Under the pieces are notes generated by a model that was not told the DNA's origin, searched no databases, and worked only from the letters and a program-made list of their open reading frames with translations. The position numbers were made by a program, and so were the translations under genes. From contig JAXIOW010000006.1 in NCBI GenBank assembly GCA_045403215.1, forward strand, positions 1 to 37,869: 37,869 bases of DNA, written 5' to 3'. Each line of letters opens with the position of its first letter. Position 1 is the first letter of the stretch. Positions 1-37,869 of this stretch are shown here, in pieces. Source of the stretch: Nitrospirales bacterium (GTDB lineage Bacteria > Nitrospirota > Nitrospiria > Nitrospirales > NS-4).

Positions 1-677
1 GTCTCATCCGACAGGCCGTGCAACACAACGGCAGACCAGCCCAGCGTCGCGGCGGCGATCCGGACCGTGCCGATCGCGTGCCCCGCGTCGTGCTGGCAGT
101 AGCGGAACGCGCGCTCGCCGTACTTCCATGCCTCCCGCCAGTGAATGGAGGAGAGTCCAACCAGGAAGGCCTGCGGCGGGAACGCGTGCAGCAACTCCAC
201 GAACAATTCGTCGGGGCAGTCCGCGCGTCGCTCCAGCCCGTGCTCCTTGGGCGCGTAGTGGAACAGACCCGGGGTGTCGGTTAAGCCGGTGACCGCACCG
301 ATCAGCAGATAGCCTTCGGTGGGGTGCAGGTTCCCGCTGGAGGGGTTGCTGCGCAGCGCCCAGCGTGCGCCGCCAGCCTGCTTCCAGGCGGACAGGGCGA
401 GCGCGTATTCAAAGAGGCGTGAGAGGGTGCGGATCGTGACAGGTGCGCTCGGCACGACGCCCGGGCGGTGCAGGTGCTCATACGGCGGTGGGAGCGGCTC
501 CTCGTCCGGGCTCAAGATTGGCAGGCGCACTAAGGGCGCGCCCTCGTACCGTCGGAACGGGTTCGGCTGGTTCGCCCAGTCCAGGTAGCCGAGCGCCCGG
601 GCGTAGCGGTTGAAGTGATGCTTGGTCTCCTCGTGGTACCGCATCACCAGTTCGAGTTGCTTGACGATCTCGTCCAT
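1..677 (-). CDS. SagB/ThcOx-family nitroreductase-like dehydrogenase, N-terminal part (runs off the window start)
   Basis: Hand translation from ATG 677: MDEIVKQLELVMRYHEETKHHFNRYARALGYLDWANQPNPFRRY...WALRSNPSSGNLHPTE...WREAWKYGERAFRYCQHDAGHA, which are typical motifs of this family. Absent from the ORF track because there is no stop in the window. Alternative in-frame ATGs at 698 and 644. Confidence 0.85.
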   Translation of the reverse strand, partial: MDEIVKQLELVMRYHEETKHHFNRYARALGYLDWANQPNPFRRYEGAPLVRLPILSPDEEPLPPPYEHLHRPGVVPSAPVTIRTLSRLFEYALALSAWKQAGGARWALRSNPSSGNLHPTEGYLLIGAVTGLTDTPGLFHYAPKEHGLERRADCPDELFVELLHAFPPQAFLVGLSSIHWREAWKYGERAFRYCQHDAGHAIGTVRIAAATLGWSAVVLHGLSDE

Positions 678-752
678 GATGGTCGTGGAGCTTACCATGA
701 ATCGGGTTTTGCTTGACTCGCTCCGGCAGGTGATGGTACGGACACGCCAGCC

Positions 753-1328
753 ATGGACAAGCTCGACCTCGCCAAGGCCATCCTCGAGACCGGCTCGTTT
801 CACTGGAAGACGGCGCCGCAGTTCACGCTGGCGTCCGGCCGCGTCAGCGAGTACTACGTCAACTGCAAGCATCTGCTCTCGCACCCGCAGTACCGGCGGA
901 TCCTCGCCAAGCTGATCGCCGACCATCTCAAGGGCTGGGATGTCCAGGCTGTGGGCGGGATGGAGATCGGCGCGATCCCGATCGCCACCGCGGTGTCCGA
1001 CTATGTGTACGACCGCACGGGCCACGAGCTGCGGACCTTTGTGGTCCGCAAGAAGCCCAAGGACCACGGGATGAAGCACACGGTGGAAGGCGCCTTCCAG
1101 CCGGGGGACCGTGTGCTGGTCGTGGACGACGTGCTCACCACCGGCCAGGCGACGATCGACGCCATCACGCAGGCGCGCGCCGCCGGCCTCGACGTGCGCC
1201 ACGCGCTCGTGCTCGTGGACCGGCAGGAGGACGGCGGCCGCCAGCGCGTGGAGGCCCTCGGCGTCCTCCTCACCAGCCTGCTCACCCTCCAGGACCTCAA
1301 AGCCCTCAAGGGCAAACCCGATCCGTAA
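753..1328 (+). CDS. pyrE: Orotate phosphoribosyltransferase
   Basis: [21 protein letters not shown] and the PRPP-binding motif [11 protein letters not shown]. Confidence 0.93.
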
Positions 1329-1393
1329 CGCCTATCCCAGTTTCTTGCCCGCTCTTCGCCGGTGTGTTAGATTCGCTGCGGATATTCTCAAAT

Positions 1394-4000
1394 ATGGAGC
1401 GCACGTATAATCCCCAGCAGATTGAGGCGAAATGGCAGCGGGTGTGGGCTGAGCAGCAGACCTTCCGCGTGACCGAAGATTCCTCCCGTCCCAAATTCTA
1501 CTGCCTGGAGATGTTTCCCTATCCCTCCGGCCGCATTCACATGGGCCATGTCCGCAACTACGCCATCGGGGACGTGCTGGCCCGGTTCAAGACCATGCGG
1601 GGCTACAACGTGCTGCACCCGATGGGCTGGGACGCCTTCGGCCTGCCGGCGGAGAACGCGGCGATCGAGCAGGGCGTGCATCCCGCGCAGTGGACCACCG
1701 AGAACATCCGCTACATGCGGAACCAGTTGGAGCGCCTGGGCCTCTCCTATGACTGGAGCCGCGAAGTCACCACGAGCGAGCCGGACTACTACAAGTGGAA
1801 CCAGTGGCTGTTCCTCAAGTTCTTCGAGAAGGGTCTCGCGTACAAGAAGCGCTCCGCGGTGAACTGGTGCCCGAGCTGCGAGACCGTGCTGGCCAACGAG
1901 CAGGTGGAGGAAGGCCGCTGCTGGCGGTGCGAGAGCGTGGTGGTCCAGAAGGAGCTGGAGCAGTGGTTCTTCCGGATCACGGCCTACGCCGAGGAACTGC
2001 TGACCGGCTGCGACCGGCTCCCCGCCTGGCCGGCGCGCGTGCTGACCATGCAGCGGCACTGGATCGGCAGGAGCGTCGGCGTGGAGGTGGACTTTCCACT
2101 CGCCGAGCCGCTGCCCGATCTGCCGGCGATCCGGATCTTCACCACCCGCCAGGACACGATCTTCGGCGCGACCTTCATGAGCCTCGCGCCCGAGTCGCCG
2201 CTGGTCGAGCGGCTGATAGAAGGTCGCCCGGAGGCTAAGGCCGTGCGGAAGTTCGTCGTGCGGGTCTCCCGGCAGGACAAGGCGCTCCGGACCGCCGCCG
2301 ACCGGGAGAAGGAGGGCGTGTTCACCGGCGCCTGCGCCGTGAACCCCTTCACGCTGGAGCCGATTCCGATCTGGGTGGCGAACTTCGTCCTGTACGAGTA
2401 CGGAACCGGCGCGATCATGGCGGTGCCGGCGCACGACCAGCGCGACTTCGAGTTCGCGACGAAGTACGGCATCCCGGTCCGGCTGGTCATTCAGAACCCG
2501 GAGGGCACGCTCCGCGAGCCGTTGGCGGCGGCCTATGTGGAGCAGGCGGGCACGCTGGTCAACTGCGACCGGTTCTCGGGCCTCGCGGTGCCCGAAGGGA
2601 AGGAGCGCATCGCCGACTTCCTCGAGACCAGTGGCATGGGCGCCCGCATGATCAATTACCGGCTCCGCGACTGGGGCATCTCGCGCCAGCGCTACTGGGG
2701 CACGCCGATCCCGATCATCTACTGCCAGCAGTGTGGCACGGTGCCGGTCCCGGAAGCCGACCTGCCGGTGATGCTCCCCAAGGACGTGCCGTTCACCGGC
2801 AAGGGCGCCTCGCCGCTGGCCCAAGCGGAAGCATTCGTGAAGACCCAATGTCCGAAGTGCAAAGGCCCAGCCCGGCGCGAGACAGACACGATGGACACCT
2901 TCGTGGACTCGTCCTGGTACTTCCTCCGGTTCTGCTCGCCCCACGAAACGACGCGACCGGTGGATCCCGCGAAGGCAGATCGGTGGATGGCAGTGGACCA
3001 GTACATCGGCGGGATTGAGCATGCGGTCCTGCATCTGCTTTACGCCCGTTTCTTCACCAAGGCCGTGCGCGATCTGGAACTGGTGAAGGTGGACGAGCCG
3101 TTTACGAGCCTCCTGACGCAAGGCATGGTCTGCAAGGAGACATACCGCTGCGAAGAGCACGGCTGGCTGCTGCCGACGGAAGTCCACAAGGAGGGGTGGC
3201 GGTGCAGCCGGTGCGGCAAGCCGGTGGAGAGGGGCCGTGTCGAGAAGATGTCCAAGTCGAAGAAGAACATCGTGGACCCCGAGCATCTGATCGCCACGTA
3301 CGGCGCGGACACGGCGCGCCTCTTCTCCCTCTTTGCCGCGCCGCCGGAAAAGGACCTCGAGTGGAGCGACGAGGGCGTGGAAGGCGCCTATCGCTTCCTG
3401 GGCCGCGTCTGGCGGCTCGTTCACGAGTTGGCCCCAATGATCAGCCAGCCAGACTCGAAGGGGGCAGCGCCCGCGGCTTCCAAGCGGGCACAGGACCTCC
3501 GGCGTCTCACGCACCGGACGATCAAGAAGGTGACGGATGACATCGAGCGTGAGTTTCAGTTCAACACAGCAATTGCCGCCCTGATGGAGTTCGTGAACGG
3601 CTTGTACAAGTTTGCGGCCGAAGCCAAAGGCGCGGCCCAGCCGGGCCAGGTGGCCGCGCTGGGGGAGGCGGTCGACGCCTTGCTGCTGCTGGTCACGCCA
3701 TTCGCGCCCCACATCGCGGAAGAGCTCTGGGCGGCGACCGGCCACGCGAAAAGTCTCGCGTGGCAACACTGGCCCACGTACGATGAAGCGTTCATCAAAG
3801 CCGAGGTCCTCACGATTCCGGTACAGGTGAACGGTAAGCTCCGCAGCAAGGTGACCGTCCCCGCCGACTGGGGCGAGGGACAGATCGTCGATACCGCCAA
3901 GGCCGATGCGAAGGTCGGAGAGTGGATCAAGGGCAAGACGATCAAGAACGTCGTGTATGTCGAGAAGCGGCTCGTGAACATCGTGGTGGGGGACGCGTGA
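1394..4000 (+). CDS. leuS: Leucine--tRNA ligase
   Basis: MFPYPSG, HMGH (HIGH-like), editing-domain [11 protein letters not shown] and KMSKS motifs. ATG at 1394 (MERTYNP). Confidence 0.98.
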
Positions 4001-4521
4001 TCCGCAACGCGAAGCGCTTGGTGCTCGCCCTCGCCGTCGTCCTGGTTGTGACCGGCTGCGGGTACGAGTTTGGCACGACCGTCAAGCCCGGCGCCGCGCG
4101 GGGCCTGCACCTGGCGGTGCCGGTCTTTCACAACGACACCTTCGAGCCGATCCTGGATAAGCGTGTGACGGAGTTCGTCCGCCGGCAGTTCCTGCAGGCC
4201 GATGGCCTGACCCTGGTCAATGACGTCGGCGCCGCACCGTTCGTGCTCAAGGGGCGCATCCGGAGCTACGGGCTCCAGACCCTCTCGTTCCGGCAAGGGT
4301 TCGTCAACGAGCAGCGCGTCAATCTCGCCGTGGAGGTGACTTTCGTGGAGGCGGCCGGCCGCAAAGAGCTCTGGCGGGAGACCTACACGACATCGGCCGA
4401 ATTCTTCCAGACCACGGAGCTCGCCACGAACCGCGCGAGGCAGGACCGGGCGACCGAAGAGGCCTGCCAGGCGATGGCGGAGCACATCGTGTCGCGGGTC
4501 CTGGAGACCTACCAGAGATGA
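3997..4521 (+). CDS. lptE: LPS assembly lipoprotein LptE family
   Basis: GTG start overlapping the leuS stop (GTGA), lipobox [15 protein letters not shown] motif, and the conserved leuS-lptE-holA order. Confidence 0.8.
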
Positions 4522-5585
4522 AATCCAAGCGCGAAGGCATCGGCCTCCACGAGCTGAAGCGACAGCTGGCTACGGGAGCCATCGCTTCCGTTTATTTCGT
4601 CGTCGGGGAAGAAGCCGTCCTCCGGGACGACGCAATGGCGGCGATCCGGGCCACGGTCCTCGGGTCCGATGACGCCAACATCGGGGTGTTCAACTCCGAT
4701 GCGGTGTACGGGGATGAGACCGACGCGGCGGAGATCCTGACCCTCTGCGCGAACCTCCCCATGTTTGCCACGCGTCGCCTGGTGGTGGTCAAGGAAGTCG
4801 GCGCCCTCAGTACCCGCGAGTCCGAGCGGTTGCTGCCCTACCTGAACTCGCCGGTGGAGACCACCTGCCTGGTGCTGACCGGTGGGAAAGTGGACGGCCG
4901 CGTGAAATTTTTCCAGGCGCTCAAGCAGGCGGCCGTGATCGTGGACTGCGCGCCGCTCGATGCGCGGGCGCTGCCGGCCTGGGTGCAGGACCGGGCCGGC
5001 GCGCTGGGGCTCCGTCTCGACGAGGCGGCGCGGGTCTTGCTGATCGAGGCCAGCGGCGGCGACCTCGGCGTGTTGTGCCGTGAGATGGAGAAGCTGGCCG
5101 CCTACGTGGCGCCCAACCCGCGCGTGACGGCGGCGGATGTCGAGGCCGTGCGCGGAGCGGACGCCGGAGGCACGGTCTGGGACTTCCTCGACGCGCTGGG
5201 CCGCAAGGATGAGGCCGGCGCGCTCCGGGCCCTGGCGCAGGTGCTCACGGCGGGCGAGCCGCCGCTGCGTCTCCTCGGGTTGCTGGCGTCGCACTGGCGG
5301 CAGATCTGGAAGGCGCGCGAGCAACTTGCCCGCCGTGTGCCCGAGATGGGACTGGCGCGTGCCCTGGGCATTCCCCCGTTCCGTGTCCGCGGCCTGGTCG
5401 AACAGGCGCGCGCCTATTCGGAGGGCGAGCTGGGACGGTGCTTCAACCGGTTCCGGGAGGCTGATTCGCGCCTGAAGGGCGGCGGAGGGAAGAGCGAGAA
5501 ACGCGTGCTGGAGTCGCTGGTCCTGGCGTTCTGCCGGGGCGCCGGGCGTGCTACGCCGTCACGCCCTTTCGCATCTGCGCGGTGA
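4518..5585 (+). CDS. holA: DNA polymerase III delta subunit
   Basis: YFVVGEE, LPMFATRRLVVV, EMEKL and ADSRLKGG motifs. ATGA overlap with lptE. Confidence 0.92.
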   Translation: MKSKREGIGLHELKRQLATGAIASVYFVVGEEAVLRDDAMAAIRATVLGSDDANIGVFNSDAVYGDETDAAEILTLCANLPMFATRRLVVVKEVGALSTRESERLLPYLNSPVETTCLVLTGGKVDGRVKFFQALKQAAVIVDCAPLDARALPAWVQDRAGALGLRLDEAARVLLIEASGGDLGVLCREMEKLAAYVAPNPRVTAADVEAVRGADAGGTVWDFLDALGRKDEAGALRALAQVLTAGEPPLRLLGLLASHWRQIWKAREQLARRVPEMGLARALGIPPFRVRGLVEQARAYSEGELGRCFNRFREADSRLKGGGGKSEKRVLESLVLAFCRGAGRATPSRPFASAR

Positions 5586-5823
5586 GACGGGACAGTTTGC
5601 GGGAGGCGGCGTTGCGATGGATGACGCCCTTGGACGCGGCGCGCTGCAAGGCCCGCGAGGCTTCGCGGAGCAGTGCCGTCGCGTGGTCGGCCTGTTTCTG
5701 CTGGACAGCGGCCTGCAGCTTCTTGATCACGCCCTTGACGCCGGACAGCACCGCACGGTTCCGGGCCCGCCGTTTCAGGGCCTGGCGGGCGGCCTTCAGG
5801 ACATTCTTATGGACAACCGGCAT
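5551..5823 (-). CDS. rpsT: 30S ribosomal protein S20
   Basis: Basic 90-aa protein with KGVIHRNAASRKLSRL. GGGAG SD upstream. Convergent with holA. Confidence 0.95.
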   Translation of the reverse strand: MPVVHKNVLKAARQALKRRARNRAVLSGVKGVIKKLQAAVQQKQADHATALLREASRALQRAASKGVIHRNAASRKLSRLTAQMRKGVTA

Positions 5824-5896
5824 GACAACGCTCCCCTCTTGGTGAGACAGGGCATGAGTGCTACCACGGCGTTTGCTCCGAAGTCAAGGAACGCTC

Positions 5897-6607
5897 ATGG
5901 CGATTGAGCCTCGCGAGCGGTTGATCCTCGCGCTGGACGTTCCGTCGGCCGATGAGGCCAAGCGCCTGCTCGGCCGCGTGAGGGACTCGGTGGCGTTCGT
6001 GAAGATCGGCCTGGAGCTCTTCATGGCGGCCGGGCCCGACATCGTGCGCTGGGCCCTCGCGCAACGCAAGCGGGTCTTCCTCGACCTCAAACTGCTCGAC
6101 ATTGGAGAAACGGTGAAGCGAGCCACAGCAGCGGCCGCCGAGCTCGGCGTGACGTTTCTCACCGTCCACGCCACCGGCCAGACCGTACGGGCTGCCGTCG
6201 AGGGCCGCGGCCGGAGCGCCATGAAGATCCTGGCCGTGACGGTGCTGACGAGCTTTGATGAAGCGGACCTGCTGGAGATGGGCATCGTGGAATCCGTCCA
6301 TGACACAGTCCAGAAGAGGGCGCGCTTGGCTATCTCGTTGGGCGCCGACGGCGTCGTGGCCCCCGGCGTCGAGGCGGCGATGATCCGGAGGGAACTGGGC
6401 AAAGATCCGATCGTCGTGATCCCCGGGATCCGCCCCGCCGGCGCCTCGCATGGCGACCAGGTCCACGTCACGACGCCGGCCGATGCCATCGCCGCCGGCG
6501 GAGACTACCTCGTCGTTGGGCGGCCCATTCGCGATGCCGCAGACCCGGCTGAAGCCGCCCGGGCCATTCAGTCTGAAATCGAAGTCGCCTTGGCGCACAG
6601 AGGGTAG
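5897..6607 (+). CDS. pyrF: Orotidine-5'-phosphate decarboxylase
   Basis: LILALD, FVKIG, DLKLLDIGETV, VTVLTS, PGIRP and VVGRPI motifs. AAGGA SD before ATG 5897. Confidence 0.95.
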   Translation: MAIEPRERLILALDVPSADEAKRLLGRVRDSVAFVKIGLELFMAAGPDIVRWALAQRKRVFLDLKLLDIGETVKRATAAAAELGVTFLTVHATGQTVRAAVEGRGRSAMKILAVTVLTSFDEADLLEMGIVESVHDTVQKRARLAISLGADGVVAPGVEAAMIRRELGKDPIVVIPGIRPAGASHGDQVHVTTPADAIAAGGDYLVVGRPIRDAADPAEAARAIQSEIEVALAHRG

Positions 6608-6608
6608 G

Positions 6609-6638
6609 TTGCGGGGCGCCCATCGCGTTTGCTAGGAT
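6609..6638 (+). promoter_or_regulatory. Putative sigma70 promoter of tRNA-His
   Basis: TTGCGG-18 nt-TAGGAT with an extended -10 TG. Confidence 0.5.
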
Positions 6639-6681
6639 TCACCAGTTTCCCACGTTCATCGGCAACGACTCTCCTCTTGGT

Positions 6682-6759
6682 GGTGGGTATAGCTCAGCTG
6701 GTTAGAGCGCCGGATTGTGGATCCGGAGGTCGGGGGTTCGAAACCCCTTACCCACCCCA
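6682..6759 (+). tRNA. tRNA-His (GTG)
   Basis: Acceptor stem GTGGGTA/TACCCAC, anticodon arm CCGGA-TT-GTG-GA-TCCGG, T-loop GTTCGAA, encoded G-1 opposite discriminator C, and encoded CCA. Confidence 0.97.
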
Positions 6760-6767
6760 TTCAGCTG

Positions 6768-8399
6768 TCAGCGCGCGCTTGCCTGCGTGACGTACTCTCG
6801 GGCCTCCCGCAGCTCCGGCAAGTCAGGGTCGGCCTGCGCCCAGACCTCTAACAGAGTCGAATAGGCGGTCACCGCGCCTGGCCGATCACTGCTCTGCGCC
6901 GCGGCGCGGGCTGCCCCGAGCAGGGACCGGGCGCGCTTGGGGTGCCGCGCGAGGGACGTCGCGAATTGCTGGGCCGCCTCCTTGGGTTGCCGTGCGCGCA
7001 GGAGAATCTCGCCGAACAGCTCGTGCGAGGGCTTGATCATCTCGGGGGGCCCGGAGGGCGGCGGCAGCTGTTCCTCCAGGTCCACCGCGTTCTTCATCAA
7101 CGCGAAGGCCTTCTCATACGCGCCCTTCGACGCACGGGCGACGGCCGCCACCTGCAACTCGCGGACCTCGTACGGCTTCGCGCGACGCGACTGGTCCGTG
7201 TCCTTGGCCTCCTTGCGGAGGGTCTGTAGATCAGCAAGAAGCGTGTCGGTCTCGGACATCCCTTTCTGGGCCGCGGCCAAGCCGCGAGCGTACAGGGGGA
7301 GGGCTCGGGCTTTCCCGTCGTCCTTCGACCTGGACGTATCAAAAAGCCGCGCCGTTTCCCACCGCTCCGTTTCCACGACATAGGTCGCGACCATCTCATC
7401 GAAGTAGCGCCCCACTTCGCCTTTATGACCGAAGGGCTTCCCCTGCGAGTCATGGCCGCTCGCTTCCGCCATGTCCTTTTGCTTGAGCGCGAGCAGATCT
7501 TCGGCCTTTTTGTAGCGGCCTTGCTGCAGGTACACGTACTGGAGCCAATACAGGCTGTGGTAATCTCGATGGCTGAGAGGCAGGCCCTGGCGTTTCACCC
7601 AGGCCACGGAGGCCGCCCACCCGGCTTCGTTCGACGATGCCGCCTCCGGCCACATCCCTAGCTGGAGGAAGATGTGCGCGGGCATGTGCAGGGCGTGGTG
7701 GGATTCGGGTGCGATCTTGGCATACTGCCGCGCGGCCGGTAATGCCAGGATCGCGTGGTCCGGGTCGTCGAACGCGTGAATGGCATAGTGCGCGGCGCAG
7801 GGATGATCGGGGTTCTTGTTGAATACGTCGAGCGTGATCGCGCCCGCCTGGATCCTGGTGTGTATCCGGCTGTCCGACTGGCTAGCGACGGCCAGCAGCG
7901 AGAGCGCGTAGAAGCACGCCGCTTCCAGGTCCTCGGGATAGTCACGGTAGATCTTCACCATGGCGGCGGAGTAGGCCTTGTCCCGGGCCGCCTTGTCGCC
8001 TTCGCCGTACAGAATTTTCACCGAGTCCAGGTACGCACGCTCCCTCGGCGTCAGCTTGGCGCTGTCCTTGATCTTGGCGATCACCAGTCGGGCGGCCTCC
8101 GTGTCCTGCTCCTTCCAGATCGGATGGTTGTACGCCATGGCCTCGCCCCAGTAGCCCATCATGAAGTCCGGGTCGGTTTTCGTGGCGGCGCGGAACGCCT
8201 CCAACGCTTCCTCGTACCAGAACGAATGCAGAGCGGCGACGCCCCGGAGGAAGTGGCTTTGCGCATGGTCCGAGCCGGAGGTGGGGAACTCGACCTTGCC
8301 CAGTTGGGACTCTTGGATACCGGCGCCCGCGCCGTACGCCATGGGGGCGACCGCGATCAGCAGGAGGCATGCAATGAGGCTGGAAATCCTGCGCTGCAT
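6768..8399 (-). CDS. Exported TPR-repeat protein with His-rich motifs
   Basis: Signal peptide from ATG 8399 (MQRRISSLIACLLLIAVAPMAYG), TPR-like helices (FLRGVAALHSFWYEEALEAF, DPDFMMGYWGEAMA), and HYAIHAFD / HALHMPAHIF motifs. Confidence 0.8.
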   Translation of the reverse strand: MQRRISSLIACLLLIAVAPMAYGAGAGIQESQLGKVEFPTSGSDHAQSHFLRGVAALHSFWYEEALEAFRAATKTDPDFMMGYWGEAMAYNHPIWKEQDTEAARLVIAKIKDSAKLTPRERAYLDSVKILYGEGDKAARDKAYSAAMVKIYRDYPEDLEAACFYALSLLAVASQSDSRIHTRIQAGAITLDVFNKNPDHPCAAHYAIHAFDDPDHAILALPAARQYAKIAPESHHALHMPAHIFLQLGMWPEAASSNEAGWAASVAWVKRQGLPLSHRDYHSLYWLQYVYLQQGRYKKAEDLLALKQKDMAEASGHDSQGKPFGHKGEVGRYFDEMVATYVVETERWETARLFDTSRSKDDGKARALPLYARGLAAAQKGMSETDTLLADLQTLRKEAKDTDQSRRAKPYEVRELQVAAVARASKGAYEKAFALMKNAVDLEEQLPPPSGPPEMIKPSHELFGEILLRARQPKEAAQQFATSLARHPKRARSLLGAARAAAQSSDRPGAVTAYSTLLEVWAQADPDLPELREAREYVTQASAR

Positions 8400-8514
8400 G
8401 AACTCAGAGATAACACAGGCGCGGGATGAACGGCAACGCAACCGGCTGGATGCGGCGCGCCGCTCAGTGCTAGGATGGCGCATCCTGCGGCAACAGGCCT
8501 GAACGGCTAGACAC

Positions 8515-8703
8515 ATGACGAGCGATGACGCGAGAGAGCGGATTCAATCGGCAATCATACAGTTCGGCGACCAGGCTGCGCCCATGATTGATCTCGTGAT
8601 CGGGGAAGTTCGATCGGCGCTCGGACATGAGACCGCCAATGCGCTCATCGACGAGTTCGACCTGGAGCTGCGCTACGGCGTCGCGCCAACAGAGTTCGAG
8701 TAG
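8515..8703 (+). CDS. Small acidic hypothetical protein (62 aa)
   Basis: Clean ATG ORF with protein-like composition. Its stop overlaps the next start (TAGTG). Confidence 0.6.
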   Translation: MTSDDARERIQSAIIQFGDQAAPMIDLVIGEVRSALGHETANALIDEFDLELRYGVAPTEFE

Positions 8704-9011
8704 TGCCAGGTGGGCCTGCTTCAGAGCTGACCGTGAGGCAGCAGATCGTGCAGGCGATTACCGGCACGCGGCGTTCCGCCCGAGACCTCGCGCACAGCCT
8801 GGGCATTCCCGAACGACAGGTTGAAGAACATCTCGCGCACATCGTCAAATCGGTGGCCGGAGCTCGACAGGGCCGGTTTCGTCTTGAGCCGTCCACCTGT
8901 CAGGATTGTGGTTACGTCTTTCGCGGGCGCACCCGCCTGACCAGGCCCAGCCGGTGCCCGCAATGCCGGAGCGAAGCGATCCTCGAGCCGCGGTTCGGCA
9001 TAGACCCCTAG
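8703..9011 (+). CDS. HTH plus Zn-ribbon putative transcriptional regulator (COG3357-like)
   Basis: TVRQQI...SARDLAHSLGIPERQVEEHLAHI HTH, followed by CQDCG...PSRCPQCRSE. Confidence 0.8.
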   Translation: MPGGPASELTVRQQIVQAITGTRRSARDLAHSLGIPERQVEEHLAHIVKSVAGARQGRFRLEPSTCQDCGYVFRGRTRLTRPSRCPQCRSEAILEPRFGIDP

Positions 9012-9061
9012 TCCTCATTCGTATATGATTGACCTGCTCGGACGTTCACGGAGGGACCCGC

Positions 9062-9643
9062 ATGCGAAAGGCGGCGCGATCCAATTCACGTGGGAATGTG
9101 AAAGCCGCGCGACTATCACATCGGGAGGGGGCCCCGCGGACGCCCCTCCCGCACCCACTGGTCGGCGTGATCATGGGCTCCAAATCCGACTGGGAGACGA
9201 TGGCCAACACCACCGGGACCCTGGAGAAGCTGGGCATTCCGTTCGAGGTGCGCGTGGTCTCGGCCCACCGCACGCCGGACCAGCTCTTCGAGTATGCCGA
9301 ATCGGCCGAGCGGCGAGGGCTGGAAGTGATCATCGCCGGGGCAGGCGGCGCGGCTCACCTCCCGGGCGTGACGGCGGCGAAGACAACCCTGCCCGTGCTC
9401 GGCGTGCCGGTGGAGTCCAAGGCGCTGAAAGGGTTGGATTCCTTGCTCTCGATGGTGCAGATGCCGGCCGGGATCCCCGTGGGGACGCTGGCGGTCGGGA
9501 GGTCCGGAGCGGTGAACGCCGCGCTCCTGGCGGCGGCGATCCTGGCGAATAAATATCCTAAGGTCCGCGAGGCGCTGTCCCGCTATCGCAAGGCCCAGGC
9601 GGAAGCGGTGCTGGCCCGTCCCGATCCGCGAGAGGCCGTCTGA
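9062..9643 (+). CDS. purE: N5-carboxyaminoimidazole ribonucleotide mutase (class I PurE)
   Basis: [22 protein letters not shown] and VQMPAGIPV motifs. GGAGG SD before ATG 9062. Confidence 0.95.
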
Positions 9644-9677
9644 TCGTTGCCGTGCGCGGCTCGCGCAGGGACCATCA

Positions 9678-10634
9678 CTAGCGGGCGAGGGCCCAGAGCG
9701 TGCCGGCCAGGCCGTCCACGACGCGGGCCAGCTTGACGTAGTTCACCTTCTCCGGCGTGTCCGCCTCCGCATGGTAGTGCGGGTACCGATACAGCGCCGT
9801 GTCGGTAACCATGAGGGCGGGATAGCCTTCTGCCCAGAACGAGCCGTGGTCGCTCCAGTCCACCCCTGGCACCCACTCGAACGTCGCGATCGCTTCGACC
9901 GGAAAATCCGACTGCGCGCGGAACGAGTCGATGGCCTGGCGCATGAGCGGCCGCGAACCGAAGTTTGACACGAACAGGATGAAGTTCCCCCGGTCAGGAT
10001 AGAAGAGCCGGTACAGGGCTGACGGAAACGGGAAGGCCTGGCTACCTGGCGCCTCGCTGTAATAGCCGAGGGTTTCGAGGGAGAGCATGACGCGGATCCG
10101 CTCCCCGCGGGCGCGCGCCCCCTTCGCGTACACGCGGCTGCCCATCAGGGCCGTCTGGAAGTGCGGCGGCTCCTCGTTCACGAAGGCGACGAATCGCACG
10201 GTCTTGCCCAGGTCCCTGGCGGCCGCCAGCCTGGACAGCTCCAGCAGCGCGGCGACGCCTGTCGCGTTGTCGTTGGCGCCGGGGCTGCCGATCACCGAAT
10301 CATAGTGCGCGCCGACGAGGATGATGTCGTCCGGATTCTCTCGCCCGCGTCGTGTGATTTCCACGTTCGCCCACGTGTCCCGGCCGATGGCGTACTCCTG
10401 CCGCGTCACGGCATACCCCTGGTTGCGCCACGCCTGTTCGATGAAGGCCGCCGCGCGCCGCAGGGCCTGGGGGCGAAACGTGTTCCGCTCGCCGATCTCG
10501 CCGGCGAACATCTGCACGTGCGCTATGAGCGTGTCTTGATGGATCGCCACCGGCGCCCTTGCCTCCTGGTTGGATGGGCTCATTCCGAACGCTGTCGCGA
10601 GGAGCACAAGCGGCAGCGCCAGCCGCTTCCTCAT
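9678..10634 (-). CDS. M28-family exported metallopeptidase
   Basis: Signal peptide from ATG 10634, then GAHYD, GANDNATG, FVNEE, WSDH and YH motifs. Confidence 0.88.
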   Translation of the reverse strand: MRKRLALPLVLLATAFGMSPSNQEARAPVAIHQDTLIAHVQMFAGEIGERNTFRPQALRRAAAFIEQAWRNQGYAVTRQEYAIGRDTWANVEITRRGRENPDDIILVGAHYDSVIGSPGANDNATGVAALLELSRLAAARDLGKTVRFVAFVNEEPPHFQTALMGSRVYAKGARARGERIRVMLSLETLGYYSEAPGSQAFPFPSALYRLFYPDRGNFILFVSNFGSRPLMRQAIDSFRAQSDFPVEAIATFEWVPGVDWSDHGSFWAEGYPALMVTDTALYRYPHYHAEADTPEKVNYVKLARVVDGLAGTLWALAR

Positions 10635-10778
10635 CCGGGGTTTCTCCGCTCCTCGCGACACGGCGGCAAGTGTAGGCTGACGAGGCGGCCCCTGCAAGGT
10701 GTCGGTTCGAATTGACAGAGGCGGCGCTCTGGAGGTAACGTGCCGGTTCTCTTGAACCCTGACCTTCCTGACTCCTGC

Positions 10779-12080
10779 GTGAGCACCCTCCCAACCGCTC
10801 CCTCGTGGCGTCACGGCGTCACGCCCTACCAGTGGCGGGTCCTGCTCGTCGCCTGGCTCGGCTGGGTCTTCGATTCCATGGACGCGACGATCTACGCCAT
10901 CGTCCTGCACCCGGCCCTGCAGGATCTCCTTAGAGCGTCCGTCACGGGTGGATCGGTCCCAGATGAAGCGATCGGCTGGTACGGCGGCCTTATCTTCTCC
11001 ATCTTTCTGGTCGGCTGGGCGATCGGTGGCGTGCTGTTCGGGGTTCTGGCCGATTATATTGGCAGGACCAAAACGCTGATCCTTACGATCCTGATCTATG
11101 CCGTTTTCACTGGTCTGGCGGCGCTGTCGGACACGTGGTGGCATCTTGCGATCTATCGGTTCCTGACGGCGCTGGGGATCGGCGGGGAGTGGGCGGCAGG
11201 CGCGTCGCTGGTGGCCGAGGTCTGGCCGGAAGAGAAACGCGCCAAGGCGGCCGGGATCTTGCAGTCCGCCTGGGCGGCGGGCTTCTTCCTCGCCGCGGCT
11301 GTCAACCTGATCTTACGTGGATACGGTTGGCGCGTCCTGTTCCTGGTGGGCGTCCTGCCGGCACTGGTGGCTCTGCTCGTTCGTCTGTGGGTCAAGGAAC
11401 CGGAGCGCTGGGTCCAGGCGCGCGCGCAGGAACTGGCCTCAGGGACAGGTCATCGGATCAAGCTCGTCGAGTTGTTCCAGGGCAGTCTGCGCCGTCCGAC
11501 GCTTGTCGGATCGGTCTTGGCGTTCGTGGCGGTGTTTGGGCTCTGGGGCGCGACAAACTGGACACCCACCCTGATCGGGGCCCTCCCGGACATGCGGGGC
11601 TTGGACGCCAGGGCGCTGGAACAGTACAAGAGCTACGCCATCATGGCGCTCAATGCGGGTGCGCTGATCGGCTATCTCAGTTTCGGGGTGCTGGCGGATC
11701 GCTTCGGGCGGCGACCCGTATTTGCGCTGATGTGCGCGGGTAGCTTCGTGATGCTCCCGATCACCTTCCTGACACCGCACGCATACATGCACGTGCTGCT
11801 GCTGCTGCCCCTGCTCGGCTTCTTCAACAATGGGATCTTCAGCGGGTTCCCCATCTACCTGCCGGAACTGTATCCCACCCGCATCCGTGCGACCGGTGCG
11901 GGCTTTTGCTTCAACGCCGGGCGCGTGCTCGCCTCGGGCGGTCCGTTCCTCACAGGCTATTTAGTGACGGCGCTGGGCAGCTTCGGCCGCGCGGCTAGCG
12001 CCGTTGCCCTGATCTATCTGGTGGGTCTGCTGATCTTGCCGTTTGCGCCGGAAACGAAGGGGCAGCCCCTGCCGGAATAA
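10779..12080 (+). CDS. MFS transporter (metabolite/aromatic acid:H+ symporter-like)
   Basis: About 12 TM segments, GWVFDSMD, LADYIGR, GIGGEW, LADRFGRR, PELYPTRIRATG and PETKG. Start uncertain (GTG 10740 or 10779). Confidence 0.92.
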   Translation: MSTLPTAPSWRHGVTPYQWRVLLVAWLGWVFDSMDATIYAIVLHPALQDLLRASVTGGSVPDEAIGWYGGLIFSIFLVGWAIGGVLFGVLADYIGRTKTLILTILIYAVFTGLAALSDTWWHLAIYRFLTALGIGGEWAAGASLVAEVWPEEKRAKAAGILQSAWAAGFFLAAAVNLILRGYGWRVLFLVGVLPALVALLVRLWVKEPERWVQARAQELASGTGHRIKLVELFQGSLRRPTLVGSVLAFVAVFGLWGATNWTPTLIGALPDMRGLDARALEQYKSYAIMALNAGALIGYLSFGVLADRFGRRPVFALMCAGSFVMLPITFLTPHAYMHVLLLLPLLGFFNNGIFSGFPIYLPELYPTRIRATGAGFCFNAGRVLASGGPFLTGYLVTALGSFGRAASAVALIYLVGLLILPFAPETKGQPLPE

Positions 12081-12141
12081 GTGGGGTCAGAGTCCCTTTT
12101 CGTAATCCGTGACTCGATAAAGGGACTCTGACCCCACTTAT
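12077..12141. repeat. Perfect 23-bp inverted repeat (REP-like), likely bidirectional terminator
   Basis: ATAAGTGGGGTCAGAGTCCCTTT (12077-12099) / AAAGGGACTCTGACCCCACTTAT (12119-12141) with a 19-nt spacer, between convergent genes. Confidence 0.85.
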
Positions 12142-12147
12142 CCGGGA

Positions 12148-13668
<1,521 letters not shown>

Positions 13669-13748
13669 GCCGCGCCCTCATTGAGAATCCATTAGCGTAC
13701 ACCTTCCGGTCGGTGGGATCAACGAAGTACGCTATAATGCACGTCGCC

Positions 13749-14186
13749 ATGCGGATCTGCCCCAAGTGCCGCCTCATCGCCTCGGATGATCCGGTGTGTC
13801 CGGAATGCGGATGGAACGTCGCGGCGGGCGGCGTCACCGGGCCGGCCTCCGACCTCGCGCTGCGTTACGCGGAAACCTTGCAGTACATGGCCGTCTTCAC
13901 TGCCCTGATGTTCGGCGCCTCGCTGCTCGTCTCCTTCGCAACGACGCGCGGCAACCAGTTCCTGCCCGCCGTCTCGATGGGCCTGCTCGTCACCGGACTC
14001 ATCGCCGACGCCTTCCTGGTACTGCTCATCTACAAGACGTCGGCCATGTTCGCCGAGGCCAGCCGCTGGATGGTGGGCGCGGTCTTGACCTTCCCGTTCG
14101 GCACCCTGATCTTTGCCTGGCTGCTCGCCAGGCGGGCCCGCCTGGGCGGCCCCGTCGTCCGCCCCACGCCTGATGATGAACCATAA
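13749..14186 (+). CDS. Hypothetical membrane protein with N-terminal Zn ribbon
   Basis: CPKC...CPECGW followed by about 3 hydrophobic segments. TATAAT at 13733-13738. Overlaps the Rieske start by 14 nt. Confidence 0.7.
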   Translation: MRICPKCRLIASDDPVCPECGWNVAAGGVTGPASDLALRYAETLQYMAVFTALMFGASLLVSFATTRGNQFLPAVSMGLLVTGLIADAFLVLLIYKTSAMFAEASRWMVGAVLTFPFGTLIFAWLLARRARLGGPVVRPTPDDEP

Positions 14187-14700
14187 GCGCACCGACATAC
14201 CTTCCGGTTCGCGGCGGAGCTTCTTTACGTGGCTGATCGTCGCGGCGGCCAGCCTGATCGGCATCAGCCTGGCGGTGCCGTTGAGCGGCTACGTGGCTTC
14301 GCCCGCGCTCAAGCGGCGCGAGCGTCGGTGGGTGGACGCCGGCCCGGTGAGCGACCTGCCCGTCGGCGAGCCGGCCCAGCGCGACCTGGTCATGACGGTC
14401 ACCGACGGCTACATGCAGGTGGCGGCCGTCAAGGGCGTCTGGGCGCTGCGTCGGGCGACGAACGAGGTCACGGTCTATTCGCCCATCTGCCCGCACCTGG
14501 GTTGCGGCTACCGGTGGGATGCTGGTGAGAAGGAGTTCAAATGCCCGTGCCATGGGAGCTTGTTCGACCTTAACGGGAATGTCATCGGCGGCCCAGCGCC
14601 CCGGCCGTTGGACCGCCTGCCGGTCAAGTTCGAGAACGGACATCTGCTGGTGCAGTACAAGGAATTCAAATCCGGCACTAAAGAGCAAATTGAGATTTAG
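14173..14700 (+). CDS. Rieske [2Fe-2S] subunit of a quinol:cytochrome c oxidoreductase
   Basis: Twin-Arg SRRSFF plus TM helix, CPHLGC, CPCHGS and GPAPRPL. Confidence 0.93.
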   Translation: MMNHKRTDIPSGSRRSFFTWLIVAAASLIGISLAVPLSGYVASPALKRRERRWVDAGPVSDLPVGEPAQRDLVMTVTDGYMQVAAVKGVWALRRATNEVTVYSPICPHLGCGYRWDAGEKEFKCPCHGSLFDLNGNVIGGPAPRPLDRLPVKFENGHLLVQYKEFKSGTKEQIEI

Positions 14701-14705
14701 CGCGC

Positions 14706-16031
14706 ATGCTCTCCCGGCTCTACGCATGGCTGGATAGTCGGCTCAAGCTGGAGCCGGTCAAGGAAACCCTGCTCGACGAGCCCATTCCAGGGGGCGCGTC
14801 CTGGATCTACGTTTTCGGCTCGGCCACTCTCTTCCTCTTCTTCCTTCAGGCGATCACGGGCATGTTCCTGGCGGTGTATTACGCGCCGACCCCCGACCAC
14901 GCGTACGACAGCATCCGCTACATCGAGACGCAGGTGCTGTTTGGCGCCTTCGTGCGTGGCCTCCACCACTGGGGCGCCTCCGCGATGGTGGTCGCCATCG
15001 GCCTGCACATGCTCCAGGTCTTTTTGTACGGAGCCTACAAACCGCCCCGCGAGCTGATGTGGATGGTCGGCGTCGTGCTCCTGGCGCTCACGATGGGGTT
15101 CGCCTTCACCGGCTATCTCCTGCCGTGGGACCAGAACGCCTATTGGGCCACGCAGGTCGGGATCAACATGGTCGGCAGCGTCCCGTTCGTGGGCACGTTC
15201 CTGGTCAAGGTCATGCGCGGGGGCGACACGCTCGGCGCCCTGACGCTGTCCCGCTTCTTCGCGGTCCACATCCTGTTTTTGCCGGCCGCCATCATGGCGC
15301 TGATCGCGCTGCACCTGTTCATTTTGCGCCGGGTGGGCCCGGCCGGTCCCTGGAGCAAGGAGCGTGCGGCCCAGCGCCGCGAAGCGTTCTATCCCCGCCA
15401 GGTCTTCATGGACGCCGTGGTGATGCTCGGCGTGTACGTGGTCGTGGTGACCCTGGCCTTCTTCATGCCCTTTCCCCTCACGGACAAGGCAAACCCCTCG
15501 GACCACAGTTTCATTCCCGTCCCGGAGTGGTACTTTCTGTTCTATTACCAGTTCCTCAAATACATGGAAGGCCCCATCCTGGGGCCGATCGCCACATGGG
15601 TGATCCCCACGCTCTTCATCGCACTCCTCCTGGCGCTCCCCTTCCTGGATCGCCATCCAGAGCGGACGCCCATCTCACGCCGGGAGGTGATCGTCATCGG
15701 GGTGTTGTTCTTGGTCGGCGTGTTCGTCCTGATCGGGCTATCCATCCGTGATCTCCAGGCCATGAAGCGGACCGATCCGGCCGTCGTCGCCGGCAGGGCC
15801 CTCTATGAGCGGTTCGGGTGCATGGGGTGCCATCGGATCCACGGCGAGGGTGGCGCGGTGGGGCCTGACCTCTCCTATGTCGGGGACCAGCGCGACCGCG
15901 ACTGGCTGATCAAACACTTCCGCGACCCCCAGTCCACCTCGCCGGGATCGATCATGCCCAAGTTCCCGCTGGACGAGCAGGAGCTCAACGACCTCACGGC
16001 GTACATGCTGAGCCTCAAGAAGCGGGTCTAA
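14706..16031 (+). CDS. Cytochrome b fused to a C-terminal monoheme cytochrome c
   Basis: RGLHHWGAS, FTGYLLPWDQ, RFFAVH and PEWY motifs. C-terminal CMGCH, GPDL and axial Met in GSIMP. Confidence 0.94.
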   Translation: MLSRLYAWLDSRLKLEPVKETLLDEPIPGGASWIYVFGSATLFLFFLQAITGMFLAVYYAPTPDHAYDSIRYIETQVLFGAFVRGLHHWGASAMVVAIGLHMLQVFLYGAYKPPRELMWMVGVVLLALTMGFAFTGYLLPWDQNAYWATQVGINMVGSVPFVGTFLVKVMRGGDTLGALTLSRFFAVHILFLPAAIMALIALHLFILRRVGPAGPWSKERAAQRREAFYPRQVFMDAVVMLGVYVVVVTLAFFMPFPLTDKANPSDHSFIPVPEWYFLFYYQFLKYMEGPILGPIATWVIPTLFIALLLALPFLDRHPERTPISRREVIVIGVLFLVGVFVLIGLSIRDLQAMKRTDPAVVAGRALYERFGCMGCHRIHGEGGAVGPDLSYVGDQRDRDWLIKHFRDPQSTSPGSIMPKFPLDEQELNDLTAYMLSLKKRV

Positions 16032-16127
16032 CTTCCGTTCCGGTGCTTGCGCGGCTCTTTCTCGATAGGCTAAGCTCGACGCATCGGTCGAACTGTTTCC
16101 ATGCATGAATCTCTAGCAGGAGGAGGG

Positions 16128-16766
16128 ATGGTGGTGAGACATGGTGCGTGGTCGGTGCTGGCGACGGTGCTGGTGCTTGGGGTGGCGGGGTGCGGGGGGC
16201 CCGGTCAGACCATTCCGCTCTCGGTCAACATTAACGCCGTGCCCGCTCCCGAGAAGGTCATCGCTCCGCTGCGGGTGGCGGTGGTCCCGTTTGAGGACGT
16301 GCGGAGTGACAAGTCCAAGATCGGACTCTACCAGCATTACGTGGAGTCGACCGTGGACACGTTGGTGCCAGCCGGCGGGTCGGCGGCCGATCAGGTCACG
16401 AACTTCGTGGTGGAGTACCTGAAGCGCGCGGGCTTTCAGGTTACCCGCGTGCAGCCGGAGCAGGCGGTCGCGCCAGGCTCGGCCGATGTTGTGCTGTCGG
16501 GCCAGATCGAATCGTACTGGAGCGAGGCCGTGACCCGGTTTGCCAGGACCGAGCTGGCGGCCAAGAACCGGCTGGTGCTCAAGGCTGCCAACGCGGGCGA
16601 CGGCAGCATAGTCCGCACGACGGTGGGCGGCGAGGGGACCATGACGGTGGTCTTCTTCGATCTCGAAGATCTGGAGAAGCTCAACAGCGAGGCGTTGGGC
16701 CAGACCCTCGCGCGGTACTTGGCCGACGTGGTCGTGGCGGATCGGGCGCTCAAGCCGAAGAAGTAA
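16128..16766 (+). CDS. Putative lipoprotein (YajG/CsgG-like alpha/beta fold, tentative)
   Basis: Strong SD AGGAGGAGG, lipobox VAGC, and VAVVPFEDVR / ADVVLSGQI motifs. Confidence 0.75.
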   Translation: MVVRHGAWSVLATVLVLGVAGCGGPGQTIPLSVNINAVPAPEKVIAPLRVAVVPFEDVRSDKSKIGLYQHYVESTVDTLVPAGGSAADQVTNFVVEYLKRAGFQVTRVQPEQAVAPGSADVVLSGQIESYWSEAVTRFARTELAAKNRLVLKAANAGDGSIVRTTVGGEGTMTVVFFDLEDLEKLNSEALGQTLARYLADVVVADRALKPKK

Positions 16767-16792
16767 GGGCGCGTAGGAATAGGGTAGCGACG

Positions 16793-17824
16793 ATGGCCAC
16801 ATCCCCGGCCTCCGATGACCGTCTGCGACAGCAGCTCGAGGCGTTGCTCGCGCTGCCTGAGGCGGATCCGCACGCGGCGCTCCTGAGGGACCTGGTCGGC
16901 GCGGTCTTCCGGCTGAACGAGAACCGGCTGGAGACGCTGGACCTGAAGATCCTGCATCGCACGCTCAAAGAGATGCGCTATGCCTTCCGGCTCTTCGGGC
17001 AGTACCGGAATCGGCGGAAGGTCGCCGTCTTCGGGTCCGCGCGGATGCCTTCAGAGAATCCCCTGTACGATCTGGCCAGGCGCTTCGCCCGCCTTCTGGC
17101 CGAACGCGGGTTCATGGTCATCACGGGAGCGGGAGAGGGGATCATGCGGGCGGCGAACGAGGGGGCCGGGCGGGAGAACAGCTTCGGCGTGAACATCCTG
17201 CTCCCGTTCGAGCAGGAACCCAACCCGGCGATCGTGGACGACCCCAAGCTCATCCACTTCAAGTACTTCTTCATCCGCAAGCTCTTCTTCGTGCGGGAGT
17301 CCCACGCCTGCGCGGTGTTCCCCGGCGGGTACGGCACCCACGACGAGCTCTTCGAGATCCTCACCCTGCTGCAGACCGACAAGAACAATCCCCATCCGCT
17401 CGTGCTGGTGGACCTGCCGGGGGGGACCTACTGGCGGGGATGGGAGCGGTTTGTGCGGGAGAACATGCTGGCGCCCCGCATGCTCGCGCCGGAGGATCTG
17501 GGGCTCTTCCGCGTGGTCCACTCGGCTGAGGACGCCGTGGCCGAGATTGAGGGCTTCTATCGGATCTACCATTCCAGTCGGTTTGTGAAAGGGCGGCTGG
17601 TGCTGCGCCTGCAGCGTCCTTTGACGGCCGGGCAAGTGGACGACCTCAACGTGCGGTTTGCCCACCTGTGCCCGGACGGCAAGATCGAGCAGCGGGCGGC
17701 GCTCCCGGAGGAAGCAGACGAGCCCGAGCTACTGGCGCTGCCACGGCTGGTCGTGCCGTACCACAGACGGAGCGCGGGAGGCCTCCGTCAGCTCATTGAT
17801 GTCGTGAATTTGCTGCCAACCTGA
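16793..17824 (+). CDS. LOG-family (TIGR00730-type) nucleotide phosphoribohydrolase-like protein, long form
   Basis: VAVFGSAR, ITGAGEGIM, FKYFFIRK and PGGYGTHDE (PGGxGTxxE) motifs. Confidence 0.9.
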   Translation: MATSPASDDRLRQQLEALLALPEADPHAALLRDLVGAVFRLNENRLETLDLKILHRTLKEMRYAFRLFGQYRNRRKVAVFGSARMPSENPLYDLARRFARLLAERGFMVITGAGEGIMRAANEGAGRENSFGVNILLPFEQEPNPAIVDDPKLIHFKYFFIRKLFFVRESHACAVFPGGYGTHDELFEILTLLQTDKNNPHPLVLVDLPGGTYWRGWERFVRENMLAPRMLAPEDLGLFRVVHSAEDAVAEIEGFYRIYHSSRFVKGRLVLRLQRPLTAGQVDDLNVRFAHLCPDGKIEQRAALPEEADEPELLALPRLVVPYHRRSAGGLRQLIDVVNLLPT

Positions 17825-17859
17825 CGGGCTCGAGCCGGCCCCGGCTCGATCCCGGTCAG
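17821..17859. terminator. GC-rich hairpin between the convergent LOG and SAM decarboxylase genes
   Basis: CTGAC/GTCAG outer arms and TCGAGCCG/CGGCTCGA inner arms. No U-tract. Confidence 0.5.
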
Positions 17860-17865
17860 TTGCGC

Positions 17866-18309
17866 TCAGTAGCGCACGGTGACGGAACTGGCGCTGCTGC
17901 GCGCTCCGAAGAACTTCCGGGAGAACTCCTCCACCACCGCAGGGTCGTAGCCCTTGCAACTGAAGATGTCGAGGTACGCCCGGTTCGTGTCGTTGGCGAA
18001 GTGTCCGCTGATCAGGGACGTCTCGATGAGCTGGATCATCGAGTAGCCTGCCACCCGTCCCTCACCGAAATGGACGATCTGGCACTCCCCGAATCGCTTC
18101 ATCCCGATCAGCTTGCAGAGCGCGAGGACGTAGGCCTCGATGTGGTCACGGTCCCGGATGGCTTCCGGCCTACAATCGTGAAGATCAACTGCAGCGGAGA
18201 GGCCCCAAGCTTTCCCCTCCCTGATCAACTCCTCCGGTGATCCTACGGGAGCGGACGTTGGGGCCATCGTTGGTAAGACGGCACCTTCAGCGTTGTCTAA
18301 TGCGTTCAT
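17866..18309 (-). CDS. Pyruvoyl-dependent S-adenosylmethionine decarboxylase-family proenzyme (SpeD/SpeH-like, divergent)
   Basis: VDLHDC, GYSMIQLIETSLISGHF and AYLDIFSCK motifs. AGGAGG upstream. Confidence 0.82.
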   Translation of the reverse strand: MNALDNAEGAVLPTMAPTSAPVGSPEELIREGKAWGLSAAVDLHDCRPEAIRDRDHIEAYVLALCKLIGMKRFGECQIVHFGEGRVAGYSMIQLIETSLISGHFANDTNRAYLDIFSCKGYDPAVVEEFSRKFFGARSSASSVTVRY

Positions 18310-18385
18310 CGATACGGAGCACCTCCTGGTTGATGTGACGGTTGTAAGGGTGACTGGCTACGCTGAACTCGCATCCTGGAAACGC

Positions 18386-18423
18386 ACTATAGCACAGTAT
18401 TTTCCACACGCAATATTTTTTTT
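18386..18423 (-). promoter_or_regulatory. sigma70-type promoter with UP-like A tract
   Basis: Minus strand: A8 tract, TTGCGT (18413-18408), 16 nt, then TG-c-TATAGT (18391-18386). Confidence 0.65.
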
Positions 18424-18451
18424 CAGCACGCTCGAACTTTCTCGCTCCTGG

Positions 18452-18775
18452 TTAGTACTCTTTGGCGGGGGCGTAATCTCGGATCCGCGCGTGTGCTTCC
18501 TCGACGCTCATCCGCTTCACCTCCACCTGCCGGCGCACCCACAGTTCGTGCTGCTTGCGAAGCTGATACTCCTGCCGGCGTTGCAGCGCGCCGCCGCCCA
18601 GCGTCCAGATCGACGTGAAGAAGGTGTCCTGCTGCGCAGACAGCAGGCCGGCCTGCCCCAGGACCGCCTGCTCGTCGAACACCGGCGAGTCCCAGGCCCA
18701 GCTCTCGTCGTAGGCCGGCGCGGTTGCACAGGATGCCAGCACGAGGCCGGCCAGCAGGAGCGCCGCGGATTTCAT
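18452..18775 (-). CDS. Small hypothetical lipoprotein
   Basis: MKSAALLLAGLVLASC lipobox. TATGCT lies 6 nt before the ATG. Confidence 0.7.
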   Translation of the reverse strand: MKSAALLLAGLVLASCATAPAYDESWAWDSPVFDEQAVLGQAGLLSAQQDTFFTSIWTLGGGALQRRQEYQLRKQHELWVRRQVEVKRMSVEEAHARIRDYAPAKEY

Positions 18776-18830
18776 GGCGGCAGCATAGCCGGCGGACGGG
18801 ACTGAATCAAGGTCGCAACGGAGGAAGAGG

Positions 18831-21800
18831 TCAGGAGAATTCCGGGCTGAAGCCGCGTCTGAGCGTGTTCTCCGAGATGACAGAGCCCGAGACGAACTGG
18901 AGGAGGTAGTCCGGTCCTCCGGCCTTGGCCCCGATACCGGAGAGGCGGCTTCCGCCGAATGGCTGGCGGCCCACCAGCGCGCCGGTGATACCCCGGTTGA
19001 TGTACAGGTTGCCGACCAGGAACTCCTCGCGCGCCCGCGCGATGTTGCAGGGACTCCGTGAGAAGAGCCCGCCGGTGAGCGCGTACTCGGTCGCGTTGGC
19101 GAGGGCCAGGGCCTCGTCGAAGTCCCGCGCCCGCAACACCGCCAAGACCGGCCCGAAGATCTCTTCGCAGGCCAGGCGGTGCGTTGGGCGGATGTTCGTG
19201 ACGATCGCCGGTCCGAGGAAGTTCGGCCCCGGCCGTCGCGCGAGGTCCGGCAGCAACACGGGCGTCCCTTCCTGTTTCGCGATCGCCAGATAGTCCCTCA
19301 CCTTCTGCACGGCGCGTTGATCGATCAGGGGGCCGAGCCCCGTGCCCGGCTCTTCGGGTGGGCCCATGCGCACGCTGCGCGCGGCCTCCACCAGCCGCTC
19401 GACGAAGGCGTCGTGGATGGCGTCCACGACGATCGCGCGCGAGCAGGCGGAGCACTTCTGCCCCTGGTAGCCCAGGAAGGAAGCGATCACGCCTGCCACC
19501 GCTTCATCCAGATCGGCGGTGTCGTCCACGATGATTGCGTTCTTGCCCCCCATTTCCGCGACGACCTTCTTCACCTCCCGCTGCCCCGGCGAGACTCGCG
19601 CCGCATCGGCGATGATCTGGAGGCCGACTGCCTTTGAGCCGGTGAAGGCGATCACGGAGACGTCAGGGTGCGCGACCAGGCGGCGGCCCGCCTCCGGCTC
19701 GCCGGGCAGAAATTGCAGGACGCCGTCCGGCAGCCCGGCCTCGCGGAAGACTTCCACCAGCGCGTGCCCGGTGACCGGGGACCTTTCCGACGGCTTGAAC
19801 GCGACGGTGTTGCCGGTGACCAGCGCCGCGGCCACCATGCCGGTCGGGATTGCGAGCGGAAAGTTCCACGGGGAGAGGACCGCCACGACGCCACGCGGGC
19901 GGTACACCAGGTGGTTGAGCTCACCCGGCAGCGTCCCGAGCCGGATCGGCTCCGCCAGGTGTCGCATCTGTCGGCGGTAGTATTCGAGGAAGTCGATGGC
20001 CTCGGCCACGTCGGCATCGGCGTCGCGCCAGCCCTTGCCCACTTCCAAGGATTCCAGCGCGGCCAGATCGACCCGGCGCCGGCGCAGCAGGTCGGCGGCC
20101 TTCGCCAAGACCGCCATCCGGTCCGACGCGGGAGTCGCCGCCCAGGACCGGCCGCTCGCCACCGCGCGGGCGACGGCCTCGTCCACGTCCTCGGGGACCG
20201 CCGCGCTCACGACGCCGACCACCTCCTCGGGCCTGGCCGGGTTGCGTACGGTCAGGGCTGGTCTCGTGAGGCCTTTGGGCGGGGGGAAGGCCAGCTCGAT
20301 GCGCCGCCCGAGCGTGGCGCGCACGGTGGCGAGCGCGGCACGCATGCGCTCGCGGGCCTCGGCGCGGGAGAAATCCGTGTGAGGCTCGTTCGTGAACCCC
20401 CCACCCTCACCCTCCCCCTCAAGGGGGGAGGGATGGGTGGGGGTGGCGCGTGATTCGACGGGCTCGGCCAGAACGGTCGGGGTGTCTGGGGGCTTCAGCA
20501 ACTCGTCGAGGCGCTGGTTGCCCAGGAACTGGCGGCGCAGGATGGACTCGTTGGCGGTGTTCTCCAACAGGCGCCGGACGAGATAAGCCATGCCGGGAAT
20601 CAAATCGCCGACCGGAGCGTAGACCCGCAGGCGATATCCGGCGTCCACGATGGCGGCCTGAAGCGGCTCGGCCATCCCGTACAGCATCTGGAGCTCCACG
20701 ACCTTCGTCGCGAGCCCCTTACGTTCCGTTTCGGCCATCACCATCGCGACGTGGCGCAGGTTGTGTGTGCCAAATGCCGGCCGGATCACCACGTGGTGCT
20801 CCAGCAGGAGCGGGATCAGCCGTTCGTAGCAGGCGTCGGTGTCGTCCTTGCGGGCGAAGACCGGCACGGGCCACCCGCGCTGGCGGTGCATGATCGTCTC
20901 GTAGTCCCAGTAGGCGCCCTTGACCAAGCGGACGCCCATCGGCGTCCCGCGGGCCTCGGCCCAGGCGAGCAAGTCCCTGATGTCGCGCATGGTGTCCTTC
21001 AGGTATGCCTGCAGCGCGAGGCTGGCGAAGGGATAGGCGCGAAACTCTTCTTCCATAAGGAGGCGTCGGACGATCCCGATCGTCAGGTCCTTCCACTCGT
21101 AGTGCTCCATGTCAAAGGTGACGGCGACCCCGTGCTGCATGGCCGCGCTGAGCAGCGGGCGCAACCGGGCTGCGACGGCCGTGTAGCAGCCCTCCGGATC
21201 GATCGGATCGAACTGCGAGTAGAGCGCCGACAGCTTGATCGACACCTGGGTCCGTGGCAGCGGGCCTAGGTGGTCGGCTTCGAGAAGGGGCGAGGGCCGC
21301 CACTCGCCAGCGGCCGCTGCCAAGGCCGTGATGGCCTCGCGGTAGCGAGCGGCGTAGGCTTCGGCTTCCGGCTCGCAGACTGTCGCCTCGCCCAGGAGGT
21401 CCACCGAGTGCGCGATGCCGCGCTTCCAGAGGTCGGCGACGGCCGGGAGCGCCTCCTTCATGCCAGCGCCCACAATGAACTGGTTCGCCATCTGGATCGC
21501 CTGGGTGTAGATCGTGTCGGCGGTCACGCCGGCTCCGAAGCCGACGGAGGAGAGGGCCCGCATGCCCCAGCGCATGAGCGAGCGCCCGCCAGGGGCGTCC
21601 CGCAGGCCGGCGTCCTGGCCGAAATACTCGTCCACGAGACGCTTGATCTGGGACGGGGTCTTCAGGGTGGGCAGGACGTCAATGAAGCGGAAGAGCTGGA
21701 CCTTGAAGGCGTCGTCGCGGATGGCCCATTCGAGGAGCCGGCCGGTCCACCATTTGCGGTCGAAGAGGCGGGGCGTGGTCGCGGTCGCGGCCTCGTACAG

Positions 21801-21845
21801 CCGCGTCGCGTGGCGGCAGATGTCGTCCTCTGTGGCGACGCCCAT
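18831..21845 (-). CDS. putA: Bifunctional proline dehydrogenase / P5C dehydrogenase (no N-terminal RHH domain)
   Basis: DLLGE, RLVKGAYWD, GTHN, YLVRRLLEN, SPWNFP, FTGS, EMGGKN, GQKCSACS and EEIFGP motifs. Confidence 0.96.
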   Translation of the reverse strand: MGVATEDDICRHATRLYEAATATTPRLFDRKWWTGRLLEWAIRDDAFKVQLFRFIDVLPTLKTPSQIKRLVDEYFGQDAGLRDAPGGRSLMRWGMRALSSVGFGAGVTADTIYTQAIQMANQFIVGAGMKEALPAVADLWKRGIAHSVDLLGEATVCEPEAEAYAARYREAITALAAAAGEWRPSPLLEADHLGPLPRTQVSIKLSALYSQFDPIDPEGCYTAVAARLRPLLSAAMQHGVAVTFDMEHYEWKDLTIGIVRRLLMEEEFRAYPFASLALQAYLKDTMRDIRDLLAWAEARGTPMGVRLVKGAYWDYETIMHRQRGWPVPVFARKDDTDACYERLIPLLLEHHVVIRPAFGTHNLRHVAMVMAETERKGLATKVVELQMLYGMAEPLQAAIVDAGYRLRVYAPVGDLIPGMAYLVRRLLENTANESILRRQFLGNQRLDELLKPPDTPTVLAEPVESRATPTHPSPLEGEGEGGGFTNEPHTDFSRAEARERMRAALATVRATLGRRIELAFPPPKGLTRPALTVRNPARPEEVVGVVSAAVPEDVDEAVARAVASGRSWAATPASDRMAVLAKAADLLRRRRVDLAALESLEVGKGWRDADADVAEAIDFLEYYRRQMRHLAEPIRLGTLPGELNHLVYRPRGVVAVLSPWNFPLAIPTGMVAAALVTGNTVAFKPSERSPVTGHALVEVFREAGLPDGVLQFLPGEPEAGRRLVAHPDVSVIAFTGSKAVGLQIIADAARVSPGQREVKKVVAEMGGKNAIIVDDTADLDEAVAGVIASFLGYQGQKCSACSRAIVVDAIHDAFVERLVEAARSVRMGPPEEPGTGLGPLIDQRAVQKVRDYLAIAKQEGTPVLLPDLARRPGPNFLGPAIVTNIRPTHRLACEEIFGPVLAVLRARDFDEALALANATEYALTGGLFSRSPCNIARAREEFLVGNLYINRGITGALVGRQPFGGSRLSGIGAKAGGPDYLLQFVSGSVISENTLRRGFSPEFS
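20398..20443. repeat. REP-like palindrome embedded in frame in putA
   Basis: CCCCCACCC/GGGTGGGGG outer arms and CCCTCCCCC/GGGGGAGGG inner arms. Encodes PTHPSPLEGEGEGG. Confidence 0.75.
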
Positions 21846-21936
21846 GGCCTCGGACCCTTTCGATCTCCATTATACACCGCGCCTTGGCGCCGTCCTGTCC
21901 TTGAAATCCCTGGCAATGCTGGGCTAGACTGCGCGC

Positions 21937-22545
21937 ATGGCTGAGATTCCCGTCATCACCATCACCGGCTCCCAGCAGAAGGAGCCGAAGGAGTTCTTCA
22001 CGCGGGTCTTCTGCCTGCGCAAGGAGACGCCCCCGCTGGGGCTGCTGGTTGACTATCTGAAGTCACGGGGTGCCAACCCGATCATCCCGGCGGAGGTCAA
22101 TGAGAAGCTGTTGAACAGCTGGAACTGGGTCGGGATCGAGATCGGGTACGCGAAGGACCGCAAGCCGATACTTGTCACCTGCGTGCGCAAGGGCAGCGCC
22201 CAGGACGGGGTCTTCAAGCAGGACATCGAGGGCCTGCTCAACTACGTGGAAGCCCACCGCGAGCTCGATAACTGGCGCGTCGTGGACCAGTTGCGGGGTT
22301 GCCGGTTCTACATTGCGAACGTCCTGGACAAGAACGACATCACGGAGGAGGGCTACGACTTCAACAGCTGGGTCCTCCAGTTCTTCGAGGAGAACTGCGA
22401 CGGGATGGTCCAGATCGACGGCCAGGGCTTCTACGATCCGGAGACCGGCGAGCTGCTCTTCGAACTGCCGCCGAACGACGACGAGCCCGAGCCGCCCCAA
22501 CCCAGCTTGCTCAATCCGGAGAAGCCGAGCCAGCCCGCCAGCTAG
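21937..22545 (+). CDS. Hypothetical cytoplasmic protein (202 aa)
   Basis: Strong high-GC codon bias. TAGACT lies 6 nt before the ATG. No recognised motif. Confidence 0.8.
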   Translation: MAEIPVITITGSQQKEPKEFFTRVFCLRKETPPLGLLVDYLKSRGANPIIPAEVNEKLLNSWNWVGIEIGYAKDRKPILVTCVRKGSAQDGVFKQDIEGLLNYVEAHRELDNWRVVDQLRGCRFYIANVLDKNDITEEGYDFNSWVLQFFEENCDGMVQIDGQGFYDPETGELLFELPPNDDEPEPPQPSLLNPEKPSQPAS

Positions 22546-22609
22546 GCACGCAGTGAGTCTGGACACATTCCAAAACAGTGTGCTATGGTCATGGCCTCGC
22601 TTGGCCGGT

Positions 22610-22685
22610 GCGCCTGTAGCTCAGTGGATAGAGCACAAGCCTCCGGAGCTTGGGGCCGCAGGTTCAAATCCTGTCAGGCGCACCA
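22610..22685 (+). tRNA. tRNA-Arg (CCG)
   Basis: GCGCCTG/CAGGCGC acceptor stem, CAAGC-CT-CCG-GA-GCTTG anticodon arm, GTTCAAA T-loop, encoded CCA. Confidence 0.96.
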
Positions 22686-22715
22686 ACCCCCAGCTTCTCG
22701 CCGATCCTTCCTGGT

Positions 22716-22791
<76 letters not shown>

Positions 22792-22798
22792 CCCCAAT

Positions 22799-22985
22799 TG
22801 TTGTGCCCCACTTAAAATTTGGACAGGTAGCTTTAGTCAGGTGGATGCAGGAAACCCACTGAAATTATTCAACACCCATCGTAGCGGAAGACCGCCGAGG
22901 CCCTCTCAACAGAGTAATGAGCGAGTGCACTCGGATGTCCCTTGAGAAGTGGAGACTCGAACCAGAAATTAAGTGGGGCAGTACA
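22799..22985. mobile_element. Non-autonomous IS3-family-like miniature element (187 bp)
   Basis: Ends 5'-TG...CA-3'. Terminal IRs TGTTGTGCCCCACTTAAAATTTGG and TGTACTGCCCCACTTAATTTCTGG match at 19/24. No transposase ORF and no clear target duplication. Confidence 0.65.
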
Positions 22986-23092
22986 ACGATGAGGAATACG
23001 GACTCGGAGGGTTAGGAAAACAAATGAGGCAACGATGCCTCCGCAGGGTTAGGTTGTGCAGGGTTAGATTTTAGATGGCATAAATCGATAGC

Positions 23093-23121
23093 TTGCATTC
23101 GATTTTTGTGTACGGTATGAT
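23093..23121 (+). promoter_or_regulatory. sigma70 promoter for the repeat-protein gene
   Basis: TTGCAT-17 nt-TATGAT. Confidence 0.65.
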
Positions 23122-23237
23122 GCCGCCAGTCTAACCTGGCCATGGTACGCCGGTGCTGTGGTCCCCCCGGCCCGGCTCCAGCGTCCAACCCAGGGCAAAC
23201 CCGTAACGAAGGAGATCCCGAAGGAAGGGAGGTACGT

Positions 23238-23795
23238 ATGGATGAGTCCAAGGGTATTGTTGAGTCCGTCAAGGAGGCGATCGTCGGTTCGATCCGGGGC
23301 ACTGGCGAGATCGCGAGCGCCGTAGTTGACACCGTCAGCGGGACCTTGGTGCACACGATCAAGGGCACGGGTGCTGTGGGAACCGCCATCACTAGTATCG
23401 TGTCCGACATTCTGCGGGGCGTCATCCAGGGGACGTCCCAGATCGGCGGCGACGTGGGAGTCGCGGCCAAGGAGGCCGTTCTGGGCGTCCTACGCGGCAC
23501 GAAGGAGGTCGGCGTCGGAGCCAGCGAAGCGATCAGCGCTAGCGCGAGTGCGGTCGTCAAAGCGACGGCTGAGGTCGGGGGCGATGTCGCAAAGGCCGCG
23601 CGGAGCGCCGTGGAGGGCGCGATTGCGGGCGCCAAGGAGTTGGGCATCAACGTCGAGGAAGCCGCAACGGCCGCGGCGACCGGGGCCATTAAGGGCGCCG
23701 GCTCGATCAGCAAGGCGGCGGTGGAGCAGGTCCGAGACGTGGTGACGGGAACGATCAGTGGTGTCAAGGTTGTGGTGAAGGAGCCGTTAAAGTAA
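23238..23795 (+). CDS. Gly/Ala/Val-rich protein of seven 22-aa amphipathic repeats
   Basis: GGAGG SD before ATG 23238. Units such as GSIRGTGEIASAVVDTVSGTLV recur every 22 aa without gaps. Confidence 0.85.
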   Translation: MDESKGIVESVKEAIVGSIRGTGEIASAVVDTVSGTLVHTIKGTGAVGTAITSIVSDILRGVIQGTSQIGGDVGVAAKEAVLGVLRGTKEVGVGASEAISASASAVVKATAEVGGDVAKAARSAVEGAIAGAKELGINVEEAATAAATGAIKGAGSISKAAVEQVRDVVTGTISGVKVVVKEPLK

Positions 23796-23879
23796 CCGGT
23801 CACCGCGCCGCACCTCGCCGTCCACACGCATCGACGACCGCGCCCTGCGGGTCGTGCTGCCACCCAGCGCGAAATTTTC

Positions 23880-23908
23880 TTGACAAAACCACGCCAAAGT
23901 CATGTAAT
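23880..23908 (+). promoter_or_regulatory. Putative sigma70 promoter
   Basis: TTGACA-17 nt-TGTAAT. Perfect -35, imperfect -10. Confidence 0.5.
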
Positions 23909-23966
23909 TAAGGAAGTTTTGCTCTTCAGCCAGCCTTAGCGGGCAGGCGCAGAGGCCTGTAAGTTG

Positions 23967-24027
23967 AAGGCGCAATCGGTCCTCTCCCTTGGACCAAGCG
24001 GGAGAACGCGATTGCGCCTTGTTTTTT
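23967..24027 (+). terminator. Intrinsic terminator-like hairpin upstream of the XRE gene
   Basis: 12-bp perfect arms AAGGCGCAATCG/CGATTGCGCCTT, inner TCTCCC/GGGAGA, followed by GTTTTTT. Confidence 0.7.
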
Positions 24028-24043
24028 GGGGGCAGATCGCTAC

Positions 24044-24385
24044 ATGAGCGAAGCAGACGAACGAGCCTCATTGAATCAGCCCTCTCTAACGGGAGGGGAC
24101 CCCGCTGACACCCCTCCCGTACCCACTGTATCGCCGGTCGGCCTGCGGCGTCGTGGTCGTCCGAAGGGGCAGAGTTACATGGAACCGGCCCTCCTTGTGA
24201 CCATCCGGCAGCGGCTAAAGCTTTCCCAGGCGATCCTCGCCAAGATCGTGGGGGTATCGCGCACCACGGTCAGCATGTGGGAGAACGGACACGTACCGAT
24301 TCCCAAGGCGGCGGTTGAGTTGCTCAATCGGCTGTTCCCCTGGCTCGATCGACCAGTAAGACAATATTCGCAGCCTCCCGTCTGA
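24044..24385 (+). CDS. XRE/Cro-type HTH regulator with AT-hook-like motif
   Basis: RRRGRPK, then IRQRLKLSQAILAKIVGVSRTTVSMWENG. Alternative start at ATG 24179. Confidence 0.78.
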   Translation: MSEADERASLNQPSLTGGDPADTPPVPTVSPVGLRRRGRPKGQSYMEPALLVTIRQRLKLSQAILAKIVGVSRTTVSMWENGHVPIPKAAVELLNRLFPWLDRPVRQYSQPPV

Positions 24386-24475
24386 GCCGTCGCCGGCCCC
24401 GTTCTTCTGCCAACCTTGAAACGCGGCGCCTCGTTGGGTGCCGGGCTTGCCCTGACCAGTAACGAGGGGCTCGCC

Positions 24476-24504
24476 TTGACAAGCCATAGGCTATGAGATA
24501 GGTT
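24476..24504 (+). promoter_or_regulatory. sigma70 promoter for the cyclase fusion gene
   Basis: TTGACA-17 nt-TAGGTT. Confidence 0.6.
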
Positions 24505-24544
24505 GACCTTCTCTCAGGAATAACCAGACGTTGGGTATGGTTGT

Positions 24545-26833
24545 ATGGATCCATCCGATTCGACAGTGCCGCCGGCATCCAGCACTCCTGCGCCTCTGGT
24601 AGCAACGCCTCCTGCTCCGCCCGCTCCGCCTGGCGGACCAAACGCCATCGCTCCGGGAGCCTTCCGCGGTGTCTCGCTGGAAGGGCTCAGAGCCTACCTG
24701 CACAAGAATTTCGAGCAGCTGTTTGTCTTGCTCACGCTCGTCGCGACCGTCCTGATCAACTACTTCATCGAGCAGAAGATCGCCTTCCTGAACTTCTACT
24801 TTCTGCCGATCATCCTGGCCGGCTACTACCTGGGCCGAACGAAGGCCGTGCTGGGTGCCGTCTTATCTTTCCTGGTGATGCTGCTGTACGTGTACCTGCG
24901 GCCCGAGGCGTTTTTGACGCCGCAAGGCTATCTGGCGGAAGACCCGGAGGTCGCGCTGTATCTTCAAATCTTAATCTGGGGGTCGTTCCTCGTCCTGGCC
25001 GGCGCGGTCGTCGGAGGGCTGCATGAGAAGCTGGCCCGGGAGTTCGCGACCACACGCCGGCAGAACGAGGTGCTCCAGAGACAGCAGGATGAGCTCAACA
25101 TGGCCAACCTGGCGCTGAAGGCCAGCGCCGAGAACCTGGCGTTCCTGAATCAGGAGCTCCAGCGCCGGCAGGAGGAGCTCAACCACGCCAACACGGCGCT
25201 GAGGGACTACAGCGAAAACCTGGAGGTCAAGGTACGGGAGCGCACCGAGGAGCTCAACCGCGCCCACGCGTCGCTGAAGGACTACGCCGAAAACCTGGAA
25301 TACAAGGTCACGGAGCGGACCGAGGAGCTGGAGAAGTCCAAGCACTCCATCGAGGCACTCAAAACCAAGGTGGAGGAGGCGCTGTACTCCACCATGGACT
25401 CTTCCGTGGTCAAATTGATCATCGAGGGGCGGCTGCGCAACGAGAAGCGCAACATCAGCGTCCTGTTCTCCGACCTCGTCGGCTTCACCACCCACTCCGA
25501 GCAGAATCCCCCCGAGATCGTGGTCCGCGACCTCAACCGCTACATCGGCGACATGGAACCCATCCTGCTGGCCTATCGCGGCCACATCGACCGGTACATG
25601 GGCGACGGCATCATGTGCGAGTTCGGGGCGCCGCTGGATTTCGAGACCTACCGGATCCTGGCCGTGCTGGCGGCGATTAAGATGCAGGACAAGATGGCCA
25701 AGGTGAATTATCCCTGGGAGATGCGCATCGGCGTGTGCTCAGGGTCCACTATCACGGGCCTGGTTGGGAGCAAGCGCCAGTCGTATACCGCCATCGGGGA
25801 CGTGGTCAACATCGCCGCGCGGCTGCAGAAATCCTGCACGCCGGGCAAGGTGCTGATCGATCGGTACACGTACGAGACCGTCAGCCTCTTCATCGATGCC
25901 CGCAAGAAGCGTGACCTTCCCGCCAAGGAGGTCCTGGGGTCGGACAAGGAGCGGCGGCTGGAGGCGCTCCACGAAAAGGTCGCGGCGGAACCCACCAACG
26001 CCGTGCACCATTTCCAGATCGGGCAAATCCATCTCGGGCTCAACGAGCCGGTCGAGGCCCTGCAGTATTTCGAGCGCGCCTTGCACCTGGATCCGAACGA
26101 GATGAAGTTCAAGCTGGCGTACGCCGAGGCCGGCCTGAAGATCCGCGAGAGCGAGAAGATCGACATCCGGGGGCGACGGCAGCGCATCGAGGCCTACGAG
26201 GTCATCGGCATCAAGGATCCCTTCGAGGACCGCAAGAAGGTCTCCCAGGGCTTCGCGCACGAATACGAGTACGTGCAGAATCTCATCCAGATCCCGTCCG
26301 ATGTGGTCCTGCCCGTGGAGGCCTTGGACGGCAGCATCGGGCATTCCAAGATGGTCGCCATCTTCGCCTACGCCCTGGCCACCTATTTCAACCTGCCGGA
26401 TAAGGATAAACTCGACATCCTCCAAGCCGGCTTTCTGGCGGACATCGGTAAGGAGATCGTGCCTCATCATCTGCTCAACCGCATGGGGAGCCTCAGTTCC
26501 TGGGAACTGGACATGGTGAAGATGCACCCGGTGGAAGGGTCCAGAACCCTGCGGAAGTTGGGCTACGATAACGAGGAGATCATCAAGATCGTGTATCACA
26601 GCCACGAGAACTACAACGGCACGGGCTATCCGGACGGGCTCAAGGGTGAAGACATCCCGCTCGGCTCCCGGATCGTGGCGGTGGCCGACGCGTACGACGC
26701 GCTGATCTCCTGGCGTCCGTACCGGGACCCCTGGGAGCGCCACGTCGCCCTGGACGAAATCGCCCGCGGTGTCGGCAAAGGCGTCTACGATCCCAAGGTC
26801 GCGGATGGCCTGATCAAGATCATGGCGCGCTGA
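24545..26833 (+). CDS. Membrane class III nucleotidyl cyclase with coiled coil, TPR insert and degenerate HD-GYP domain
   Basis: About 4 TM segments, LExKVxERTEEL S-helix repeats, and cyclase motifs FSDLVGFT, DRYMGDG, MRIGV, YTAIGDVVNIAARL. TPR-like EALQYFERALHLDP. HD-GYP region FLADIGK...HSHENYNGTGYP...ADAYDAL..RPYR. Confidence 0.9.
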   Translation: MDPSDSTVPPASSTPAPLVATPPAPPAPPGGPNAIAPGAFRGVSLEGLRAYLHKNFEQLFVLLTLVATVLINYFIEQKIAFLNFYFLPIILAGYYLGRTKAVLGAVLSFLVMLLYVYLRPEAFLTPQGYLAEDPEVALYLQILIWGSFLVLAGAVVGGLHEKLAREFATTRRQNEVLQRQQDELNMANLALKASAENLAFLNQELQRRQEELNHANTALRDYSENLEVKVRERTEELNRAHASLKDYAENLEYKVTERTEELEKSKHSIEALKTKVEEALYSTMDSSVVKLIIEGRLRNEKRNISVLFSDLVGFTTHSEQNPPEIVVRDLNRYIGDMEPILLAYRGHIDRYMGDGIMCEFGAPLDFETYRILAVLAAIKMQDKMAKVNYPWEMRIGVCSGSTITGLVGSKRQSYTAIGDVVNIAARLQKSCTPGKVLIDRYTYETVSLFIDARKKRDLPAKEVLGSDKERRLEALHEKVAAEPTNAVHHFQIGQIHLGLNEPVEALQYFERALHLDPNEMKFKLAYAEAGLKIRESEKIDIRGRRQRIEAYEVIGIKDPFEDRKKVSQGFAHEYEYVQNLIQIPSDVVLPVEALDGSIGHSKMVAIFAYALATYFNLPDKDKLDILQAGFLADIGKEIVPHHLLNRMGSLSSWELDMVKMHPVEGSRTLRKLGYDNEEIIKIVYHSHENYNGTGYPDGLKGEDIPLGSRIVAVADAYDALISWRPYRDPWERHVALDEIARGVGKGVYDPKVADGLIKIMAR
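25172..25330 (+). repeat. Imperfect 75-bp (25-aa) tandem repeat in the coiled coil
   Basis: EELNHANTALRDYSENLEVKVRERT / EELNRAHASLKDYAENLEYKVTERT / EEL. Confidence 0.8.
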
Positions 26834-26969
26834 CAGGTCCCCCCCGCGCCCCCGCCCCGTTTACGCCGGCGTGGCGCCTAGCCGCATTCTTGCCCTTCCA
26901 AGTCCGCCCCCATCGGTACTCTTGAAGACCCCGCGGGAAGAAGCTTAGTATGATCCAGAGAGGCCTTCC

Positions 26970-28028
26970 ATGAAGACTTACCATATCATCGGCTGGGGAC
27001 TCCTGACAGCGGCGGCCTGTCTCCTGCCCTCTCCGGTCCGAGCCGATTCGCCGGTCCTGGCGACCGTCGGCGGCACGCCGATCACGACGGCGGAGATCGA
27101 GCAGGCGCTCCGGCTCCCGCTCTATGACTTGGAAGTGGAGAAGTATCGCCTGACGCGACGGAAGCTGGACCAGACGATCGTCGAACGGTTGCTTGCGCGG
27201 GCGGCGGCCGAACGCGGGCAGACGGTGTCGGCCTTCGTCACGGCGGAGGTCCAGGCCCAGATCGCGGCGATCACGCCGGAGGAGATCGCCGCGCGCGTGC
27301 AGGCGGACCGGGCCAAGCTGCCGCCGGACGCAGAGCAGGCCCACAAAGAGGCGCGGAGCTCCCTGGTCCGCGAACGCGCCCGGCGAGCGCTCCAGGAATT
27401 GGTCGAGCGGTTGTCCCGCGAGGCCCAGGTGACAGTGACACTCCGTCCCCCTGAGCCTCCCGTCATGACCGTCCCCGTGGGAGACGGCCCGGCGTGGGGT
27501 CCACCGGCGGCGCCGGTCACGATCGTCGAGTTCGCAGATTTCGAATGTCCGGTATGCAAGGAGAACCTCCCGATCTTGCAAGAGATGCGCAGCCTCTATC
27601 GGGAGCAGGTCCGGATCGTCTACCGGAACTTTCCTCTCGCGTCGCACCCGCAGGCACGCCCGGCGGCCGAAGCGGCCAACTGTGCGCACGAGCAGGGCCA
27701 GTTCTGGGCGTATCACGACGCCCTTTTCGCCAAGGCGCCCGATCTCCAACCGTCGGATTACGTGCAGTTGGCCGAGCGTCTGAAGTTGAACGCCGCGGAC
27801 TTCGCCGACTGCCTGAGCAGTGATCGGCCGAAGGTCGCCGTAGCCAGAGACCTCGCGGACGCCCAAGCGTTGGGGCTCAGCGGGACCCCGACCTTCTTCA
27901 TCAACGGGCGCTACCTGTCCGGGTTCCAATCATTGGACGCGCTCCGGCAGTACATCGACCGCGAGCTGCAGGCTGCCGGCAACGGTGCGCATCCGGGAGA
28001 CAAGGCCCCGGAGGCAGGGCCCCGTTGA
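26970..28028 (+). CDS. Exported DsbA/thioredoxin-fold oxidoreductase with SurA-like N-terminal helical region
   Basis: Signal peptide, VLATVGG..IT, FADFECPVC and SGTPTFFING. Confidence 0.9.
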   Translation: MKTYHIIGWGLLTAAACLLPSPVRADSPVLATVGGTPITTAEIEQALRLPLYDLEVEKYRLTRRKLDQTIVERLLARAAAERGQTVSAFVTAEVQAQIAAITPEEIAARVQADRAKLPPDAEQAHKEARSSLVRERARRALQELVERLSREAQVTVTLRPPEPPVMTVPVGDGPAWGPPAAPVTIVEFADFECPVCKENLPILQEMRSLYREQVRIVYRNFPLASHPQARPAAEAANCAHEQGQFWAYHDALFAKAPDLQPSDYVQLAERLKLNAADFADCLSSDRPKVAVARDLADAQALGLSGTPTFFINGRYLSGFQSLDALRQYIDRELQAAGNGAHPGDKAPEAGPR

Positions 28029-28597
28029 TTTCGCGTGCGTGCACGGGTCTGGTGCCCGCTCTGGTCGTGACGGCGGCCGTGCTGGCGCTGCCGCCGGCGG
28101 CGTCCGCGAACGAAGCGAAGCCGGCGCCCGTCATCGTGCCGTTGGTCAATCCGATCGGAGAGGGGAAGGGGAGCTTCCGCGGGGGCCTCTTCCGCAAGAT
28201 CGTCACCGCGCGCGGGTTCGAAATCGACGACAGCCGAACCGGGTTCCACGAGGTGAAGGCCGTCGGGAGCACCAATACGTTTACGCCGGACACGCCCGCG
28301 ATCTATGTCGTCGTCGAGTTCCTGCAATCGACCTTCGACATCTTCCGCCTCGTCGGGCGCTTCATCCTGGAGGATCCGGCAGGGAAGCCCGTGGGCACCG
28401 TCCTCCACGTGGACCGGGCCCAGTTCGAGAACGAGGACACGGGGGGCTACCTGGTCATGAAGCAGCCGCCCGGCGGCTTTCCCGTCGGCAACTACCGCGT
28501 CGAGATCCATTACGAGAACATCACCGACATGAGCCTGCTGACCCTCGCCCGCTTCAAAGTCGTCCCGGCGGCGGGCGCTGCCGGCCAGAAGCCTTAA
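28025..28597 (+). CDS. Exported hypothetical protein (beta-rich)
   Basis: TTG start overlapping the DsbA stop, signal peptide ending ASA, and FPVGNYRVEI (Ig-like strand). Confidence 0.75.
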   Translation: MISRACTGLVPALVVTAAVLALPPAASANEAKPAPVIVPLVNPIGEGKGSFRGGLFRKIVTARGFEIDDSRTGFHEVKAVGSTNTFTPDTPAIYVVVEFLQSTFDIFRLVGRFILEDPAGKPVGTVLHVDRAQFENEDTGGYLVMKQPPGGFPVGNYRVEIHYENITDMSLLTLARFKVVPAAGAAGQKP

Positions 28598-28604
28598 GTG
28601 CCCG

Positions 28605-29093
28605 ATGCCTTCCGCTCCTCATACCGCGCCTCCGCTTGCGGTGAAGGTCCGCCCCGCCGCCCTGGGCGATCTTGATGTGCTGATGCGGTTCAACGCCGCC
28701 ATCGCGCAGGAGACCGAGGGCCGCCGTCTCAACATGGAGCGGCTGCGGCAGGGGACCCGCGCGGTCCTGGAGTCCAGCGAACGCGGGTATTATCTGGTGG
28801 CCGAGACGGACTCGGTCGTCGTCGGCCAGTTGTTCATCACCTATGAGTGGAGCGACTGGCGCAACGGCGTGTTCTGGTGGATCCAGAGTGTGTACGTCGA
28901 GCCTTCAGTGCGGGGCCGCGGCGTGTACCGCGCCCTCCACGAACGCGTCCTGCAAGATGCCCGTGCGCGCGGTGACGTGTGCGGCCTGCGTCTCTATGTG
29001 GAGAAGGAGAATGAGGCGGCGCAGGAGGCGTACACCCGGTTGGGGATGACGATGACCCCCTATCACGTCTACGAGCAGGACTTCGTGCTCTGA
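28605..29093 (+). CDS. GNAT-family N-acetyltransferase
   Basis: WWIQSVYV, RGRGVY (acetyl-CoA motif A) and N..AQ..Y.RLG. Confidence 0.92.
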   Translation: MPSAPHTAPPLAVKVRPAALGDLDVLMRFNAAIAQETEGRRLNMERLRQGTRAVLESSERGYYLVAETDSVVVGQLFITYEWSDWRNGVFWWIQSVYVEPSVRGRGVYRALHERVLQDARARGDVCGLRLYVEKENEAAQEAYTRLGMTMTPYHVYEQDFVL

Positions 29094-29154
29094 GCTAACT
29101 TGACTGGGAGCGGGATCATACAGTACAACACTGGTGTGTCTCTCCTGATTCCCT

Positions 29155-29239
29155 GCGAGAGTGGCGGAACTGGCAGACGCGCGAGACTTAGGATCTCGTG
29201 GGAACAACCGTGGGGGTTCAAGTCCCCCCTCTCGCACCA
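29155..29239 (+). tRNA. tRNA-Leu (TAG)
   Basis: GCGAGAG/CTCTCGC acceptor stem, CGAGA-CT-TAG-GA-TCTCG anticodon arm, long variable arm, encoded CCA. Confidence 0.96.
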
Positions 29240-29268
29240 ATGAGACCGTCGCAACACTGACTTCACCG

Positions 29269-30555
29269 ATGAAACTCGAAGTGACCGAATTGGGCCCGGT
29301 GAAACGGGCCGTCCGGATCGAAGTGCCGGCGGAGGACGTCGCCAAGCGGTTCCGGGACGTCTACGCGGACCTCCGGAGTCAGGCGCATATCCCGGGCTTT
29401 CGCCCCGGCAAGGCGCCGCTCGCCCTGCTGGAAAAGCGCTATGCGAAGGCCGTCGAGGACGACGTCGTCCGCTCGCTTGTCCCCGAGTATTATGAGAAGG
29501 CCATGAAGCAGGTGGGGTTCGCCCCCGTCGCCGTGGATCTGCCGCCGATCGAACGGATCAAGATCAAGGACGGCGCCCCGCTGGTCTTCACGACCACCGT
29601 GGAGATCAAGCCTGTCTTCGAGCTCCGGGAGTACAAGGGCGTCACGCTCAAGCAGGACAAGCGGGCCATCACGGAGGAGGAGCTCGACAAGGCAATGCAG
29701 GTCCTCCGGCAGCAGCATGCTCAGATCGAAGTGGTCAAGGGGGATCGGGGCGTCGTCGAGGGCGATTACGTGCAGGTCCGCCTCGAGCAGGTCGAGGGGC
29801 CGAACCAGCCGGACGGATTCAAGCCCGAATCCCACCTGTTCCGCGTTGGCGACAAGACCCAGTTCTACGGGCTGACGCTGGACGAGGCGGTCCTCGGCAA
29901 GAAAAAGGACGAGGCACTCGAAGTCAGCCAGGAAGGGACGGGTACAGCCCGGGGGATGGTGCAGACGATCAAGCAGAAGGTCCTGCCTGAGCTGGACGAC
30001 GAGTTCGCCAAAGACCTGGGCGACTACAAGACCCTGGCGGAGCTCCGCGAGAAGGTTCGCACGCAGCTCGAGCAGAGCCTGAAGCGGGACATCGAAGAGA
30101 CGTACAAGGACCAGCTCATGAAGCGGCTGGTGGACCTTCACCACTTCGACATTCCAGAGTCGCTGGTCCAGCGCGAGCTGGACGCCATGGTCCAGAGCGA
30201 GCGCACGCGGCGGCACCGGATCCGGCACATGCTGTCGCAGGGGGAGGCGCGCCATCAGGAGGACGAGAAGTTCGATGTCCGGAAGTTCCGGGAGGAGAGC
30301 CTCCCCACGGCCCAGCAGCGCGTCAAGCTGGGCTTGGTCCTGGAGGCGATCGCGCAGAAGGAAGGCGTCGCGGTGACCGACGCGGACCTCGAGTACGAGT
30401 GCCGCCAGATGGCACGCGCGCTGCAGGTGGACGTGGCGGAGGTGGTGAAGATGCTGAGGGTCGGGGGCGAGGACGCGGTCGAAGACCTCAAGTCCCGCAT
30501 CCTGGCGGAGAAGGCCTTGCAGTTCGTCTATGAAAAAGCCATCATCCAGGTCTGA
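29269..30555 (+). CDS. tig: Trigger factor
   Basis: Ribosome-binding signature IPGFRPGKAP and LPELDDEFAK. Upstream of clpPX. Confidence 0.95.
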   Translation: MKLEVTELGPVKRAVRIEVPAEDVAKRFRDVYADLRSQAHIPGFRPGKAPLALLEKRYAKAVEDDVVRSLVPEYYEKAMKQVGFAPVAVDLPPIERIKIKDGAPLVFTTTVEIKPVFELREYKGVTLKQDKRAITEEELDKAMQVLRQQHAQIEVVKGDRGVVEGDYVQVRLEQVEGPNQPDGFKPESHLFRVGDKTQFYGLTLDEAVLGKKKDEALEVSQEGTGTARGMVQTIKQKVLPELDDEFAKDLGDYKTLAELREKVRTQLEQSLKRDIEETYKDQLMKRLVDLHHFDIPESLVQRELDAMVQSERTRRHRIRHMLSQGEARHQEDEKFDVRKFREESLPTAQQRVKLGLVLEAIAQKEGVAVTDADLEYECRQMARALQVDVAEVVKMLRVGGEDAVEDLKSRILAEKALQFVYEKAIIQV

Positions 30556-30610
30556 TGAACTCCCAACCTGAGAGTGTGAGATAATGAGAGATATGAGAGA
30601 GACCTCCCAG

Positions 30611-31246
30611 ATGCTCATCCCGATGGTCATCGAGCAGACCAACCGGGGCGAGCGCGCCTACGACATCTATTCCCGCCTCTTAAAGGATCGTATTATCTTC
30701 ATCGGCACGCCGATCGACGACGTGGTCTCGAACCTCCTCATCGCCCAGCTGCTGTTCCTCGAAGCCGACGACCCCGAGAAGGACATCAACGTGTATGTCA
30801 ACACGCCGGGCGGATTGGTGACGGCCGGACTGGCGATCTACGACACGATACAGTACGTCAAGCCCGCCATCGCCACCATCTGCGTCGGCCAGGCCGCGAG
30901 CATGGGGGCGCTCCTGCTGGCCGCCGGGACGAAGGGCAAGCGCTACGCGCTGCCGAACTCCCGGATCATGATCCACCAGCCGCGCGGCGGGTTCGAGGGC
31001 CAGGCCACCGACATCGGCATCCAGGCCGAGGAGATCATCAAGATCCGCAAGCGGCTGGACGAGATCATGGCGAAGCATACCAACCAGTCGGTCGAGAAGG
31101 TCCACAAGGACTCGGAGCGCGACTATTTCATGTCCGCGGAGGAGGCGAAGGCCTACGGCCTCGTGGACGAGGTCATCACGCGGGCGCCGAAGAGCTTCCG
31201 GCCGTCCAAGGATGGCTCCGACAAGAATTCCGATATAGTGAAGTAG
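30611..31246 (+). CDS. clpP: ATP-dependent Clp protease proteolytic subunit
   Basis: [12 protein letters not shown], and catalytic triad in AASMG, MIHQP and ERD. Upstream in-frame ATGs at 30584 and 30593. Confidence 0.97.
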
Positions 31247-31274
31247 CGCGGGGGCTCGGGAAGAGGGAGAGCTG

Positions 31275-32525
31275 ATGGCGAAGCAGGAAAAAGGGGACGC
31301 GCAGTTGCGGTGCTCCTTCTGCGGCAAGGGACGCGAGGAGGTCCGGAAGCTGATCGCCGGGCCCACGGTCTACATCTGTGACGAGTGCGTGGACCTCTGC
31401 AACGACATCATCGCAGAGGACCTGGAGGAGAAACAGGAAGCCGTCTCCTCCAAGCTGCCCAAGCCCAAGGAGATCATGCGCACCCTGGACCAGTACGTCA
31501 TTGGCCAGGAGCGGGCCAAGAAGGTGCTGTCGGTCGCCGTCCACAACCACTACAAGCGCATCTCCTCCAACACGCTGGACGACGTCGAGCTCCAGAAGGG
31601 CAACATCCTCCTCATCGGCCCCACCGGCACCGGCAAGACCCTGCTGGCCCAGACCCTGGCCCGCATCCTCGACGTGCCGTTCACCATCGCCGACGCGACG
31701 ACGCTGACCGAGGCGGGCTACGTCGGCGAGGATGTGGAGAACATCATCCTCAAGCTGGTGCAGGTCGCCGATTACGACGTGGAGCGGGCGGAGCGCGGCA
31801 TCGTCTACATCGACGAGATCGACAAGATCAGCCGCAAGAGCGACAGTCCCTCAATCACGCGGGACGTCTCGGGCGAGGGCGTGCAGCAGGCCCTGCTCAA
31901 GCTCATCGAGGGGACCGTGGCCAACGTCCCGCCCCAGGGCGGGCGCAAGCACCCGCATCAGGAGTTCATCCAGGTGGACACGGCGAACATCCTGTTCGTC
32001 TGCGGGGGCGCCTTCGTCGGGCTGGAGACCATCGTCGAGCAGCGCCTCAACCAGAGATCGATCGGCTTCGGCGCCGAGATCAAGGGCAAGCACGAGCGGC
32101 GCACGAGCCACCTGCTGTCGAAGGTGCAGCCGGAAGACCTGCTCAAGTACGGGCTGATCCCCGAGTTCGTGGGACGGCTGCCGGTCGCCGCCACGCTGGA
32201 GGAGCTCGACGAGAAGTCGCTCATCCGCATACTTACGGAGCCCAAGAACGCGCTCCTCAAGCAGTATGAGAAGCTCCTGGCCTTCGAGAAGGTGAAGTTG
32301 AAGTTCACCGAGAACGCCGTGGTCGCGGTGGCGCGCAAGGCGTTCATGCAGAAGACCGGCGCGCGGGGCCTGCGCTCCATCCTCGAAGAGGTGATGCTCG
32401 ACGTGATGTACGAGATCCCCTCCCAGCGCGAGATCCGCGAGTGCGTGATCACGGAGGACGTGATCGAGGGCAAGGTCTCCCCGCTGCTCATCAAAGACCA
32501 CGAAAAGGGCGTCAAGTCGGCTTAG
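31275..32525 (+). CDS. clpX: ATP-dependent Clp protease ATPase subunit
   Basis: CSFC...CDEC Zn finger, [20 protein letters not shown] loop and GARGLR. Confidence 0.98.
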
Positions 32526-32604
32526 CTTGACCTAACCTCCCACGCGCCTCGCTCGCTACACACTCTACCTGCTTCTCGTCCCGGTTCTGGCCGCGGCTAG
32601 CCTC

Positions 32605-33237
32605 TTGTCGTACGGGCTCGTCACGCTGCCGGACGTCGCACAACTCGCCGGGGCGAACCCGAACACCAGCGTGCTGATCGAGGCGCGGCGGGCCGAGGCC
32701 GCCGAGAAGGGCCGACCCTTCACGCTGTCCTGGACCTGGGTGCCGCTGGCGGACATCTCGCCCCATCTGCAGAAGGCGGTCATCGTGGCTGAAGACGCGT
32801 CGTTCTACGAGCACCACGGGTTTGATTGGGAGGGCCTCCAGGAGGCGCTCACGCGCAACTGGGAGCAGGGCAAGCTGCGCCGGGGCGGCAGCACGATCAC
32901 TCAACAGCTGGCGAAGAACCTCTACCTCTCCTCCGAGAAGAAGCTCCTGCGGAAAGCCCGCGAGGCCCTGATCGCGTGGGAGATCGAGCGGCGTGTGCCC
33001 AAGACACGCATCCTGGAACTCTACCTGAACGTCGCGGAATGGGGCCACGGGGTCTTCGGCGCCGAGGCGGCGGCGCGCCATCACTTCGGGATATCTGCCG
33101 CCGAACTGACGGAGGACGAGGCGGCTCTGCTCGCCGCGTTGCTCCCCTCGCCACGACGCAACGACCCCCTCCAGCTCACGCCCTATCTCGCCAGGCGCCA
33201 GCAGGACATCCTCTACTGGATGCACAAGCTCGACTGA
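32605..33237 (+). CDS. mtgA: Monofunctional peptidoglycan transglycosylase
   Basis: AEDASFYEHHG, RGGSTITQQLAKNL, RKARE and LELYLN motifs. The true 5' end is problematic (see findings). Confidence 0.9.
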   Translation: MSYGLVTLPDVAQLAGANPNTSVLIEARRAEAAEKGRPFTLSWTWVPLADISPHLQKAVIVAEDASFYEHHGFDWEGLQEALTRNWEQGKLRRGGSTITQQLAKNLYLSSEKKLLRKAREALIAWEIERRVPKTRILELYLNVAEWGHGVFGAEAAARHHFGISAAELTEDEAALLAALLPSPRRNDPLQLTPYLARRQQDILYWMHKLD

Positions 33238-33250
33238 AGCGGCCAGGCGC

Positions 33251-34324
33251 CTACTGTAGCTTCTCGATCCGGACGCCGATCAGACGGAGTGGTTTCAATT
33301 TCGGGTTCTCCCGCCGGTCCAGGAACGGCAACAGGAGCTTCCACGCTTCGAATTCCAGGGCCGCCACGGAATCAGCCGGCTGGGGGAGCGTGTGGGCGCG
33401 CGTGTGGGTTTCGAAGTCGGCGAACCGCACCTTCGCGACGACCGTGCGGAACTGCGTGAACCCCTCGGCGGCCAGCCGCTGGATGACGTTGCGGCACAGG
33501 TCCTTGAGGCGATCGCCGATGAAGATCGAGTCGAGGATGTCCCGGTCGAAGGTTTCCTCCTCGCCGATCGACTTGGGCTCGTAGCTTTCTTGAATCGGGG
33601 TGTCGTCCCGCCCGCGGATCATGTCGAAGAACTCCGCGCCGCGTTTCCCGAACCTATCCTGTAAGGCGTCCCGCGAGAAGCGCTTCAGGTCTCGCACGAG
33701 CCGGACCCCCTGTTTCGCCAGCTCCGTGTCGGTCTTGGGACCGATGCCGGGGATCTTGCGGACGGGCAAAGGCTCGAGGAACGGTTCGGCCTCCTCCTCG
33801 CGGACGACGGTGAGTCCGTCCGGCTTCTTCTCGTTCGAGGCGATCTTCGCGATCAGCTTGTTGGGGCCGATCCCGACCGACGCGGTCAGTCGCTCGCGGT
33901 CCCGGATCGCGCGCTTGATGTCCCGGCAGACTGCTTCCCCACTCTCGTACGAGCCGGCAAAGCTCAGGTCTGCATAAGCTTCGTCGATCCCCGCTTCTTC
34001 CACCACCGGGGCCAAGCCCCGAATGATCGCCATCACGCGCTGAGAGACCGCGGCGTACTTTTTCATGTCCACGCTCAGGAACACGACGGGCGGCTTGCCC
34101 TGGCGCCGGGCGGCCTCCGAGAGACGCCAGGCTGTGGAGATCGGCAGCGCGGAATGGATCCCGTACTCGCGGGCCTTGTAGTTCGCGGCGGCCACGACGC
34201 CGCGGCCTTTGCCGCCTTCCGGATCGGCCCCGACGACGATCGGCAGCCCGCGAAAGCGCGGCGTGTCCCGCTCCTCCACCGACGCGTAGAACGCGTCCAT
34301 GTCAATGTGCGCCACGATGCGCAT
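33251..34324 (-). CDS. dinB: DNA polymerase IV (Y family)
   Basis: ATG 34324 (MRIVAHIDMDAFYASVE), YKAREYG, IDEAY, KPDG and LRLIGV motifs. Confidence 0.95.
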   Translation of the reverse strand: MRIVAHIDMDAFYASVEERDTPRFRGLPIVVGADPEGGKGRGVVAAANYKAREYGIHSALPISTAWRLSEAARRQGKPPVVFLSVDMKKYAAVSQRVMAIIRGLAPVVEEAGIDEAYADLSFAGSYESGEAVCRDIKRAIRDRERLTASVGIGPNKLIAKIASNEKKPDGLTVVREEEAEPFLEPLPVRKIPGIGPKTDTELAKQGVRLVRDLKRFSRDALQDRFGKRGAEFFDMIRGRDDTPIQESYEPKSIGEEETFDRDILDSIFIGDRLKDLCRNVIQRLAAEGFTQFRTVVAKVRFADFETHTRAHTLPQPADSVAALEFEAWKLLLPFLDRRENPKLKPLRLIGVRIEKLQ

Positions 34325-34481
34325 GCCCTCATTGTAACCTTTCTCCACCCATGGAGAACCGACTCGCGATGTTCTGTGCGCGACTCGGGTGACGCTGGTA
34401 GGGGGCCACCCGCCGCCTAGAGGCAAGTCTTCGCAGCCGAAGCCGGCGGGGGAAACCGGCGGCAGGACCCGAGGAGCGATT

Positions 34482-35063
34482 CTAGAGGAGGTGATCCAGA
34501 ATCTCGTCCCAGGTGTGCACGCGGCGGACGTTGGGATGCGCGAGCGGATGGGCGTTCCACGGACGCGTGAGCAGATACACGGTGGCGCCCGTCTCGGCGA
34601 TGCGGTGGGCGTGCTCGTGCCGGTCCTCGATGAAGGCATGGTAGGGGATGCCGAGTGCGTGCTTGTCGTCGTTGAAGTGGAGCTGATCGTAGGGCAGGCC
34701 CTTGGCGCGCAGCCAGTATTCGGTGCCGGCTTTGGACTCCGGGTTGCGGCTGGTGACGAGCGCGATCTCGTAGCGTCGCGCCAAGCGGACGAGCGCGGTT
34801 TTCGCGCCAGGCACGACCTTCAGCGTCCGGCACGCTTCGACATTGAAGATTCGAAACACTTGGATGAGCTGCTCCTCAGTCACCCCGTAGGCCATGTACT
34901 CGTACTGGGTCATCTGGTGCTCTTTCAGTCTGATCCCGAACATCTCCCGGATCATCGCCCGCAGCCGCGCGTCCGACTCTGCCAGTACATTGTCGATATC
35001 CACACCGAGGATCGGTTTACCACTGTCCACCTTCCGCTGTGATGGTCTGCGGCGCCCTCTCAT
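34482..35063 (-). CDS. HAD-superfamily 5'(3')-nucleotidase-like protein
   Basis: GVDIDNVL (DxD), VTSR, K...FIED and PWN motifs. Confidence 0.82.
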   Translation of the reverse strand: MRGRRRPSQRKVDSGKPILGVDIDNVLAESDARLRAMIREMFGIRLKEHQMTQYEYMAYGVTEEQLIQVFRIFNVEACRTLKVVPGAKTALVRLARRYEIALVTSRNPESKAGTEYWLRAKGLPYDQLHFNDDKHALGIPYHAFIEDRHEHAHRIAETGATVYLLTRPWNAHPLAHPNVRRVHTWDEILDHLL

Positions 35064-35851
35064 GATTTTTTCCCACTTGTCGTCTCGTTGAGCATGGCTT
35101 TGGCGAGACGCCGGACATCTTCATTAGCGTCCTTGAGCGCGGCGGTGAGCGCGGGCCTGGCGGCCTCGCCGCCGAACTTGCCCAGCCGGAACGCGGCTTC
35201 GACGCGCACGCCCGGATCGGGATCTTTGGTCAGCACCTTGCTAAGCGGGGCGACCGTCTGCTGATCGGCGATCTCACCCAGCGCAGCCACGGCCCACCGG
35301 CGGACACGGGCGTCCCGGTCAGCCAGCAGCTTGGTCAGGACCGGAACAGCCGCGCGCGCTTCCATGCCGCCTAACGAGGCGGCGGCGAGGCGTTTCGCAT
35401 CGGCCGGGGTCGCCGGCTCTTGCAGGCGTTCGAGCAGCAGCTCGATGCCGACTTGCGTGTCGCCCGTGAGCCCGAGCGCCATTGCTGCGGCTTCGCGCAC
35501 TCCGAGGTCGTGGTCGAACAGCAGCGACGCGAGGGGCGAGCGGTCCGGACCCACGGCGTCTTCGCCGATCATGCCCAGCGCCCATGCAGCGTGACGGCGC
35601 ACGCCGGCATCCGGGTCGCGCAGGGCTTCCACGAGGGCCGGGACCGCTTCCTTGCGCGCGATCTTTCCGAGGGACTGCGCGGCAGTGCGCCGCTGGTCCG
35701 GGTTCGGGTCTTTCAGCACCGCCAGCAGGCGCGGCAGCGCCCGTTCCGGCGCGGGGTCGGCATAGTCCGTGGACACAACGCAGCCGGCGAGGCTCAGACT
35801 GATAAGGAGGGGCGCCAGGAAGAGACAGGAGGCGCGAGCGGGGATCGGCAT
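35060..35851 (-). CDS. HEAT-repeat lipoprotein
   Basis: Lipobox SLAGC, and repeated D.D..VRR.AA.ALG.I units. Confidence 0.88.
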   Translation of the reverse strand: MPIPARASCLFLAPLLISLSLAGCVVSTDYADPAPERALPRLLAVLKDPNPDQRRTAAQSLGKIARKEAVPALVEALRDPDAGVRRHAAWALGMIGEDAVGPDRSPLASLLFDHDLGVREAAAMALGLTGDTQVGIELLLERLQEPATPADAKRLAAASLGGMEARAAVPVLTKLLADRDARVRRWAVAALGEIADQQTVAPLSKVLTKDPDPGVRVEAAFRLGKFGGEAARPALTAALKDANEDVRRLAKAMLNETTSGKKS

Positions 35852-36693
35852 TATTTCGGCGGTTCTTCGACCTTGGGAGTTTCCTTGACGGAGTCGATCG
35901 AGGACTGGATCTCTTTCTGTGCGGCTTCTACTTCCGCTTTGATCGTGTGCATGGACGGATCGATGGCGCGGCGCACGTCATTGGCGGCCTCGCGGAAGGT
36001 GCGCAGTGCGTCGCCAACGCCCGAGCCCAGCTTTTCCAGGTCTTGCGAGGTTGGAGCCTTGCTGGCGGGGGCTGCCGGCGGCGGCTGCATGCCGGCCGCC
36101 TCCAACGCCTGGCGATCCATCGTGGGCACGTTCGCCTCCGGCTGCTGTGCTGGCTGTGGCTTGTCCTTCAAGGCGGCCTGCCGGGCCATGACGCGTTCGA
36201 CGGCGGGCTTGTTCACGACGGCTTTGAAGCCGGCAGGCTGCGCCGGTGCCGTCGGAGCCGCGCCCGGTGTTCCGGGGCCGGGCGTTCCGGCCTGAGGCGG
36301 CGGCGCGACTGGAGGCGGCGCGACCGGTTTCCAGGCTTGCTGGGCGACCATGTACGCGGTCGTCCCGGGCGTCGCGGCCGGTCCCATCTGCGGCGGAACG
36401 GGCGGCGGTGCCTTCGGCGCCGCCTGCGCGGCAGTCGCGGCCGGTTGCGGGGCGGGCTGGCCGGCCGGCTGCGGCGGTACGGGCTGGGACCCGCCGGAGA
36501 CGACTTGCGCGTCCACCGCCTGCGCCTGCTCCGGCGCCTCGGGGATCGGTTCGGCCTCCCGCATCTCTTTCTTGAAACTCTTTAAGGCCTTCCCCACGCC
36601 CTCGCCGATCTTCGGCAGCTTGCCCGCCCCGAAGACGATCAGGACGATCACCAGGATCAGGATCAGCTCTGTCACGCCCATCGTGCCGAACAT
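35851..36693 (-). CDS. tatA: Unusually long TatA/E-family subunit (280 aa)
   Basis: MGVTELILILVIVLIVFGAGKLPKIGEGVGKALKSFKK, then a Pro/Ala/Gln-rich linker and a second APH-like segment. Confidence 0.85.
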   Translation of the reverse strand: MFGTMGVTELILILVIVLIVFGAGKLPKIGEGVGKALKSFKKEMREAEPIPEAPEQAQAVDAQVVSGGSQPVPPQPAGQPAPQPAATAAQAAPKAPPPVPPQMGPAATPGTTAYMVAQQAWKPVAPPPVAPPPQAGTPGPGTPGAAPTAPAQPAGFKAVVNKPAVERVMARQAALKDKPQPAQQPEANVPTMDRQALEAAGMQPPPAAPASKAPTSQDLEKLGSGVGDALRTFREAANDVRRAIDPSMHTIKAEVEAAQKEIQSSIDSVKETPKVEEPPK

Positions 36694-36702
36694 ACGATTA
36701 CT

Positions 36703-37869
36703 CTAACCGCCGGCTCTAATGGGTGTCAAGGAAAGGATGGGCACGATGGCGGTCTGGATGGGGACGCCGGTGACGAGCGCGTCGGTCTCGGTGAGATAGA
36801 CGTCCACCTCGCTCCGGATGCCGAATTCGTCAGGGAGATAGATGCCGGGCTCGATCGAAAAGCACGTGTGCGGGAGCAAACGGCGCCCGTCACGGGTCTC
36901 GAGATTGTCGATGTTGGCGCCGTTGCCGTGCACTTCTTCGCCGATCGAGTGCCCGGTGCGGTGGAGGAACCGGTCTCCGTACCCCGCCTGCCGGATCACG
37001 CGGCGGCTCACGTCGTCCACGTCCCCGCCGTGCGGGAAGCGGCCCGCGCGCACTTCCTGCTGGACGTACGCGATGGCGGCGTCGCGGGCGTTCGCGACGA
37101 TCGCGAAGATCTCGGCGTGGCGGGCTGGCACGGTCTCGCCCACGTAACCGGTCCAGGTGATGTCCCCATACATGCTGCCCGGCGCCGTGTTCTTCGCCCA
37201 CAGGTCGATCAGGACCAGGTCCCCGCGCCGGATCGGCAACGAGCCGTGCTCCGAAGGAGAGTAGTGCGGGTCGGCGGCGTGGGCGTTGACGGCGGCGATG
37301 GGCGGCGCGTAGGTGTGCATGCCGCGCGCGGTGATGCGGGCCAGGATGTCCTGCTGCAGGTCGCGCTCGGTGAAGGTCGCGCCGCGGACGATCTCCTCGC
37401 GGACGCGCGCGAACGCTTCGTCCACGATCTGTCGCAGCTTGGCGGCCGCCTCGCAGTGCGATGCGTACTGGTCCTTCGTCCAGACCGCTTCGAAGCGCTG
37501 CACGAGGTCGGCCGAGGTCACGACTTCTACGCCGAGTGACCGGACGAGTTCGATGGTGCCGGCGTCCACGCGCGAGATGTACGGGATGGCGTTCAGCGGC
37601 GAGTACTGCATGGCAATTCGAACGGGGGCCCGTGCGCCCCTTGGAATGGGCTCCGAGGTCCACGACCCCCACATTCGAGCCGGCTTACGAGATTGACGGC
37701 CAAGCGAGGCCAGCGCCTGCCGCAGGCACTCGTGCTGCTCCTGCCAGGACAGATAGAGTCGGCTTTCACCAGGTACGTCGTCGAGAGAATGCGGTTCGAT
37801 CCGGTGCAGGAGCTTCTTCGGGGATCCCTGCGCGGGAATCAGGTAGTACCAGCGCCTGGTCATGTGGCG
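36703..37869 (-). CDS. M24-family (Xaa-Pro aminopeptidase-like) metallopeptidase, N-terminus beyond the window
   Basis: DPHY, LIDLW, YGDITW, HRTGHSIG..VH, SIEPGIY and GIRSE motifs. Confidence 0.92.
   Translation of the reverse strand, partial: RHMTRRWYYLIPAQGSPKKLLHRIEPHSLDDVPGESRLYLSWQEQHECLRQALASLGRQSRKPARMWGSWTSEPIPRGARAPVRIAMQYSPLNAIPYISRVDAGTIELVRSLGVEVVTSADLVQRFEAVWTKDQYASHCEAAAKLRQIVDEAFARVREEIVRGATFTERDLQQDILARITARGMHTYAPPIAAVNAHAADPHYSPSEHGSLPIRRGDLVLIDLWAKNTAPGSMYGDITWTGYVGETVPARHAEIFAIVANARDAAIAYVQQEVRAGRFPHGGDVDDVSRRVIRQAGYGDRFLHRTGHSIGEEVHGNGANIDNLETRDGRRLLPHTCFSIEPGIYLPDEFGIRSEVDVYLTETDALVTGVPIQTAIVPILSLTPIRAGG

Follow-up and report, generated by a model that had tools for sequence, protein, structure and literature searches.

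A direct precedent for an HD-GYP domain that has lost its catalytic residues and become a receptor is DvhD of Desulfovibrio vulgaris (PDB 9RBZ/9RC0). According to the available part of its description (PMC13090378), HD is replaced by SQ and HH by MN, the protein is metal-free and shows no hydrolysis, and it binds c-di-GMP with a Kd of 99 nM and 3'3'-cGAMP with a Kd of 501 nM. Ligand binding splays the stalk helices of DvhD and drives dimerisation, as set out in the same part of that source. Among active HD-GYP phosphodiesterases, PmGH has been dissected by mutation: each of the single changes H221A and H276A "essentially abolished" the activity (PMC4159591).

The protein examined here carries a domain of this family behind a membrane-bound cyclase. 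The window, that is, the whole stretch of DNA analysed, comprises 37,869 nucleotides of contig JAXIOW010000006.1 from a Nitrospirales bacterium. The coding sequence occupies 24545..26833 on the forward (+) strand, on which all features given below lie, and encodes 762 amino acids plus the stop from an ATG start; the Met start is common to the Nitrospirales orthologues. A sequence-only reading of the locus had placed a membrane cyclase and an HD-GYP domain in one polypeptide, which the reading frame, the Pfam matches and the hydropathy profile bear out. All the motifs it quoted (GFLADIGK with its AD codons, SDLVGFT, GDG, VNIAARL, GYP and RPYR) lie where it put them. Its order of membrane segments, coiled coil, cyclase and HD-GYP stands for these parts and omits a TPR pair of about 82 residues inside the cyclase.

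The N-terminal part begins with a Pro/Ala-rich cytoplasmic leader (aa 1-45; 24545..24679), which in the alignment is confined to the close Nitrospirales subclade. It is followed by a four-TM membrane sensor cassette (aa 46-165; 24680..25039), for which hydropathy placed the segments at about aa 58-77, 79-97, 98-120 and 134-161; the loops on the outer side are very short. The same cassette also precedes histidine kinases, a GAF domain and intact HD-GYPs in other proteins. One relative gave a weak DUF4118 match for it; identity with MASE9-12 was rejected, since the counts stated for those domains are 6-8 TM segments. A coiled coil (aa 166-294; 25040..25426) then runs into the cyclase. Within it, the repeat search found two S-helix-like repeats, at aa 219-237 (25199-25255) and aa 244-262 (25274-25330), to which we applied the S-helix concept as given in the available part of PMC1592074.

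The class III cyclase core spans aa 295-453 (25427..25903). It matched Pfam Guanylate_cyc (PF00211) over residues 300-447 with an E value of 1.8e-20 and 73.7 bits against a cut-off of 21.9. Its best solved relatives are the bacterial cyclases 2w01, 6fht, 3r5g and 1wc0; for 2w01, 3r5g and 1wc0, E values were 6e-24 to 5e-22 from the single sequence and 1.5e-41 with a profile; we take the core and these relatives to be of type IIIb. The core carries the metal-binding Asp residues D310 (in SDLVGFT) and D354 (in GDG), the pair N422/R426 (in VNIAARL) and T415. D310, D354, N422 and R426 were each retained in 119-120 of 121 homologues and in all 60 cross-phylum rows, where position 415 was Thr in 58 and Ser in two. 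The metal Asp residues and the Asn/Arg pair claimed by the sequence-only reading are thus present, and the whole catalytic set is family-wide across the 60 rows. Cya2 of Synechocystis (2w01), CyaB of P. aeruginosa (3r5g) and CyaC of Spirulina (1wc0) share the metal Asp pair, the Asn/Arg pair and the Thr at the second specificity position with this protein; by contrast, they lack the TPR pair between the last two strands and the C-terminal HD-GYP found here. The position of the substrate-specifying Lys is Arg in this protein (R350, codon 25592-25594, within IDRYMGD at 25586-25606), Glu in Cya2 and Lys in the engineered 6fht. Among the 121 homologues this position was Lys in 65, Arg in 50 and His in four; among the 60 cross-phylum rows it was Lys in 53 and Arg in seven. 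Judged from its residues, the cyclase is most likely catalytically competent with cAMP as its product, the substrate being uncertain because R350 replaces the usual Lys. We also considered the cyclase domain as a maker of cyclic dinucleotides in place of GGDEF and dropped the idea, as no evidence supported it.

The TPR-like helical insertion (aa 454-535; 25904..26149) sits between the penultimate and the last cyclase strands and is missing from the TPR-less fused relatives P0189, P0228 and P0245. Its Pfam TPR_1 match (residues 489-518) scored 28.1 bits against a cut-off of 27.8. Because of this insertion the Guanylate_cyc match ends at profile position 156 of 183, and the match to CyaB is split in two around it. 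The cyclase fold is complete, including its last strands (aa 536-555, with K/R-G-K/R at 542-544; 26150..26209): the segment after the TPR pair aligns with the last strand of the TPR-less relatives, while its match to CyaB residues 171-193 is weak when taken alone (i-Evalue 8.5e2). A linker that is an extra segment relative to the TPR-less relatives (aa 556-590; 26210..26314) leads to the HD-GYP, and by its likeness to DvhD it is possibly a stalk helix.

The HD-GYP domain (aa 591-762; 26315..26830) belongs to its family by the HD_5 match (residues 598-752, E 1.5e-31, 109.9 bits against a cut-off of 27.2), the GYP motif (G694, Y695, P696) and RPYR (R724-R727); Pfam HD matched residues 598-719 with an E value of 5.7e-15. 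The active phosphodiesterases PmGH (4MCW), V-cGAP3 (5Z7C) and PA4781 (4R8Z) matched it with E values of 1.5e-25 to 1.2e-17 and share with it the GYP, the Lys of HDxGK, RxY[K/R] and five of the eight metal-ligand positions. The residues that set it apart from these enzymes lie at the metal site. The HD dyad of an active phosphodiesterase (H221-D222 in PmGH) reads AD here, in GFLADIGK (26429-26452; AD codons 26438-26443, A632 codon 26438-26440), and HHE, with the double His H276-H277 of PmGH, reads SHE, in YHSHENYNGTGYP (26594-26632; S686 codon 26600-26602). The third lost position, Gly596, aligns with PmGH E185, an optional third-metal ligand. Of the eight metal ligands of PmGH, three are missing here (at G596, A632 and S686) and five are kept (H600, D633, H661, H687, D715), along with E688, K636, the GYP residues 694-696, R724, Y726 and R727. 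The sequence-only reading had described HSHE in place of HHHE. A His is indeed lost, but alignment with PmGH shows that the canonical motif is HHE and that the change is from H276 to S686; H687 and E688 correspond to the PmGH pair H277/E278, and the preceding His, H685, is not at a ligand position. PmGH H221 and H276 align with A632 and S686, and the mutants at these equivalent positions (PMC4159591) back the description of the domain as catalytically degenerate. By analogy with them, the HD-GYP is predicted to be inactive as a phosphodiesterase.

The degenerate state is shared well beyond this strain. Ala at 632 was fixed in 118 of the 121 homologues and Ser at 686 in 119, and the family occurs in at least eight phyla; the change from His to Ala is thus conserved in orthologues, which do not all have an intact HD. 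Across phyla, every GCN codon (GCG, GCC, GCT and GCA) is used for Ala632; the 11 close orthologues have no synonymous differences at this codon or at codon 686 (GCG in 11 of 11 and AGC in 11 of 11). Over the 11 Nitrospirales coding sequences, the degenerate HD-GYP was under as much constraint as the cyclase core (dN/dS 0.103 and 0.108), and values were higher in the coiled coil (0.21), the TM module (0.31) and the leader (0.54). Mean identity to distant rows was 0.59 for the cyclase, 0.52 for the HD-GYP, 0.49 for the TM module and 0.34 for the linker. The degeneracy of the HD-GYP is old and under purifying selection. A decaying remnant, a sequencing error or a strain-specific pseudo-domain therefore has a negligible probability: the AD/SHE state recurs in many phyla, the dN/dS of the domain is about 0.10, and no orthologue listed contains a stop. 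The family is frequent in mostly uncultured, environmentally important lineages, including Nitrospirales, Methylomirabilota, Acidobacteriota and Pseudohongiella, and two cultured Pseudoalteromonas strains have an orthologue. In the orthologue of Pseudoalteromonas denitrificans DSM 6059, HD reads AD and HHE is intact.

Among the fused representatives (50%-identity clusters), both HD and HHE were intact in 18 of 45; members with intact motifs occur in Elusimicrobiota and Nitrospinota. Because intact fused forms persist, the HD-GYP appears to descend from an active c-di-GMP phosphodiesterase. A tree built from the cyclase and TPR columns only implies four or more separate losses of the first His of HHE, and a single clade was rejected by the AU test (delta lnL 248.7, p 9.5e-98). 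The Ser codon is TCC in Pseudohongiella and AGY in the other clades. Other subclades show further ligand losses (H600 to F, Q or R; D633 to E or Q; D715 to E), so that the metal ligands have been lost repeatedly, by differing changes, across the family. These observations lead us to a tentative and somewhat doubtful proposal, that single-chain c-di-GMP-gated adenylate cyclases exist in at least eight phyla and that the family preserves the whole evolutionary path. The path would run from a bifunctional cyclase and phosphodiesterase (Elusimicrobiota, Nitrospinota), through loss of the His of HD alone, to AD/SHE receptors, with the same His-to-Ser step probably taken independently several times.

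The residues that were kept allow a different explanation, which we regard as unlikely: the HD-GYP could be remodelled and still catalytic, and the protein bifunctional. One or two metals would then be bound at the five kept ligand positions in an altered geometry, and the domain would be a trigger enzyme with slow c-di-GMP hydrolysis, or would act on another phosphodiester, for example pGpG, cGAMP or even the cNMP made by its own cyclase. H600, D633, H661, H687, E688 and D715 were each retained in 118-119 of the 121 homologues, the substitutes are themselves fixed (Ala, Ser) rather than variable, and the convergent Ser at 686 looks adaptive, unlike decay. With the full set in 18 of the 45 fused representatives, bifunctional members probably exist. 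Moreover, the available part of Galperin and Chou reports an RpfG-type protein that is robustly active without a key His, so motif loss is no proof of inactivity. Nevertheless, a single change was enough in PmGH, and both changes are present here; the additional ligand losses in other subclades also argue against a catalytic centre conserved throughout the family. Since the five ligands and E688 are invariant, a metal site may persist, and the domain is perhaps not a metal-free receptor of the DvhD type.

We then compared the nucleotide contacts of the two proteins. The HD-GYP here matched DvhD with an E value of 4.5e-21, and six of the nine contacts at the canonical site of DvhD are kept. They are Y695 (DvhD Y621, PmGH Y285; 108 of 121 rows), R724 (DvhD R650, PmGH R314; 119 of 121), Y726 (DvhD Y652; 109 of 121), R727 (DvhD R653, PmGH K317; 119 of 121), L720 (DvhD M646; 108 of 121) and L650 (DvhD L577; 114 of 121). 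Of the three others, K582 is replaced by L655 and Y523 by G596, and E668 is without a clear equivalent. Both proteins have lost the His of HD and the first His of the double His while keeping the GYP Tyr and RxYR, and both are membrane proteins with a helical stretch before the HD-GYP, the stalk in DvhD. Fewer residues are lost here: in DvhD the residues corresponding to D633, H687 and D715 are gone as well. DvhD has dCache and PAS as partner modules and, in the available part of PMC13090378, controls a periplasmic protease from the inside out, with no cyclase as output. That degenerate c-di-GMP enzymes become receptors, a generalisation on which the sequence-only reading had drawn, has in DvhD an example within the HD-GYP family itself.

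A still less likely alternative is that the dead HD-GYP is a protein-protein module that controls another protein, such as one with a GGDEF, EAL, HD-GYP or PilZ domain. On this view, the membrane signal would have two parallel outputs, cAMP synthesis and the modulation of c-di-GMP enzymes, and the cyclase would work without ligand gating. Such interactions are described, in the available part of Galperin and Chou, for ECA3548, for Xanthomonas campestris RpfG and for HnoD (HD to SE, HHE to QLE), an inhibitor of the EAL protein HnoB, and the GYP motif is retained here. However, a survey of 142 ORFs neighbouring 36 loci, and of synteny, revealed no conserved operon partner, and the most conserved residues are those of the pocket (R724, Y726, R727, Y695, K636), with no surface identified. 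Less likely again is a pure scaffold, in which the HD-GYP would serve the cyclase for dimerisation or stability, independently of any ligand. Class III cyclases function as dimers, which counts in its favour, as does the dimerisation of HD-GYPs in DvhD and PmGH in the parts of the sources available. By contrast, a pure scaffold would have no need of nucleotide contacts and metal ligands that stay invariant across phyla.

In the genome, the other HD-GYPs retain HD...HHE, so c-di-GMP turnover is covered elsewhere, and there are matches for five cNMP-binding proteins and ten PilZ domains. Searches for GGDEF, EAL and SMODS gave zero matches in this metagenome-assembled genome, which is 91.55% complete. 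This absence carries little weight in either direction, because the assembly is incomplete and lacks, whether unassembled or truly absent, the whole 5-kb region that surrounds GGDEF in a congener. All six same-genus genomes have GGDEF genes, with 1-3 each. In view of these congeners, the PilZ matches and the missing region, we dropped the idea that the organism makes no c-di-GMP. Around the gene, a search for riboswitches and other RNA elements in 22500-27200 returned two tRNAs and nothing else, and a promoter and terminator scan of 23700-27100 gave signals no higher than shuffles.

Our main reading, to which we assign a probability of roughly 0.4, is an active adenylate cyclase joined to a phosphodiesterase-dead HD-GYP, with c-di-GMP or cGAMP as the ligand through which this domain tunes the cyclase. 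Judged from the sequence, the HD-GYP most likely acts as a built-in sensor joining two second messengers. The protein would be a one-component membrane signalling protein, in which the intramembrane four-TM sensor would act through the S-helix coiled coil on a homodimeric class IIIb cyclase. The HD-GYP, with two His metal ligands gone, would no longer hydrolyse c-di-GMP, if the PmGH mutants are a guide; keeping its nucleotide-contacting residues, it may serve as a regulatory receptor module. DvhD and the retained contacts suggest that it would bind c-di-GMP and possibly 3'3'-cGAMP. The ligand may alter HD-GYP dimerisation and the preceding stalk, as in DvhD, and this change could in turn re-set the cyclase dimer. 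The cAMP output, with ATP as the presumed substrate, would thus be set by the membrane signal and the c-di-GMP level together. The model can be tested at present through the orthologues of the cultured Pseudoalteromonas strains, and the family offers a natural series for the study of how a phosphodiesterase is converted into a receptor.

We found no description of a cyclase-HD-GYP fusion in the literature searched, although Table 3 or Figure S1 of Galperin and Chou might list one. In the available part of that source, HnoD, ECA3548 and X. campestris RpfG are likewise degenerate HD-GYPs kept for regulation; their partner domains are REC and PilZ, they work by protein-protein contacts, and none of them is fused to a cyclase. 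Also comparable are Tlr0485, with a cAMP-binding GAF and an HD-GYP, and Bd1971, a cAMP-sensing EAL protein, each of which, as far as the sources available describe them, couples cAMP and c-di-GMP in one protein. In both, cAMP controls the breakdown of c-di-GMP, whereas in the protein proposed here the sensing of c-di-GMP would control the synthesis of cAMP. The known single-protein links run from cAMP to c-di-GMP breakdown, and a c-di-GMP-gated cyclase, if true, would be the missing link in the reverse direction.

The open reading frame at 24545..26833 (+) spans 762 codons from an ATG start. The motifs quoted by the earlier, sequence-only reading all lie where it placed them, and its domain order of TM sensor, coiled coil, cyclase and HD-GYP was borne out, although it overlooked a TPR pair. 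A Pro/Ala-rich leader (residues 1-45) occurs only in close Nitrospirales orthologues, distant ones beginning at about residue 46. It is followed by a 4-TM cassette (residues 46-165), with four hydrophobic segments and very short outer loops, and by a coiled coil (residues 166-294) with two S-helix-like repeats (219-237 and 244-262). The class III cyclase (Guanylate_cyc, PF00211) was matched over residues 300-447 (E 1.8e-20; 73.7 bits, cut-off 21.9), covering only profile positions 5-156 of 183. Downstream, HD_5 (PF13487) was matched at residues 598-752 (E 1.5e-31) and HD at residues 598-719 (E 5.7e-15); the top NCBIfam match of the protein, a NosR-family HD-GYP response regulator, fell under its cut-off. 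The TPR signal covers residues 474-537, with TPR_1 at 489-518 just above threshold (28.1 bits against 27.8).

Alignment to fused relatives without TPR located the end of the cyclase core at about residue 453, the insertion at residues ~454-535, the last cyclase strand, which carries a K/R-G-K/R motif, at residues 536-555, and a linker of ~26 extra residues after it. In three such relatives (P0189, P0228 and P0245) the cyclase match is contiguous. When the family profile was aligned to P. aeruginosa CyaB (3r5g), the match split into two collinear segments flanking the TPR, the second being weak when taken alone (i-Evalue 8.5e2). These alignments place the TPR pair inside the cyclase fold, between the penultimate and last strands. 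Cyclases with associated TPR repeats and no HD-GYP also exist (L002 on contig C2, P0211 and P0255), among them a paralogue in the same genome and proteins in which REC or PAS domains are followed by two or three cyclase-TPR units.

The catalytic set of the cyclase is complete. The metal Asp residues and the Asn/Arg pair that the sequence-only reading saw retained (D310, D354, N422 and R426) are invariant in 60 rows from all phyla, and T415 is Thr in 58 rows and Ser in two. Position 350, which we take to be the purine-specifying position, aligns to Glu of Cya2 (2w01) and to Lys of the engineered cyclase 6fht. It is Arg in the protein and its close clade (7/60), where most relatives (53/60) have the substrate-specifying Lys. 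The pair of Lys and Thr marks class IIIb adenylate cyclases. The cyclase is very likely active and probably an adenylate cyclase. Purifying selection is strong, the cyclase being among the most constrained parts of the protein: for 11 Nitrospirales coding sequences, which are non-independent kin with dS of 0.5-1.1, dN/dS (Nei-Gojobori) was 0.108 in the cyclase core and 0.103 in the HD-GYP domain. The window and 13 loci had been tried, and L009, L011 and L021 were dropped by the ORF filter.

We then mapped the HD-GYP domain by sequence alignment onto PmGH, an active HD-GYP phosphodiesterase of known structure. The available text of Bellini et al. (PMC4159591) gives eight metal ligands in PmGH: E185, H189, H221, D222, H250, H276, H277 and D305. 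Those at H189, D222, H250, H277 and D305 are kept (H600, D633, H661, H687 and D715), while E185, H221 and H276 are replaced by G596, A632 and S686. Beyond the ligands, K225, Y285 and R314 are kept (K636, Y695 and R724), and K317 is conservatively changed to R727. The degeneracy described earlier as HHHE to HSHE is real, the exact change being that of the first His of HHE to Ser. According to the same text, Ala mutants of PmGH essentially lost activity at six ligands, the loss being merely partial for E185 and D305. As the Ala changes at H221 and H276 each essentially abolish activity in PmGH, the protein in effect carries two natural mutations, both at positions essential there. By this analogy, the HD-GYP domain is in all likelihood dead as a phosphodiesterase (PDE). 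A rival reading, in which the metal site is remodelled and the domain keeps some hydrolytic activity or has gained a new one, appears unlikely.

Decay or sequencing error as the source of the AD/SHE state is refuted, with a chance close to nil: of 121 homologues, 118 have A632 and 119 have S686, and the HD-GYP domain is under the constraint reported for it above. The state is not strain-specific, and the sequence-only reading, which had left conservation of the H-to-A change to be checked, holds on this point. All four GCN codons encode Ala632 across phyla (five rows were not located and were left out). Of 56 aligned rows, 52-54 retain the GYP Tyr, K636, R724, Y726 and R727. Loss of metal ligands with retention of substrate contacts is the signature expected for an enzyme turned binding module.

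A word-indexed search gave 966 matches, of which the best 120 are 54-96% identical and nearly all carry PF00211 and PF13487. In an exhaustive search, 260 representatives reached E<=1e-30; about 45 of them are full-length fusions, the most distant ~31% identical. The 69 named loci sampled for distribution (L018-L086) fall into Pseudomonadota (36), Nitrospirota (12), Elusimicrobiota (6), Acidobacteriota (5), Thermodesulfobacteriota (2), Methylomirabilota/Rokubacteria (2), Bdellovibrionota (1) and Nitrospinota (1), with four unassigned; their only cultured hosts are Pseudoalteromonas denitrificans DSM 6059 and Pseudoalteromonas sp. NBT06-2. The nearest named relatives are Nitrospirales MAGs, and the gene is present in 17 of 41 related genomes and in 6/6 within the genus.

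Among 45 fused representatives (50%-identity clusters, HD-GYP aligned), HD and HHE are intact in 18, the HD His alone is lost in 12, xD occurs with SHE in seven, and eight show other alterations or gaps. From cyclase and TPR columns only, leaving out the trait's own columns, we built a 56-row tree (IQ-TREE quick search, midpoint rooting; L028, L034, L038, L074 and L084, truncated or unparsed, omitted). Four fully intact rows are basal: L076, L080 and L082 from Elusimicrobiota and L059 from Nitrospinota. In the other 52 the HD His has given way to A, S, L, F, C, R or G, the one exception being L077, which keeps it with other ligand positions altered. Loss of the first HHE His is recurrent, requiring at least four changes on this tree. 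Forcing all 34 rows with this loss together, a group defined after the tree was seen, was 248.7 log-likelihood units worse (p-AU 9.5e-98). The Ser codon at position 686 is TCC in Pseudohongiella and AGY in a large clade and in Acidobacteriota, and other subclades show further erosion (H600 to F/Q/R, D633 to E/Q, D715 to E). Six multidomain proteins of 873-2014 aa without a cyclase (P0190, P0199, P0201, P0206, P0209 and P0214) have CD or RD for HD with HHE kept, so loss of the HD His occurs outside cyclase fusions too.

The 4-TM cassette also precedes HisKA/HATPase kinases (P0270, P0254) and a GAF domain (P0231). It directly precedes an intact HD-GYP without a cyclase in P0212, P0218, P0219 and P0230, the first being 42% identical to our protein over the cassette and 37% over HD-GYP. 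The cassette has weak DUF4118 similarity. None of MASE9, MASE10, MASE11 and MASE12 fits; the available text of Galperin and Chou states 8, 6 and 7 TM segments for the first three and no count for MASE12. The cassette is apparently a promiscuous membrane sensor module, so far undescribed.

The gene stands alone. Within the genus it is preceded by PutA (-), two hypotheticals, tRNA-Arg, tRNA-Lys, a repetitive ORF and an XRE-type HTH gene, and followed by a DsbA-like gene, a hypothetical, a GNAT gene, tRNA-Leu, tig, clpP and clpX. The repetitive ORF (23142-23795, +) encodes 217 Ala/Gly/Val-rich residues with a sub-threshold Phasin_2 match (E 9.6e-4), and a terminator-like hairpin (23852-23872) lies after it. 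The HTH gene (24026-24385, +; HTH_3 E 1.1e-8, weak MqsA-like similarity) shares the strand of the cyclase gene and lies 160 nt upstream of it; its conservation is limited to the genus (72-78% identity), and the sister genus lacks it. The tig-clpP-clpX cluster (29161-32525, +) lies ~2.3 kb downstream in Nitrospirales, separated from the gene by three others and a tRNA. In four Acidobacteriota-clade loci (L048, L049, L051 and L053) it directly adjoins the orthologue on the downstream side, which reflects either old synteny or coincidence. Across 36 diverse loci, the 142 neighbouring ORFs include no recurrent signalling partner. The leader holds no Rfam element, and a promoter/terminator scan around the gene did not exceed shuffles.

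The window also encodes a GAF and PmGH-type HD-GYP protein (12148-13668, -) with canonical HHE...GYP, whose HD (207-292) and HD_5 (373-489) matches, ~80 residues apart, suggest an insertion inside the domain. Elsewhere in the window, one ORF (14706-16031, +) joins both the N- and the C-terminal part of cytochrome b to a c-type cytochrome domain. A ~40-nt GC-rich palindromic repeat at 9122-9160 (+), folding at -34.7 kcal/mol (z -2.24), recurs on at least nine other contigs of the genome (83-95% identity between copies) and looks like a REP-type element.

The MAG (2.11 Mb, 91.55% complete) holds five class III cyclases, five cNMP-binding matches, ten PilZ matches and at least four further HD-GYPs in which HD...HHE is canonical; GGDEF, EAL, DAC and SMODS had no matches in this assembly. 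All six congeners carry 1-3 GGDEF genes, and the 5,047-bp neighbourhood of one of these (L098) has no counterpart in the assembly, so we read the GGDEF absence as an assembly gap. GGDEF is present in 15 of the 17 genomes carrying the gene.

Both component types, cyclase and HD-GYP, are already known. Our search of the available literature found no description of their fusion, nor did it turn up in the available text of Galperin and Chou, in Galperin 2005, the S-helix paper or the Leptospira survey, or in the accessible portion of the c-di-GMP/cAMP review. The reading we favour, at a probability of roughly 40%, is the one first proposed from the sequence: an active cyclase tuned by a PDE-dead HD-GYP domain that binds a cyclic dinucleotide. 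The ligand would be c-di-GMP, perhaps cGAMP. Its binding may shift HD-GYP dimerisation and the linker and thereby re-set the cyclase dimer, a stalk and docking proposal based on the sequence. In that case cAMP output would combine two inputs, a membrane signal arriving from the N-terminal side and c-di-GMP acting from the C-terminal side. There are two further rivals: regulation through protein-protein contacts as in HnoD and RpfG, which we consider improbable, and a ligand-independent scaffold, which is more doubtful still.

The precedent for a receptor role is DvhD, a degenerate HD-GYP c-di-GMP receptor of Desulfovibrio vulgaris and the second-best solved sequence match of our domain (E 4.5e-21). 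In the available text on DvhD (PMC13090378), which makes no mention of cyclases, HD is changed to SQ and HH to MN, metal is absent from the 1.8 A structure, and c-di-GMP was not hydrolysed with any ion tried. DvhD binds c-di-GMP with a Kd of 99 nM and 3'3'-cGAMP with 501 nM; on binding, the stalk helices preceding the domain splay by ~10 A, and the isolated domain dimerises (same source). By analogy, there are about even odds that our HD-GYP domain binds a cyclic dinucleotide. Of the DvhD canonical-site contacts, K582 (L655), Y523 (G596) and E668 (no clear equivalent) are not conserved in the sequence alignment, while 6/9 are conserved in the cyclase-HD-GYP family: Y621 (Y695), R650 (R724), Y652 (Y726), R653 (R727), M646 (L720) and L577 (L650).
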